DNA from: Candidatus Nomurabacteria bacterium RIFCSPLOWO2_01_FULL_33_17
Lineage (GTDB): Bacteria > Patescibacteriota > Minisyncoccia > Phycocordibacterales > UBA9973
Direction of reading: 5' to 3'
Assembly (NCBI GenBank): GCA_001786995.1
Contig: MFUO01000031.1
Coordinates: 1-33,503 of the forward strand
DNA length: 33,503 nucleotides
In this document: positions 1 through 33,503 of the stretch, in pieces
Numbering within the stretch: position 1 is the first letter of the stretch
Layout of the letters: every line of letters begins with the position of its first letter
Program-made: the position numbers and the translations under genes
Notes under the pieces: generated by a model
Databases searched by the model: none
Told to the model about the DNA's origin: nothing
Seen by the model: only the letters and a program-made list of their open reading frames with translations

Positions 1-115
1 CACTAAGAGTCAAAAGAACCCCCATTTCATCAACGGTTCGAATAATTTCTACATCACTGGGACTGTCTACTAACGCCTTGATTATATAATCAAGAAAGGC
101 TTGATCGTTCTGCAT
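1..115 (-). CDS. khpA: KH-domain RNA-binding protein (KhpA/YlqC family), 5' part; runs off the window edge
   Basis: Manual translation from ATG at 115: MQNDQAFLDYIIKALVDSPSDVEIIRTVDEMGVLLTLS. Lies directly downstream of rpsP, a conserved adjacency. Confidence 0.85.
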   Translation of the reverse strand, partial: MQNDQAFLDYIIKALVDSPSDVEIIRTVDEMGVLLTLS

Positions 116-186
116 ATTTAATTATTTATTAACACTTATTTCTACTAAAACTCATTATTAAGAGTGTACACGAATTATATCATGTA

Positions 187-492
187 TTAACTTTTTTTGG
201 CATCTTTACGCTTACCAGTCTTTGATTTCTTTGGTAAAGCATTCTTTTTTGAACCTTGGATTATTTCCTGTTTAACTAAAAAGTTGTGAACAGTGTCGGA
301 AACACCAGCACCTTCTGCAATGCGTTTTACAACTTCTTCTTTATCTACAGTAAAAAGATTTTGTTTCAAATCATAATTTCCAAGAATTTTAATGAATTTA
401 CCACTTTTAGTGGAATTTTTAGAATCAGTCAAAACCACGCGAAAAGCGGGATTATTCTTGCGACCGAATCTTTGTAATCGAATTTTTAACAT
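187..492 (-). CDS. rpsP: 30S ribosomal protein S16
   Basis: MLKIRLQRFGRKNNPAFRVVLTDS...GKFIKILGNY signature. Confidence 0.97.
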   Translation of the reverse strand: MLKIRLQRFGRKNNPAFRVVLTDSKNSTKSGKFIKILGNYDLKQNLFTVDKEEVVKRIAEGAGVSDTVHNFLVKQEIIQGSKKNALPKKSKTGKRKDAKKS

Positions 493-498
493 AGTGGC

Positions 499-527
499 AT
501 AGTATCAATAATTTAATCCCTAGTCAA
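499..527 (-). promoter_or_regulatory. sigma70 promoter of rpsP, probably leaderless
   Basis: Minus strand reads TTGACT-17 nt-TACTAT-6 nt-ATG. Confidence 0.7.
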
Positions 528-560
528 GCGTCGTTAAATAAGGTAGGATGGAATATATAT

Positions 561-2531
561 ATGAAGAAACATCCACCCCGGCTTACAGCCACCCCTCAAG
601 AGGGGAATAAAAACAAAATAAATAAAAACAAGCAACAAAAAAATAAAAGCCAAAAGCTAAAACCTAACAGCCAACAACTAAAAACCACAACCGGCAAAAT
701 CAGAATGAGTAAATCCGGTAATGGTTTTATTGACCTGCCAGACAATAGCTCGATAATCATACCCAAAGGCATGACAGCCGATGCAATTGACCGCGATACT
801 GTAAAAATAGAAATGCTTCCACCGCGGTTTGGTAAAAAAGGTCTAGCCGGAAAAGTAACAGAAATAATAAAACGCGGTACAACTGTTATTGCCGGTGTTA
901 TTGATTGTGAAGGTAAAACATTTTTCTTGAAACCAATTAAAAAGCAATTCCCTTTTTTAGTTTATTTAAAGCCAGGGCATTTAGGAATATCTACATGTGG
1001 TACGGCAGCATTGGCTAAAATAACTTCATGGTCAAGTGTTATACCTGGAAATATAGAAGGTGAAATTGTACATACATATGGAACCAGGGGTGAACACGAA
1101 ACCGATATGGCATTAATATTGTCGGAAAGTTTAGAAAATCCAACTTTCGAAAAAGCTTTGATAGACACTGTACACAAACTACCAACACTGAATGAAGATT
1201 TAGCAATCCGTGATGGACGACGAGATTTTCGAGATATTACAACATGTACAATTGACCCGGATACGGCTCAAGACTTTGATGATGCATTATCTCTCAAAGA
1301 ACTACCAAATAATGAATATGAAATAGGTATACACATTGCTGATGTCTCACACTATGTCACGGTTGGCGACGCAATTGATTTGGAGGCATATCGTCGCGGA
1401 ACTTCAATATATTTAGTTGATAGATGTATCCCAATGCTTCCGGAAAAATTATCAAATGATTTGTGTAGTCTCAAAGAAGCTGTCCCCCGTTTGACTATGA
1501 GTACTGTTGTAACTTTAAGACACGATGGTAGTATAAAAGACACTTGGATTGGACCTGGAATAATTAATTCCAACAAAAGATTTACCTATAATGAAGTTGA
1601 CGAAATTTTAAAAAATAAAAAAGGTTTACTATATAAAGAACTAAGAATATTAATGGATCTTGCAATTATTATGGAAAAATCTCGTGTTGCCAGGGGCGCA
1701 TTAGTATTTAACCGTGACGAAGTGCGTTTTGTATTAGATAAAAATGGTAAGCCAATAGACATAATTCGTGAGAAATCAAGCCCATCGCATATGCTAATAG
1801 AAAGCTTTATGCTACTGGCTAACACAATTACAGCTAACCATATTGCCGGACGCAACAATGGTGTAGGTAAAAAAGAAGGTATGTATCGTGTTCATGGTGA
1901 CCCAAATGAAATCGCAGTTATGGAATTAGTTTTATTTGCACGCGGTCTTGGAATCAAAACTCCTGCGCATTTTAAAAAATCAGCTGACATTTTAAAACAT
2001 ATCCAAAAAAGTGTAATCAATTTACCCATTGCCCCAATTATCGATGATATGATTATTCGTTGTCAGGCCAAAGCTCATTATAGTGAAATAAACAGTGGGC
2101 ACTTTGGGCTTGCTTTAAAATCCTATACTCATTTTACATCTCCCATTCGCCGATACCCCGACCTTGTCGCACATAGAATTGTCCGTAATATGCTATTGAA
2201 TAAAAATACTCCATATACTGCCAAAGAACTGCATGCAACAGCCGAACATGCCAGCGAACGCGAAGAAAGAGCGACCGAAGCCGAACGAACCAGTATTCGC
2301 TACAAACAAATTGAATTTTTAGAAAATGCTATCAACACAAATCGCACAGGTATGCTTGTGGGTATGACCGATATGGTTATTAAAATCATTGATACGGAAA
2401 CTGGTGGTATGGTAATTTGCTCTCCCAACAAAATCCGTGTATCTCTTGGCGACTCCATCACATACACTCTCCTTGTCGCCGACCGCTTGCAGGATATTTT
2501 AAGTGGGGAGATTAAAGAGAAGAATATTTAA
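561..2531 (+). CDS. rnr: Ribonuclease R / RNB-family exoribonuclease with a short C-terminal region
   Basis: TIDPDTAQDFDDALS catalytic motif, HIADVSHYV, LIESFMLLAN, HFGLA..YTHFTSPIRRYPDLVAHR. Confidence 0.93.
   Translation: MKKHPPRLTATPQEGNKNKINKNKQQKNKSQKLKPNSQQLKTTTGKIRMSKSGNGFIDLPDNSSIIIPKGMTADAIDRDTVKIEMLPPRFGKKGLAGKVTEIIKRGTTVIAGVIDCEGKTFFLKPIKKQFPFLVYLKPGHLGISTCGTAALAKITSWSSVIPGNIEGEIVHTYGTRGEHETDMALILSESLENPTFEKALIDTVHKLPTLNEDLAIRDGRRDFRDITTCTIDPDTAQDFDDALSLKELPNNEYEIGIHIADVSHYVTVGDAIDLEAYRRGTSIYLVDRCIPMLPEKLSNDLCSLKEAVPRLTMSTVVTLRHDGSIKDTWIGPGIINSNKRFTYNEVDEILKNKKGLLYKELRILMDLAIIMEKSRVARGALVFNRDEVRFVLDKNGKPIDIIREKSSPSHMLIESFMLLANTITANHIAGRNNGVGKKEGMYRVHGDPNEIAVMELVLFARGLGIKTPAHFKKSADILKHIQKSVINLPIAPIIDDMIIRCQAKAHYSEINSGHFGLALKSYTHFTSPIRRYPDLVAHRIVRNMLLNKNTPYTAKELHATAEHASEREERATEAERTSIRYKQIEFLENAINTNRTGMLVGMTDMVIKIIDTETGGMVICSPNKIRVSLGDSITYTLLVADRLQDILSGEIKEKNI
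570..608 (+). repeat. REP-like palindromic element inside the rnr 5' coding region
   Basis: AGCCACCCCTCAAGAGGGGAAT (587-608) is the exact reverse complement of 32567-32588; contains a CCCCTC-AA-GAGGGG hairpin. Confidence 0.8.
646..687 (+). repeat. Degenerate heptamer tandem repeat (x6) inside rnr
   Basis: AAAGCCA AAAGCTA AAACCTA ACAGCCA ACAACTA AAAACCA. Confidence 0.65.
2463..2525 (+). repeat. 63-bp direct repeat, copy 1 (rnr 3' end)
   Basis: 56/63 identical to 3271-3333 by manual alignment. Confidence 0.9.
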
Positions 2532-2541
2532 AAAATAAAAA

Positions 2542-2868
2542 TTATATTTGAACACCAGTATTTTTTATTTCTTCAATCAAAGAACTGCCCCCTAAAAAGT
2601 CTTTTGATGAAAAACCAATTGGCTCAAGCCCTGAAATGACTTCAGCTTTATTCCTATTTTTTAATAAAAACTGAATTGCTTTAATTCTATCATTAAAAAA
2701 AGGAGAAACAATACAAACATCTATATCACTTTTTTCATTATTTTTCCCTGTTGCAGTTGAACCAAAAATAAATACCTTGTCAATAAAAATAGCCTCTTCT
2801 TTTGAAAGTCTTTGTGTATAACCTAAAACCATATTAATTATTTTTTTTGAGATTCTTTTTTTAGCCAT
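2542..2868 (-). CDS. Minimal nucleotidyltransferase (MNT), partner of the HEPN protein
   Basis: VFIFGSTATG...SDIDVCIVS Pol-beta motif; 108 aa; overlaps the HEPN gene. Confidence 0.88.
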   Translation of the reverse strand: MAKKRISKKIINMVLGYTQRLSKEEAIFIDKVFIFGSTATGKNNEKSDIDVCIVSPFFNDRIKAIQFLLKNRNKAEVISGLEPIGFSSKDFLGGSSLIEEIKNTGVQI

Positions 2869-3236
2869 AAAATTAATTCTTTTGTAAGATTTAGATATTT
2901 TTCAACAATATCTTTCTTATTAAACTTTTTATAAAATTCAAACTTTTCATCACCATATCTTCCAGCAATATTAAAAGAAGAAATTTCATTTAATATATTA
3001 AAATATTTTTTACTGATTTCAAATCCAGTCAAGATAGCAAGTTTTTCCAAATCATGACTGAATGGAGGATTTTCTTTTGTATGTTTTACAATTAAACCTT
3101 TTAGTAATTTTTCGAGACTCAGATGACAAAAGAAAAGAGCTTGGGGAAAATGTTTTAATTTGAAAAGCCCATTTGCAACTTCAAAGTCTTTTTTACTACT
3201 TTCCATCCAAAAATCAATAACTTTACTTTTTGTCAT
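2838..3236 (-). CDS. HEPN-domain protein (HEPN/MNT toxin-antitoxin-like pair)
   Basis: W...SKKDFEVA, FFCHLSLEKLLKG, PPFSHDL, AGRY. Start placed at the MTKSK ATG (3236) rather than the track's 3266. Confidence 0.88.
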   Translation of the reverse strand: MTKSKVIDFWMESSKKDFEVANGLFKLKHFPQALFFCHLSLEKLLKGLIVKHTKENPPFSHDLEKLAILTGFEISKKYFNILNEISSFNIAGRYGDEKFEFYKKFNKKDIVEKYLNLTKELILWLKKESQKK

Positions 3237-3270
3237 ATTTAATATAATAACACAAAATAAATACAAGTAC

Positions 3271-3333
3271 TACACCCTGCTTGTCGCTGACCGTTTGCAG
3301 GATATTTTAACTTGGGAAATTAAAGAGAAGAAT
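3271..3333 (+). repeat. 63-bp direct repeat, copy 2 (orphan rnr 3' end)
   Basis: Translates YTLLVADRLQDILTWEIKEKN*, versus rnr YTLLVADRLQDILSGEIKEKNI*. Confidence 0.9.
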
Positions 3334-3334
3334 T

Positions 3335-3366
3335 AAAAAAGGCCTCCTTTGTGGGGTAGGCCTTTG
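3335..3366. terminator. Probable intrinsic terminator hairpin
   Basis: AAAGGCCT...AGGCCTTT inverted repeat, preceded by an A run. Confidence 0.5.
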
Positions 3367-3427
3367 ACTTATTCAGTATATTTTTTTCTCCCTGAATGGA
3401 GTCTAGTTTAAAAACTAGCAAAATTCT

Positions 3428-4297
3428 TTAGTGACCGCCACCGTGATTAGGAGGAGTAGTGTAAAGTCTATTCAATCGTTGATTTTCCTCATAAAGGAAA
3501 TCATTCCTTTCGGATTGAAAATCGTCAGCCCGACGAATTCTTCTACGATTGTGTCTCAACACATTATCTTCCACATCCCAGCTATCTTCAAGTTGGGCAA
3601 TGAAATCTCTGGCTGGCCGTGGGCGTAAAAAATAAATTAATAACGCAATGAGTGCTAGAGACCCAAGAATTATCAATAATATTGCCCACCATGGAAGTCC
3701 TGCTGAGCCGTTGGTCGCTCCTGCATTCACCGCGGCACTACCGCTAATTAAAACTTGGATTGTGTCCATATGTATCTTATTGTTTAAATTTTGATTATTA
3801 TTAAGTGAGCTTGACCCGTCACCTTTCGGGGTTCCACCTGTATTCCCCCAAGTGGTGGAGATAAAGTTTCCTGAATTGAACTTTTTTAAGAGCTCAACCA
3901 GTTTAGTTTCATTCCTAGAGTCTGCAACTAAGTTGCAACACTCTTCTTTAAACAAGGGATATTCCCATCCCATTGCGGGCCCCGAAGGTGTCCTGTCATA
4001 GAATGGATAAAGCATCCGTTTGTTCGCCGCAGTATTTTCATGCGGTTCAGTAAGAATGAAAGTTTTATTCCCGGTGTCGGACATTGCATGTCCATTGATT
4101 TTACACCATTCAACTATCAGGTTTACAATTTGTTCGCCTGTGTTACCAGCATCATTTACAACAGTGTTGTCATAATTACCGGTAGCTAATAGTGAATACG
4201 GAACATTACTAACCTTATGGGCACTTTGTGCACTCGCGTAGAGCGCTGAGAAAGTAATAGCAAGTGCTGCTAATACTCCTATCATGTTTTTTTTCAA
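3428..4297 (-). CDS. Hypothetical secreted, membrane-anchored protein
   Basis: N-terminal signal peptide (..LYASA/Q), C-terminal TM helix LPWWAILLIILGSLALIALLIYFL followed by basic residues; upstream TTGACT-17-TATTAT promoter. Confidence 0.75.
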   Translation of the reverse strand: MKKNMIGVLAALAITFSALYASAQSAHKVSNVPYSLLATGNYDNTVVNDAGNTGEQIVNLIVEWCKINGHAMSDTGNKTFILTEPHENTAANKRMLYPFYDRTPSGPAMGWEYPLFKEECCNLVADSRNETKLVELLKKFNSGNFISTTWGNTGGTPKGDGSSSLNNNQNLNNKIHMDTIQVLISGSAAVNAGATNGSAGLPWWAILLIILGSLALIALLIYFLRPRPARDFIAQLEDSWDVEDNVLRHNRRRIRRADDFQSERNDFLYEENQRLNRLYTTPPNHGGGH

Positions 4298-4349
4298 TTT
4301 TTAATTTTCTTGTCTTAGGTATATAATAGCATATTGGAAGATAAAAGTC

Positions 4350-4383
4350 AATACCCCTCTTGACGACAGTCAAAAGGGGTATT
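4350..4383. terminator. Hairpin, probable terminator downstream of the 4426-5679 gene pair
   Basis: AATACCCCT-C-TTGAC-GACA-GTCAA-A-AGGGGTATT. Confidence 0.6.
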
Positions 4384-4425
4384 TTAATGCTATTTTATAA
4401 GGCTTTTTAGAAATTACCCTAAAAA

Positions 4426-4791
4426 TTACATTTCTTGTATTTTAGACTGTAAAGATTCTATATTTGCTTGGTCAACAATGCCATCAACTTCCTTAACCAT
4501 CTCTTCAAGACTGTTCAATTCGGCTTCTACAAACTGCATATCCCCTGCTAAATCATTCTCAACGGCAGATAATTCAGTTTCCATTTGCACATTTGAAGCA
4601 GCAATATCAGCTTTATCAGCATCGGACATGCTAGTATTATCACTATCAATATCTTCTTGGATAATATCTTTTATTTCTTCTTTTATATCAAAAGTTAATT
4701 CGCCGGAAGACAATAAAGCTAATATTTTATTTTTTCTATCTGCACTCAATGGACTATTTGTAATTTTATCTATAAATTCTTGTTTATTCAT
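4426..4791 (-). CDS. Hypothetical acidic helical protein
   Basis: 121-aa ORF 15 bp downstream of the 4807-5679 ORF; no motif recognised. Confidence 0.7.
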   Translation of the reverse strand: MNKQEFIDKITNSPLSADRKNKILALLSSGELTFDIKEEIKDIIQEDIDSDNTSMSDADKADIAASNVQMETELSAVENDLAGDMQFVEAELNSLEEMVKEVDGIVDQANIESLQSKIQEM

Positions 4792-4806
4792 ATATATTTT
4801 ATTTAA

Positions 4807-5679
4807 TTAAGCAACCATTGATAAGTTTTCCATAAGAGAAATTTTAGCAGCCAAAGCTTCTTTTCTTTGCTTCATTTGTTCAGCCATATTTTTTGCATCC
4901 ATTTCAGCTTGTTCTGCATTTTGTAAATCAGCTACAGTTTGTGCAAGTTCAGCATCATAATCGGCTTTTGCTTTTTCTAATCTTTTTCGATTTTGCTCAT
5001 CACGATATTTTTGCTTTATTTCGGCAACTTTCATTTTTGCGGACATATAAGCATTTTCTCCATAAGCTTTAACTTTGTCATATCTATCAGCAACACCATC
5101 TTTGACTTTTACTAATTTTTCTACAGTTTTATCTTTTGCATAAGAAGCAACAGCTAATACAAGCTCTTTCTTTTCAGTAGCAAATTCATTCAATTGGTCA
5201 GTCTTTTTATCAGCCCAAGCTCCTACAGCATCACGGCCTTCATTCATTTTATTACCAAATGCAGTTACTTTATCTTTTGACCATTCATAACCGGCTTCTA
5301 CTCCTTGTTCCATTTTATCAAATTTATCATCTACCCATTCTGTGGCGGCAACAGCTTTTTCACCAATAGCTACGCCTAACTCATGAGCTTTTTCATCTGT
5401 ATATTTATCGGCCTGTTTAGCGAGTTCTGGAGCGGAAAGTGTTGCAGCTACTGCTTCACCTCCAAAATGTTTTGTTTTATTCCAAAATCGAGATATTGAA
5501 CTACCAGCTTTAGTAAACCAAGAGGAAACTTTCTCCTTTACACTGTTTAATTTTGTACTAATAGCGGCCATTCTTTCGCGACCCGTGGCAAAAGGATCCT
5601 CTTGCCCACCAACACCTGCTGGAATTTCTGTTCCATCTATTTTTTTCTCACCTGTATCTTCTGTTTTACCTTCATGCAT
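4807..5679 (-). CDS. Hypothetical amphipathic-helix / coiled-coil protein
   Basis: 290 aa, rich in A/K/E/D with periodic aromatic residues; promoter upstream. Confidence 0.75.
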   Translation of the reverse strand: MHEGKTEDTGEKKIDGTEIPAGVGGQEDPFATGRERMAAISTKLNSVKEKVSSWFTKAGSSISRFWNKTKHFGGEAVAATLSAPELAKQADKYTDEKAHELGVAIGEKAVAATEWVDDKFDKMEQGVEAGYEWSKDKVTAFGNKMNEGRDAVGAWADKKTDQLNEFATEKKELVLAVASYAKDKTVEKLVKVKDGVADRYDKVKAYGENAYMSAKMKVAEIKQKYRDEQNRKRLEKAKADYDAELAQTVADLQNAEQAEMDAKNMAEQMKQRKEALAAKISLMENLSMVA

Positions 5680-5716
5680 AAATTAAAATATATACTAAAT
5701 TACGAGTAATAGTCCT

Positions 5717-5746
5717 ATTATACTAATTGTCTATATCTTATGTCAA
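5717..5746 (-). promoter_or_regulatory. Consensus sigma70 promoter for 4807-5679
   Basis: TTGACA-18 nt-TATAAT on the minus strand. Confidence 0.7.
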
Positions 5747-5765
5747 TGATTGGCGCTTAAATTCG

Positions 5766-5805
5766 CCCCCTGCCAAGGGGGAGATGTCTGAAAGACAGAT
5801 GGAGT
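5766..5805. repeat. REP-like double-hairpin element
   Basis: CCCCC-TGCCAA-GGGGG followed by TGTC-TGAAA-GACA; GC-rich patch in an AT-rich spacer. Confidence 0.5.
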
Positions 5806-5863
5806 GTTTAAAATTGGAAATAACACAATAAAAAAAGGCCTCTCCTTGCTCTGTTTTGCTCTA

Positions 5864-8164
5864 TTATTTCGCTATTTTGGTGGCGTCTGCGAATTCGATA
5901 GACAGGAGCTTGGAGACAGAGTCGGAGTTCATAGTTACGCCGTAGATAGTGCCAGCGCGCGACATTGTCTCGCGATTGTGAGTTACAACGATCAGTTGGG
6001 TGTGGGACGAGAGCTTTTCAAGCATGTCGCCGTAGCGGCGCGAGTTTGCTTCATCGAGCGCCGCGTCGGTTTCGTCAAGAACCAAGAATGGTGGCGGGTT
6101 GACTTGTGAAATTGCAAACAACAATGCAATTGACACAAGAGATCTCTCGCCTCCGGAAAGCATTGTTAATTCTTTAACTTTTTTATTGGGCAAATCAACA
6201 TGAATATTTACTCCCCTTTCAAACTTGGGTAACAATGATTCTTCTTCATCATCATCTAAAGATTCATCATCCAACGAATCTATTTCTAATTTTATATCTT
6301 TTTTAAGTTCAGAAACTAATGACAAAAATGCATTTCCCCCACCAAACATGAGTTTGAAGAATTCAGCAAAAAATACATTTATCTTATCAATACCTTTACT
6401 AAATTCAAGTCGTACAGTTTCTCGCAAATCACTAATTAATTTCAGTAATGATTCTATACTATTATTTAAATCTGCTAACTCTTTGCTCAAATATTCATCC
6501 CTTTCTTTTGTTGTTTCAAATTCAGCAATTATGTCTCCCCCAGATCCACCTCCTATGTCTTCTAATTTCAAGCGTAGCCTCTCAAGAGCCCTTCTTTCTA
6601 TCACTAAGGCCTCTTTACCCAATGGCGCATCAGTTTCTGCATGGTCAAGCGAATTAATCAAAAATGGTTCAAACAATTTCTTTTCTTCGTCCATTAGCAT
6701 CTTGTCTTGCAAAATTCGTTCTAAATCCGATTCTACTTTTGACTTCTCCCCCAACAGTCTTGTTTTCTCAACACGAGCTTTATATTTTTCGGCTTCGCTT
6801 GATCTTATTTGTATTTCTTTATCTTGCAATGTTTTTAATTGTAATTTTTCGTCTACATCCAACAACCTAACCGATTCTATATTTTTTTCTATTTCTTTTT
6901 TTAAACTATCTTCCAATTGTAATGCTTGATTTAATTCTTCATTATTATCACTTAAACTATTTATAGGTTTTTCTATTTTATCTTGTGTATTACCAGAAAC
7001 GCCTTTGTAGTTATCTAAAAAGCTTTTTACTTTTTTACCTAATTCTCGCAAACTTGTAGAAATAAGATGAAAATCTGTTGTTGGATTATTTATAACATTT
7101 TCAAGTTCATTGTTTATCTCTTCACAAAATCTTATAAATTTTTCCCTTGATATAACAACATCCTGATCAACAGAATTGTTTGAAACATGGGGTTTACGAA
7201 AAGCTTCGATCAAACCTTCGGTACGCCCCAATTGCCTTTCTAGTGATTCTCGAGTGCGCAACAATACAGACTTTTCAGCATTAATTCTTTCAATGCTTTC
7301 TTTGATACTAGATATTTCATTATTCTCTAACGCGGGTTCAGGAGATTCATCAGTATTTTTATATAAAGTAAGCTCAGTCTCAATATTGAATAATTCTTTA
7401 TTTAATAAATCATGACGAGTAGAAACTATCGACCTTGTACTTTTTTCATAATGAAAATACCGGCGCGACAATTCTCTGCGAGCCTCTTCGGCTTCATTTA
7501 ATTTTTCTACTTGTTTTCGCAAGAAATTCAAATGTGGAGCCAATTCTCTCCTCGCGGACATTATCTCGGATATATTTATTTTAGATTTTTCTAATTTGCG
7601 CATTGAATCTCGAATACGGATTTCATAAATTCGTAAACCCAGTGCATCATCTATCATTGCGCGTCTTTCTTTTGCACTGGCAGTCAATAGTCTGTCGGCT
7701 TGACCCTGAGAAATTATATGATGCCCGGATGACCCAATATGAACAGATGCTAATAAATCCGTAACATCTTTTAATCTTACTTCGCTACCTTGAATACTAT
7801 ATACACTATGCCCATCAGCATAAAATTCACGAGCAATGCTAACAGTATCAAAATCAAGTGAAATATTTTTACCAATATCGTTCGATAATGAAAGCTTTCT
7901 TTTTTTATTATCAAAAAATATTTCAACTTTAAGTTTGTTAACAGCATTACTTAATTTTGAACCTTTGAATAATAAATCACTAGTGCCTTTACCACGCAAA
8001 GACTTCATGGATTGTTCACCAAGTACAAATCGCATTGCTTCAACAACATTTGATTTACCAGACCCATTCGGCCCAACAATTGCAGTAATTGGTGCATCTA
8101 CAGATATAGAAGACTTTTTACCAAAAGACTTGAAACCATTTATCTCCAAAGTTCGTAAAGTCAT
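5864..8164 (-). CDS. smc: SMC-family ATPase, short form (766 aa)
   Basis: GFKSF, Walker A GPNGSGKSN, Q-loop IISQG, signature LSGGE, Walker B/D-loop FLVLDETDAALD, IVVTH; downstream of rnc. Confidence 0.9.
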   Translation of the reverse strand: MTLRTLEINGFKSFGKKSSISVDAPITAIVGPNGSGKSNVVEAMRFVLGEQSMKSLRGKGTSDLLFKGSKLSNAVNKLKVEIFFDNKKRKLSLSNDIGKNISLDFDTVSIAREFYADGHSVYSIQGSEVRLKDVTDLLASVHIGSSGHHIISQGQADRLLTASAKERRAMIDDALGLRIYEIRIRDSMRKLEKSKINISEIMSARRELAPHLNFLRKQVEKLNEAEEARRELSRRYFHYEKSTRSIVSTRHDLLNKELFNIETELTLYKNTDESPEPALENNEISSIKESIERINAEKSVLLRTRESLERQLGRTEGLIEAFRKPHVSNNSVDQDVVISREKFIRFCEEINNELENVINNPTTDFHLISTSLRELGKKVKSFLDNYKGVSGNTQDKIEKPINSLSDNNEELNQALQLEDSLKKEIEKNIESVRLLDVDEKLQLKTLQDKEIQIRSSEAEKYKARVEKTRLLGEKSKVESDLERILQDKMLMDEEKKLFEPFLINSLDHAETDAPLGKEALVIERRALERLRLKLEDIGGGSGGDIIAEFETTKERDEYLSKELADLNNSIESLLKLISDLRETVRLEFSKGIDKINVFFAEFFKLMFGGGNAFLSLVSELKKDIKLEIDSLDDESLDDDEEESLLPKFERGVNIHVDLPNKKVKELTMLSGGERSLVSIALLFAISQVNPPPFLVLDETDAALDEANSRRYGDMLEKLSSHTQLIVVTHNRETMSRAGTIYGVTMNSDSVSKLLSIEFADATKIAK

Positions 8165-8187
8165 AAAGTTGAAAGTTATAAAGTTTT
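8148..8187 (+). repeat. Short tandem array (AAAGT core x5), left flank of the four-helix-bundle gene
   Basis: AAAGTTCGT AAAGTCAT AAAGTTG AAAGTTAT AAAGTTTT. Confidence 0.65.
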
Positions 8188-8520
8188 AATAAAACCCGAA
8201 AGCATTTTAGATATCTCTATCGACCTTTCACTAAGAATTTCTTTTTCTTTTAAAGAAATATAATTTAGATCAACAGCCAAAGAAAGCATAGATCTAACCT
8301 CTCCACATGAACCTTTGGCAATAAAAAGAAAATTCCTTAATTCTTTATTTGTTTGTCTTTCAAAACCCTCAGCAATGTTATTCATTATTGAAACTGAAGC
8401 TCTTTGAATTTGGTCTCTAAAAGAATAATCTTTTATATTAGAAAAATGTTTATAGACTAAAACAACAAATTCCTTTGCTTTACTCCAAACCATAATGTCT
8501 TCAAAAGATTTTATTATCAT
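8176..8520 (-). CDS. Four helix bundle protein (23S rRNA IVP / TIGR02436-like, structurally related to Avd)
   Basis: SFEDIMVW, DQIQRASVSIMNNIAEGFER, FLFIAKGSCGEVRSML. Confidence 0.92.
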   Translation of the reverse strand: MIIKSFEDIMVWSKAKEFVVLVYKHFSNIKDYSFRDQIQRASVSIMNNIAEGFERQTNKELRNFLFIAKGSCGEVRSMLSLAVDLNYISLKEKEILSERSIEISKMLSGFIKTL

Positions 8521-8531
8521 AGTGTGATTTT

Positions 8532-8580
8532 CTTTATAATTGCTTTATAACTTTATAAACTTTCTACTTTATAACTTCTT
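8532..8580 (+). repeat. Short tandem array (CTTTATAA x4 plus variants), right flank, inverted relative to the left array
   Basis: CTTTATAA ttg CTTTATAA CTTTATAAA CTTTCTA CTTTATAA CTTCTT. Confidence 0.75.
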
Positions 8581-8581
8581 C

Positions 8582-9277
8582 TTAATCAAGCCAATTCTTT
8601 TTTTCTAATGCACCTCGTGCAGCATTTTGCTCGGCTTCTTGTTTTGAATGGCCTTTGCCCTCGGCGACTCTCTCATTCCCCAAGAATATGCCAACAGTAA
8701 AATGTTTATCGTGATCAGGGCCTGTTTCACTAATGACTTTGTAAACTGGTGTAAAAGACATATGTTCTTGTGATTTTTCTTGAATCAAACTTTTTGCATC
8801 CCGCCATAATTTGTTTTTTACAATTTCATTTATATGGATACACAAATTCTTTTCCACAAAAACTTTCGCATTTTCATAGCCTTGGTCTTCATAAATTGCA
8901 CCAACAACTGCTTCAAAAGTATTTGCTAATATATAAGTTCGGGCTTTACCAATATCACGAGTTTCACCTTTGGATAATAACAAATATTCATTCATTTTAA
9001 GATTTGTGGCAACTTCTCCAATTATATTGGCATTAACAAGTGCGCTACGGTACGCAGTTAATTCGCCTTCGGCACAATCCGGATATGTTTTGTATAAAAA
9101 GTCTGTAACGATTAGCTCTATCACTGCATCGCCTAAAAATTCAAGTCTTTCATTGTGACCAATGCCCAGTTTTGTATTTTCATTCAAATAAGAACGATGT
9201 ACATATGCTTGGGTTAGAAGATCTTTATTTTTAAAACTAACACCAATTGATTTTTCAAATTTTGTAAAATCCACCAT
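8582..9277 (-). CDS. rnc: Ribonuclease III
   Basis: HNERLEFLGDAVIEL signature, FEAVVGAIY, C-terminal dsRBD (GPDHDKHF..GKGHSKQEAEQNAA). Confidence 0.97.
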   Translation of the reverse strand: MVDFTKFEKSIGVSFKNKDLLTQAYVHRSYLNENTKLGIGHNERLEFLGDAVIELIVTDFLYKTYPDCAEGELTAYRSALVNANIIGEVATNLKMNEYLLLSKGETRDIGKARTYILANTFEAVVGAIYEDQGYENAKVFVEKNLCIHINEIVKNKLWRDAKSLIQEKSQEHMSFTPVYKVISETGPDHDKHFTVGIFLGNERVAEGKGHSKQEAEQNAARGALEKKNWLD

Positions 9278-9278
9278 A

Positions 9279-10205
9279 CTATTTTTTTGTATTTGTTATT
9301 ATTTCTGTAGCCTGCGCCAAAAGAGGAATAATGTTTTCGTATAAATTTAAACTTGGAATATTCGAAAGTGGAAACCATTGTGCCCCATCAAGCCCCCCAG
9401 ACTTTTCTAAATGTAAATCAGCAAATTCTGCATATCCGAGAAAATATACTACTTGTTTTTTAACTTTACCCTTTATTGGGTGTGATGCAATATATTCATT
9501 CCGTCCTAATTCTTGTTGGATTGTTATATCTATACCAAGTTCTTCTTTAATTTCGCGAATTGCACCCTGCTGTTCATCATCAATATCGTCTACCCCACCC
9601 TTTGATAATGTCCAAAAACCAAAAATATCATGCACAAGTGCAAAATAAACCATATCATTATAAATTGAATATACTACTGCTCCGGCCTTTTTCTCTATTG
9701 GTAATGTATCAGGGTCAACAACAATTGGTGTTTTGTTTCGCTCTTGTATTCTGTGTGCATTTTTACCATGATCCATTTTACCAGGCTCGCCCATTTCTTT
9801 ATAAACTGCACCCAAGACTCCATTAACAAATTTAGGTGACATATCAGACCCAAAAGATTTTGCAAGTTCAATTGATTCATTAATTGCAACTTTGGGTGGT
9901 ACATTGTCACGATCACCAAATAGTAATTCAGTTAAACCAATACGCAAAATATTACGATCAATAATTCCTATTTTTTCTATTGGCCATTCGGGAGCGGCTT
10001 TGACAATAACATCATCCAATATAGATCTTTTGGATAAAATAAGTTTTGATAAAGTCCGCGCAAAATCCGCATCCGGATGCCCAGGTGCAAATTCAACAAT
10101 ATTACGATTTACAATAGATGGAACTTCTTCAATTATAAGACCACGAAAATCCCACTCGAAAAGTGATTGTAGCACGATAGATCTTGATAAATGCCTGTTT
10201 GCCAT
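9279..10205 (-). CDS. nusB: NusB fused to a C-terminal NUDIX hydrolase domain
   Basis: N-half: RHLSR..VLQSLFEWD, IDRNILR, VAINESIELAKSFG, FVNGVLG. C-half: WTLSKGG...GAIREIKEELG Nudix box. Confidence 0.92.
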   Translation of the reverse strand: MANRHLSRSIVLQSLFEWDFRGLIIEEVPSIVNRNIVEFAPGHPDADFARTLSKLILSKRSILDDVIVKAAPEWPIEKIGIIDRNILRIGLTELLFGDRDNVPPKVAINESIELAKSFGSDMSPKFVNGVLGAVYKEMGEPGKMDHGKNAHRIQERNKTPIVVDPDTLPIEKKAGAVVYSIYNDMVYFALVHDIFGFWTLSKGGVDDIDDEQQGAIREIKEELGIDITIQQELGRNEYIASHPIKGKVKKQVVYFLGYAEFADLHLEKSGGLDGAQWFPLSNIPSLNLYENIIPLLAQATEIITNTKK

Positions 10206-10245
10206 AATTTATTACAATGAACTAATAGAAAAAGAACGCAAAAAA

Positions 10246-10458
10246 TTACTTTTTGCGCTTTTTCATTATCTTTTTCTCCACCTTTTTTAAAACATCAATG
10301 ACCTTTTTTCCTTTGTAAATACCGGTTTTCATATCAACACGGTGGCGCAAATGAACAGATCCTGTTTCTTTATCAGTTACAGTTTTAATGTCTTTCAAAG
10401 CATGGTGCGAACGACGGTTCCCCGTGTGCGCTTTTGTGTGCCTCATTCGTATAACCAT
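10246..10458 (-). CDS. rpmF: 50S ribosomal protein L32 (form without zinc-binding Cys)
   Basis: RHTKAHTGNRRSHHAL..HLRHRV...GIYKGKKV. Confidence 0.92.
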   Translation of the reverse strand: MVIRMRHTKAHTGNRRSHHALKDIKTVTDKETGSVHLRHRVDMKTGIYKGKKVIDVLKKVEKKIMKKRKK

Positions 10459-10464
10459 ATATTA

Positions 10465-10493
10465 CTTATACCAAAAATAAGCTTTTTTTGCAA
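10465..10493 (-). promoter_or_regulatory. Promoter of the rpmF-nusB-rnc-smc run, probably leaderless
   Basis: TTGCAA-17 nt-TATAAG-6 nt-ATG. Confidence 0.65.
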
Positions 10494-10500
10494 CCCTAGA

Positions 10501-10687
10501 TTTTTTCGTCACACACCTCATCCCCGACCCTTCTCCTTATCAAGAGAAGGGAGTGTACTTACATAGAAATGTATAAAGTAATAGATAATATATTTAATAT
10601 AAACTTATAGTATAAAGCTACAACATTCCCCTCTCTTGTAAAGGAGAGGGACGGAAGGGTGAGGTGGGATGAGGTGCGACTAAAAAA
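10501..10687. repeat. Inverted pair of REP-like elements around an AT-rich spacer (REPIN/MITE-like)
   Basis: Left: CACCTCATCCC..CCCTTCTC-CTTATCAA-GAGAAGGG. Right: CCCTCTC-TTGTAAAG-GAGAGGG..GGGTGAGGTGGGATGAGGTG. Confidence 0.75.
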
Positions 10688-10724
10688 GATGGTGGTGGTG
10701 GAAAAATAAGATATTTATGCTAGA

Positions 10725-12482
10725 ATGTTTAAATATATGAATGAAAACAATCTTTCCCACATTCGACATTCTTTAGCCCACTTGTTAGGTGCTGCTATTT
10801 TAGAGCTTTATCCAGAAAGTTTTTTAACACTTGGCCCTGCTATAGACAATGGATTTTATTATGGTGCTGAAATCCGAGATAAAGTTAGTGAAGATGATTT
10901 GGAAAAAATTGAAAACAAAATGCGCGAGCTTGCAAAAAACTGGACTGTCTTTGAAAAAGAAATTGTAGATAAAGATAAAGCACGCGAAATTTTTAAAAAT
11001 AATGTTTATAAAAATGAAATAATAGATGGCATTGTAAAAGAAGACCAAGAAATATCTTTATATACTTCTGGGTCTTTTACTGATTTATGTCGTGGTGGTC
11101 ATGTCGAGAATTTTAAAGATATCGATATGTCTGGCTGGAAACTTGACCGCATTGCTGGGGCATATTGGCGGGGGGACGAAAAAAATAAAATGCTAACTCG
11201 TATTTATGGACTTGCATTTGAGAGTAAGGCTAATTTAGAAAATTATTTAGACATGCGCGAAGAAGCAGAAAAAAGAGATCATAAAAAACTTGGAAAACAA
11301 CTTGATCTTTTTACTTTTTCAGATTTGATTGGGGCAGGATTACCACTGTTTACCCCAAAAGGCACACTAATACGCAACTTGCTTGATGAATATGTTTGGG
11401 AATTAAGAAAAAAGGTTGGGTATGAACAAGTAGACATTCCTCATATTACAAAAAAAGATTTATATGAAAAATCAGGTCATTGGTCAAAATTTAAGGATGA
11501 CCTATTTCGTATAGTTTCGCGTGAAGGCCATGAATTTGCAATGAAGCCAATGAATTGCCCTCATCATACACAAATATATGCACGAAAATCTTGGAGCTAT
11601 AAAGAGCTTCCTCAAAGATATGCTTCAACTACAAAAGTATATCGTGACGAACAATCTGGTGAATTATCAGGACTTTCTCGAGTGCGTTCAATTACACAAG
11701 ATGATGCTCATGTATTTTGTAGAATGCAAGATGCTAAAGTTGAAATGGAAAAAATTTATAATATTGTAAAAACATTTTATCAAACTTTTGGTTTTACTCT
11801 TACACCACGACTTTCATTACATGATCCAAACAATATGAATGCTTATTTGGGTAGTAGTGAGATTTGGGAAAAAGCTGAAAATGAATTAAGAAATCTAATA
11901 AAAGAAAAAGCTGATACTGCAATTGAAGCAATTGGTGAAGCCGCATTTTATGGACCTAAAATAGACTTTATGGCCAAAGATGCCATTGGACGCGAATGGC
12001 AAGTTGCAACGATTCAACTTGATATGAATATGCCAGAAAGTTTTGACTTATCATGTACAAACGAAAATGGTGAAAAAGAACGAATTATAATGATTCATGC
12101 TGCAATTATGGGATCTCTTGAAAGATTTATATCTACTTTAATAGAGCATGTAGCCGGAATATTCCCTGTATGGCTATCCCCTGTGCAAGTTACAATTGTG
12201 CCAGTCAGGATCGAGCAACATGGAGAATATGCAAACAAAATACTAGCCCAATTAAGAGAGAAAAATATTAGAGTTGAAATTAGTAATAATGATGATTCAT
12301 TAGGTAAAAGAATTAACAGTGCCAAAGCTCATAAAGTTCCTTATGTTATTGTTATTGGTGACAAAGAAATGGAGTCCGGCAACCTAACAATCGAAACTCG
12401 TACAGAAAAAATAGAGGGGATCATTATTGATGATTTTATAAAAAAATTAGAAAATGAAATAAAAAATAGAACTCTAGGTTAG
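10725..12482 (+). CDS. thrS: Threonine--tRNA ligase lacking the N-terminal TGS domain (start may be 10737)
   Basis: RHSLAHL, DLCRGGH, GAYWRGDE, RDHKKLG, KPMNCPHH, GLSRVR..TQDDAH, AAFYGPKID, HAAIMGSLERF. Confidence 0.97.
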   Translation: MFKYMNENNLSHIRHSLAHLLGAAILELYPESFLTLGPAIDNGFYYGAEIRDKVSEDDLEKIENKMRELAKNWTVFEKEIVDKDKAREIFKNNVYKNEIIDGIVKEDQEISLYTSGSFTDLCRGGHVENFKDIDMSGWKLDRIAGAYWRGDEKNKMLTRIYGLAFESKANLENYLDMREEAEKRDHKKLGKQLDLFTFSDLIGAGLPLFTPKGTLIRNLLDEYVWELRKKVGYEQVDIPHITKKDLYEKSGHWSKFKDDLFRIVSREGHEFAMKPMNCPHHTQIYARKSWSYKELPQRYASTTKVYRDEQSGELSGLSRVRSITQDDAHVFCRMQDAKVEMEKIYNIVKTFYQTFGFTLTPRLSLHDPNNMNAYLGSSEIWEKAENELRNLIKEKADTAIEAIGEAAFYGPKIDFMAKDAIGREWQVATIQLDMNMPESFDLSCTNENGEKERIIMIHAAIMGSLERFISTLIEHVAGIFPVWLSPVQVTIVPVRIEQHGEYANKILAQLREKNIRVEISNNDDSLGKRINSAKAHKVPYVIVIGDKEMESGNLTIETRTEKIEGIIIDDFIKKLENEIKNRTLG

Positions 12483-12538
12483 TACAAAATAAGGAATTAG
12501 TAAATTCTTATACTTATACTTTTTCCTTATAATTACTA

Positions 12539-14635
12539 TTAGATGTCTATATTCGCGTATCGGGCATTGGTTTGAATAAATGATTTGCGAGGTGGAACTT
12601 CGGAACCCATAAGCATATCAAATATGCGATCAGCTTCTTCGGCATCGTCGACACAAACTTGTTTTAAGATTCTATTTGCAGGATCCATTGTTGTTTCCCA
12701 TAATTCTTCGGAATTCATTTCACCCAAACCCTTATATCTTTGAACATGAATTCTATTAGGTCTTAGGTTCAAGGTCTTAGATTCAAGGTTGTTTTCTTCA
12801 TTTTCTGTTTCCTGTTCATCATCAAGAACAACTATTGCTGATGCATCGTTGCCGGTTAATTTATCTCTTTCTTCATCCGAATATGCATAATGAACTTCTT
12901 TGCCCTGCTTTATTTTAAACAATGGTGGTTGAGCAATATAAATGAATCCCCCATCAATTAGTGGACGGAAATATCTGTAAAACAAAGTTAATATCAGTGT
13001 ACGAATATGGGCTCCGTCCACATCCGCATCAGTTGCAATTATGACTTTATGATAACGAAGTTTTGAAATATCAAAAGTATCTCCTATAGCTGTCCCCATT
13101 GCAACAACAAGATTTTTAATTTGCTCACTACCCAGCATTCGATCAAGTCGTGCTCGTTCGATATTTAAAATTTTTCCTCGTAATGGCAAAATAGCTTGAG
13201 TTCGACGATCACGCCCCATTTTAGCTGTACCACCCGCAGAATCTCCCTCTACAATAAATAATTCGGATTCTTCAGCACTTTTTGTAGAGCAGTCAGCCAA
13301 TTTTCCAGGCAATGTCATGCCTTCAAGTGCGCCTTTTCGTAAAACAGAATCTTTCGCAGCTTTTGCGGCTTTGCGAGATCGCATAGCAAGATTTGCTTTA
13401 TTTATTATGGCTTTAGCTTCATCAGGATTCTCTTCAAAAAATGCTGATAATGCATCACCAAAAACTGTATTAACAGCGCCTTGAGCTTCAGTAGATCCTA
13501 ATTTACCTTTTGTTTGACCTTCAAATTGAATCTCACGCAATTTTACAGAAACAACTGCAACTAAACCTTCTAAAACATCATCTCCTGTAAAACCACCATC
13601 GGCTTCTTTAGCCATCCCAGCTTTTTTAGCATAAGAATTAATAACGCGAGTTAAAGCCATTTTAAATCCAGTAATATGTGTCCCATATTCTGGGTTTGCA
13701 ATATTGTTTGCAAAAGCAACTATTCTTGTAGTTACATCATCAATATAACGGAAAACTACTTCTACTTCTACATTTTCATGTTCTTTTTCTACATGAAAAA
13801 TTGTTGAATGAATTGGTTTTTGAAATTCTGTATAATGTTCAACTAAAGATACTAATCCGCCTTCGAAATAAAAAGTTTGACTAGGTAATTCTAATTCTAA
13901 TTCTTTAAAATAAAAAACATCATCTAGATTAGTTTTTTTCTTTGTTAAAACTGAATCACCCCTGCCTACCGGCCAGGCAGGCATTTCTCGCGCATCAATA
14001 GTAGTAATACGAAGACCTTTGACTAAATAAGCTTGTTGTCTAAAATGATGAATAATAGTATTTAGATTAAATTCACGGTCTTTAAAAATTTCTTCATCTG
14101 GCTCAAAAGTAATAATTGTTCCATGTAATTTAGAAGATCCAATTTTTTTAACAGATGCTTTCTTTTTACCTTGCGAATATTCTTGTTCATATTTACCTCC
14201 ATCACGATGAACAATAGCTTGAGTATAAATAGATAATGCATTAACAACTGAAGCTCCGACACCGTGTAATCCTCCTGTCGCTTTAATATACCCACTTTCA
14301 TCTCCACCAAATTTACCTCCGGCATGAAGAGTTGTCATAACAGTTTCTAAAGCCGAAACTTTTGTTTTGGAATGAATATCAACTGGAATACCACGGCCAT
14401 TATCAGCTACACGAATATGATTACCAGGAAGAAGTACAATTTCAATATCATTACATTCGGAAGCCATAGCTTCATCACGAGAGTTATCAAAAATCTCCCA
14501 TACCAAATGATGCAAGCCCTCTAAACCAGTAGAACCAATGTACATCCCCGGGCGGCGACGAACAGGTTCAAGCCCCTCTAAAACACTGATTTCATCAGCA
14601 CCATATTTGCCATTTTTTGTTGTGTCTTTTGCCAT
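12539..14635 (-). CDS. gyrB: DNA gyrase subunit B
   Basis: LEGLEPVRRRPGMYIG, DNGRGIP, GGLHGVGASVVNALS, FEGQTK, VEGDSAGG, PLRGKILN, DADVDGAHI, QRYKGLGEMN. Confidence 0.95.
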   Translation of the reverse strand: MAKDTTKNGKYGADEISVLEGLEPVRRRPGMYIGSTGLEGLHHLVWEIFDNSRDEAMASECNDIEIVLLPGNHIRVADNGRGIPVDIHSKTKVSALETVMTTLHAGGKFGGDESGYIKATGGLHGVGASVVNALSIYTQAIVHRDGGKYEQEYSQGKKKASVKKIGSSKLHGTIITFEPDEEIFKDREFNLNTIIHHFRQQAYLVKGLRITTIDAREMPAWPVGRGDSVLTKKKTNLDDVFYFKELELELPSQTFYFEGGLVSLVEHYTEFQKPIHSTIFHVEKEHENVEVEVVFRYIDDVTTRIVAFANNIANPEYGTHITGFKMALTRVINSYAKKAGMAKEADGGFTGDDVLEGLVAVVSVKLREIQFEGQTKGKLGSTEAQGAVNTVFGDALSAFFEENPDEAKAIINKANLAMRSRKAAKAAKDSVLRKGALEGMTLPGKLADCSTKSAEESELFIVEGDSAGGTAKMGRDRRTQAILPLRGKILNIERARLDRMLGSEQIKNLVVAMGTAIGDTFDISKLRYHKVIIATDADVDGAHIRTLILTLFYRYFRPLIDGGFIYIAQPPLFKIKQGKEVHYAYSDEERDKLTGNDASAIVVLDDEQETENEENNLESKTLNLRPNRIHVQRYKGLGEMNSEELWETTMDPANRILKQVCVDDAEEADRIFDMLMGSEVPPRKSFIQTNARYANIDI
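12754..12788 (+). repeat. Heptamer tandem repeat (x5) inside gyrB
   Basis: TATTAGG TCTTAGG TTCAAGG TCTTAGA TTCAAGG. Confidence 0.7.
13961..13981. repeat. 21-nt palindromic element in frame within gyrB
   Basis: CCTGCCT-ACCGGCC-AGGCAGG; encodes PAWPVGR exactly in codon phase. Confidence 0.75.
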
Positions 14636-14702
14636 ATATATCTATATTATAGCAAAAATAGGTATAATTACCAAGCTTTTTTAAAAAAATTTTAATGTAT
14701 AA

Positions 14703-15833
14703 TTAGCGAATCATTACACTAAAAATTTCTCGTGTTTTTTCTTCAAGTTCTTTATGTAGGGTATTTACCTCTTCATCAGTTAAGGTTTTTTCAAGAGAAC
14801 GGTAAGTTATACGATAAGCATAACTCTTTTTGTCAGCACCAAATTTTACATCATTTTCATATTCGTCTAGTAGTGATACCTCTTCAGCTAAATAGCCAAC
14901 TACATCACGAACTAAATCAAAATAATCATTTGGTGAGAAAGTTTTATCAACTACAAAAGAGATATCACGGATTATTGCAGGATATTTACTGACATCGCGA
15001 TAAACATTTCCCAATACAAGTTGTTTTTTAACTCGTTCGTCTTGCGACCAAAGTAATCTAATATCTGGCAAATTCATACTAATAATTGCAAGTCTTTCAA
15101 GACCAAATCCAAATGCCCAGCCATTATAATTCTCTAATCCAAAATTTTTCAAAACATCTTTTCTTGGCATTCCACCACCCATAATCTCAACCCACTTTCC
15201 ATCAAGTTCCACCTCTATTTGTAAAGACGGGTCAGTATAAGGAAATGTATCGTCTAAAAATCTATATTTTACTTCTTTGCCAAAAAGTCCTTCAACAATT
15301 TCTACAAGGGCTTGTTTTAAATCATCAAGATTTAAAACTTTTTTACTATCAGGCACAAGATAAAGACCACCCATTTGATGAAATATATTCATATGGCGAC
15401 GGTCAATTTCGTCTTTTCGATAAACTTTACCATAACAAATTACACCCAGTTTTTCGTTATTTTTTATCTTCTTTTTTATGTCTTTATTATTTAAATAGTA
15501 ATACCACATCACAGTATCATGTGGGCGAAGAATATTTTTTTCATCAAGGTAATAAGTGTCTGACTTACTACGAGCTGGATGATTCGAAGCAAAATTAAAT
15601 AAATCAAAAGAAAGATCAACAGGTACAATTTCAGGAATAATAATATTGTCAAAATCTTTTAAAATATGAATGTTTCTAGTATTTTTAACGATTTGAAAAA
15701 GTGGGCTAGTTTCTAATCGTGACAAATCAGGCATATCTAAATGCCTTTTAATACGCAAACTTTCAGCATCATTTTTATTTGAAAGTGTAACCAAAATCTG
15801 CTCTTGTTCTGTTGTGTCTACTTTAATTTCCAT
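14703..15833 (-). CDS. pheS: Single-chain phenylalanine--tRNA ligase (catalytic domain + FDX-ACB anticodon-binding domain, mitochondrial-type architecture)
   Basis: HPARSKSDTYY, YRKDEIDRRH..IFHQ (motif 2), FPYTDPS, AFGFGLERLA (motif 3), LPDIRLLWS, then SKYPAIIRDISF...YRSLEKTLTDEEVN. Confidence 0.9.
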   Translation of the reverse strand: MEIKVDTTEQEQILVTLSNKNDAESLRIKRHLDMPDLSRLETSPLFQIVKNTRNIHILKDFDNIIIPEIVPVDLSFDLFNFASNHPARSKSDTYYLDEKNILRPHDTVMWYYYLNNKDIKKKIKNNEKLGVICYGKVYRKDEIDRRHMNIFHQMGGLYLVPDSKKVLNLDDLKQALVEIVEGLFGKEVKYRFLDDTFPYTDPSLQIEVELDGKWVEIMGGGMPRKDVLKNFGLENYNGWAFGFGLERLAIISMNLPDIRLLWSQDERVKKQLVLGNVYRDVSKYPAIIRDISFVVDKTFSPNDYFDLVRDVVGYLAEEVSLLDEYENDVKFGADKKSYAYRITYRSLEKTLTDEEVNTLHKELEEKTREIFSVMIR

Positions 15834-15838
15834 ATATC

Positions 15839-15868
15839 AAATATACCCTTTTTAAGGGTATATTTCAA
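15839..15868 (-). promoter_or_regulatory. Leaderless promoter of PheRS embedded in a palindrome with 12-bp arms
   Basis: TTGAAA-17-TATATT-6-ATG; AAATATACCCTT-TTT-AAGGGTATATTT at 15839-15865. Confidence 0.6.
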
Positions 15869-15877
15869 TAGATCCAA

Positions 15878-15920
15878 CACCTCACCCTTACCTCCCTCTC
15901 CTGAAAAGATAGGAGAGGGA
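15878..15920 (+). repeat. REP-like element, same family as 10501-10687 and 33259-33315
   Basis: CACCTCACCCTTACC-TCCCTCTCCT-GAAAAGAT-AGGAGAGGGA. Confidence 0.75.
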
Positions 15921-15941
15921 AATCACAATTTAAACACATAT

Positions 15942-16526
15942 CTACTCTGCCAAAAGCTCATTAATTATCTTCATTGTATTACCACCAACTACTCCATCAG
16001 CAGTTATTTTATATTCTGTTTGGAATTTCTTAACGGCTGTTTCAGTCATTGGACCAAAACTACCATCAACTTTACCAGTTAGATAATCATTATCAACTAA
16101 AAATTGTTGAAGTATTTTGACTTCACTACCGTTACTACCTTTTTTCAAAATTTTTGTAATTAGAACAATAGGAGTTTTTATTTCTTCGGGTTCATTTATA
16201 ATTGGTTTAACAGGTTCCACAACTACAATATCTTGTTCTTTTTTATCATCATTTTTAACTGGAACAATAATATTATTATCAACAATTACTTCATTATTAA
16301 CAATTGGAACAACAGGAACAGTATCAACTATAAATGGTGTAGTATTTTCATTAATAGGAGCATCTTTTAATGCTACATTTTCATCTACCACTTCTGCTAC
16401 TTTAGCACCAAAGATTTTTTGAGATAATGCAATTTCTGGATGAATTTTTAGATAAAAAGCCCCAAAAGTTGCGCCACATAATAGCAATAGAATGATTATA
16501 AGAAATGTTAAACCTTTATTTGACAT
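15942..16526 (-). CDS. Membrane-anchored protein with a C-terminal peptidoglycan-binding (PG_binding_1) domain
   Basis: N-terminal TM helix; LKKGSNGSEVKILQQFL...VDGSFGPMTETAVKKFQ...ADGVVGGNT. Confidence 0.88.
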   Translation of the reverse strand: MSNKGLTFLIIILLLLCGATFGAFYLKIHPEIALSQKIFGAKVAEVVDENVALKDAPINENTTPFIVDTVPVVPIVNNEVIVDNNIIVPVKNDDKKEQDIVVVEPVKPIINEPEEIKTPIVLITKILKKGSNGSEVKILQQFLVDNDYLTGKVDGSFGPMTETAVKKFQTEYKITADGVVGGNTMKIINELLAE

Positions 16527-16582
16527 ATGTTATTCTAAATTAATTGAATATACATATAGTATAACATATATTATATAATAAA

Positions 16583-19500
16583 CTAGTTATCCACAAAAAT
16601 CTTATTAGCTATTTTACAATATTCACATTCTGTATTAGAAGTTCCATATGGTTTAAAATGACAGGGTCTTGATACCCAACTACCTATTATTAATTCATTC
16701 TCATAGTCTTTTATATCACGAATTAGTAAATCTATAACTTCACTGTCTATATGAGTTTTGTATAAATAATTTTTCTCTTTTGGATTTTCTTCAAGAAAAA
16801 GTAATCTTGACTCAGCCACAATTTTTCCACCTTCTACTCCTTGTACAAGATAAGAATACATTGCAAGTTGTCGCATATATGAGGACAATCTATTTTCTTC
16901 ATCTTTTTTTTCTATCATACCAACAGTTTTACTACTTCCTGTTTTAAAGTCGGTAATTATAATGTCACCATTGGATAATCTTTCTGTTAAATCAATTTTT
17001 CCATAGATATTTAAATTTGGAAAATTTTTATCCCTAAAAGAGATATTCCTTTCAGATTCATGATCTTTAGCTAATTTTTCATAATAATTTATCAGCCAAT
17101 TTTTAATTGAATCATATGCATCTTTTGTTAACTTTTTTAATTCTATAATATCATCTATCCCCTCTTTTTTAAGTTCAAAAACTATTTTAACTTTAATAGC
17201 TTCATCACTTGGTTTTGAATTTTCTTTTAAAATAAACTCAATAACACTATGCACAGCCGAGCCCAAAACCAGACTTTTTGATTTAACCTCTGGCAATTTT
17301 AAAAAATTTCTAAAATACCAACGCCATGAACATATAAAAAAATTATTAAGCATCGAGACTGTTATGTTTGTCTCTGTGTATTTTTGTTTTACAAAATCCA
17401 TAACACTCTTTAAAGTATCATTTTCAATGTCTAAACTTGATTTTAATGCAAAATGTTTTATATCCTTTTTAATTATTTCATCTTCTGTTTGTATATTATT
17501 TTTTATAATAAAATGATCTTTATTTAAATCTTCAATTATATGAGCCAATGTTAAATCTTTACCTTCAAAATCTGATTTAGAATAAGAAATAGATAAAATA
17601 TCTTTTGCTCTTGTAATAGCAACATATAGTTCTCTTTTTGCACTCTCAATATCTTTTTTGTCTAAAAGATCTTTAACCTTCTCGGGTAATGTAAAAGCAT
17701 TTCTTTTACTACTCATTAAAATCTCTTCATTCATATGAGCTATAAATACATACTTATACTCAAGACCTTTTGATTTATGTAATGTCATTACATGAACACC
17801 ATTATTTAAACCAATAGATGCAATATTTATATGTGTATTATATTCTCTTAAGCGAGAAAAATACTGTAAAAAATCATTAAGTTTTGCTTTAGTATGCCCG
17901 TCTGCAGAAGCTATGCGACTAGCATTGCGGGTGGGGTTTTCTTCATATGAAATTGCAAGATGAATCAAACTTCGTACTATTTCTACATTTTTCAAAAGCT
18001 CTTCATGATTTTGACTTTTCTCTATTAAAAGTTCATTACCAACAATGCTAACAATCTTAGATATTCTTTCCCCATTTGTACTATTTATCCAGTTATTAAG
18101 CTGACCCCTCCAAATCGATACTGGATTCGTATCAGAAAATAAAGTCTTATCAGTATTTTCTGTAAAATCCCAAAAGTCTTTACGATTTAGAGTATAACCA
18201 TTTTGGCTAGAAAAACTTTTAATAAATTTATGCGCAAGAAATGTATCAATACCGCTCGTCTGATCTAAGATAGATTCACAAAGTAATACATTATCATTTG
18301 GATTATTTATTATTTGTAACACTCTTATTAGACTATCAACTTCATTTATATCAAAAATTGAAACATTTTTCTCAGAAACTATGGGTATACCCATATCCGA
18401 AAGTATATTACAAGCCTGCCTTACATTCTTATTCTTTGGAAGCAATATTGCAAATTGATTTAGATTTTCTCCCTTTTCAACCATTTCTTTAATCATTAAT
18501 CCGATATGTAAAATCTCATCGCGCGGAAAATTATATTGATATAAGTTTATCTTTACATTTTCTTTTTTATTACTTTTTAATTTTTCTTTTGTAATTGAAC
18601 TTATTAATAATTCATCCGCTAAACCTAAGATATTTTCAGTTGAGCGATAATTTTCAACCAAAATTATTAATTTTGCTTTACCAAAATAATGCGAAAATTC
18701 TTCAAAATAACTAATATTGGCCCCAGAAAATCCATATATAAGCTGACGGTCATCCCCAACTACAAATATATTTGGCATTTCAACATCTCCCCACACGGCT
18801 TTCAAAAAATTGTTTTGAACAAATGACGAATCTTGATGTTCATCTATAAGTATATATTGATATTCTTCTTTTATATCCGAGCGCGCATCGTCGGAATCTT
18901 CGACAATTTTTACAGCATATTCAAGCACATCGTCATAATCCATCATTCCTCTTTCTTTTTTCAAATTTTCATAAACTTCATAAAATTTTACCACTTCTAT
19001 TGTTCGTTCTAATGACTCTATTTTTTTAATAATATCTTTTTTAAATTCTCCTTTTGACTCTCCACGCGAAGAAATACTTTCTGGGTCTTTTTGCAAACTT
19101 TCAATATCTATCTTTATTAAATCCAAAAATTTTTCTGGCTCCAACCTTTCTTTTTTTAAAAGTGAAATCAAACCTTTTAAATCATTAAAATATTGAGACG
19201 GATTTGTGCGAGTCTTTATGTATTCCCAATCATTTGTATGCAATATCTCATCAATTAAAAATACAGATTCACTATCATCCATCAATTTTGGCGGATATGA
19301 AAAATCTAATACTTCATAATATTTACCCACTATACTAGAAGCAAAAGAATGGAATGTATTTATCGTTACACCGCGAGATAGAGATCCAATATATTTCTCT
19401 AATCGATCTTTCATTGCACCCACTCCAGAACGAGTAAAAGTAAGACAAAGTATACTATTTGCTCCAGTATCTGTATTTTGAAGTATATTTGCAATTCTTA

Positions 19501-19627
19501 ATGCTAAAATCTGAGTCTTGCCTGTACCAGGCCCCGCAACAACCATTACTGGCCCATCTATGGTGTCTACAGCCTCTTTTTGAGCAATATTTAACTTATT
19601 ATAAGCTTGTTTAAAATCTTCATCCAT
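16583..19627 (-). CDS. UvrD/PcrA-family SF1 helicase fused to a C-terminal PD-(D/E)XK nuclease
   Basis: AGPGTGKT, LTFT, TFHSF, ILIDEHQD, VGDDRQLIYGF, NYRS, MTLHKSKGLE, LYVAITRAK; C-terminal GKIDL..ITDFKTG..QLAMY with 1+3 Cys. Confidence 0.92.
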   Translation of the reverse strand: MDEDFKQAYNKLNIAQKEAVDTIDGPVMVVAGPGTGKTQILALRIANILQNTDTGANSILCLTFTRSGVGAMKDRLEKYIGSLSRGVTINTFHSFASSIVGKYYEVLDFSYPPKLMDDSESVFLIDEILHTNDWEYIKTRTNPSQYFNDLKGLISLLKKERLEPEKFLDLIKIDIESLQKDPESISSRGESKGEFKKDIIKKIESLERTIEVVKFYEVYENLKKERGMMDYDDVLEYAVKIVEDSDDARSDIKEEYQYILIDEHQDSSFVQNNFLKAVWGDVEMPNIFVVGDDRQLIYGFSGANISYFEEFSHYFGKAKLIILVENYRSTENILGLADELLISSITKEKLKSNKKENVKINLYQYNFPRDEILHIGLMIKEMVEKGENLNQFAILLPKNKNVRQACNILSDMGIPIVSEKNVSIFDINEVDSLIRVLQIINNPNDNVLLCESILDQTSGIDTFLAHKFIKSFSSQNGYTLNRKDFWDFTENTDKTLFSDTNPVSIWRGQLNNWINSTNGERISKIVSIVGNELLIEKSQNHEELLKNVEIVRSLIHLAISYEENPTRNASRIASADGHTKAKLNDFLQYFSRLREYNTHINIASIGLNNGVHVMTLHKSKGLEYKYVFIAHMNEEILMSSKRNAFTLPEKVKDLLDKKDIESAKRELYVAITRAKDILSISYSKSDFEGKDLTLAHIIEDLNKDHFIIKNNIQTEDEIIKKDIKHFALKSSLDIENDTLKSVMDFVKQKYTETNITVSMLNNFFICSWRWYFRNFLKLPEVKSKSLVLGSAVHSVIEFILKENSKPSDEAIKVKIVFELKKEGIDDIIELKKLTKDAYDSIKNWLINYYEKLAKDHESERNISFRDKNFPNLNIYGKIDLTERLSNGDIIITDFKTGSSKTVGMIEKKDEENRLSSYMRQLAMYSYLVQGVEGGKIVAESRLLFLEENPKEKNYLYKTHIDSEVIDLLIRDIKDYENELIIGSWVSRPCHFKPYGTSNTECEYCKIANKIFVDN
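16587..16595 (+). promoter_or_regulatory. Perfect DnaA box, isolated
   Basis: TTATCCACA overlapping the last codons of the helicase; function unproven. Confidence 0.35.
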
Positions 19628-19634
19628 TTCTCTA

Positions 19635-20258
19635 TTATAGCAGAAATAAATGTATTAAAATAAACACTCCAGAAAATGTAATAATAACCCCAGAAATATG
19701 ATTTATAAGCTTGATGTGAAATTTATTAAAACTAGACCGGATTTTTGAGACAAAAAAAGCAAGTATTGTCCACATAGTTAAAGCACTTAATAAAAGTCCA
19801 AAAACAAAAGATACTGGAAATTCAGAAAAACCATTAAACACTGATAACGACCCCAAAATAGCTGTAAATGTAATTATTTGAAATGGATTAAGCATAGTAA
19901 CAATAAATGCTGAAAAAAATTGACCAAAATAATTTTCTACTTCTAAATCATTTCTTTTATGTTTTGTATATAATTTTTCTGAGAAAAAAGTTGCTATACC
20001 TAAGATAATTAATGAAGTCCCACCTATAATATGTATTGGTATGGTATAGTTTATAAAAAATTCGGATGAAGAATTAAGACTAAAGATTATAATAATACTA
20101 TAAATAAAATCAGATGTGATTACCCCAACTCCAGTAATAAAACCAGACATAAATCCATCATTAATTGTTCTTTTAATACTTAAAAAACCAACAGGACCAG
20201 TTGGTAAAGATATTAACATTCCCATAAACAGACCTTTTAAAAATGAAATCAAAAACAT
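19635..20258 (-). CDS. LysE/RhtB family transporter
   Basis: ISLPTGPVG, G...G.GVITSD, TMLNP; about six TM helices. Confidence 0.88.
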   Translation of the reverse strand: MFLISFLKGLFMGMLISLPTGPVGFLSIKRTINDGFMSGFITGVGVITSDFIYSIIIIFSLNSSSEFFINYTIPIHIIGGTSLIILGIATFFSEKLYTKHKRNDLEVENYFGQFFSAFIVTMLNPFQIITFTAILGSLSVFNGFSEFPVSFVFGLLLSALTMWTILAFFVSKIRSSFNKFHIKLINHISGVIITFSGVFILIHLFLL

Positions 20259-20447
20259 AAACAGAGTATAACATAGTAAAAAAATATTTCACCTATTAAT
20301 ATCTTTCCTATATAATTTTTATGTGTTAAAAATAAAGAAATAATAAATAAATCTTGTTATATAAAGAAATATATACTATACTAACTTACGAAGTGCTCAT
20401 TCGAAGCACTGTTATTTTGTTTTTAATTAAATAACAGTTTTCAAAAG

Positions 20448-20479
20448 GCAAATCCCGTCTCGCAAGAGACGGGATTTGC
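20448..20479. other. Perfect 14-bp hairpin with a GCAA tetraloop (terminator or part of a small RNA)
   Basis: GCAAATCCCGTCTC-GCAA-GAGACGGGATTTGC. Confidence 0.7.
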
Positions 20480-20535
20480 TGTATACGCTTAAAAATGTTA
20501 GAAATAAAGGAGTTTATAATAATATTTATAAATTT

Positions 20536-20620
20536 GGAGGTGTCGGATAGCGGTTTATTCCACTACCTTGGAAAGGTAGCATATCGAAAGGTATCGAGAG
20601 TTCGAATCTCTCCACCTCCG
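20536..20620 (+). tRNA. tRNA-Ser (GGA), CCA not encoded
   Basis: Acceptor stem GGAGGTG/CACCTCC with discriminator G; anticodon arm CTACC-TTGGAAA-GGTAG; long variable arm; T arm GAGAG-TTCGAAT-CTCTC. Confidence 0.95.
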
Positions 20621-20773
20621 CGAGGAACTTCGTGACGAGCAGAGGTGAGAAAGACATCTACATGTCTTTCATGGGAGATTCGAAAAGTTTTTCGATGTGT
20701 ATGAGAAATTTTATTTCGAATACACCGAAAAGGTGTACTGCTCCTGTAAGGAGAGAATCCCCCCACCTCCTCC
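20621..20773 (+). other. Structured tRNA trailer ending in a duplicated tRNA 3' end (att-like)
   Basis: GAATCCCCCCACCTCC (20755-20770) versus tRNA GAATCTCTCCACCTCC (20604-20619), 14/16 identical; internal antisense pieces and hairpins. Confidence 0.7.
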
Positions 20774-20880
20774 AAAATTCGTTTACAAATAAAACTAGAA
20801 TCCTAGTTTTCAACGGAAAATAAGTACAAAACTCGTAAATTTTAAATAATATAAAGAAAAGTATTATTCCATAAAAATAT

Positions 20881-21762
20881 TTACGATTTTTTATTAGTAC
20901 TTAAAAATGAAATTTCATTTTTAAGTACTTTAACCAAATAAGGATCTGTAAGCTCCTCAATTGAAATGATATCTAAAGAACCTGTTACTTTTTTGGAATC
21001 ATCTAGTTTTTTATATAACTCCCAACATAATTTGGGAAGTTCTCCTTCTTTATACTCTATTAATTTGTTTTTTATATAACTCGCAATTTTTTTTAAATCT
21101 CTGAATATTTGTGTTGGTTGTCCATGAGTAACAATAACTAATTCCGTATTTTTCCCTAATTTATTAACTTTTTCACTAGTTTTAATTACCAGAGAGTACA
21201 ATCTTAATAAAACATCTCTATATGATTCACCATATTTTGTAAAAAATTGATTCAAATCAGGATACTTGTATTGACCATTTGCAAGTAATACAGGATCACC
21301 ATATCTATAATCATAATTATCATTTTTTTCTCCATAATCTGAAGCGTGGGTTTCCTTAAGAAAAATTTTATCTGCAATATACAAACCTTCATATTGTTCG
21401 CCTTTAACATAATCTGTTGGTAAAACAAATTTACCCTGATCAATTTCTCTCAGGTCATTTTCTTGAACTGATAAACATCTTAAAGTCGAATCTTTTTTTA
21501 GAAGTGCATCAATTACCATTTGTGTACTTTGTTTTGCTCTAATTCTAGGAGATGTGACAAATAAAACAGCTTTTTTATTGTACTCTTTTAGTTCTTTGTA
21601 TAACTGACCTGCAATCTCCTCAGCCCTATCTTCCTGTCCGTGAATTAAAACACCATCCCTTCCATATTTCTCAAGATCGTCAACTTCATCTAAATGTCTT
21701 ATGACACTAACCTTTTTCTCTTTTCCTAAATTATTAAAATTTTCAATATGTTCCATAACCAC
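20881..21762 (-). CDS. Histidine phosphatase family protein (start may be ATG 21756)
   Basis: VIRH, TSPRIRAKQS, LREIDQG, GES, IVTHG. Confidence 0.85.
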   Translation of the reverse strand: MVMEHIENFNNLGKEKKVSVIRHLDEVDDLEKYGRDGVLIHGQEDRAEEIAGQLYKELKEYNKKAVLFVTSPRIRAKQSTQMVIDALLKKDSTLRCLSVQENDLREIDQGKFVLPTDYVKGEQYEGLYIADKIFLKETHASDYGEKNDNYDYRYGDPVLLANGQYKYPDLNQFFTKYGESYRDVLLRLYSLVIKTSEKVNKLGKNTELVIVTHGQPTQIFRDLKKIASYIKNKLIEYKEGELPKLCWELYKKLDDSKKVTGSLDIISIEELTDPYLVKVLKNEISFLSTNKKS

Positions 21763-21889
21763 GATATTATAAAGAAAAAATCATGTTTTTGCAATTAAAA
21801 TTAATGGAAAATATAATTTAATTCCAGTTTGGCATTGTGTAAAACATTAGTGATATATTATAAATATATGTTATAATATAATCATAAAA

Positions 21890-22831
21890 ATGAATAATCA
21901 ATTTAAAAAAAATTCTATAATCACCAGAAGCTACAATGATATTGTATTTGAGGCTGACAAGGTTATTAAGGGAGTTACACGGGATAGATATTTAAAGGAA
22001 ATAAAATGGTTTTTAGAAGCAGAAAAAATAATACCAAACAATACTCCATTAATTTTTACTTCAATTAAAAAACCAATTATCCGTAAAAACAATAAAAACC
22101 TTATATATTACGAAATGCAAGCAATTGATGGTAATAATTTATATCAATGGTCAATGGATAATAGAGATGAAGCAGAAAAAATTTTCGATCAGGTAATATC
22201 TTTAATTATGTTAATGCACCAAGAATCTAAAATGGCAAATGATGATGATATTATAATGATGTATTACTCAAAACCTAAAAAGGCAATTGAAAATTTTATT
22301 AAGGAAAAAATGCTTGACCCAGATGCATTAAGAATAAATGGGTTTCTCGTTCAGAATCCTGTTGTAACACTTGACAAAGTCTTTAAAGAATTTCGTGAGA
22401 GATTATTTAACACAAAATATTCTTTTATTCACGGAGACTTAACCATGAGCAACATTGTGATAGATCAAAACAGAAAAGTATATCTAATTGATCCGCGAGG
22501 CGCTTTTGGAAAGACAAAGATGTATGGTGATGTGCGGTATGATGTTGCAAAGTTGTTTTATAGTATAGTTGGAAATTTTGATTCTTTAAATAGTGGTCAA
22601 TTTAAGTATGAATATAATCTTGAAACAAATGATCATATTTTCTCAATTGTTGATAATGGATTTAGTTCTTATTCTGACAAGATACTTAGTTTATTTAAAG
22701 AAGATTTAGAGATTATTAAATTTATCCATACTACTATTTGGTTGAGTTTAATACCACATACATCAAATGACAAAAAACAACAGCTTTGCACTTTTTGTAA
22801 CGGGGTTTTATTATTAGATTTATTTAAATAA
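21890..22831 (+). CDS. APH/choline-kinase-like small-molecule kinase
   Basis: YYEM, FIHGDLTMSNI, LIDPRG, YGDVRYDVAKL. Confidence 0.85.
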   Translation: MNNQFKKNSIITRSYNDIVFEADKVIKGVTRDRYLKEIKWFLEAEKIIPNNTPLIFTSIKKPIIRKNNKNLIYYEMQAIDGNNLYQWSMDNRDEAEKIFDQVISLIMLMHQESKMANDDDIIMMYYSKPKKAIENFIKEKMLDPDALRINGFLVQNPVVTLDKVFKEFRERLFNTKYSFIHGDLTMSNIVIDQNRKVYLIDPRGAFGKTKMYGDVRYDVAKLFYSIVGNFDSLNSGQFKYEYNLETNDHIFSIVDNGFSSYSDKILSLFKEDLEIIKFIHTTIWLSLIPHTSNDKKQQLCTFCNGVLLLDLFK

Positions 22832-22833
22832 TT

Positions 22834-23544
22834 ATGCAAATACACACAAAAAAAACGAAATTATTTCTAGACTCAGTAATATATGATGAGATAAAGAAAT
22901 ACTCATGGATTATTTCCGGGGTAACTACCACTCCAACTTTTTTTAATCGCGATAAGGTTAATTTTGATGAATTTGCTACACAACTTAGATCTGATTATCC
23001 TGATTTAGAGTTACACGTCGAAGCCTTAGGTAATAATTCAATGGAGACAGAAAAAGAATTAAAGACCATTTTAAACAAACCTTGGTTTAGCATAAACAAA
23101 GTAGTTATAAAAATACCCGTTAGCTTTGATAATCTAAAAATTGTTTCAAAATACTCAAAAAATGGTGTTAAATTCAACACGCATTTAGTCTTTACTCCTT
23201 GTCAGGCATATTTGGCTGTACTTGCTGGATCTACTTATGTCTGTCCCCTTATTGGAAGATATGCAGACAATGTGTCTAAATTCTTTGGTAGAAATCTTCA
23301 TGGTGGTGAGGATGATATTACCAATAAAGTACTAGTTGATATACTTAATGTCGTTGATAACGGGCAGGACAAACGGGTTGGTGTTATGGCTTCATCAATA
23401 AGGACTGTTGGTGACTTTTGTAATGCAGTTATGGCTGGCTCTGATATAGTAACAGTCCCAACAAATGTCCTTGAGGACTCTATTAAAAATGAATACACAG
23501 ATCAAGGAATTTTAACTTTATTAGAAAGTGTAAATGTAAAATAG
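22834..23544 (+). CDS. Transaldolase / fructose-6-phosphate aldolase (TalC/FSA) family protein, variant
   Basis: LFLDS, GVTTTPT, VVIKIP (Schiff-base Lys), LVF..QA.LA, YVCPLIGR, ASSIR, VTVP. Confidence 0.88.
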   Translation: MQIHTKKTKLFLDSVIYDEIKKYSWIISGVTTTPTFFNRDKVNFDEFATQLRSDYPDLELHVEALGNNSMETEKELKTILNKPWFSINKVVIKIPVSFDNLKIVSKYSKNGVKFNTHLVFTPCQAYLAVLAGSTYVCPLIGRYADNVSKFFGRNLHGGEDDITNKVLVDILNVVDNGQDKRVGVMASSIRTVGDFCNAVMAGSDIVTVPTNVLEDSIKNEYTDQGILTLLESVNVK

Positions 23545-23545
23545 T

Positions 23546-24391
23546 ATGGACAAAATAGTTCTAAGTAATAATATGTCTATCATTGAGGAAGTAATAAAAA
23601 TATTGTCCAATGAGACTCGAGTGTTAAATCCGAAAGAGATTTTGTGGTTAGTGTTTGGAAGTTATGTAATAAATACAAATACAACAGAAAGTGATATAGA
23701 CATCATCGGAATACATAAAAGTTTTATAAATAAAAAGAGATATGTTTTTAATCATAAAAATATACCAATTCATTTTAATGCGATTAATATGGATGATCTT
23801 AAAGATGATGGAGAAAGTAGGTTGTATGGGGGGTATTTTACAGGTAAGATTATAAATCCTCATATTTTTTTATATGGTAATAGTAAGGAAATTAATGATT
23901 CTATTTATAATGCAGGGAAATTTATCGGCCCACTGGCTGGTTATATAAGTAAAATTTCTACAGACACTTCATTTTCACAATCACAAATAACAGCTTTTGT
24001 GTTTATTGCTTATCTTAGTACTGATCCAAGTTTTGATTCATATTTTTTAAATTATTTTATCTCACAAGAATTTGAAAAAATATGGGAATGTTTGCAAAAA
24101 AATACAGTCAAGATGCTTATTATCTCTGGAAGTATTCAGCGTGTTGATAATAAATATATTTTTACAGATAGTTTTTTTAGTTACAAGGATTTTCACTTTG
24201 AAAGAATGAAGATTTCAGCAAGACACTGGAGTTACGGTGTTATTTGTCATGACAATGATATAAAATTTCCAGATACAATGTTCACTAAGGCAAATATTAA
24301 ATTAAAAATTATTGATCCAGAGGGTAAAAAATATGCAAACATGGTGTATTTTCTTAAAGAACAGTCAGGCTTAAGTGAAATTTTTATTTAA
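23546..24391 (+). CDS. Pol-beta-like nucleotidyltransferase domain protein with an unrecognised C-terminal region
   Basis: LVFGSYV...TESDIDII. Confidence 0.7.
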   Translation: MDKIVLSNNMSIIEEVIKILSNETRVLNPKEILWLVFGSYVINTNTTESDIDIIGIHKSFINKKRYVFNHKNIPIHFNAINMDDLKDDGESRLYGGYFTGKIINPHIFLYGNSKEINDSIYNAGKFIGPLAGYISKISTDTSFSQSQITAFVFIAYLSTDPSFDSYFLNYFISQEFEKIWECLQKNTVKMLIISGSIQRVDNKYIFTDSFFSYKDFHFERMKISARHWSYGVICHDNDIKFPDTMFTKANIKLKIIDPEGKKYANMVYFLKEQSGLSEIFI

Positions 24392-24395
24392 TACA

Positions 24396-24869
24396 ATGCA
24401 AATAAATAAACTATATAGACAAGGAGTAAATGCTATTATTGTTGATAAAGATAGCAATTTTCTCTTAGTACAAAAGAATACATGGCAGGATAATATCTTA
24501 ACTATTCCTGGCGGCGGAAAAGAGAATGATGAAACACCAGAAGAGAATTTATTTAGAGAGTTAGCGGAAGAAATCGGGGCAGAAAAAAAAGATTTAATTA
24601 TTTTAGGTATAAGTTCTCACAACATAGAATATGATTATTCCATAGAGTTATCATCAAAAATCAACGGAGGGGAATACAGGGGTCAGTCATACAAACAATT
24701 TGTTGTAAGATTTATCGGAGATAAAGATAAATTAATATTTACTCCTAAAGAGTTTAGAAATCACAAGTGGGTAAAAGCTCAAGAATTGCATAAATATCTT
24801 GTTCTACCTAATCAATATAAAACTCACAAACAGGCAATCAATGAAATATTGCCGGGCATAATACAATGA
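24396..24869 (+). CDS. NUDIX hydrolase (RppH-like)
   Basis: YRQGVNAII, PGGGKENDETPEENLFRELAEEIG, YRGQ, EFRNHKWV; the ORF track extends to GTG 24375. Confidence 0.88.
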   Translation: MQINKLYRQGVNAIIVDKDSNFLLVQKNTWQDNILTIPGGGKENDETPEENLFRELAEEIGAEKKDLIILGISSHNIEYDYSIELSSKINGGEYRGQSYKQFVVRFIGDKDKLIFTPKEFRNHKWVKAQELHKYLVLPNQYKTHKQAINEILPGIIQ

Positions 24870-25759
24870 AATTAATTACAATTGGAATTCCAACAAAAGA
24901 AGGGATACATTACAAAGAACTTCTTTGTTCGTTGTGTAAATCAATACTATTTTTGTCTGATGAAAGATGGAAATTTGAAATTATTTTTTGCATCAATGGT
25001 CTTCGTACAGACGAAACTCAGTATAAAATTAAATTAATTATTAACGAATTTCCAGAACTCAATATAAGAATCATCGTGCAAGAACCAAATTGTTTAGGAA
25101 AACCACTTGCAATGAAAAGAATTTCTGATGAATCTAGTGGGGAATTCCTTCTGTTTCTTGATGATGATATAGTAATTTGTCATAACACTATTAAAGATTC
25201 CATAAATGTTTTTGAAATTCATCCTAATATAAAATTAGTCAGTGCTACCCCTAAAATTGTATACCCAACCCCAATTTCATTCTGTAGGAGAATAATTTTT
25301 GATATATTAAATGTTCAACACATTTTCGATTTATTTATTTTTCCAGATCCATTTATTATTGGGCGTTTTATGATGTTAAGAAAAATAGATATGCCAATTA
25401 TTCCTGCAGATATTATAAAAGATGATATGTATTTACAGATATTATTTTATCCCAATGTATTTAAAATTAAATCACACATTAAATACCAAGGTGTAATTTA
25501 TTTAAAGGATTATTATACAAGGCTATTTCGTTTAATCGAAGGTGAAAAACAAGATTTAAAAAATATTAATAAAGATAAACTAAGACAATATTTTGATGAC
25601 CCACTCATGAAAAGAAGACTAGATTTTAATAAAATTATTCATTTGAGGTTGTATTTTTTATTTTGTTTTATTTGTTATAGATTGATTAAGTTATTTGCTT
25701 TTTTACTACAACCACTGTTTTTCAACAAGAAACAAATAGGTTGGAAGCGTACAAATTAA
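24866..25759 (+). CDS. Glycosyltransferase family 2
   Basis: ITIGIPT, EIIFCING..D.T, GKPLAM, FLLFLDDD, KDD. Confidence 0.85.
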   Translation: MKLITIGIPTKEGIHYKELLCSLCKSILFLSDERWKFEIIFCINGLRTDETQYKIKLIINEFPELNIRIIVQEPNCLGKPLAMKRISDESSGEFLLFLDDDIVICHNTIKDSINVFEIHPNIKLVSATPKIVYPTPISFCRRIIFDILNVQHIFDLFIFPDPFIIGRFMMLRKIDMPIIPADIIKDDMYLQILFYPNVFKIKSHIKYQGVIYLKDYYTRLFRLIEGEKQDLKNINKDKLRQYFDDPLMKRRLDFNKIIHLRLYFLFCFICYRLIKLFAFLLQPLFFNKKQIGWKRTN

Positions 25760-25779
25760 TATATCCAAAATCTATGAAT

Positions 25780-26604
25780 CTAAAAACGAGGATTGATTTT
25801 TTTGAATTCTTTTAACCACATTCTTATAGATTCCAACTCAATTTTTCTGTCAGGATTTTTTTCAATAGTCTGGATTTCTTTTTTTGTAATATTCCAAGGT
25901 TTTAAATAACTAGCATAATGAATTATGTAAATGGGCTTTTTTCTTGATTTTAAAGAATAGCCAAAAAGTTTATTATATTCATCTAAATAGTAATGAATCA
26001 TATTATATTTATGATCTAAGTGTAGCTTTTTATTTTGTTTCCATTTTGAGTAATATGAATTCAAAAAATCTTGATCACTGCCAGATTTTGGTGTAAACAG
26101 TGTTCCACCAGATTCTAGTGTTTCTATTTTACCAATTTTGTTAATCATATCTTTGAATGTTTTTGATGAAGGTTTTATAACCATCAAGCCACTATTAAAA
26201 TGTGTCCATGATTTTTTTCTTTGCAACATACCTCCCGCATTTGTAGCAGACATGTGATCATATTTAAAGAGATCATCTATGTTCCGAAGTATTAACATAT
26301 CTGCATCAAAATATACGATTTTAGAATATTTTGTTTGATTAAATATATTTAATTTTGAGTATGTTTTGAACCATCTATGTTTTGTGCTAACATCTGTTGG
26401 GTTATCTATATCTTTAAATAGTACTTCATATGAAATACGAAGTTTTTTTAAAATAAGTTTAGTTCTCTTTGAAATATTTGGTGTAAGTAATACTAAAAAT
26501 GGATATTTACTTTTTGTTTTTTTATATGAAAAAAATAAAACGAGTAAGCCTTTGAGATAGTTATCTGTTGAGAGTACTGAAATATATGAATAATTATTTT
26601 GCAT
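25780..26604 (-). CDS. Glycosyltransferase family 8 (glycogenin / galactinol-synthase-like)
   Basis: YSKLNIF..KYSKIVYFDADMLILRNIDDLF, FNSGLMVIKPS, DQDFLN, IHY..KPW. Confidence 0.9.
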   Translation of the reverse strand: MQNNYSYISVLSTDNYLKGLLVLFFSYKKTKSKYPFLVLLTPNISKRTKLILKKLRISYEVLFKDIDNPTDVSTKHRWFKTYSKLNIFNQTKYSKIVYFDADMLILRNIDDLFKYDHMSATNAGGMLQRKKSWTHFNSGLMVIKPSSKTFKDMINKIGKIETLESGGTLFTPKSGSDQDFLNSYYSKWKQNKKLHLDHKYNMIHYYLDEYNKLFGYSLKSRKKPIYIIHYASYLKPWNITKKEIQTIEKNPDRKIELESIRMWLKEFKKINPRF

Positions 26605-26663
26605 AGTTATATTATATAATTTTTTAATGAAATTAGCTGAATTTAATTTTGTTCTTTATATTA

Positions 26664-27557
26664 TTATTGTTTTAAAAACTTACTGATTCTTTTTCGAAAG
26701 AAAATTACCAAAAGTATAATTACAAGTAAAAGTAAAATAAAAAAATAATTATTTGTTTTTACAACATCTTGTACAACATTTATAGGTCTTAGGACTTCTA
26801 TTCTGGTATTACCAACTTTATCAATTGCTTTGATATATATAGATTGGTTAATATCTTGATTTTTTAATAAATATGGACTTTCAGTATTTTTATATGTACC
26901 CAATTCCCCTTCGCGTACTTCATAATGATCTATCCCCGAAATTTTATCTTGTGTTGTAAAAATCAAAACATTTTGACCATTATAAATATCGGGATTTTTT
27001 GTAATTTTTGGATTAAAACTTTCCGGCAATTCTTTGTCATCTATTACATCATCAAAAGAGAAAAAGTTAAAAATTTCATTATTAATTTTAGTATTTATTA
27101 ATATAGATATTGGAATAGTTGTATTAACAACAGCACTACCTAAACCATCATTTTTAAGAACTCTGACACCACTAGCATTTATTTCTTTTAAACCTGCAGT
27201 TTTAGAGAAAAGTGTTATTTTAAATAAAAAATTATTATTACTATTAAAACCCCCAGGGGTTAATCCTGCAAAATGAATAGTATTTTGATTTGTTACACTT
27301 GGATTTTCAATCCAAAAATTTATAACTGAACCTCCAGAATTAATAGATTTAACATTTAAACCATTCAACAATATTATGTCCCCTTCTATCGCATTTATGT
27401 TTTCATTTTGTGTGTCAAGTCTTACTTCAACTACAAATTCTTCGTTTCGTGAAAATTGATTATTATTAGCATAGAAAAACAAATTACTAGCATTTGCAAA
27501 ATATGGCATTATGCTAAAAAATGTAAAGAAAATGGTTATTTTTAAAAATTTTTTCAT
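26664..27557 (-). CDS. Secreted cohesin-like domain protein with a C-terminal TM anchor
   Basis: Signal peptide; F.VEV.LDT..ENINAIEG.I beta pattern; DKISGIDHYEV; IKAIDKVGN; C-terminal TM followed by a basic tail. Confidence 0.7.
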   Translation of the reverse strand: MKKFLKITIFFTFFSIMPYFANASNLFFYANNNQFSRNEEFVVEVRLDTQNENINAIEGDIILLNGLNVKSINSGGSVINFWIENPSVTNQNTIHFAGLTPGGFNSNNNFLFKITLFSKTAGLKEINASGVRVLKNDGLGSAVVNTTIPISILINTKINNEIFNFFSFDDVIDDKELPESFNPKITKNPDIYNGQNVLIFTTQDKISGIDHYEVREGELGTYKNTESPYLLKNQDINQSIYIKAIDKVGNTRIEVLRPINVVQDVVKTNNYFFILLLLVIILLVIFFRKRISKFLKQ

Positions 27558-27569
27558 AAAAAATATAAA

Positions 27570-28325
27570 TTAACCTGTCCAGTAATAACCCATTATACTA
27601 AAATCAACTAAGTCTACTTTATTGTCATTATTTAATTCTACATATGCTGGCGGTGCATATTTTTTATACCAAATACGCATAATAGAAAAATCCAAAAAGT
27701 TAACCCGCCTGTCGTGATTTATGTCAGGTCTTAAATATGAAAAACCATACGAATCTAATATAAAAGAATCTTTATTTATAACTATATTATCGATAGTGGT
27801 ATTGGAACTATTTGTTAAATGCACAGGAAAACTTAATAAACTTGACCGCATTTTTTGCTTGTTCTCACCATATACTGAAAAAGTATATGGTCCTGTTGAA
27901 ATACCATTGATTTGTGTATTAAAATTCCCATTCTCGTCTGCGACAATTGTAGATATTAATTGCCCATCTTTTAAGATATAAACTTTACCAAGTGGTATAG
28001 TATTTCCTGAAAAAATTACACCAGTTGTTGTAGGCAGTATTACCCCACCACCGGATGATGTTGGGGCTGGTGTTGAAGATGCTATACAACTACTAGTATT
28101 AAATGCACATAAAGATGTACAAGTAAGAGTTCCAGATGCAAAACCCTGCGACACACATGATGCCCCACCAAGATCGGCCCCGTCACATGATTCGCCAACA
28201 CCAATAGTATCATCGCCACAACCCAAAACAGTTGCAGAAATATCTACATTTTCAGTTACAGCTAAAACAAAATTAGTAGTTCCAAAAATTAATATTATTA
28301 AGATGATTATAATTTTTATTCTCAT
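27570..28325 (-). CDS. Secreted protein: Cys-rich motif + Ig/carboxypeptidase-regulatory-like domain + dockerin-like double EF-hand
   Basis: CGDDTIGVGESCDG; DINHDRRVNFLDFS and ELNNDNKVDLVDFS. Confidence 0.75.
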   Translation of the reverse strand: MRIKIIIILIILIFGTTNFVLAVTENVDISATVLGCGDDTIGVGESCDGADLGGASCVSQGFASGTLTCTSLCAFNTSSCIASSTPAPTSSGGGVILPTTTGVIFSGNTIPLGKVYILKDGQLISTIVADENGNFNTQINGISTGPYTFSVYGENKQKMRSSLLSFPVHLTNSSNTTIDNIVINKDSFILDSYGFSYLRPDINHDRRVNFLDFSIMRIWYKKYAPPAYVELNNDNKVDLVDFSIMGYYWTG

Positions 28326-28354
28326 TTAAAATAACCATATCAAATAACTAAGGT

Positions 28355-29515
28355 TTATATTCTTCGTCTTACAGGCTTTTTAACAGCTTCTGTATTATTT
28401 TGATTTTGTGTTTCAGTTTGAATTTGAGAATTGTTTTGAGAGTTTAAACTATTTTGCATTTCATTTGTATTTTGTTCGACAGCTATTTTACCATAATCAC
28501 CATGCATTATTTTAGAAATCAACCAGTGTTTATAGCGACGGAAAATAAATCGCACAATTATAAAAACTAAAAATAAATCAATAATTATAAATATCAACAA
28601 ATGCCATGGTAATACCCAAAATACGAAAGAGCTAAGAGCTGTCTCTTTTTGTGTACCATAAGTCAGTAACATTTTTGCTTTATAGCGACCAAATGCAAAA
28701 TTACGCCACTCGTATTTGGCTTTAGTTAGAAAATTTTTGTTATCAAGATCTGTCGGACCAGCGGTACCACCGCGACCTTGCCAATTTGCTTCAATTTTAC
28801 GAATACTGTTTGGCAAAATGTTACCCTCTACTGGGTTCGCAGAGATTTTTTCAGCAGTCATACCAAAAATGTTTTTCATTGCAATATCCCCTTCAGGCTT
28901 TATTCTGTCACCACCCGAGTTTTGGAAGCGATAATAAAATGATACAGGCAGGTGGGTAAAAAATGTTTGCTTGTCTTTGGTTGCAAATTCTAATATCCCC
29001 CCATTTTCATCAACATCACCATTTACACGCAATAGTACCAGCATGCCCACCTTGGCACCAATAGCCAAACTACCCGAATCAGTAGTAGGTGGTTGTGTGC
29101 CCCAAAAGACTACAGCAAAATGACCACCCGGGTCAGCATTTGCAGGAATTTTAATTTTAACTTGTACAATTTTAGACGAATTGGCGGGTAAATCAATAGA
29201 TTCTACTGTTTCCATCCATGTGCCCAAACCCTCGGTAGCATTTACAAATGATGGGCTACCTGTTTCGCCTGAAGCTTCAAAATTGGCGTACGATGCATAA
29301 TATTTTTCATCAGTATCGCGTTCGTTTATCAAAGTCATTTCTTGACTTAAAACTTGCCCTGGGTCACCGGCTATTTCCATACGAATTGGGGTCAAAGTCA
29401 AAGCCTGTGCATTGTAAAATGGCAAAAACAAAAAAATAAAAGCAGAAATAAAGATGGAAACAAAAAATACCCCACCTAGTTCAAATTTTTTTATGTTAAG
29501 TATTTTACTTGTCAT
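28355..29515 (-). CDS. DUF916-like (WxL-interacting-type) membrane-anchored surface protein
   Basis: LTLTPIRMEI..DPG, IPANADPGGHFAVVF, FQNSG...KPEG, FGRYKA.M, TM helix LPWHLLIFII. Confidence 0.65.
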   Translation of the reverse strand: MTSKILNIKKFELGGVFFVSIFISAFIFLFLPFYNAQALTLTPIRMEIAGDPGQVLSQEMTLINERDTDEKYYASYANFEASGETGSPSFVNATEGLGTWMETVESIDLPANSSKIVQVKIKIPANADPGGHFAVVFWGTQPPTTDSGSLAIGAKVGMLVLLRVNGDVDENGGILEFATKDKQTFFTHLPVSFYYRFQNSGGDRIKPEGDIAMKNIFGMTAEKISANPVEGNILPNSIRKIEANWQGRGGTAGPTDLDNKNFLTKAKYEWRNFAFGRYKAKMLLTYGTQKETALSSFVFWVLPWHLLIFIIIDLFLVFIIVRFIFRRYKHWLISKIMHGDYGKIAVEQNTNEMQNSLNSQNNSQIQTETQNQNNTEAVKKPVRRRI

Positions 29516-29521
29516 AGTTTT

Positions 29522-30655
29522 TTAAAAGTTACCAGTTGCAATATATGTTAGAGTTGTTGTATACGCACCTGCTTCTGTTGTTGCGGTAATATTTGCAAGA
29601 TAAGATACTGAAACTGTTTCAGTAGCAGTTGGTCCTGCTTGCGTAACTAATGTAGTTGCCGCACCTGCAACAAATTTCCAAGAAGCAGTTGAATCACGCT
29701 CATACCCAGATTCAATAGTTGCTGTACCATCAGTAGATGCAGAGATTCCAAATTGTTCAGTATTACCAACATCACCATCAGAATCATTTACGGTACCACC
29801 CATAGCAGAAATAGTATCTGATCCAGATGTTAATGTTGCACCATTATAAGAAATAGTATACCCACCCGTACCATTAGTTGCTGTAGCTAATGTATGTGCA
29901 GCTGTAGGAGTTGTTGCAGATGCATCACCCCCAGTTGTACCAGTAGCCCAACGACCAGTTGAAGTTGAAAGAGCTCCAAAACCAATAGTTACATCACTAA
30001 TTGCAAAAGAAATGGTTGGAGTAACAGTTGCGGTAATTACAACTTGCTCATCAGCAATAATTGGTACAGTGACTGAACCTGAATCTGATGTAGTTGTAAT
30101 TGTAATATTTGGTGTTGATGCTGTTGGATTTTGCATGTGAGCTGCGGCAATAGTGACAATAACTTTATGACCTGCAGCAATTGTATTTGTGAATGAAGTT
30201 GACGGAGCAGTAAAAGTAACAGTTGTTGTACCAGAAATTACAGCTCCCCAAACCGTTGCAGTACTAGGAGATGCTGCTATAGTTTCACTAGTGGAAGTAC
30301 AAGCAGTACCACCAGTCACAACCGCAGTACCATTCTCAAGACCAGTAGTTGCTCCATGACAAATTTGTAAATCAGTAATTACAAGACCTGTTGTTGTAAA
30401 TCCACTTGGAAATGTTATTGCAATCGTACCACCAACACCAATCGCTGATGTAGAAGTAAAAGCAATTTTATGTACAGAAAGTTGACTTGCTGCTTGACGG
30501 GACATTGTGTCAGATATTGCAGTTAGACCAGCCGCAGTTGCCGTATTTGGCAAAATAAATGATGTAGCAAAGACCAAAGCCAGCATCATAAAAATGCTAA
30601 GGGATTTTTTGCCAAAGAGCTTTAATTTTTTAGGTTTTAAAAATTTGCGAATCAT
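29522..30655 (-). CDS. Secreted Thr/Ala/Ser-rich surface protein with a WxL-like C-terminal domain
   Basis: Signal peptide; V.ITATVTPTISF; TNGTGGY; ends SYLANITATTEAGAYTTTLTYIATGNF. Confidence 0.7.
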   Translation of the reverse strand: MIRKFLKPKKLKLFGKKSLSIFMMLALVFATSFILPNTATAAGLTAISDTMSRQAASQLSVHKIAFTSTSAIGVGGTIAITFPSGFTTTGLVITDLQICHGATTGLENGTAVVTGGTACTSTSETIAASPSTATVWGAVISGTTTVTFTAPSTSFTNTIAAGHKVIVTIAAAHMQNPTASTPNITITTTSDSGSVTVPIIADEQVVITATVTPTISFAISDVTIGFGALSTSTGRWATGTTGGDASATTPTAAHTLATATNGTGGYTISYNGATLTSGSDTISAMGGTVNDSDGDVGNTEQFGISASTDGTATIESGYERDSTASWKFVAGAATTLVTQAGPTATETVSVSYLANITATTEAGAYTTTLTYIATGNF

Positions 30656-30715
30656 GAGATGAATTTAAATAAAAATAATAATACTCTTTTTATTATATCA
30701 CAATAGTTTAAAAAC

Positions 30716-30735
30716 TAAATAGTTATCCACATATT
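30716..30735 (+). repeat. 20-bp direct repeat, copy 1, containing a DnaA box
   Basis: TAAATAGTTATCCACATATT, identical to 32045-32064. Confidence 0.9.
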
Positions 30736-30743
30736 AACCTTAT

Positions 30744-31964
30744 TTAATCTGTTTTTAAATTACCAATAAAAAAGAGTGGTAGTTGGTTTTGTGTGTTAGT
30801 TTTACTGATTTTATCATTCAAATACAAAAAACTTATAAATGGCTCAAAATTTTTATATTCATTTACAAAGCTTTCTAGGCTTGGCACAATATTTTCCTCT
30901 TTTTTTAGTTTAACTTCACAAGCAATATGACTTTCATTTAAAACGGCAACAATATCAACCTCTAGGCCATTTTTTGTCCTCCAGTAATTGACACTATAAC
31001 CAGACTTTACGAATTCTGAAACATTAACCATTTCAAAAATACCACCCCCGTCTGGTCGATCACATGGTGCCCTAAAATCAGAAAGTAATGTATTGCACAA
31101 ACCGCTATCTAAAAAATAAACTTTAGGGGCTTTTACAATTTCTTTTAATTTGTTTTTAAAAAATGGTTTGGCACTATATGTAATATAAGTTTGTTCAAAA
31201 AATGAAAGATACTTTTTTAATTTCAAATGATCATAATTTGAAACATCTGTAAGTTTTTTGTACGGCACCAAACTACCCAAAGAAAGTGCAATGGTTTTTA
31301 ATAAATCACGCAATGGCGAACTTTCAACCAAACCAAGACCTTCTTTAATATCTCGAAGAAAATAAGTATTTACAATATTTTTTAAAACTTCCTTTTTTAA
31401 AACTTCAGTTTCTGATAAAACAACTTTTGGATAACCACCATATTTTATAAATTCTTCCATATAAGGCGTAATAGTGGAAATTACTGTGTTAGATATATTT
31501 TTATTTGATTTTAAATAATTAGCCAAATCAACATTTCTAAAATAAATAAACTCATCAAATGAAAGTGGAAATAGTTCAAAAATAAAAACTCGTCCAACCA
31601 AATATTTTAAAGCTCTAACACTTATGTCAGCATGTGATGACCCTGTAATAAACATTTTTTTATTAGGCACTGTATCATAAATAAATTTTAAATTTTTTCC
31701 ACCTTCTCTGGAATATTGAAACTCATCAATAAATATATTTTTATAAGGCTTTATATGTATTTCTATAAAAGCTTTTATATCACGATCAAATAGGTCAAGA
31801 GCGTCTTGATCCTCGAATGTCAGCCAATTAACGGATTTTAAATTGTTTGAAATATGTTTAAGTAGTGTCGTTTTACCAGCTTGCCGTGAACCAACTACAG
31901 CAATTATTTCAGCTGTCTCTATTAAACCCATTATTTTAGTTTCTAAATTACGCTTGATATACAT
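30744..31964 (-). CDS. AAA_14 ATPase with DUF4143 (C-terminal PD-(D/E)XK-like) domain
   Basis: GSRQAGKTT, IFIDEFQ, ITGS, L.GR, PLSFDEF, GGYP, PKVYFLDSGL, YWRTKNGLEVDIV..CEVK. Confidence 0.92.
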   Translation of the reverse strand: MYIKRNLETKIMGLIETAEIIAVVGSRQAGKTTLLKHISNNLKSVNWLTFEDQDALDLFDRDIKAFIEIHIKPYKNIFIDEFQYSREGGKNLKFIYDTVPNKKMFITGSSHADISVRALKYLVGRVFIFELFPLSFDEFIYFRNVDLANYLKSNKNISNTVISTITPYMEEFIKYGGYPKVVLSETEVLKKEVLKNIVNTYFLRDIKEGLGLVESSPLRDLLKTIALSLGSLVPYKKLTDVSNYDHLKLKKYLSFFEQTYITYSAKPFFKNKLKEIVKAPKVYFLDSGLCNTLLSDFRAPCDRPDGGGIFEMVNVSEFVKSGYSVNYWRTKNGLEVDIVAVLNESHIACEVKLKKEENIVPSLESFVNEYKNFEPFISFLYLNDKISKTNTQNQLPLFFIGNLKTD

Positions 31965-31976
31965 AGTTATTATTAA

Positions 31977-32017
31977 ATTTATGCTAAAATTAAAACTAAT
32001 TCAAGTTTAGCATAAAT
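31977..32017. promoter_or_regulatory. 12-bp inverted repeat upstream of the AAA gene (possible operator)
   Basis: ATTTATGCTAAA-17 nt-TTTAGCATAAAT. Confidence 0.55.
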
Positions 32018-32044
32018 ACAATATATGCGCAAGCTATTTTAGGG

Positions 32045-32064
32045 TAAATAGTTATCCACATATT
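32045..32064 (+). repeat. 20-bp direct repeat, copy 2, containing a DnaA box
   Basis: TAAATAGTTATCCACATATT. Confidence 0.9.
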
Positions 32065-32087
32065 TAATTTAATGTTATAATAGCTTT

Positions 32088-32567
32088 ATGAATAAGAATT
32101 TTATGGGGATTGGCACTGCTTTAGTTTTAATAATAGCCGGCTATTTTATCTACCAAAAACAAAACATGACTGAAGCTGAATTACTAGCTGAAAAAGCCAT
32201 ACCTGAAACGAAAGACTGGCAACGCTTTGATGCCAACCAATTTGGTTTTAACTTTATGAACCCTGATAATTTAGAGGTTAAAGTTCGGAGTGATACTATG
32301 ACTGTGGGTGATATTACAGTAAGTATCGACAGACTATCTTGTAAAGATAAAAAACCAAATAAAGAATTAATAAATCCAATTACAATTTATGGCTATCCGA
32401 CAATGATCAACGAAGCTGAAAATTTTGCGTACATTTGCAACAAAACCGGCACCGCGTGCCTGGACATTAGTTCAAACAATAAAAACAAAACCACCGAAGG
32501 CTATTTCCATGCTTTTGTTTCAACCCTAAATATCAATGAGGGCTTTGATAGAATTGAGTGTAGCTAA
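32088..32567 (+). CDS. Hypothetical membrane-anchored extracytoplasmic protein
   Basis: N-terminal TM helix, W..F....FGFNFMNP motif, 4 Cys; TGtTATAAT-6 nt-ATG promoter. Confidence 0.75.
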   Translation: MNKNFMGIGTALVLIIAGYFIYQKQNMTEAELLAEKAIPETKDWQRFDANQFGFNFMNPDNLEVKVRSDTMTVGDITVSIDRLSCKDKKPNKELINPITIYGYPTMINEAENFAYICNKTGTACLDISSNNKNKTTEGYFHAFVSTLNINEGFDRIECS

Positions 32568-32659
32568 TTCCCCTCTTGAGGGGTGGCTCGTAGAGACGGG
32601 GTGAACTGCATTTTAAATACATCCACCTCCACTTCGTGTGCTCCTGCCGAGGAGAATTT
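32566..32659. repeat. Inverted pair of REP-like elements
   Basis: AATTCCCCTCTTGAGGGGTGGCTCGTAGAGACGGGGTG ... CATCCACCTCCACTTCGTGTGCTCCTGCCGAGGAGAATT; left copy matches 570-608. Confidence 0.7.
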
Positions 32660-32668
32660 AAAAAATGC

Positions 32669-32696
32669 TTGACAAAAAAACTGGTTTTGCTATACT
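32669..32696 (+). promoter_or_regulatory. Near-consensus promoter facing the 3' end of the NYN gene, with no downstream ORF
   Basis: TTGACA-16 nt-TATACT with extended TG. Confidence 0.6.
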
Positions 32697-32752
32697 AGAA
32701 TCATAAATAAGAAAAGAACCCTTGATATGTCCAGGCATATCCGGGGGTCTTT

Positions 32753-33238
32753 TTATTTTAACCTTAACTTATCAATAAACCCATCAAGTATTACAATCGG
32801 TACATTTGTGCGCTTTAACAAAAGTGATAAATACTTATTATTTGGAGAAACTATTGTTATTGGAATATTTTTTTCTTTTAAAAACTCAACGATACAATGA
32901 TAATCACCATCCCCTGCGACCAGCAACGCTTTTTCTAATCTCTTTTCGTAAAAATCTTTTGCTATTGCTAGAATAAGCTCTCCATCTACATTACCTTTCG
33001 TTTTTCCCTCCTTATTTGTAATTGTCGGCCTAAAACAAATATCATAGCCGATGCTTTGTAAGTAATTATAAAGTTCAAAATTCTCGGGTATAAGACCCAT
33101 AAAAAGTATAGCCTTACGAACTCCAAACTTATCACGCATCCAAGACATAAAAGACTTGTAATCAAGCTTCCACCCACTTTGACTAACCCCAAATTTTAAA
33201 TTTGAAGCATCTATGTATGCGGTCCCATTTTTATTCAT
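32753..33238 (-). CDS. NYN domain (LabA/DUF88, PIN-like) protein
   Basis: AYIDASNL, KGNVDGEL, LVAGDGDY. Start placed at MNKNG, 6 nt after TGtTATAAT. Confidence 0.9.
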   Translation of the reverse strand: MNKNGTAYIDASNLKFGVSQSGWKLDYKSFMSWMRDKFGVRKAILFMGLIPENFELYNYLQSIGYDICFRPTITNKEGKTKGNVDGELILAIAKDFYEKRLEKALLVAGDGDYHCIVEFLKEKNIPITIVSPNNKYLSLLLKRTNVPIVILDGFIDKLRLK

Positions 33239-33258
33239 TGTCATATTATAACACAAAT

Positions 33259-33315
33259 ACCTCACCCCTATTGCCTTGTTGGCAAACTTTCCCCTCTCCT
33301 GATTAGTAGAGGGGA
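33259..33315 (+). repeat. REP-like element
   Basis: ACCTCACCCC..TTGCC-TTGTT-GGCAA..TCCCCTCT-CCTGATTAGT-AGAGGGGA. Confidence 0.7.
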
Positions 33316-33322
33316 GAAAATT

Positions 33323-33503
33323 CTAAAAAGTGCCTGTCATAATATATGTAATGTCAGTAGAATACGAACCCGATGGCGTCACGGTAGAAATGTTGCCGAC
33401 ATACGAAGTGGTGTATACACAATCTGCGGCAGCTGAAATACTTGTAATTAAAGTTGTAGTATTTGAAACGAAGCTATAACTATTAACAGTGCCATAACCA
33501 CTG
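33323..33503 (-). CDS. 3' end of a second WxL-like surface protein, paralogous to 29522-30655 (partial)
   Basis: Manual translation ...TSYVGNISTVTPSGSYSTDITYIMTGTF*, matching SYLANITATTEAGAYTTTLTYIATGNF*. Confidence 0.8.
   Translation of the reverse strand, partial: SGYGTVNSYSFVSNTTTLITSISAAADCVYTTSYVGNISTVTPSGSYSTDITYIMTGTF

Follow-up and report, generated by a model that had tools for sequence, protein, structure and literature searches.

The junction between rnc and smc in this genome almost certainly carries a discrete inserted cassette, a member of a family in which a PF05635 gene is enclosed by two arrays of short tandem repeats (array-gene-array). Taken as a whole, the insert is probably a horizontally acquired cassette of the rRNA intervening sequence (IVS) type, set as a block of 417 nt (from the rnc stop to the smc ATG) at the rnc/smc junction of the nusB-rnc-smc operon (Table 1). 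Positions refer to the window, that is, the whole stretch of 33,503 nucleotides (33.5 kb) that was analysed, in which no rRNA is found by Rfam. The host is an ultra-small bacterium with an AT-rich genome (32.6% G+C).

Table 1. Features of the nusB-rnc-smc locus in window coordinates
Feature	Positions	Strand	Evidence
smc, host gene directly 3' of the cassette, 766 aa	5864-8164	minus	SMC_N, E 9.9e-65
3' (downstream) arm, array	8148..8195	minus	repeat detection and pairing
Cassette gene, 114 aa, PF05635 (23S rRNA intervening-sequence protein / S23p, Avd-like four-helix bundle)	8176-8520	minus	E 1.7e-33
5' (upstream) arm, array of 8-nt units	8532..8581	minus	repeat detection and pairing
rnc (RNase III), host gene directly 5' of the cassette	8582-9277	minus	Ribonuclease_3 and dsrm domains
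nusB-NUDIX fusion	9279-10205	minus	

The cassette gene accounts for the only PF05635 match in the whole genome. Its protein scores 115.5 bits against the profile (cut-off 33.8), covers profile positions 1-106 of 106, and is related to the solved proteins PDB 2gsc (E 5.2e-10) and PDB 2rld (E 1.3e-7). Within the polar core of PF05635 that was scored (Q, R, S, N and E of the SNIAEG region and the later E), Q37, E51 and E74 are invariant in 40 aligned relatives and R40, S44 and N48 are kept in at least 90% of them, and the cassette protein has all of these residues. No known catalytic motif was found in the protein, which thus cannot explain mobility by itself. We know of no function for PF05635 proteins, widespread as they are. 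As the original prediction stated, the family is known from RNase III-excised IVSs of 23S rRNA and has been described as Avd-like, according to the available text of the two reports (PMC4990558; PMC10053308).

That the gene was inserted between rnc and smc, as had been proposed, is evident from the empty sites: in 9/9 other congeneric genomes 6-24 nt separate the end of rnc from the start codon of smc, and neither arrays nor a PF05635 gene are present there. Orthologues of rnc were found in 37/37 genomes searched, and among the 30 rnc loci read smc directly follows rnc in most, in line with the conserved adjacency assumed beforehand, while a PF05635 gene lies between the two in this genome only. 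Seen from the other side, this is the only one of the 57 PF05635 loci read that adjoins rnc, and the adjacency looks coincidental. Of 61 related genomes, G000 among them, 26 contain PF05635 (0-8 copies per genome overall); only one of the nine congeners has it, at a different site. Among contigs from four DNA runs, one contig of this strain runs from smc into the cassette and none joins rnc to smc without it, the apparent joints being foreign contigs that match the arrays only (20-29 nt per side). Such clean presence and absence is also what would be seen if the cassette moved solely as DNA, the arrays lying subterminally as protein-binding sites in a transposon-like element with inverted ends (4-5 sites per end), the protein flagging these ends for a recombination or repair enzyme of the host, and the RNA stem being a by-product. 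This explanation appears improbable. The sole ORF is the PF05635 gene, and no transposase, recombinase or nuclease is encoded; furthermore, comparison with six of the nine empty sites in congeners shows no target-site duplication, although one could be hidden, since the native spacer and the initial codons of smc were replaced here.

Both arms repeat a single 8-nt unit, whose core is AAAGT, in opposite orientations. Tandem Repeats Finder reports period-8 arrays at 8156-8189 (unit TAAAGTTA, 4.4 copies) and at 8543-8577 (unit CTTTATAA, 4.4 copies), which bears out the claim of right-flank repeats whose complementary core on the left runs through the stop codon of the gene into smc. The 5' arm, with the sense-strand unit TTATAAAG and three exact and three variant AAAGT-type cores, takes up the gap from the end of rnc to the cassette gene, its first variant unit lying 3 nt from the rnc stop codon. 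In the 3' arm the core reads ACTTT on the sense strand, in five exact copies (plus-strand AAAGT at 8148, 8157, 8165, 8172 and 8180), and the arm spans the last codons and the stop (8176-8178) of the cassette gene, an 11-nt spacer and the start of smc. The smc ATG (8162-8164) and codons 2-6 are array sequence, and the N-terminus of the protein reads MTLRTLE, versus the MLKSIE type in the six congeners compared.

That these arrays are chance low-complexity sequence in so AT-rich a genome can practically be dismissed. Exact CTTTATAA is indeed not over-represented across the window (8 found versus a mean of 5.1 expected), but five of the eight copies gather at the two flanks (8532, 8543, 8551 and 8567 on the plus strand, 8176 on the minus strand). 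The triple-core pattern, defined as three AAAGT cores with 2-4 nt between them, is matched four times in the window, in each case at one of the two flanks, against a mean of 0.01 in 100 shuffles, none of which (0/100) reaches four. Together with the recurrence of the array-gene-array architecture at dozens of homologous loci, described below, these shuffles refute chance repeats.

The arms are complementary over several inverted pairs, namely 8148-8168/8543-8563 (86%), 8158-8177/8558-8577 (90%) and 8173-8184/8566-8577 (100%). In the predicted fold of the transcript (8610-8120), a long-range stem of 35 pairs joins 8578-8542 to 8157-8195 and is found in the MFE and the centroid fold alike; the long-range pairs number 44, with a mean pair probability of 0.89. 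The whole fold has a z-score of -3.6, with 0/100 shuffles folding as well, and the two arms alone are predicted at -33.3 kcal/mol. As suggested earlier for the two arrays, the stem closes around the gene in the predicted RNA, where the smc AUG is paired with 8571-8573 and the stop codon of the cassette gene is paired too. A consensus scan of the minus strand revealed no promoter-like or terminator-like site between rnc, the cassette gene and smc, and on the strength of that scan a promoter or terminator within the cassette was rejected.

The same layout is found across the PF05635 family. Among relatives, the flank-to-flank duplex energy is reached by at most 3 of 100 dinucleotide shuffles in 43/56 analysable loci (this one included) and by at most 1 of 100 in 34/56, while in a sample from many phyla (80 PF05635 loci, 77 analysable, searched with a 14-sequence alignment) the inverted-repeat score is matched by at most 1 of 100 mononucleotide shuffles in 48/77. 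Homologous loci therefore carry arrays, and the gene, present at 1/30 rnc loci, is not stably syntenic; both outcomes favour the idea of a minimal mobile or self-regulating unit put forward in the original prediction. Arrays were detected on both sides in 77/137 loci, mostly with periods of 7, 8 or 9 nt, and when each cognate downstream arm was ranked against 132 candidate partners it came out best for 45 loci and within the top three for 72 (median rank 3). The copies per array have a median of 4.4 (interquartile range 3.7-4.7), with 4-5 copies in 63/93 upstream arrays; the entries of the solved relatives 2gsc and 2rld contain five chains each, and a Xanthomonas relative is reported as a homopentamer in the available text (PMC4990558). 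A role of the arrays as three-frame stop-codon insulators was rejected, with stops in all frames in only 31/93 upstream arrays. In the literature searched, no description of this cassette type outside rRNA was found.

The orientation of the cassettes bears on whether they act as DNA or as RNA. Neighbours are co-oriented with the PF05635 gene in 42/46 assignable cases upstream and 43/45 downstream, and upstream arrays show G>C in 71 versus 17 cases, downstream arrays G<C in 79 versus 18. Such a fixed ORF-to-arm polarity and strong co-orientation indicate a strand-specific, transcript-level constraint, which argues against movement as DNA only. By contrast, the G:U excess over A:C that would be the signature of sense-RNA pairing was sought in the arm mismatches and is absent, with 107 G:U-type versus 117 A:C-type mismatches on the sense strand in 75 pooled loci (binomial p 0.55) and 47 versus 42 in 35 loci of relatives. 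This agrees with a constraint at the DNA level or with selection acting on the sequence of the individual unit, and if the unit sequence itself is selected the comparison cannot tell RNA from DNA.

The repeat core is selected for its sequence and follows the protein subfamily. In a tree of 53 proteins, loci with AAAGT-type units form one clade (support 97/90). Core carriers, with at least three AAAGT cores upstream or at least three ACTTT cores downstream, make up 16/28 loci whose protein is at least 50% identical to this one versus 4/100 loci below 50%, figures that are overstated since related loci are not independent. The AAAGT carriers include Bacteroidota, a gammaproteobacterial MAG and Patescibacteria, and their polarity is constant. 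When 12 cassettes of the subfamily were compared (66 pairs, mean amino-acid identity 0.62), the four-fold third positions agreed at 240/761 (0.32), equal to the composition expectation of 0.32. The core is thus kept while synonymous sites are saturated, which shows selection on the sequence of the core itself; the same holds for four other clades. The tracking of core and subfamily across phyla suggests recognition of the repeats by the protein encoded between them, as the original prediction had supposed, although the gene and the arrays are physically linked, so that the association is partly plain common descent. The retention of the core in both arms, and the occurrence of members of one protein clade at unrelated genomic sites, would equally suit an element that moves as DNA. 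In the literature searched, no link of repeat core to protein subfamily was found.

Within the genus, triple-AAAGT matches number 18 in this genome versus 0-2 in eight congeners; the congener G006 has six, of which four are another tandem repeat, in a bin that is 10% contaminated. Elsewhere the pattern is plentiful in genomes without a protein of the AAAGT subfamily, namely G026 (50 matches), G059 (37), G051 (19), G033 (15) and G035 (14), in which the best protein identity to the cassette protein is 45% and of which G059 has no PF05635 at all. Arrays thus need no cognate protein to persist, which contradicts such a requirement and also weighs against arrays that serve solely as the ends of a DNA element. 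Recognition of the arrays by the protein, as judged from these sequence comparisons, accordingly gains from the subfamily link at saturated sites and loses from the abundance of arrays without the gene, and it seems to us evenly poised between holding and failing. In G026, AAAGT/ACTTT arrays enclose different cargo, namely an ORF of 60 aa and a PD-(D/E)XK-like ORF of 174 aa; the latter was rejected as a general mobiliser, being present in only 1/61 genomes.

Gene-less inverted arrays of the cassette's own unit are found elsewhere in this genome, at C3:10873-10940, C3:16060-16150, C3:17544-17640 and C9:705-770. A gene-less hairpin of this unit sits at the tip of helix 40 of the 16S gene on contig C3 and a further one lies about 290 nt upstream of that gene. 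In one congener contig the 16S hairpin is absent between flanks with 100% identity (329 and 238 nt), and both this absence and the existence of gene-less copies are compatible with transfer at the DNA level alone. In several genera the helix-40 tip holds array hairpins with differing units, and in the relative G053 a PF05635 gene and its arrays lie in the 5' portion of a 16S gene. Gene-less copies are thus real on other contigs, but the orphan arrays in rnr and gyrB that had been proposed as footprints are not among them: the array in the RNB-domain ORF (rnr; 609-684, period 21/7, unit AAAAGCC) and that in gyrB (12758-12789, period 14) are coding, use other units and have no inverted partner.

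Gene-less inverted arrays also occur between rnc and smc in G012 and G013. Together with the abundance of AAAGT arrays in G026, G059 and other genomes without the cognate gene, the other cargo in G026, and the occupation of one 16S site by different units in several genera, they would suit an independent host repeat family (REP/MITE-like, or RNA-processing or terminator stems) that is read by a host factor and has the four-helix-bundle gene as a frequent but not specifically related cargo or neighbour. The probability of such a host family seems small to us, since the core tracks the subfamily across phyla with differing host factors, is kept despite saturated synonymous sites, and within the genus forms the triple pattern frequently only in the gene-bearing genome, and since most of the sampled PF05635 genes are flanked by arrays.

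Returning to the reading as an IVS-type cassette, its operation would involve the following steps. The cassette would be co-transcribed with rnc and smc, and pairing of its arms in the transcript would give a stem of about 35 bp, with the smc start codon buried in it. RNase III, encoded next door, may then cut the stem as it does with rRNA IVSs, splitting the rnc, cassette and smc messages; by analogy with those IVSs, such processing is plausible to a degree just short of even. The cassette protein probably forms a pentameric ring, as its solved relatives do, and may bind the 4-5 cores lined up in its arrays, which would serve either the control of the cassette or its spread. A bolder extension, in which the ring is a sequence-specific reader with one core per subunit and the cassette propagates itself without a transposase of known type, seeding gene-less hairpins into mRNAs and rRNAs and spreading across phyla with a subfamily-specific repeat code, strikes us as unlikely. 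In that scheme the cassette might move through RNA that RNase III has excised, with the help of a reverse transcriptase resident in the genome. The genome has three reverse transcriptases, each with its own Avd-like partner.

PF05635 proteins and heptamer-type tandem repeats between bacterial genes, a long-noted and unexplained oddity, would become one testable problem instead of two puzzles if the repeats and the protein form one cassette, with the repeat core as the binding site that corresponds to each protein subfamily. The locus offers a clean natural experiment, with nine empty congeners, a single gene copy and gene-less copies of the unit in 16S. Moreover, the insert adjoins the gene for RNase III, which cuts such stems in rRNA, and the predicted stem buries the start codon of smc, an essential chromosome-segregation gene. 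For annotation, it is relevant that such cassettes rebuild the starts of downstream genes and add stems within operons and rRNA genes.

Several known systems resemble the cassette in part. TRAP forms a ring in which each subunit binds one short RNA repeat, and it serves as a working analogy for a ring of identical subunits with a matching number of short repeats at even spacing (4-5 units, and five chains in 2gsc and 2rld), but it has no homology to PF05635. Correia, REP and ERIC elements are bacterial MITEs or palindromic intergenic repeats; like these, the cassette family includes short gene-less hairpins between genes, with which they would be co-transcribed, and a gene-carrying version, and as in DNA transposons and MITEs there are several copies per genome, some of them gene-less. 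Unlike MITEs, the arms consist of 4-5 tandem units of 7-9 nt rather than unique terminal repeats, and the gene-carrying cassette has no transposase and no target duplication was seen. The cyanobacterial STRR resemble the arrays as tandem 7-nt units between genes. Over-represented tandem 7-nt units between genes are described for Xanthomonas and Nostoc, and in Xanthomonas 70-75 convergent pairs of heptamer arrays are potential stem-loops (PMC4692102). The available text of that report discusses G-quadruplexes and states no link to a protein or to an S23p-type gene, which differs from the present case and would suit a repeat family belonging to the host (PMC4692102). The Avd protein of diversity-generating retroelements is a homologous small four-helix-bundle protein, according to the available text (PMC10053308), but the rnc-smc locus has neither a reverse transcriptase nor a template/variable repeat pair, and no direct repeat of more than 19 nt was found in 8050-8680. 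The three RVT_1 genes of the genome lie on contigs C5, C1 and C35, each accompanied by an adjacent ORF (about 121 aa) and a repeat pair of its own, and the cassette protein was rejected as the Avd of one of them.

The closest known system is the ORF-bearing, RNase III-excised IVS of 23S rRNA, for which the available text names Coxiella burnetii, Leptospira, Brucella and Xanthomonas (PMC4990558). The rnc-smc copy differs in lying between two protein-coding genes of an operon rather than in rRNA, and in supplying the start codon and first codons of smc; moreover, excision by RNase III was shown for the Coxiella IVS, which is cut in vitro at the first repeat (PMC4990558, available text), and would apply to the rnc-smc cassette by inference. 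The same text describes the Coxiella IVS as an S23p ORF with a 28-bp terminal stem and tandem heptamers before the ATG (PMC4990558), and the rnc-smc cassette shares with such IVSs the sporadic distribution, the PF05635 family protein in the loop, the inverted termini that form a long stem (about 35 bp predicted here), and the tandem repeats before the ATG, here 4.4 copies of an 8-nt unit that end 22 nt upstream of it.

The cassette between rnc and smc consists of a 114-aa PF05635 (S23p, Avd-like four-helix-bundle) gene and two arrays of one unit in opposite orientations, with the core AAAGT upstream and its complement ACTTT downstream (see table). The original observation of repeats flanking this gene is confirmed: exact CTTTATAA has eight matches in the window, five of them at the two flanks, and a triple AAAGT core with gaps of 2-4 nt has four window matches (0.01 expected), all at the flanks. 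The downstream array overlaps the final codons and the stop codon of the cassette gene, and the first six codons of smc, its start codon among them, also lie in this array. As to the neighbouring genes, the nusB-NUDIX ORF encodes 308 aa, with a NusB domain at residues 7-136 and a NUDIX hydrolase domain at 178-290, and the SMC protein has 766 aa (SMC_N profile match at residues 3-751), much shorter than the ~1,200 aa typical of bacterial SMC. In-frame tandem repeats also occur in gyrB and at the N-terminus of an RNase R-like ORF; these had been proposed as footprints of such cassettes, a claim we abandon, since both repeats are coding, have no inverted partner and are built of units other than those of the cassette.

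Features of the rnc-smc locus, of the rest of the same genome (G000) and of a related genome (G026)
Feature	Position	Strand	Note
nusB-NUDIX fusion	9279-10205	-	directly upstream of rnc
rnc	8582-9277	-	gene call and domain search
Cassette gene (PF05635)	8176-8520	-	
smc	5864-8164	-	gene call and domain search
Period-8 array TAAAGTTA	8156-8189		Tandem Repeats Finder
Period-8 array CTTTATAA	8543-8577		Tandem Repeats Finder
gyrB repeat	12758-12789		period 14
RNB-domain ORF	561-2531		repeat at 609-684, period 21/7
Gene-less hairpin	C3:10873-10940		~200 nt downstream of RNase P RNA, beyond terminator-like hairpin
Gene-less hairpin	C3:16060-16150		within 16S rRNA gene, tip of helix 40
Gene-less hairpin	C3:17544-17640		~290 nt upstream of 16S 5' end
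Gene-less hairpin	C9:705-770		between two co-oriented genes
RVT_1 genes	C5:3-1249, C1:5244-6681, C35:10509-11858		one cut by contig end
G026 cargo: 174-aa PD-(D/E)XK-like ORF	L124 (G026:C7:23300-24500) 330-925		PF11645, E 1.6e-5, just under cut-off
G026 cargo: 60-aa ORF with terminator hairpin	L123 (G026:C16:2500-3700) 348-845		

The rnc search of 37 related genomes gave 38 matches, of which 30 were fetched to compare the site. In all nine congeners (genomes of the same genus) the rnc stop lies 6-24 nt from the smc ATG, without arrays or an extra gene, compared with 417 nt in G000 (558 kb, 32.6% G+C, estimated 82% complete, candidate-phyla-radiation type), of which the window is contig C31, and a PF05635 gene is absent from this site in the other 29 rnc loci fetched, so that the cassette gene is indeed an insert and not stably syntenic. 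SMC begins with MTLRTLE in G000 versus MLK(S/A)(I/L)E in the six congeners compared, so that the array has replaced the native smc start and rebuilt a similar one. Two of the 29 loci, both from other genera, have rnc-smc spacers of 149 nt (L051, genome G013) and 167 nt (L049, genome G012), with gene-less inverted arrays of other units and a small G+C-rich hairpin. The G013 unit (TTAGTCA type) resembles that of one of its own PF05635 cassettes (L032); the G012 unit shows no such resemblance to the PF05635 cassettes of its genome.

PF05635 is present in 26 of the 61 related genomes, G000 included, with 0-8 copies each, and in one of the nine congeners. Flanks were read at 57 of 59 places (two below the cut-off were dropped), and by eye inverted arrays of a 7-9-nt unit, which varies among loci, abut the ORF at nearly all 57; in genome G053 gene and arrays lie within the 5' part of the 16S rRNA gene. 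The duplex energy of the 80-nt flanks is reached by at most three of 100 dinucleotide shuffles at 43 of the 56 analysable loci, and by at most one at 34; for the G000 cassette it is -28.0 kcal/mol versus a shuffle mean of -19.7, reached by one shuffle in 100. A wider sample of 80 PF05635 loci (Bacteroidota, Patescibacteria, Verrucomicrobiota, Acidobacteriota, Planctomycetota, Proteobacteria, Chloroflexota, Gemmatimonadota, Firmicutes and others) gave a flank inverted repeat matched by at most one of 100 mononucleotide shuffles in 48 of 77 analysable loci. Across 137 loci, Tandem Repeats Finder detected arrays of period 6-10, most commonly 7, in 93 of 135 upstream and 107 of 134 downstream flanks, and on both sides at 77 of the 137, while the cognate downstream arm ranks best among 132 possible partners at 45 loci and in the top three at 72. 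The gene is co-oriented with its upstream neighbour in 42 of 46 assignable cases and with its downstream neighbour in 43 of 45 (strand unassignable in 11 and 12, respectively). Homologous loci thus carry inverted arrays, as had been anticipated, both in the related genomes and in the wider sample, and the G000 cassette is one more case of a widespread array-gene-array layout.

Of the 57 PF05635 proteins, 53 went into a maximum-likelihood tree, from which we excluded two sequences with internal stops and two that are truncated. The tree places the G000 protein in a clade of eight (support 97/90) whose loci carry AAAGT-type units, the flanks of one member (L083) being degenerate; other clades have their own repeat units. 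The closest relatives in the wider sample (54-65% identical), from Bacteroidota, a gammaproteobacterial MAG, other Patescibacteria and a 'Tenericutes' MAG, have AAAGT arrays too, with constant polarity (AAAGT upstream on the sense strand, ACTTT downstream). At least three cores on a side were found at 16 of 28 loci with a protein at least 50% identical to that of G000, and at 10 of 12 when identity is at least 55%, versus 4 of 100 below 50%. Taken alone, this association could reflect common descent, given that related loci do not count as independent cases and that the arrays are linked to the gene. However, 66 pairwise comparisons of 12 subfamily cassettes, at a mean amino-acid identity of 0.62, show agreement at 240 of 761 four-fold third positions (0.32), exactly the level expected from composition (0.32). 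Neutral sites are thus randomised, and yet the 5-nt core is kept in the flanks and the bases between cores vary, which speaks against plain descent as the source of the association. Four other clades show four-fold agreement of 0.27-0.32 versus 0.25-0.29 expected, with 5-mers shared by 4/7, 5/5, 4/7 and 4/6 loci. On these sequence comparisons the core itself, beyond mere complementarity of the arms, is evidently under selection and is apparently read by a factor differing between subfamilies of the protein, for which the cassette protein would be the simplest candidate. Three comparative results sharpen the hypothesis that the cassette protein reads its own repeats, and the G000 rnc-smc locus is unusually clean.

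The predicted fold of the operon transcript has a 35-pair stem (8578-8542 with 8157-8195) that contains the smc AUG and the stop codon of the cassette gene, and no promoter-like or terminator-like site was found between rnc, the cassette gene and smc. The arrays are polar, with G exceeding C upstream in 71 versus 17 cases and C exceeding G downstream in 79 versus 18. The Coxiella IVS (intervening sequence) carries an S23p ORF and is closed by a 28-bp terminal stem; three tandem heptamers precede its ATG, and RNase III cuts it in vitro at the first repeat (PMC4990558). The stem, the site-less junctions, the co-orientation, the array polarity and this precedent count for a role at the RNA level. 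Arm mismatches show no G:U excess (107 G:U-type versus 117 A:C-type at 75 loci, p 0.55), which tells against a purely RNA-level role. This balance agrees with pairing at the DNA level or else with selection acting on the sequence of the single unit; if the latter, the G:U test is uninformative. For the mechanism, both RNase III processing and the mode of spread, we infer rather than observe.

The median copy number of the arrays is 4.4 upstream (interquartile range 3.7-4.7) and 4.3 downstream, with 4-5 copies in 63 of 93 upstream and 58 of 107 downstream arrays, and 2gsc and 2rld, solved relatives found by sequence, have five chains per entry. By analogy with the ring protein TRAP, where repeat units are matched to subunits, one repeat unit per protein subunit is an attractive model. 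The Xanthomonas protein is described as a homopentameric toroid (PMC4990558). With 30-35 bp, the arms would equally make a suitable substrate for RNase III.

The cassette gene is the sole PF05635 gene of the G000 genome, and gene-less AAAGT/ACTTT hairpins occur at four other places. At the helix-40 tip, the corresponding contig of congener G006 is without 91 nt, its 16S flanks being 100% identical over 329 and 238 nt; an AAAGT hairpin is also found there in G039, other-unit hairpins in G045 and G041, and a ~300-nt insert in G013, and the hairpin is absent in five other genomes examined. Array hairpins with differing units have landed repeatedly at this tip (L209-L219), across several genera. 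Downstream of 16S on the same contig (L002, contig coordinates 15024-15536) are a LAGLIDADG-like ORF of 143 aa (motif by eye) and an Rfam match to group-II-intron D1-D4 exactly at the gathering score (35 bits); for 23S rRNA no match was reported on the searched part of C3. Four tandem AAAGT cores in the trmD coding sequence (C30:1118-1144, L004) encode IKYKVKSYKV and have no inverted partner; they may be due to chance or be an array absorbed into the gene. Separately, three RVT_1 genes (314-347 aa), each with an adjacent 121-122-aa ORF and a nearby 98-130-nt repeat pair of 84-92% identity, look like three diversity-generating retroelements in this 558-kb genome.

G000 has 18 matches to the triple-AAAGT pattern, against 0-2 in eight of its congeners; the ninth, G006, has 6, four of them from an unrelated tandem repeat, in a bin that is 10% contaminated. 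At order level, the link of AAAGT arrays to the AAAGT-clade gene is uneven: of seven genomes in which such a gene is present, six show 13-23 matches and G045 only three, all at its own gene's flanks, and many matches occur without such a gene in G026 (50), G059 (37, no PF05635 whatever), G051, G033, G035 and G016. G026, with ~30 AAAGT-array sites and no AAAGT-subfamily gene, has two other cargoes bracketed by inverted arrays, and the PD-(D/E)XK-like ORF was found in one of the 61 genomes. Arrays can thus persist, and perhaps spread, without their cognate protein. In groundwater and soil metagenome contigs (runs X6-X9), summed depth at 8113-8226 and 8512-8625 is up to 589 at the arrays versus ~3-15 at the flanking genes; as this depth comes from many other contigs matching the arrays only, AAAGT-array hairpins are common in those communities.

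To our knowledge, IVSs with S23p ORFs have been described in rRNA alone. A survey from 2024 of insertions in CPR rRNA notes 23S_rRNA_IVP ORFs in those of 16S as well as of 23S and considers short non-intron insertions 'probably' of IVS type (PMC11270868), and heptamer arrays in convergent pairs are described from Xanthomonas, with no link to a protein in the available part of that paper (PMC4692102). The literature search returned no paper on PF05635 cassettes that have arrays as arms and lie between protein-coding genes, and none linking the repeat unit to the PF05635 protein. The G000 cassette is a real, discrete and acquired element, which is otherwise of IVS type but differs from the rRNA IVSs in being lodged in an mRNA operon.

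Follow-up and report, generated by a model that had tools for sequence, protein, structure and literature searches.

A rare, putatively mobile gene cassette in Patescibacteria with a predicted Tam41-like nucleotidyltransferase and a possible role in NDP-furanose synthesis

A seven-gene block beside a tRNA gene

What might seven genes of sugar and nucleotide chemistry, lying together beside a tRNA gene in the small genome of a Candidatus Nomurabacteria bacterium, be making, and do they form a single unit? We analyzed the whole stretch of DNA around them (contig MFUO01000031.1, 33,503 nucleotides, hereafter the window). The seven open reading frames lie at positions 20881 to 26604, with the positions and spacings given in a preliminary description made from the sequence.

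20536..20621, plus strand: tRNA-Ser(GGA), found with ARAGORN, left landmark of the variable region
20881..21762, minus strand: HisP, histidine phosphatase, 293 aa (PF00300, His_Phos_1, E 1e-5), locus specific
21890..22831, plus strand: kinase, core gene 1, 313 aa (Pfam APH), stand-alone AfhE-C-type (APH-fold) sugar-phosphate kinase
22834..23544, plus strand: transaldolase (TAL/FSA), core gene 2, optional, 236 aa (PF00923, TAL_FSA, E 6e-22)
23546..24391, plus strand: NT, Pol-beta nucleotidyltransferase, core gene 3, 281 aa (Pfam NTP_transf_2)
24396..24869, plus strand: NUDIX, core gene 4, 157 aa (PF00293, E 5e-14), RppH/Ap4A-hydrolase type
24866..25759, plus strand: GT2 glycosyltransferase, 297 aa (PF00535, E 2e-6), translationally coupled, locus specific
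25780..26604, minus strand: GT8, glycogenin-like, 274 aa (PF01501, E 5e-16), convergent, locus specific

All seven family labels (His_Phos_1, APH, TAL_FSA, NTP_transf_2, NUDIX, GT2 and GT8) scored above the Pfam cut-off, the expected tRNA-Ser was found, and the gaps from the kinase to GT2 (2, 1 and 4 nt, then a 4-nt overlap) match the coordinates; an alternative NUDIX start, the upstream GTG codon at position 24375, would give a 17-nt overlap with NT. The block had also been called very AT-rich. This holds against the genome (27.8% versus 32.6% GC, a value as low being reached in 0.4% of 711 genome windows of equal length) but does not mark an island, as the flanks are equally low (UvrD, 28.6%; LysE, 25.8%; next gene to the right, 24.9%). 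GC3 of the seven genes (0.17 to 0.25) is ordinary for the genome (0.207 ± 0.055). At least half of the words of the block occurred in 8 of the 19 sequencing runs listed, with 4 flagged as possible sources, and another run yielded contig pieces free of errors within five of the seven genes; the checks that were possible do not indicate an assembly artifact. A genome of the same genus (G406) carries LysE and a tRNA-Ser followed by other genes in place of the block. On this contig, which ends 7 kb beyond the block, no integrase was found among the ORFs seen, and the tRNA end recurred only in an adjacent repeat.

The conserved core is smaller than the block

We compared the locus with 20 distinct related loci, many of which were too short to judge flanking glycosyltransferases. 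The kinase lies upstream of NT in 12 of the 14 readable ones, NUDIX directly downstream of NT in 15 of 16, and the two latter are fused into a single protein in one case (P0049), while the transaldolase, present in 6 of 12, is optional. The conserved unit is kinase-(transaldolase)-NT-NUDIX. Its genes co-occur over the 20 loci, so that their never being found together elsewhere, the outcome that would have counted against the preliminary description, does not apply to the core. The seven genes do not stand as one unit, since the GT2, GT8 and phosphatase of this window were found in none of the 20 loci. Pairwise identities of kinase and NT over eight loci were correlated (Spearman 0.86, 28 nonindependent pairs), and in a control of 24 other Pol-beta loci of the same phylum there were no kinases, no transaldolases and one NUDIX nearby. 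The spread is patchy (one of 400 other genomes of the phylum), with distant NTs in Micromonospora, Salinispora and Streptomyces. We take the four core genes to be a cassette, rare and putatively mobile.

Around the core, the recurrent neighbors over the 20 loci were GT4, DegT, GNAT and NDK-like genes. Glycosyltransferases flank it in eight loci (GT4 in seven, GT2 in one), a GNAT together with GT4 is added in seven, and a DegT aminotransferase appears in seven, with no visible dehydratase or oxidase. Histidine phosphatases lie near the core in four of the 20 loci and are not orthologues of HisP; no phosphatase is conserved within it.

The kinase ties the cassette to a described route

The kinase corresponds, as a separate protein, to the C-terminal domain found in phage proteins of the AfhE/RB69 gp52:53 type (34% over 138 aa with RB69 gp52, E 1e-16; profile probability, 99.2). 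It carries the homologous HGD..SN and IDPRG motifs on a predicted APH fold, and over 36 homologues K27, E37, H181-G-D183, N188 and D201-P-R-G vary little or not at all. Kinase domains of this type are reported to add a phosphate at the anomeric carbon of a sugar phosphate as a step preceding nucleotide activation, converting arabinose-5-P to arabinose-1,5-bisP ahead of UDP activation (PMC13326640). The earlier view that the block matches no pathway was thus overstated. Its chemical logic (sugar phosphate, phosphorylation, activation, transfer) gains support because the kinase family is reported to start NDP-arabinofuranose synthesis, although not as a property of seven conserved genes.

The phage UDP-D-arabinofuranose route (HY126 AfhE/AfhF; RB69 gp52:53/gp51/gp55; DLP3 gp81-83) shares with the cassette the kinase domain, a sugar-phosphate-rearranging enzyme upstream and glycosyltransferases downstream (PMC13326640). 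However, the cassette has a transaldolase instead of an arabinose-5-P isomerase, a stand-alone kinase, an NT of predicted Tam41-like fold and a dedicated NUDIX that is not part of the AfhE/AfhF route, and it lacks a GT-A pyrophosphorylase domain, a linked HAD phosphatase and a thymidylate-synthase-like base-modifying gene. The kinase ORF has no N-terminal extension, and Pfam found PF00483 neither in the seven genes nor in 32 neighbor proteins scanned from NT loci. Over 26 NT loci no pyrophosphorylase domain was detected, a weak blank because our home-made profile recovered only two of nine viral NTP_transferase-DHBP fusions, and no small HAD of the AfhF/gp51 type was linked, either there or in the window. 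Unlinked homologues exist in the genome, namely an AfhF-like HAD (C16:2152-2601) and an NTP_transferase on the same contig, GlmU-like by eye. Conversely, 58 of 79 viral kinase loci have a long N-terminal extension on the kinase and 52 a recognizable pyrophosphorylase domain, and none contains this NT. NT and pyrophosphorylase/HAD never occurred in the same loci, suggesting that the one solution excludes the other.

A second, viral lineage (eight related contigs) combines a stand-alone kinase with a separate NTP_transferase, a HAD and a transaldolase, and in the single contig scanned a GT4-like gene comes next; by analogy, it would follow the logic of the cassette with classical parts. A 514-aa Citrobacter "capsular biosynthesis protein" (NTP_transferase plus kinase, beside a small HAD) also matched (E 4e-16) and presumably belongs to the BcbE family. 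In Pasteurella multocida type B, fructose addition requires BcbE and BcbG (PMC13552107). That BcbE/BcbF/BcbG system for a capsule fructose side chain differs in its activating enzyme and in having capsule export and polymerase genes, none of which are found here.

An undescribed Pol-beta family

NDP-sugars are normally made by GT-A pyrophosphorylases. NT is instead a Pol-beta-fold enzyme, whose model (pLDDT 90.8) predicts two domains, NTase and winged helix. Its best structural match was Tam41 (7ecd; Foldseek E 1.7e-5, Z 12.4, rmsd 4.1, 212 residues aligned, TM 0.49), a moderate score that spans residues 6 to 238 of the model; with the Tam41/Mmp37 CDP-DAG synthases (PDB 7ecd and 6ig2) the predicted fold is alike over 191 to 212 residues. 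Tam41/Mmp37 and Caulobacter CpgC nevertheless differ from NT in sequence (10 to 12% identity, no Pfam match) and in context, which here is soluble sugar rather than lipid. The Tam41 profile PF09139 had no candidate in the NT's own genome and was not among the best 25 of 33 families listed for 61 NT members, nor was any Tam41 chain among 32 PDB matches at E ≤ 5 from the NT sequence profile.

Among the 61 members, G38-S39, D50, D52, D88, K101 and P105 are conserved (D50 and D52 each in 60). Position 76 is nonacidic in all 61, leaving the family without the third catalytic carboxylate, and the strand matching the glutamate of kanamycin nucleotidyltransferase, whose role we assume in reading it, has T, S, H or N in all. 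Loss of that glutamate would fit a phosphate, not a hydroxyl, as nucleophile. Tam41 moves CMP onto a phosphate group (PMC7018664) and retains a single one of the fold's three acidic residues (PMC11646218), unlike NT, which keeps both DxD aspartates. NMP transfer onto a phosphate group may be a common trait of both. We regard NT as an undescribed Pol-beta family with a predicted fold nearest to Tam41. What is truly novel at the locus, and was not singled out in the preliminary description, is this activating enzyme together with its close association with NUDIX.

The other genes

The transaldolase keeps D13, E63, K93, N115, R142, S188 and R190; K93, E63, R142, S188 and R190 are invariant in 7/7 homologues, and we take them to have their canonical TalC roles (Schiff-base lysine, catalytic glutamate and, for the last three, phosphate binding). 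It has T33, H117, C137 and L139, against N, T, S and F in the Thermoplasma acidophilum enzyme; this altered active site (TTTP, N-x-H, C-P-L) occurs in 7/7 homologues, which all lack the canonical TTNP, N-x-T and S-P-F. It is the only transaldolase of the genome and scores below the TIGR00875 NCBIfam cut-off (94 versus 246 bits). NUDIX has an intact Nudix box, and its best NCBIfam match, RppH (E 2e-18), lies below the equivalog cut-off (66 versus 116 bits). GT2 has DDD at 99 to 101 and a single hydrophobic stretch near residue 262 (hydropathy 1.99), GT8 matched glycogenin-1 (E 4e-23) and Skp1 galactosyltransferase (E 7e-21), and HisP, with R22-H23, SPRIRA at 71 and H213-G214, is a candidate for removing a distal phosphate.

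A putative variant NDP-furanose pathway

The reading that we prefer, at about even chances, is a variant NDP-furanose pathway in which a Tam41-fold enzyme activates a sugar phosphate for exchangeable glycosyltransferases. Reactions, sugar and acceptor are proposals, built on the observed gene content, linkage, homology and catalytic motifs and on predicted folds. A ketose phosphate would be supplied by central metabolism or, in loci that encode it, by the altered transaldolase; the kinase would phosphorylate this at the anomeric carbon, the homologous domain of AfhE being reported to act in this way; and a phosphatase, either the adjacent HisP or the unlinked AfhF-like HAD, would remove the distal phosphate. 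NT would then move NMP from an NTP onto the phosphate of the sugar, replacing the missing GT-A pyrophosphorylase. Transfer would fall to GT2 and perhaps GT8 here, and elsewhere to GT4 with aminotransferase and acetyltransferase, most likely onto a cell-surface glycoconjugate, while NUDIX may clear side products such as dinucleoside polyphosphates or a wrongly phosphorylated NDP-sugar. Against this, NT is tied more tightly to NUDIX than to the kinase, and the unlinked NTP_transferase could in principle carry out the activation. No Wzx-type flippase was found in the genome, which is 82% complete.

A broader proposal, which we make tentatively, is that the 281-aa NT founds a class of soluble Tam41-fold NDP-sugar pyrophosphorylases that replace the GT-A domain of AfhE-type fusions. 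In Patescibacteria they would work with an anomeric kinase, a transaldolase of His/Cys/Leu active site and a dedicated NUDIX towards an unusual NDP-ketofuranose; in Micromonospora, Salinispora and Streptomyces they would do so with different partners. If true, this would be a new structural solution to sugar-nucleotide synthesis, would extend to soluble sugars a fold whose known substrate has so far been a lipid and would bear on the unsolved chemistry of bacterial CpgC. It would also open a way to study possible surface decoration in Patescibacteria, a group poorly known in this respect, and it flags a family annotated as "hypothetical" in cultured, genetically tractable actinomycetes. With four small soluble enzymes, the question is tractable in vitro.

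Alternative explanations

The main alternative, unlikely but the first to be weighed, is that NT and NUDIX make and break a nucleotide signal or toxin (a dinucleoside polyphosphate or nucleotidylated metabolite) in stress or defense, the kinase and transaldolase modifying or supplying the substrate and the glycosyltransferases being passengers. Besides the NT-NUDIX adjacency and fusion, the RppH/Ap4A type of NUDIX and the patchy spread, it is favored by one genome (G946, for which no completeness figure was available) in which NT-NUDIX adjoins restriction-modification-like genes (by eye) and no kinase was found genome-wide, and by Hailong HalB among the structural neighbors of NT (Z 9.6, 89 residues). 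However, there is no recurrent effector, sensor or membrane toxin over the 20 loci, where GT4, DegT, GNAT and NDK-like genes do, the kinase family is one of sugar activation, and PADLOC 2.0 (2023 library) gave three matches among 11 proteins, all short and generic. If true, this would be a new nucleotide make-and-break pair.

Rather improbable is a role of the cassette in making or detoxifying a small aminosugar or glycoside compound, either by lincosamide-like sugar synthesis or as an APH-ANT-GNAT antibiotic-modifying trio. The GNAT, GT4 and DegT genes of related loci, the distant actinomycete NTs and the closeness of ANT(4') and APH as structural neighbors speak for it, but aminotransferase, GNAT and exporter genes are all missing from the block studied here, the APH and ANT matches are at 9 to 16% identity, ANT(4') covers the N-domain alone (Z 10.9 to 11.0), and the sequence relatives of the kinase are sugar-activation fusions. 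An aminoglycoside-modifying identity was not supported (APH(3'), 23 bits against a cut-off of 205; ANT(4'), 116 to 119 residues aligned). The lincosamide octose pathway (LmbR, LmbK, LmbO, LmbS and LmbT) resembles seven related loci in its set of functions: transaldolase, phosphatase, nucleotidyltransferase, an aminotransferase (transaminase-type) and a GT-B transferase, there an S-glycosyltransferase (PMC12945683). This is an analogy of functions only, and its isomerase, epimerase and dehydrogenase are absent from the cassette. The first four steps are common to this and the NDP-furanose reading, which differ mainly in product.

It is very doubtful that the block is a mosaic, the core having been inserted at a tRNA hotspot beside genes with which it has nothing to do. 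The absence of its GT2, GT8 and phosphatase from related loci, a different upstream gene in an 83%-identical relative and the opposite strand of GT8 and HisP agree with this; yet GT2 overlaps NUDIX, the corresponding positions of other loci are taken by different glycosyltransferases and phosphatases, and GT2, GT8 and HisP, found in none of 60 relatives, are as foreign to these as the core genes. Least probable is a role of NT in lipid synthesis, in the manner of Tam41 or CpgC, with a CDP-lipid or lipid head group as product. The predicted fold match might suggest it, as might a report on CpgB as ceramide kinase with CpgC chemistry unsolved (PMC12275187), but the partner kinase is soluble and APH-fold, no lipid or CDP-alcohol transferase gene recurs in related loci, and NT has no Tam41 profile match and no hydrophobic stretch (hydropathy maximum, 0.88).

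The preliminary description was right that known heptose-route genes are missing: GmhA/SIS, GmhB, HddA and a HIGH-class transferase were absent from the seven genes. The HldE and ADP-/GDP-heptose routes follow a logic of kinase, phosphatase and nucleotidyltransferase to which that of the cassette is alike, and in a distant NT member (P0154, profile E 6e-4) a PfkB sugar kinase forms part of the same protein, which is the kinase-nucleotidyltransferase architecture of HldE.

Gene content and composition of the block

ORF calling reproduced the seven genes at 20881..26604 with the strands and spacings of the preliminary description, and each family label was backed by Pfam: a histidine phosphatase on the minus strand; an APH-fold kinase (313 aa), a transaldolase of the TAL/FSA type, a Pol-beta nucleotidyltransferase (NT, 281 aa), a NUDIX protein and a GT2 glycosyltransferase on the plus strand; and a GT8 glycosyltransferase on the minus strand. 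The AT-richness noted there holds as a measurement (27.8% GC in the block versus 32.6% in the genome, which has 557,613 bases and is 82% complete, the window being its contig C31), but the flanks are equally low and third-position GC is ordinary, so that composition does not mark off an island and was discarded as a signal of transfer. Gene content, unlike composition, delimits the island. Matches to the block DNA in 40 relatives were all of ≤48 nt, and a search of 60 relatives detected no GT2, GT8 or histidine phosphatase of this block. In one congeneric genome, UvrD, LysE and a tRNA-Ser are present with different genes behind them. The promoter scan was at chance level (37 found versus 42 expected), and the repeats in 19500-28500 were set aside as they look like chance in AT-rich DNA. 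No RNA run was present among the listed sequencing runs containing block words; four runs with a small share of these words yielded short pieces only, none across the whole block.

Conservation of a kinase-NT-NUDIX core

We found 51 close NT homologues, and 109 clusters at 50% identity; 26 NT loci were reduced to 20 distinct loci for neighborhood counts. A kinase lies upstream of the NT in 12 of 14 loci with a readable upstream side, with a transaldolase between the two in 6 of these 12, and a NUDIX gene lies directly downstream in 15 of 16 loci with a readable downstream side. NT and NUDIX are fused in one protein. Two loci depart from this pattern: a remnant truncated at its 5' end, and L001, a locus whose record is titled gammaproteobacterium; a profile search of the L001 genome found no kinase. 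Cassette genes of L001 are 56 to 60% identical to those of the window, which points either to transfer across phyla or to an incorrect bin label. Accessory genes in the 20 loci include GNAT and GT4 (7 loci), DegT aminotransferase (7), NDK-like genes (9, Pfam-supported in 2 and recognized by eye elsewhere), other histidine phosphatases (4), another GT2 (1) and a GHMP kinase (1). The window's own GT2, GT8 and histidine phosphatase were found in 0 of the 20, a set that does not include the closest relatives and in which about half of the loci are too short for the flanks.

The NT profile matched over its full length in a single genome when 400 others from the phylum were scanned, in none when 400 from the class were scanned, and in 2 out of 134 from another class; these counts omit 15 weak class-level matches and 5 weak ones elsewhere. 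The weak matches covered a short N-terminal stretch of other Pol-beta proteins; they were set aside and reused as control. The 24 other Pol-beta loci of the control had 0 kinases, 0 transaldolases and 1 NUDIX gene within 1.5 kb. An MNT-HEPN-like gene pair (by eye) is located at 2542-3266 of the window, and its first gene weakly matches the N terminus of the NT profile.

The pathway logic is already known. Neither this gene combination nor the NT family was found in the openly accessible literature searched, and the Tam41 papers listed there included nothing on the NT family.

A predicted Tam41-like fold in the nucleotidyltransferase

The structure model of the NT is confident. Three structure comparisons placed bacterial Tam41 (a CDP-DAG synthase) first and fission-yeast Tam41 close behind. 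No other structure aligned over nearly the whole length; ANT(4') and HalB match the N-domain only. The link is invisible to sequence profiles. Of the acidic residues of the fold, Tam41 reportedly retains a single one (PMC11646218), whereas the NT family keeps the DxD; no acid was found on the third strand in 61 of 61 sequences. Since profiles miss Tam41 and the DxD is kept, we rejected membership in the Tam41 family. In the reaction of Tam41, phosphatidic acid receives CMP on its phosphate (PMC7018664), which is the same kind of step as that of an NDP-sugar pyrophosphorylase. We give slightly less than even odds that the NT is a Tam41-fold NDP-sugar pyrophosphorylase.

One distant NT member forms a single protein with a PfkB kinase. 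Others, from Micromonospora, Salinispora, Verrucosispora and Streptomyces, are annotated as "hypothetical proteins"; the Micromonospora and Streptomyces members had no plasmid match. No NT relatives were found in viral contigs, and viral structures gave weak matches only. In another genome of the phylum, a 303-aa ORF (L158:3-914, G096:C36) matches Tam41 in Pfam below the cut-off (E 1e-4); missed by the NT profile, it is possibly a true distant Tam41.

Phage and putative capsule relatives of the kinase

Searches with the kinase hit 360 records from phages and 6 from plasmids. In the four inspected, it is always the C-terminal part of 506- to 554-aa proteins with an N-terminal extension, with a small gene next, and it matches RB69 gp52 directly. 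BcbE, from the Pasteurella multocida type B capsule genes, presumably shares this architecture of N-terminal extension and kinase domain. The capsule fructose side chain requires BcbE and BcbG (PMC13552107). The analogous AfhE of phage HY126 is reported to convert arabinose-5-P to arabinose-1,5-bisP, while AfhF takes off the 5-phosphate and the N-terminal domain of AfhE makes UDP-arabinose (PMC13326640). The kinase is extended in 58 of 79 viral loci, and the NT is present in 0 of the 79. No pyrophosphorylase or HAD was detected among NT loci, the home-made pyrophosphorylase profile being insensitive.

Eight related viral contigs carry in a row an NTP_transferase, a stand-alone kinase, a HAD and a canonical transaldolase, so on at least one further occasion a transaldolase has come to lie next to a kinase of this family. 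In this viral cluster (L093:4553-9058 and 7-8 related contigs), the NTP_transferase is fused to DHBP synthase, and a GT4-like gene is also present. The kinase has no sequence relative in the PDB. A search for longer (fused) kinases found none, a weak blank contradicted by other searches. In a quick tree, 17 stand-alone kinases, most with an assumed Patescibacteria label, were separated from the rest by a branch with SH-aLRT 97; because long branches meet nearby, we conclude nothing from it about where they arose or in what sequence. Complex prediction for kinase and NT scored 0.00, evidence in neither direction. A classical fused NTP_transferase-kinase occurs in the same phylum (L157:6551-9690, G393), beside a SIS-HAD fusion within a glycosyltransferase cluster. 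On a Planktothrix plasmid (L068:48-16894), a fused kinase lies near glycine amidinotransferase, sulfotransferase, dioxygenase and desaturase-like genes in what looks like a secondary-metabolite cluster.

Transaldolase and other genes

The transaldolase keeps the Schiff-base lysine, the glutamate and the phosphate site, and four active-site positions are altered in 7 of 7 homologues, suggesting a non-standard substrate. Because this enzyme is optional in the core, the kinase substrate must also come from elsewhere. Other genes of the genome encode a transketolase and, both unlinked to the block, an NTP_transferase and a stand-alone AfhF/BcbF-like HAD phosphatase (G000:C16:2152-2601; profile E 4e-14), whose called start overlaps a tRNA-Val; no Wzx flippase was found in this 82% complete genome. 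The GT8 is glycogenin-like, and the GT2, with one hydrophobic stretch, resembles unnamed GT2 clusters. The NUDIX protein is RppH/Ap4A-like, below cut-off. PADLOC returned nothing specific for the block proteins. A NusB-like protein at 9279-10205 of the window has a C-terminal NUDIX-like extension (by eye).

Possible function of the block

The most economical reading is a variant AfhE-type route, for which we see the chances as evenly balanced. The Tam41-fold NT would stand in for the lost pyrophosphorylase, with its product going to exchangeable glycosyltransferases. Against this route count the lack of a conserved phosphatase, the moderate fold score to Tam41, an NT-NUDIX link tighter than the NT-kinase link, and the genome of L001, with NT-NUDIX and no kinase. 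The last two would also suit NT and NUDIX as a make-and-break pair for a nucleotide, which we consider unlikely. A cluster for a small molecule or detoxification (compare PMC12945683) seems less likely again. A mosaic, with the GT2, GT8 and histidine phosphatase as passengers, is improbable. A lipid role of the NT (compare PMC12275187), which would parallel Tam41, is the most improbable.

Flanking features

No integrase was seen among the window ORFs. Directly after the tRNA-Ser lies a 60- to 95-nt repeat (20672-20764), then the 3' end of the tRNA again, in degenerate form; the repeat is covered by contigs of other organisms too. Five other copies in the genome are 87 to 92% identical, four of them just 3' of tRNAs (on C29, on C36 and two on C6) and one on C19. 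Directly past the GT8, four co-directional, secreted-looking genes (26664-30655), one of them weakly matching dockerin and Ig, are possible candidate surface acceptors.
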